The notes under the pieces were generated by a model. That model worked only from the letters and a program-made list of their open reading frames with translations, was not told the DNA's origin and ran no database searches. A stretch of 353 nucleotides of DNA, taken from Escherichia coli. GTDB lineage: Bacteria; Pseudomonadota; Gammaproteobacteria; Enterobacterales; Enterobacteriaceae. Positions 1-353 of this stretch are shown here, one piece after another. Both the position numbers and the translations under genes were made by a program. How positions within the stretch are numbered: the first letter of the stretch is position 1; every line of letters starts with the position of its first letter. The stretch lies in the NCBI RefSeq assembly GCF_003334335.1, contig NZ_QOWQ01000207.1, one strand, 5' to 3'.

Positions 1-353
1 AACGGACTGTACGCCGTCCAGATATGGAATGTGATGGAGCGCGGCGGCGGAATTTCATTATCCGCGGCGCTGAAAAACGTCAGACCGTCGCGGGTCCACA
101 TCCCCGTGTTTTCACAGATCCACCGCCCGTTGCTCTGGTCAAGCTCAGACTGATGGATCACGCAGCCATGATGTTCACAGAGGTAGAAAACGCTTTCGGG
201 GCTGTCCTTCTCCCATTTAAGGCCAAAAGGCGTGGACTCATCGCCAAATTTCAGATACTGCGCCTCCCCACAGTGCGGGCAGGGCACATAAAAACGCATG
301 AAATGCGCCGACTCGTTGGCCGCTTTTTCGATCTGGCAGGAGCCTTTTATTTT
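1..353 (-). CDS. Phage terminase large subunit, lambda gpA family (homolog of lambda gene A product); internal fragment, partial at both ends
   Basis: Minus-strand frame with codons at 353-351, 350-348 ... 5-3 is open for all 117 codons. The translation contains blocks that I recognise from lambda gpA: CQIE(K/R)AA.ES.HFMRF, CPHCGE.QYLKFGD, TPFGLKW, SVFYLCEH, TRDG, and the C-terminal block TFHIWTAYSP. Plus-strand frames 1 and 2 have stops at 151-153 (tga) and 32-34 (tga). Plus-strand frame 3 is also open but is the exact antisense register of the coding frame. The match to lambda gpA is from memory, not a computed alignment. Confidence 0.93.
162..281 (-). other. Cys cluster C-x2-C-x30-C-x4-C inside the terminase CDS (CPHC ... 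CEHHGC); candidate zinc-ribbon-like metal-binding motif
   Basis: Cysteine codons read directly from the sequence: 279-281 (gca, rc tgc), 270-272 (aca, rc tgt), 177-179 (aca, rc tgt) and 162-164 (gca, rc tgc). The spacing gives CPHC, then 30 residues, then CEHHGC. The same spacing appears in lambda gpA as I recall it (CPHCGEEQYLKFG ... YLCEHNAC). Metal binding is inferred from the pattern, not demonstrated. Confidence 0.45.

Follow-up and report, generated by a model that had tools for sequence, protein, structure and literature searches.

A 353-base window of Escherichia coli DNA assigned to the large terminase gene of a lambdoid, phage 21-type prophage

Features of the window

The window, by which we mean the whole 353-base stretch of Escherichia coli DNA analysed here, has a G+C content of 54% and carries on its minus strand a frame (frame 0, window 353..3; ORF translation) that runs through 117 complete codons without a stop. 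The peptide of 117 amino acids encoded by this frame is KIKGSCQIEKAANESAHFMRFYVPCPHCGEAQYLKFGDESTPFGLKWEKDSPESVFYLCEHHGCVIHQSELDQSNGRWICENTGMWTRDGLTFFSAADNEIPPPRSITFHIWTAYSP. Genes with 100% nucleotide identity to the window are intact and annotated as WP_047340609.1 / WP_021565185.1. In the 642-codon gene, window positions 353..3 correspond to codons 216–332 and bases 2..1 to positions 1 and 2 of codon 333 (Phe); residues 216–332 span 34–52% of the 642-residue large terminase (TerL). We assigned the following features, which are given in window coordinates except where a position is marked L001, the locus in APEC O18 that contains an exact match.

1..353, minus strand: internal fragment of the coding sequence (CDS) of a large terminase (TerL, gpA family), assigned from the open frame, the 100% nucleotide match to annotated genes and the alignments with lambda gpA and phage 21 gp2.
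123..353, minus strand: C-terminal third of the GpA_ATPase (PF05876) match, residues 216–292, from Pfam searches with the peptide and with the whole protein.
42..284, minus strand: equivalent of lambda gpA residues 239–319, a beta-rich insertion, from PMC10810279 and the ungapped lambda alignment.
270..281, minus strand: first cysteine knuckle, CPHC (Cys240 and Cys243), from the sequence, with both cysteines invariant in 13 of 13 proteins.
162..179, minus strand: second cysteine knuckle, CEHHGC (Cys274 and Cys279), from the sequence, with Cys274 invariant in 13 of 13 proteins.
3..35, minus strand: ITFHIWTAYSP, residues 322–332, the block most conserved with lambda; it is the start of GpA_nuclease and overlaps the proposed start of the lid (W327).
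3..353 (L001 19874–20548 in the full locus), plus strand: open frame antisense to terL with 117 codons inside the window, extending to 224 codons in the full locus; we do not regard it as a gene.

The coding signal of the minus-strand frame is clear, because the nucleotide differences from phage 21 are biased toward third codon positions (22 of 32) and the changed codons show a synonymous excess. In the terL frame, 19 of these codons are synonymous and 10 non-synonymous, while the ratios in the other two sense frames are 3:26 and 6:23. In the comparison with lambda A, third positions hold 61 of the 110 nucleotide differences. We take these substitution patterns to indicate that the terL frame of the window is under purifying selection.

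Identity of the encoded protein

The initial annotation had placed the window inside a gpA-family large terminase gene, and Pfam GpA_ATPase, PHROGs and the alignment to lambda gpA agree on this assignment. Both of the searches that it had proposed as checks, the lambda gpA comparison and the Pfam profile search, gave significant matches. Lambda gpA (NP_040581.1) aligned with the window peptide in one ungapped alignment over residues 216–332, in which 81 of 117 residues were identical (69%; E = 3e-62, BLASTP). The GpA_ATPase model matched the 117-residue peptide alone at E = 5e-16, with peptide positions 2–78 falling on model positions 175–247 of 247, and the peptide fell into terminase-large-subunit families of PHROGs at E about 4e-56. 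In a tblastn search, relatives were found in 256 phage records, whose hosts included Escherichia, Pseudomonas, Ralstonia, Vibrio, Rhodobacter, Wolbachia and Xanthomonas, among others.

The full-length gene identical to the window extends this picture. GpA_ATPase (PF05876) covers residues 47–292 (E = 9.1e-55) and GpA_nuclease (PF20454) residues 322–600 (E = 4.6e-70) of its product; only the first 11 residues of the nuclease match lie inside the window, and the rest is inferred for the window's own gene from the 100% identity. Aligned with lambda gpA, the full 642-residue product of this gene has 66% identity over 639 amino acids with 5 gap positions. Relative to lambda gpA, the full gene keeps the Walker A sequence KSARVGY, the YDE Walker B/catalytic Glu179 and the GST motif, all of which lie outside the window.

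Some details of the lambda comparison needed adjustment. The window had been described as collinear with the middle third of lambda gpA; the alignment is indeed collinear and ungapped, but residues 216–332 of 642 make up the first part of that third. The long blocks of identity with lambda gpA that the initial annotation had described are real but of moderate length, with runs of 5–10 residues (TFHIWTAYSP, SVFYLCEH, QYLKFGD, TPFGLKW and CPHCGE). Among named relatives, the closest is phage 21 gp2 (91% amino acid and 90.9% nucleotide identity) and not lambda gpA. By sequence comparison, we place the window gene on the phage 21 gp2 branch of the gpA family and not with lambda proper.

Every sequence-level defining feature of the gpA family that we tested was found. 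NCBIfam held no model matching TerL or TerS of the exact-match locus, and a phmmer search of the PDB with the full TerL gave no sequence relative at E up to 0.01; the putative functions of this TerL in translocation and cos cleavage therefore rest on homology to lambda and phage 21. The gene and its family are already known, as are the mechanism and the genomic context: all of this is textbook material and annotated in RefSeq. The description of the family as well studied rather than as a novel system was thus correct, and the gene was already annotated publicly.

Position of the window within the domains of TerL

The alignment of the window with lambda gpA is ungapped, and lambda numbering therefore carries over to the window. 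In lambda, Walker A is KSA-R79-VGYS and Walker B is VAGYD with the catalytic Glu179 (PMC6379665). AlphaFold models of lambda TerL delimit the ATPase domain as residues 29–366 (PMC10810279), and a lid subdomain has been proposed at residues 327–364 (PMC6379665, Table 1). A beta-structural insertion at lambda gpA residues 239–319 is present in gpA-type ATPase domains and absent from HK97 TerL (PMC10810279).

The first residue encoded by the window lies two positions beyond the GST motif (residues 212–214). Judging from the motif positions, the catalytic motifs all lie outside it, with Walker A/B, Glu179 and GST upstream and the nuclease downstream. The window encodes the end of the ATPase core, the whole of the beta-rich insertion with four cysteines, and the first residues of the lid or linker. 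The Pfam GpA_nuclease match starts at residue 322 and the structural ATPase domain runs to residue 366, so that the two boundaries differ by about 45 residues.

In an AlphaFold2 model of the fragment, the insertion region was mostly beta strands, with block pLDDT values of 89–96; comparison of this model with solved structures gave no significant fold match. To our knowledge, the lambda-type gpA terminase still has no experimental structure, although it is very well studied.

Gene order and the predicted cos site

We examined a context of 40 kb around three 100% matches, in APEC O18, B1172 and NCTC9112. At all three loci, terL is 1929 bp long, lies on the minus strand in the orientation of the window and has the same neighbours. 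The initial annotation had expected a Nu1-like small terminase gene and cos to the right of the window, upstream of this minus-strand gene, and connector and portal genes to the left, and each was located on the side where it had been expected. On the right, a 169-codon terS lies directly to the right of the window in all three genomes (L001 20970–21479, minus strand) and overlaps terL by 29 bases; the C-terminal half of its product is 40–46% identical to phage 21 gp1 and lambda Nu1.

An exact copy of the lambda/21 cohesive-end sequence, GGGCGGCGACCT, is located at L001 21664–21675 on the minus strand. Its distance from terS, on the upstream side, is about 185 bp, and the window lies about 1.3 kb to its left. 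The number of matches to GGGCGGCGACCT expected by chance in 40 kb, with at most 1 mismatch, is 0.16. The sequence at the exact-match locus is the same as bases 1–12 of phage 21. We predict from the sequence that this copy of GGGCGGCGACCT upstream of terS is cosN.

To the left of the window, downstream of terL, the first gene at all three loci is a W-like head-tail joining gene of 68 codons, whose product matches the NCBIfam phage_HTJ equivalog (50.2 bits; cut-off 33). Farther leftward, this gene is followed by genes for the portal, an S49 protease, the decoration protein, the major capsid protein, FI, FII-like and Z/U/V/G/T proteins, the tape measure and further tail proteins. Farther to the right of terS are lysis genes, the Q antiterminator gene, RusA, replication genes and repressor-type HTH genes. 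The early region of NCTC9112 differs from that of APEC O18 and B1172, suggesting that the structural module circulates among mosaic lambdoid prophages. Considering these results together, we regard the window as almost certainly an internal piece of terL (lambda A/phage 21 gene 2 family) from a lambdoid, cos-packaging E. coli prophage.

The prophage also contains genes that resemble cargo. Three tRNA genes (Arg, Arg and Ile) lie in the late region at L001 27878–28127 (minus strand), flanked by genes for a DNA methyltransferase and a SASA-family esterase. Further genes of this kind include queH, hokD, dicB and a lom/ail family gene.

Matches in E. coli genomes and phage records

A megablast search of 5426 complete E. 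coli genomes found the window with 100% identity in six chromosomes, and about 50 further genomes matched it at 99% or better. At a threshold of at least 80% identity, it was present in 1868 of the 5426 genomes, with a median of two copies per positive genome. The annotation of the E. coli genome matches was always phage terminase large subunit.

The exact window sequence was seen only in chromosomal prophages, the best match in the phage collection being 98% identical. By megablast, the best matches in that collection were the E. coli lambdoid phages PhiR12_1 and relatives (98%) and PhiR5_1 (97%), followed by phage 21 and relatives (90.9%). Lambda was absent from the megablast matches in the phage collection; the ungapped nucleotide identity between lambda A and the window is 68.8%. 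All 21 near-identical matches in the collection are Escherichia lambdoid phages, the complete genomes being 43–54 kb long and four partial records 1.6–8.1 kb.

Several records carry unexpected labels. Ten records labelled 'plasmid' also carry the terminase segment; most of them are non-mobilizable and between 150 kb and 1.4 Mb in size (for example CP061244.1, 1.41 Mb, and CP088669.1, 730 kb). These copies are probably chromosomal fragments misfiled as plasmids rather than phage-plasmids. 'Campylobacter phage CJLB-4' (MW057783.1, 48,361 bp) has a gpA segment that is 69.2% identical to the window, which is the lambda level, at the position expected for lambda; the record may stem from contamination with lambda, or be mislabelled, and not derive from a Campylobacter phage at all.

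Xanthomonas phage NR08 (OQ055246.1 29268–35375; match at 3001–3108) gave a weak tblastn match to window residues 50–85 (52.8% over 36 amino acids, E = 8e-4). The match is mostly intergenic and lies a short way upstream of an 'HNH homing endonuclease' gene. The same stretch of the record also contains a 'mobile element protein' and a TEM beta-lactamase, a combination that suggests contamination from a vector or from the assembly. Given the mostly intergenic DNA and the TEM beta-lactamase in the record, we treated the NR08 match as chance or artefact and not as a genuine relative.

State of the host prophage and alternative explanations

The annotations report a frameshift in the portal gene of APEC O18 (L001 17290–18883) and in that of NCTC9112 (L005 17292–18883). 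In APEC O18, a 4.3-kb 'tape measure' gene (L001 6632–10936) abuts lom, the tail genes M/L/K/I/J are apparently deleted or fused, and there are several tail-fibre pseudogenes. The initial annotation had named stop codons in the frame as a possible sign of a pseudogene; there are none across the 117 codons, and terL is intact in APEC O18, B1172 and NCTC9112. This prophage is in decay in some of its copies, which nevertheless keep an intact terL.

The window could likewise come from a cryptic, decaying prophage, a fossil rather than a live phage, in which terL is intact yet unused for virions. The frameshifted portal at two of the three exact-match loci fits such an origin, as do the truncated tail region and tail-fibre pseudogenes of APEC O18; single-base frameshift calls, however, may be sequencing errors. 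On the other side, the annotation of B1172, another exact match, shows the structural module intact from Nu1 to J; a segment with 98% identity is found in sequenced phages whose listed hosts are E. coli K-12 and C (PhiR12_1 and relatives); and the selection indicated on the terL frame also argues against disuse. We consider a cryptic origin a real possibility while leaning against it. This alternative bears on the state of the host element and not on what the window encodes. As to the earlier wording 'phage or prophage', the lambdoid prophage context bears it out, and 353 bases cannot narrow it down to a functional phage.

Some satellites and gene transfer agents (GTAs) encode their own large terminase. 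The terminase gene might accordingly belong to a phage satellite, such as a capsid-forming PICI, or to a GTA, and Rhodobacter phages are indeed found among the distant relatives of the window peptide. However, each of the three exact-match loci is a lambdoid prophage, and genes for head, tail, lysis, Q, replication and immunity functions were all seen in the 40 kb inspected. The tail genes V, G, T and H are present at all three and M/L/K/I/J at two of the three; none of these loci is a small island without its own tail genes. The 21 near-identical matches in the phage collection are likewise all records of Escherichia lambdoid phages. A satellite or GTA origin is thus very improbable. The initial annotation had favoured a phage or prophage over a satellite, and the 40-kb context, with its head, tail, lysis, Q, replication and repressor-type genes, upholds that choice for the terL assignment.

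The plus-strand frame antisense to terL could in principle be a real overlapping gene, since it has no stop across the whole window, extends in the full locus to 224 codons starting at GTG, and is also open in phage 21. Such openness is nevertheless what the coding strand would produce: when terL was shuffled by synonymous codons, 99.9% of trials left at least 117 codons open in a row on the antisense strand, and 20% reached the observed whole-gene antisense maximum of 287. Of the codons that differ from phage 21 when read in the antisense frame, 3 are synonymous and 26 non-synonymous, the pattern of an unselected frame, and in lambda a stop falls inside the window-equivalent region. The frame had no match in PHROGs and was unannotated in all three exact-match records inspected. 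We ruled out the antisense ORF as a gene on the basis of the shuffles, the substitution pattern, the lambda stop and the blank PHROGs result, and regard it as a by-product of the coding strand; the probability that it is a gene is negligible. Equally negligible is the chance that a non-coding feature (a structured RNA, repeat or regulatory site) outweighs the CDS in the window, as no Rfam family matched it on either strand at E up to 1 and the substitutions fit a protein-coding frame.

A conserved four-cysteine element in the insertion

The part of the terL product encoded by the window contains two pairs of cysteines within the insertion. We aligned 13 gpA-family proteins from ten host genera, in which members beyond the lambda/21 group are 28–57% identical to the window-type protein. 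Across these proteins, the first knuckle takes the forms CPHC, CQHC or CPDC and is followed by 24–43 residues and then by C-x2-6-C. The partner of Cys274 comes 2–6 residues later in all 13, as CxxC in six, CxxxxC in six and CxxxxxC in one. In composition-matched shuffles, the cysteine pattern recurred in 0–7% of trials per sequence.

On the basis of this motif, the four cysteines probably bind a structural zinc ion. Their pattern is that of a zinc-ribbon signature, and the element is possibly a zinc ribbon. A further step would be to regard the insertion (lambda gpA 239–319) as an uncharacterised, true zinc-ribbon module with a role specific to gpA-type cos terminases; we hold this stronger proposal to be rather unlikely. 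Candidate roles of such a module could be contact with cosN DNA, separation of the cohesive ends or assembly of the terminase ring.

The searchable literature held no description of a zinc site in gpA; older subscription papers lay outside this search, and an earlier mention is possible. Literature matches for terminase zinc concerned only herpesvirus terminase subunits or unrelated proteins. The paper describing the insertion mentions neither metal binding nor a function for it, nor the word 'zinc' (PMC10810279).

Proposed role and significance

By analogy with lambda biology, this TerL would join a dimer of the small subunit to form a terminase protomer, and protomers would assemble at cos on concatemeric DNA. 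The C-terminal nuclease domain would then nick cosN to give the 12-base cohesive ends. TerL would dock on the portal, and its N-terminal ASCE ATPase domain would translocate DNA into the procapsid.

The window matters as a positional anchor, since it marks its source as carrying a lambda/21-type prophage with cos about 1.3 kb to the right and the head and tail genes leftward. Any cargo of interest would sit elsewhere in the prophage. The four-cysteine element is the only thread possibly worth further work, and would be a small, testable addition to what is known of a well-studied enzyme.

Comparison with known systems

HK97 TerL (PDB 6z6d) is the closest solved structure to lambda TerL, and it shares the two-domain layout of ASCE ATPase and RNase-H-like nuclease as well as cos packaging (PMC10810279). 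It differs in lacking the beta-rich insertion that makes up most of the window, and it has no sequence similarity detectable by phmmer against the PDB.

Lambda gpA (TERL_LAMBD, NP_040581.1) is much closer: 639 of 642 residues are collinear at 66% identity, rising to 69% without gaps in the window. It likewise has Walker A, Walker B/Glu179, GST, the four cysteines and FHIWTAYSP, and lambda has the same Nu1-A-W-B gene order as the three exact-match loci. Lambda differs in belonging to another branch of the family, with 68.8% nucleotide identity in the window and no megablast match, and its Nu1 is similar to the 169-residue TerS in the C-terminal half only (46%).

The phages PhiR12_1, _2, _4 and _5 and PhiR5_1 (PV340549 and others) are 97–98% identical to the window in nucleotides and 99% in amino acids, and their gene is annotated as 'terminase DNA packaging protein A'. 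The records list E. coli K-12 and C as hosts, and their segments are not identical to the window.

Phage 21 gp2 (OL657228, M81255) is 91% identical in amino acids and 90.9% in nucleotides in the window, and 93% in amino acids over residues 17–642. It is of equal length (642 amino acids), and phage 21 has the same gene order and 12-base cohesive-end sequence. The two differ in the N-terminal region of TerL, where about 60 residues diverge (L001 20819–20998 at the exact-match locus). Phage 21 gp1 and the 169-residue TerS are alike only in the C-terminal approximately 100 residues (40%), the N-terminal DNA-binding half having no detectable similarity. Lambda genetics places the contact with the small subunit in the N-terminal region of TerL. 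The joint divergence of the TerS N-terminal half and the TerL N-terminus suggests that this prophage has a cosB/TerS specificity that differs from those of both lambda and phage 21, acting on an identical cosN.

Follow-up and report, generated by a model that had tools for sequence, protein, structure and literature searches.

A probable zinc ribbon inserted in the ATPase domain of lambda-type terminase large subunits

Background

Does the large subunit of lambda-type terminases hold a structural metal site inside its packaging motor? The question is raised by a 353-base stretch of Escherichia coli DNA (the window), whose minus strand encodes four cysteines arranged in two pairs. An initial annotation of the window took these cysteines, together with adjacent histidines, for a conserved site with the spacing of a zinc ribbon or a treble clef. 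Lambda terminase counts among the three archetypal motors of viral packaging, and we know of no experimental structure of it to date. A zinc module built into or attached to a nucleic-acid motor is nothing unusual; PriA, T7 gp4 and herpesvirus pUL28 are examples. A zinc ribbon in a lambda-type large terminase appears to be undescribed so far. PDB sequence searches with the protein fragment encoded by the window and with the full-length protein returned no homologue and no gpA-family structure. Within the open-access literature of PMC and bioRxiv, we found no report of zinc binding, metal analysis or cysteine mutants of gpA. Neither zinc nor cysteine is mentioned for gpA in PMC6379665, PMC10810279, PMC9410871, PMC9611059, PMC7824862, PMC3985635, PMC5512222, PMC9855967, PMC12315714 and PMC7911831.

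The window encodes part of a prophage terminase large subunit

Frame 1 of the minus strand is the sole frame open across the entire window (117 codons, no stop), while the remaining frames contain short ORFs only. The plus-strand ORFs, 20-40 aa long, were read as antisense noise. Rfam gave no RNA family on either strand of the window, and there was no match in NCBIfam. The open frame, the DNA identity to annotated genes and the Pfam model GpA_ATPase agree on an in-frame fragment of a terminase large subunit (TerL) of 117 aa at positions 3-353 (minus strand), equivalent to residues 216-332 of a 642-aa protein. GpA_ATPase matches the fragment itself at E=5e-16. In the near-identical full-length protein, GpA_ATPase (PF05876) covers residues 48-293 (E=7.5e-55) and GpA_nuclease (PF20454) covers residues 323-601 (E=7.6e-71); PHROG 15, 'terminase large subunit', matches too. 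Lambda gpA (J02459.1) is 69% identical to the fragment.

At the DNA level, the window is 100% identical to prophage TerL genes of E. coli APEC O18 and several other strains, 98% identical to the gene of Escherichia phage PhiR12_1 annotated as 'terminase DNA packaging protein A', and ~91% identical to the phage 21 gene. Along the 98%-identical phage locus the genes run Nu1 - A - W - B, with the terminase gene between Nu1 and W/portal, and the conserved gpA-family residues K76, R79, G81, D178 and E179, which represent Walker A, Walker B and the catalytic Glu and lie outside the window, were seen on the same locus. From these matches the window can be assigned to the terminase large subunit of a lambdoid (phage-21-like) prophage, of the gpA family. 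Copies related to the window (at least 80% coverage) occur in 1867 of the 5426 complete E. coli genomes, or about one third, a measure of how widespread lambdoid prophage terminases of the gpA type are in this species. These copies number two per genome in the median and five at the maximum, and nearly all of them are chromosomal.

A four-cysteine cluster at positions 162-281

Translation of the minus strand bears out the cluster proposed at positions 162-281 and its spacing of C-x2-C-x30-C-x4-C. The first putative zinc knuckle is C25-P-H-C28 of the fragment, corresponding to C240 and C243 of the full-length protein (window 270-281, minus strand). Thirty residues separate C28 from C59, which opens the second putative knuckle, C59-E-H-H-G-C64, a C-x4-C variant formed by C274 and C279 (window 162-179, minus strand). 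Within this second knuckle, H62 (H277; window 168-170, minus strand) stands where the fourth ligand is normally found, a position held by Cys in 79% of the family and by Asn in lambda. Lambda gpA carries CPHC...CEHNAC at residues 240-279 of J02459.1; the lambda motif CEHNAC was correctly cited in the initial annotation. In addition, residue A31 of the fragment (window 261-263, minus strand) is Ala where PhiR12_1 and lambda have Glu (CGEAQ versus CGEEQ); this column, the third residue past knuckle 1, is variable in the gpA family.

The pattern C-x2-C-x(10-60)-C-x(2-4)-C arises in 0.015% of random 117-mers at 1.1% Cys and in 2% of shuffles of the fragment, which has six cysteines in 117 aa. The pattern in a single sequence is therefore only suggestive, and its weight rests on conservation in the family. 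The same 2% is what favors a reading with no metal at all, by which the cysteines would be a chance pattern in a Cys-rich segment or would be kept for disulfides or catalysis. Disulfides are argued against by the cytoplasmic location of the protein, and the family comparisons given below make the whole reading extremely improbable.

Conservation across the gpA family

At E<=0.001 the gpA family numbers 8202 cluster representatives. When the query was aligned with 110 near-full-length representatives (111 diverse proteins, 28-70% identity), the only invariant columns were the catalytic Glu179, C240 and C243. In a larger set of 234 sequences, the percentages of which are weighted by 119 mutually similar sequences recruited with a profile built on the most divergent clade, every sequence has C240 and C243, 233 have C274, all 234 have a cysteine at the +3 and/or +5 position of knuckle 2, and the complete set of four cysteines is likewise found in 233. 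A fairer sample of 115 representatives at 50% identity gives the same picture. A profile made from distant members recovered only close relatives of that clade. The expectation that all four cysteines would be invariant in a diverse gpA alignment is thus borne out for C240 and C243, and for C274 with a single exception, but the position of the fourth cysteine moves.

The other parts of the segment are far less constrained. The two further cysteines of the fragment, C6 and C80, vary freely without conservation, which also counts against a reading of the cluster as metal-free. With frequencies of 58% for H242, 47% for H276 and 2 of 234 for H277, the histidines beside the ligands cannot be kept as part of the conserved site in which they had been included. 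The spacer of 30 residues applies to the window protein; across the family its length varies from 19 to 49 residues, with modes at 30 and 24.

For sampling independent of the motif, phage genomes were searched by tblastn with the ATPase core only (residues 40-235). The family tail (E from 1e-70 to 1e-3) is represented by eleven distant phages with 24-32% core identity. A regular four-Cys ribbon was found downstream of the core in nine of the eleven distant TerLs, which belong to phages of Clostridium, Fusobacterium, Roseobacter, Rhodobacter, Vibrio, Bordetella, Salmonella and Pseudomonas. Synechococcus phage S-CBS3 (454-2337) has an irregular knuckle 1 that reads MPCCG in place of CxxC. In Wolbachia phage WO of wMel_AMD (MN180252.1, 1688-3316) the motif reads CPHC...C, and the fourth Cys is replaced by Tyr (YVCIEYSGK). 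Since this record is marked UNVERIFIED and the Tyr is not shared by WOVitA2 (HQ906663.1), which has a normal CIEC at knuckle 2, the loss is probably due to a defective prophage in decay or to an error in sequencing and is not read as a functional variant.

Adjacent cysteines were also noted in two other proteins, namely in knuckle 2 of the family relative P0100 (GKCCG) and in Pseudomonas phage LPPA56 (812-2827; MCCNEEC). Several cluster representatives (P0004, P0005, P0013, P0014, P0023, P0020 and P0140) are 800-1150 aa long. Some of these long representatives have a lambda-like N-terminal part of 350 aa followed by unrelated sequence, and two have an extension of ~440 aa ahead of the TerL part. 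Such over-long proteins, which may be fusions, frameshifts or assembly artefacts, were left out of the alignments.

The fourth cysteine alternates between two positions

Counted from C274 in the 234 sequences, the fourth cysteine is found at +3 only in 175, at +5 only in 49 and at both positions in 9. The family norm at knuckle 2 is therefore C-x2-C, and C-x4-C is a minority form (about 21-25%); the window protein and lambda are among the 49 sequences with Cys at +5 only. All 49 sequences that lack Cys at +3 have it at +5, within an alignment that may be off by one or two residues near knuckle 2. The vacated +3 position is filled by Asn in 42 of the 49, and His, as in the window protein, is rare. 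On a neighbour-joining tree calculated without the ribbon columns, the two positions of the fourth Cys require at least 12 and at least 20 state changes, although parsimony counts on such a quick distance tree are approximate. The switch between +3 and +5 occurred repeatedly, and the sequences with cysteines at both positions look like intermediates.

The presence of Cys at +5 whenever it is absent from +3, combined with repeated switching, would be expected only of a knuckle that needs a fourth thiol. Judged from these sequences, the requirement is strict, and it is the role of the fourth cysteine that is conserved, its position having no conservation of its own. The same observations, together with the invariance of the cysteines across the 234 sequences, stand against the metal-free reading introduced above.

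The rarity of His at +3 bears on the identity of the fourth ligand in the window protein, where H277 could bind zinc instead of C279 in a Cys3His site. Position 277 holds the ligand Cys in 79% of the family, and a His placed there can serve as a zinc ligand. However, the window protein has kept C279, as have all 49 sequences without Cys at 277, lambda with its Asn at 277 must use C279, and a His found at 277 in only 2 of 234 sequences does not appear to be selected as a ligand. We consider a Cys3His site unlikely and retain C279 as the probable fourth ligand of the window protein.

Fold class of the cysteine module

A family profile of the 117-residue segment, compared with PDB sequences, gave its best match to 1QYP (Thermococcus celer RPB9) with both CxxC pairs in register, at an E-value of 1.1e-4 that is marginal, zinc-ribbon matches being partly driven by the Cys pattern itself. 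Further profile matches were RPA12, RPB9, PolD DP2, the T7 primase zinc-binding domain, L44e and L33, all of which are zinc ribbons. Single homologous segments match the Pfam zinc-ribbon models TFIIB, TFIIS, Lar, IS1595 and GRF. Zinc-ribbon matches of this kind were obtained for two members at E<=0.001 and for 11-17 at E<=0.1; for the TFIIS-type model PF01096, one of 71 homologous segments matched at E<=0.001 and seven at E<=0.1. One relative has a precomputed match to PF08271. The window's own sequence reaches GpA_ATPase only in Pfam and no zinc-ribbon model; as it stays below the PF01096 threshold, the gpA ribbon resembles the TFIIS-type family and cannot be filed as a member of it.

AlphaFold2 models, in which no metals are placed, reached pLDDT values of 95.1 for the full-length protein and 93.7 for the fragment. 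Fold searches with the fragment gave no significant match. In both models a predicted beta strand leads into knuckle 1 (aa 18-24 of the fragment, residues 233-239; window 282-302, minus strand), and the knuckle lies between this strand and strand 246-248. The ribbon body between the knuckles (aa 29-58; window 180-269, minus strand) is delimited by the models and by column frequencies; it is predicted to consist of a strand at aa 31-33 and a beta hairpin at aa 44-48/51-58, and its conserved residues are Q247, L249, W251, W262, P267 and Y272. Knuckle 2 is placed in the loop between strands 266-273 and 280-281.

The tip of the hairpin is D50-S51-P52 (window 198-206, minus strand), as located by alignment to 1QYP and by column frequencies, and the family consensus there is D-D-P. 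P267 is conserved at 83%, and an acidic residue occurs within four positions ahead of the conserved Pro in 112 of the 115 representatives. The wider family consensus W-x-x-D-D-P-x-T-A-x-Y-x-C-E-x-C-G parallels D-E-P-x-T-x-F-Y-x-C-x-x-C-G of 1QYP. The gpA hairpin tip resembles the D-E-P tip of TFIIS/RPB9 ribbons, and the likeness to TFIIS-type ribbons goes beyond the cysteines. In TFIIS, this D-E-P tip carries catalytic acidic residues.

The initial annotation had left the choice between a zinc ribbon and a treble clef, and the models and profiles favor the first. A treble-clef finger is compatible with the cysteines as such, since a CxxC knuckle with a distant second pair of ligands fits it as well as a ribbon. 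Nevertheless, in both models the second pair sits in an inter-strand loop rather than at a helix N-terminus, and the profile matches are ribbons, which renders a treble clef very unlikely. An iron site, either a rubredoxin-like Fe(Cys)4 center or an Fe-S cluster by which the terminase would sense redox state or oxygen, would share the CxxC...CxxC arrangement of rubredoxin knuckles, and the identity of a metal is not readable from sequence alone. We regard iron as highly improbable, because the profile and Pfam matches are all zinc ribbons with none from rubredoxin or Fe-S families, and because the gpA family is present in phages of aerobes and strict anaerobes alike. To our knowledge, no coloured protein has ever been reported in decades of lambda terminase purification, which likewise counts against iron. 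With conservation, ligand relocation, profile and Pfam matches and predicted structures in agreement, the proposal of a structural four-Cys site in the gpA family is supported, in the form of a probable zinc ribbon with strand-flanked cysteine pairs.

Placement inside the ATPase domain

The full-length model matches solved large terminases, namely those of Sf6, HK97, T4, D6E and P74-26. Its strands follow in the order 71-76, leading into Walker A (76-83), then 174-178 with Walker B/E179, then 208-213, and then 233-239, with the ribbon starting directly behind it. The locations of Walker A, Walker B/E179 and strand 208-213 lead us to infer that strand 233-239 corresponds to beta5 of the ASCE ATPase core.

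Past the ribbon, a predicted beta-rich extension comprises aa 65-107 of the fragment, with conserved G291 and W293 (window 33-161, minus strand). The segment from W293 to T321 is bimodal in length, with ~27 aa in lambda-like proteins and ~8 aa in a large divergent clade; accordingly, the beta extension is clade-specific and the ribbon is universal. The chain is predicted to return to the ATPase core with the strand T-F-H-I-W-T-A (321-326), followed by a conserved Y-S-P (window 3-32, minus strand), in which Y330 and S331 are at least 90% conserved. Helices 336-346 and 350-360 follow this strand in the full-length model, and a lid subdomain has been proposed for lambda at 327-364 (PMC6379665).

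A beta-rich insertion at lambda residues 239-319 was described by Prokhorov et al., 2023 (PMC10810279), in a text where the words zinc, cysteine and Cys do not occur. The four-Cys cluster is the first half and the conserved core of that insertion. The cluster had at first been located between the ATPase core and the nuclease region, and this placement has to be revised. GpA_ATPase covers the module, a core strand (233-239) precedes it and the lid (327-364) follows, so it lies inside the ATPase domain and does not serve to link the ATPase to the nuclease.

Comparison with known systems

The TFIIS/RPB9/RPA12 ribbon (PF01096; 1QYP) shares with the gpA module the C-x2-C...C-x2-C arrangement, with a spacer of ~24 residues in minimal gpA forms, as well as a three-stranded ribbon and the motif D-[DE]-P-x-T-x-x-[FY]-x-C-x-x-C-G before and across knuckle 2. 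Whereas the TFIIS-type ribbon is a free C-terminal domain of an RNA polymerase subunit or factor, that of gpA interrupts a P-loop ATPase, and the lambda clade differs further by its 30-residue spacer and C-x4-C second knuckle.

HK97 TerL (6Z6D), the closest solved large terminase, has the same two-domain architecture and ASCE fold (Foldseek E=2.4e-9). Lambda residues 29-366 superpose on HK97 residues 6-272 at 2.7 A (PMC10810279). HK97 TerL lacks the 239-319 insertion and hence the zinc ribbon.

Among other nucleic-acid motors, T7 gp4 primase-helicase (1NUI) provides an example of a zinc ribbon on a phage DNA motor, with a weak profile match over knuckle 1 (E=0.067). However, its ribbon belongs to an N-terminal domain that recognizes primase template sites and is not an insertion in the ATPase. 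PriA helicase contains a Cys-rich zinc-binding region inserted in its motor domain, with two zinc ions. It is similar to gpA in having a Cys4 zinc module inside the RecA/ASCE-type motor domain of a DNA translocase, but the insertion point is different, two zinc ions are bound and the families are unrelated. The PriA structure 6DGD was found at rank 20 in the fold search with the full-length model, a match that most probably reflects the shared ATPase core and not the zinc module. Zinc fingers also occur in a viral genome-packaging terminase, in herpesvirus pUL28/pUL56 (PMC9611059). These are located in the TerS-like regulatory subunit and not in the ATPase subunit, and their sequence is unrelated.

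Proposed role of the ribbon

We propose a Zn(Cys)4 site made up of the four cysteines, within a small TFIIS/RPB9-like ribbon of three strands that is inserted in the gpA ATPase domain, and assign this reading a probability of about 0.8 from the family comparisons and predicted structures. In the predicted structures, knuckle 1 (C240/C243) stands directly at the end of core strand 233-239. From there the chain forms a short strand and then a beta hairpin, and the ribbon is closed by knuckle 2, with C274 and either C279, as here, or the Cys at 277 of most relatives. The beta-rich extension follows, before the chain re-enters the core at 321-326 and continues into the lid helices. A single zinc ion may cross-brace both knuckles, which would let a module with no hydrophobic core of its own fold and would keep it rigidly attached to the ATPase.

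In ASCE ATPases, the nucleotide-binding motifs are found at the C-terminal ends of the core strands, and the lid comes after strand beta5. With this layout, a ribbon placed immediately after beta5 should sit at the nucleotide-binding/lid edge of the domain. There it could offer a rigid contact surface for a neighbouring ring subunit or for DNA. Such a contact role is the most likely one, though much less certain than the metal site itself, and the ribbon itself probably takes no part in the chemistry. As its first two cysteines are no less invariant than the catalytic glutamate, the ribbon is probably essential.

By analogy with TFIIS, the ribbon might instead be a working element. Its acidic-Pro tip would then tune metal-dependent catalysis at the RNase-H-like nuclease site or at a neighbouring ATPase site of the ring, similar to the action of TFIIS in RNA polymerase, or the ribbon would grip or read cos DNA. 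We hold this to be a doubtful proposition; if true, it would help to account for the switch of gpA-type terminases between their nuclease and motor states. It might also explain how gpA-type enzymes cut cos with no HNH helper protein, given that HK97-type terminases use such a helper and HK97 TerL is devoid of the insertion.

Implications

A zinc ribbon in gpA, whether as the contact surface favored here or otherwise, would be unsurprising in kind, but it would represent an invariant feature overlooked in a classic system. If the ATPase domain has an obligatory zinc site, the metal matters for purification, for the choice of buffers with respect to chelators and oxidants, and for structural work. 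The unexplained 239-319 insertion would at the same time gain a defined and mutable core. Finally, if the site is obligatory, the repeated relocation of its fourth ligand between +3 and +5 would represent a natural experiment on how a metal site drifts while its function is kept.

Follow-up and report, generated by a model that had tools for sequence, protein, structure and literature searches.

The 353-nt stretch of DNA analyzed here (the window) is an unremarkable internal fragment of a large terminase gene of the phage 21 type from an E. coli prophage, the prophage origin being suggested by exact matches in E. coli chromosomes. We consider it very probable that the fragment comes from a prophage of the phage 21 and PhiR12 lineage, that its differences from the large terminase of phage lambda (gpA) are old divergence scattered along the sequence, and that two patches singled out in an initial annotation of the same DNA are parts of the fragment under weaker constraint. 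The gene takes up the whole window:

Positions 1 to 353, minus strand: internal fragment of a terminase large-subunit gene (gpA/phage 21 gp2 type), recognized from its open frame, DNA matches, Pfam, and PHROG.

The minus-strand frame is the sole frame open across all 353 nt. It spans codons 216–332 of a 642-codon gene, with the first codon at positions 351–353 and bases 1–2 beginning codon 333, and its 117-residue translation reads KIKGSCQIEKAANESAHFMRFYVPCPHCGEAQYLKFGDESTPFGLKWEKDSPESVFYLCEHHGCVIHQSELDQSNGRWICENTGMWTRDGLTFFSAADNEIPPPRSITFHIWTAYSP. A megablast search against phage genomes returned 21 records, all from Escherichia phages and nearly all annotated as terminase large subunit. DNA identity to the window is 98% in five PhiR12 phages and 90.9% in gene 2 of phage 21 and its relatives; lambda was not retrieved by this search. 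A protein-level search does retrieve lambda gpA, at 69.2% identity. Among the complete E. coli genomes searched, six chromosomes hold an exact match (100% DNA identity), and a copy at least 80% identical to the window is present in 1868 of 5426 genomes, at a median of two places per genome. The allele is of the 21 type rather than the lambda type both in DNA identity over the window (90.9% to phage 21 vs. 68.7% to lambda) and in gene-wide protein identity (91.6% vs. 65.8%).

The exact match in APEC O18 sits inside a 642-codon gene annotated as “phage terminase large subunit family protein,” the only name that RefSeq gives to this common terminase. The genes at that locus are ordered TerS, TerL, W-like (head-tail joining), portal, S49 protease, decoration, major capsid, and FI, which is the head-gene order of lambda and is seen in PhiR12_1, phage 21, and lambda alike. 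In the full-length protein of the exact match, Pfam identifies GpA_ATPase (PF05876; residues 48–293, E = 7.5e-55) and GpA_nuclease (PF20454; residues 323–601, E = 7.6e-71), and the window fragment on its own already hits PHROG 15 (“terminase large subunit”) at E = 5e-56. Despite these strong matches in Pfam and PHROGs, no model of NCBIfam release 20 matched the full-length terminase. Conservation was assessed in a family alignment headed by the exact-match protein, which comprises 104 members at 30–92% identity from a representative search, the first homologue search having given only relatives at 78% identity or more. The catalytic residues E179, D401, D465, and D590 are invariant in this alignment, and K76, R79, and D178 are at least 90% conserved (the Walker A lysine region and the Walker B pair D178/E179); all of these sites lie outside the window. 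The initial annotation had assigned the window to a homologue of lambda gpA, and the database matches, Pfam on the full protein, and the APEC O18 gene context all agree with that assignment. Rfam returned no match on either strand of the window, the repeats found in it amount to short chance matches in two copies, and the open reading frames of the plus strand, 20–40 aa long, run antisense within the coding frame, with no credible second-strand feature.

Several observations concern the state of the gene in its carriers. The portal gene adjoining the terminase in the APEC O18 exact-match prophage (7471–9064 of the locus) is annotated as frameshifted, and strain 25DN has a frameshift annotated in its terminase gene. 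Because of these annotations, at least some carriers of the window's allele are probably defective prophages. The E. coli database proteins include some of 730–742 aa that are 95–99% identical to the terminase and cover only about 62%; they outscore the full-length 642-aa relatives and look like proteins in which a segment of the terminase was duplicated or fused, or else like artefacts of assembly.

The relation to lambda was examined in a computed alignment with gpA (J02459) residues 216–332, which is free of gaps, the same residue numbering applying to both proteins. The window is 69.2% identical to gpA in protein and 68.7% in DNA, and 75 of the 117 codons differ, 36 by an amino-acid change and 39 silently. 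These values contradict the description of most of the window as near-identical to lambda gpA. The window is nevertheless somewhat closer to lambda (69.2% protein identity) than the rest of the gene is (64.4%), the whole gene standing at 65.8%. Against this background, two stretches had been described as markedly divergent:

Positions 120 to 158, minus strand: patch 1, fragment residues 66–78 and protein residues 281–293 (IHQSELDQSNGRW), examined by alignment, alleles, and a structure model.
Positions 36 to 86, minus strand: patch 2, fragment residues 90–106 and protein residues 305–321 (GLTFFSAADNEIPPPRS), examined by alignment and family entropy.

Both peptides and their coordinates had been given correctly. 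The Pro-Pro-Pro run ascribed to ccg triplets is likewise present (ccg ccg ccg), at positions 42–50, one base off the 41–49 first given. Residues differing from lambda number 7 of 13 in patch 1 and 9 of 17 in patch 2, compared with 20 of the remaining 87, and the patches are thus about twice as diverged as the remainder. The claim of two markedly divergent patches holds in these raw counts and fails as a claim of concentration. Scanning for the densest stretch at widths of 5, 9, 13, 17, 30, and 42 residues gives p = 0.90, 0.18, 0.43, 0.25, 0.16, and 0.14, respectively, which is no clustering beyond chance, and a runs test on the lambda differences finds 49 runs where 50.8 ± 4.5 are expected (p = 0.38). 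Further groups of differences that had not been flagged lie at fragment residues 2–5, 39–40, 48–53, and 62–63. Across the gene, 19% of segments of equal length reach or exceed the divergence of patch 1, and 14% reach or exceed that of patch 2. The alignment that the initial annotation had itself called for shows differences scattered along the fragment, between flanks that are not near-identical to lambda.

By the Nei-Gojobori method, the patches have pS 0.84 and pN 0.43 relative to lambda, and the sequence outside them has pS 0.66 (dS about 1.6) and pN 0.14; synonymous divergence is high both inside and outside the patches, and no abrupt change in it was found. Since synonymous sites are saturated throughout, the blocks identical to lambda (CPHCGE, QYLKFGD, TPFGLKW, SVFYLCEH, and TFHIWTAYSP) are anciently diverged DNA kept by purifying selection, and do not reflect recent sharing or exchange with lambda. 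Patchwise exchange with lambda, which had been offered as one explanation of the pattern, is excluded.

The window covers the end of the ATPase core and an entire beta-rich insertion. In a published AlphaFold analysis of lambda TerL, the ATPase domain extends over residues 29–366 with residues 239–319 inserted within it, and the insertion is absent from HK97 TerL (PMC10810279). The corresponding part of the window is as follows:

Positions 42 to 284, minus strand: beta-rich insertion subdomain of the ATPase domain, protein residues 239–319, placed by PMC10810279 and the AF2 model.

The AF2 model of the full protein, computed with the 104-member alignment, has a mean pLDDT of 94.1, with values of 90–98 and several short strands over the window, and residues 230–334 modelled alone reach a pLDDT of 92.8 and a pTM of 0.81. 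Foldseek matches the model to the solved large terminases of Sf6, HK97, and T4 (E = 1e-9 to 1e-10) and to that of D6E. A sequence search for a solved structure of the window's own terminase found none. Residues that differ from lambda make up 20 of the 58 in modelled loops and 16 of the 59 in secondary structure (p = 0.43), a nonsignificant difference.

The insertion carries two pairs of cysteines:

Positions 270 to 281, minus strand: first cysteine pair, C-P-H-C (C240 and C243), both invariant in the 104 family members.
Positions 162 to 179, minus strand: second cysteine pair, C-E-H-H-G-C (C274 and C279), the fourth ligand being shifted by two residues relative to most of the family.

C274 is present in 99% of the 104 family sequences. 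A cysteine at 277 occurs in 90 of them (about 90% by sequence weight), and all 14 sequences that have no C277, including lambda, phage 21, and the window, carry a cysteine at 279. The motif thus reads CxxC...CxxC in most family members and CxxC...Cx4C in those of the lambda/21 clade, with four conserved cysteine ligands in two pairs. This either/or placement of the fourth cysteine is good sequence evidence that suggests a Cys4 metal site, and the insertion is probably zinc-binding. Literature searches for a zinc site, metal binding, or a function of the four-cysteine insertion in gpA found no description of one.

The two patches differ in how they vary within the family. In patch 1, G291 and W293 are about 90% conserved family-wide; the window follows the consensus at both, and lambda (A and Y, respectively) is the outlier. 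Phage 21 is identical to the window in this patch, and a sample of 12 distinct DNA alleles from E. coli prophages and phages gives a dN/dS of 0.02. Its mean column entropy in the family (2.55, compared with 2.35 for the gene; 34th percentile) makes it mildly more variable than the rest, and the AF2 model shows two short helical turns followed by a strand at 292–295, residues 288–290 forming a short helical turn. Patch 1 is a fixed difference between the lambda and 21 types, under strong constraint within each lineage.

Patch 2 is also mildly more variable than the gene (mean entropy 2.71 vs. 2.35; 17th percentile), and the stretch has gaps in about 20% of the family, with insertion points after residues 305 and 319. 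Most of its variability lies in a shorter segment:

Positions 45 to 80, minus strand: hypervariable core of patch 2, fragment residues 92–103 and protein residues 307–318, including the loop SAADN (310–314), defined from relatives, dN/dS, and the model.

Among 120 close relatives (at least 78% identity), each position of the core shows 2–7 residue types, making it the most variable stretch of the fragment. Across the same 12 alleles, dN/dS is 0.70 for patch 2 and 0.03 for the remaining 75 codons, and the value of 1.19 for the core rests on few events, namely two or three haplotypes (ADN, RGD, and AGN at 97–99, and T/M at 92). In the AF2 model, the core runs through loops at 303–307, 310–314, and 317–320 between two-residue strands at 308–309 and 315–316, “loop” being a DSSP label of the predicted model only. 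Only the core of patch 2 is truly hypervariable, and as modelled it consists mostly of loops. The suggestion that the patches are variable surface loops thus suits this part of patch 2 and does not suit patch 1, with its dN/dS of 0.02. Mapping onto a structure model, the second check called for in the initial annotation, likewise places the 92–103 core mostly in loops and finds no loop enrichment of the lambda differences overall.

The sites with the most residue types among the 120 close relatives are fragment residues 39–42, 49–56, 73–75, and 92–103, of which only the last two had been flagged. Two spots among the others stand out:

Positions 201 to 239, minus strand: two variable spots, fragment residues 39–42 (positions 228–239) and 49–51 (positions 201–209), each with 2–7 residue types.

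In the model, residues 254–257 lie in a loop (249–258), residues 264–265 form a hairpin turn, and residue 266 is the first of a strand (266–273). The alleles EST/DAS and DS/NK segregate among prophages at these two spots. A further variable site is fragment residue 31 (positions 259–261; protein A246), directly after the CPHCGE block, where the window has Ala and lambda, phage 21, PhiR12, and D2 have Glu. Since the site is highly variable (position entropy 3.5 family-wide) and Ala is also found in many close relatives, the substitution is probably neutral.

Intragenic mosaicism is real in this gene, relative to phage 21 and in phage D2, and takes a form other than that described in the initial annotation. 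Between the APEC O18 gene and phage 21, dS is 2.0 over codons 1–60, 0.82 over codons 61–215, 0.43 over codons 216–313, and 0.044 over codons 314–642; codons 1–60 correspond to the end that binds TerS in lambda and 21 (published work including PMC10810279). The last of these steps falls within the window:

Positions 30 to 59, minus strand: recombination breakpoint interval relative to phage 21, located by maximum chi-square and the dS step.

Maximum chi-square places the breakpoint at gene nt 940, equivalent to position 59 of the window (permutation p < 0.0005), and the next difference is at position 30. The breakpoint lies inside patch 2, and divergence from phage 21 drops about ten-fold downstream of it in the gene. 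In addition to this abrupt change in synonymous divergence, the alleles give four-gamete evidence: all four combinations of EST/DAS (codons 39–41) with ADN/RGD (codons 97–99) occur among prophage alleles, and hence recombination has taken place inside the window. At the level of the locus, APEC O18 5356–7284 and phage 21 gene 2 (709–2637) are mosaic relatives, with 60% DNA identity in the first 60 codons and a divergence that falls to 1.3% from codon 314 onward. The small-terminase genes upstream differ in length, at 510 nt in the APEC O18/PhiR12 type and 549 nt in phage 21.

Phage D2 (OM475427) carries a chimeric terminase that follows phage 21 to nt 165, matches lambda at 100% between nt 172 and about nt 840, and matches phage 21 at 100% from nt 845. 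Its second crossover can be placed on the window, although it is not a feature of the window's own sequence:

Positions 154 to 167, minus strand: position matching the second, lambda-to-21 crossover of D2, which is lambda up to about fragment codon 63, nt 845 being position 154.

Literature searches on phage D2 (OM475427) returned nothing relevant. Intragenic joints of this kind agree with the mosaicism for which lambdoid phages are well known, and with classical work in which the Feiss laboratory reportedly used lambda-21 hybrids to map the specificity domains of terminase.

The pattern seen in the initial annotation could also arise if the gene were essentially lambda A, with the two patches imported by mosaic recombination from another lambdoid phage. 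Such a history would account for the higher divergence of the patches (16 of 30 residues vs. 20 of 87; Fisher p = 0.003, a post hoc value computed on patches already singled out), and intragenic recombination does occur in this terminase family. It founders on the flanks, which are not lambda-like: DNA identity to lambda is 68.7% overall, with no lambda match by megablast, and beyond the patches, too, two of every three synonymous sites differ. Moreover, the whole window, patches and flanks alike, shares 91–98% identity with phage 21 and PhiR12, and the unbiased tests show no clustering. The computed DNA alignment refutes this history, to which we give almost no credence. An interim idea, that the patch 2 region (residues 294–322) is a linker between two domains, came from the Pfam models, which stop at residue 293 and resume at 323 and leave 294–322 uncovered. 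That idea was rejected and is almost certainly wrong: AF2 shows these residues as ordered (pLDDT 97–98) with defined strands, the low-confidence linker of the model lies at about residues 361–380, and the published lambda model makes 239–319 an insertion within the ATPase domain of residues 29–366 (PMC10810279).

A different question is what drives the variability of the core. Residues 307–318 might be under diversifying selection, as a contact with a variable phage assembly partner or with a host defence sensor. The contrast in dN/dS (about 1.2 at fragment residues 92–103 vs. 0.03 elsewhere in the window) points in this direction, as do the ADN and RGD alleles, which differ by four nucleotide changes in three adjacent codons, all of them non-synonymous, and the variability of 92–103, the highest in the fragment among relatives at 78% identity or more. 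Large terminases are, moreover, known targets of Avs sensors, and PDB 8dgc is among the fold matches of the model. Set against this are the very small counts, the reshuffling of alleles by recombination, which inflates pairwise dN/dS, and the proneness of the region to indels together with its having no counterpart in about 20% of the family, as relaxed constraint would predict. A dN/dS near 1 at 92–103 fits relaxed constraint and diversifying selection alike, and we regard the latter as unlikely. A fuller version, in which 307–318 would be a specificity or immune-evasion determinant on the four-cysteine insertion, diversified by selection and shuffled by intragenic recombination, seems to us less likely still; if it were true, the diversity at 307–318 would help the phage to escape terminase-sensing defence or to match a variable assembly partner.

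Under the preferred reading, that of old divergence with patches of weaker constraint, the gene derives from a cos-type temperate phage of the lambda family, of the phage 21/PhiR12 lineage, resident as a prophage in E. coli. Cutting at cos and ATP-driven packaging are established for the terminases of lambda and phage 21 (published work including PMC10810279), and by analogy the window's allele may be expected to serve in the same way, encoding part of a motor and nuclease that would cut concatemeric DNA at cos and pump it into proheads. On this reading the differences from lambda, at about 31% of residues and with saturated synonymous sites, represent the old divergence of lambda-type and 21-type genes, and the identical blocks are kept by purifying selection acting on the insertion's structural core. 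The two patches are the less constrained parts, patch 1 as a fixed difference between lineages and the core of patch 2 as a tolerant, indel-prone segment; this core, which also varies among close relatives, adjoins the recombination joint between this lineage and phage 21.

The window is a fragment of an annotated and very common prophage terminase, a copy at least 80% identical being present in about a third of complete E. coli genomes. The divergence and mosaicism that relate it to lambda and phage 21 are textbook lambdoid biology, with nothing new in kind. The useful outcome is a correction, namely that the allele is of the phage 21 type and does not nearly copy lambda A. It leaves two modest leads, the conserved four-cysteine insertion and the small hypervariable loop on that insertion beside the recombination joint.

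Among known systems, the closest is the terminase of the APEC O18 prophage (WP_047340609.1), which has 100% DNA identity to the window, 642 codons, and the same packaging-gene neighbourhood. The terminases of PhiR12_1/2/4/5 (PV340549 and others) share 98% of the DNA and 116 of the 117 residues, again with 642 codons and the same neighbourhood; they differ at fragment residue 31, with E in place of the window's A, a position that is variable across the family. Phage 21 gp2 (M81255, OL657228) is 90.9% identical in DNA and 91.5% in protein over the window, and 91.6% in protein over the gene. It shares the Cx4C form of the second cysteine pair and an identical patch 1, and differs at ten residues, grouped at fragment positions 31, 39–41, 50–51, 92, and 97–99; relative to the APEC O18 gene its codons 314–642 are 98.7% identical in DNA and its first 60 codons 60%, a mosaic relationship. 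Lambda gpA (641 aa) belongs to the same family with the same architecture, aligns over residues 216–332 without gaps, and has the four-cysteine beta insertion at 239–319. It is unlike the window in its 69.2% protein identity, its saturated synonymous sites, and its A for G291 and Y for W293. More distantly, the ATPase and nuclease folds of HK97 TerL (PDB 6z6d), Sf6 gp2, and T4 gp17 match the model, HK97 being the closest structural relative of lambda TerL (PMC10810279).
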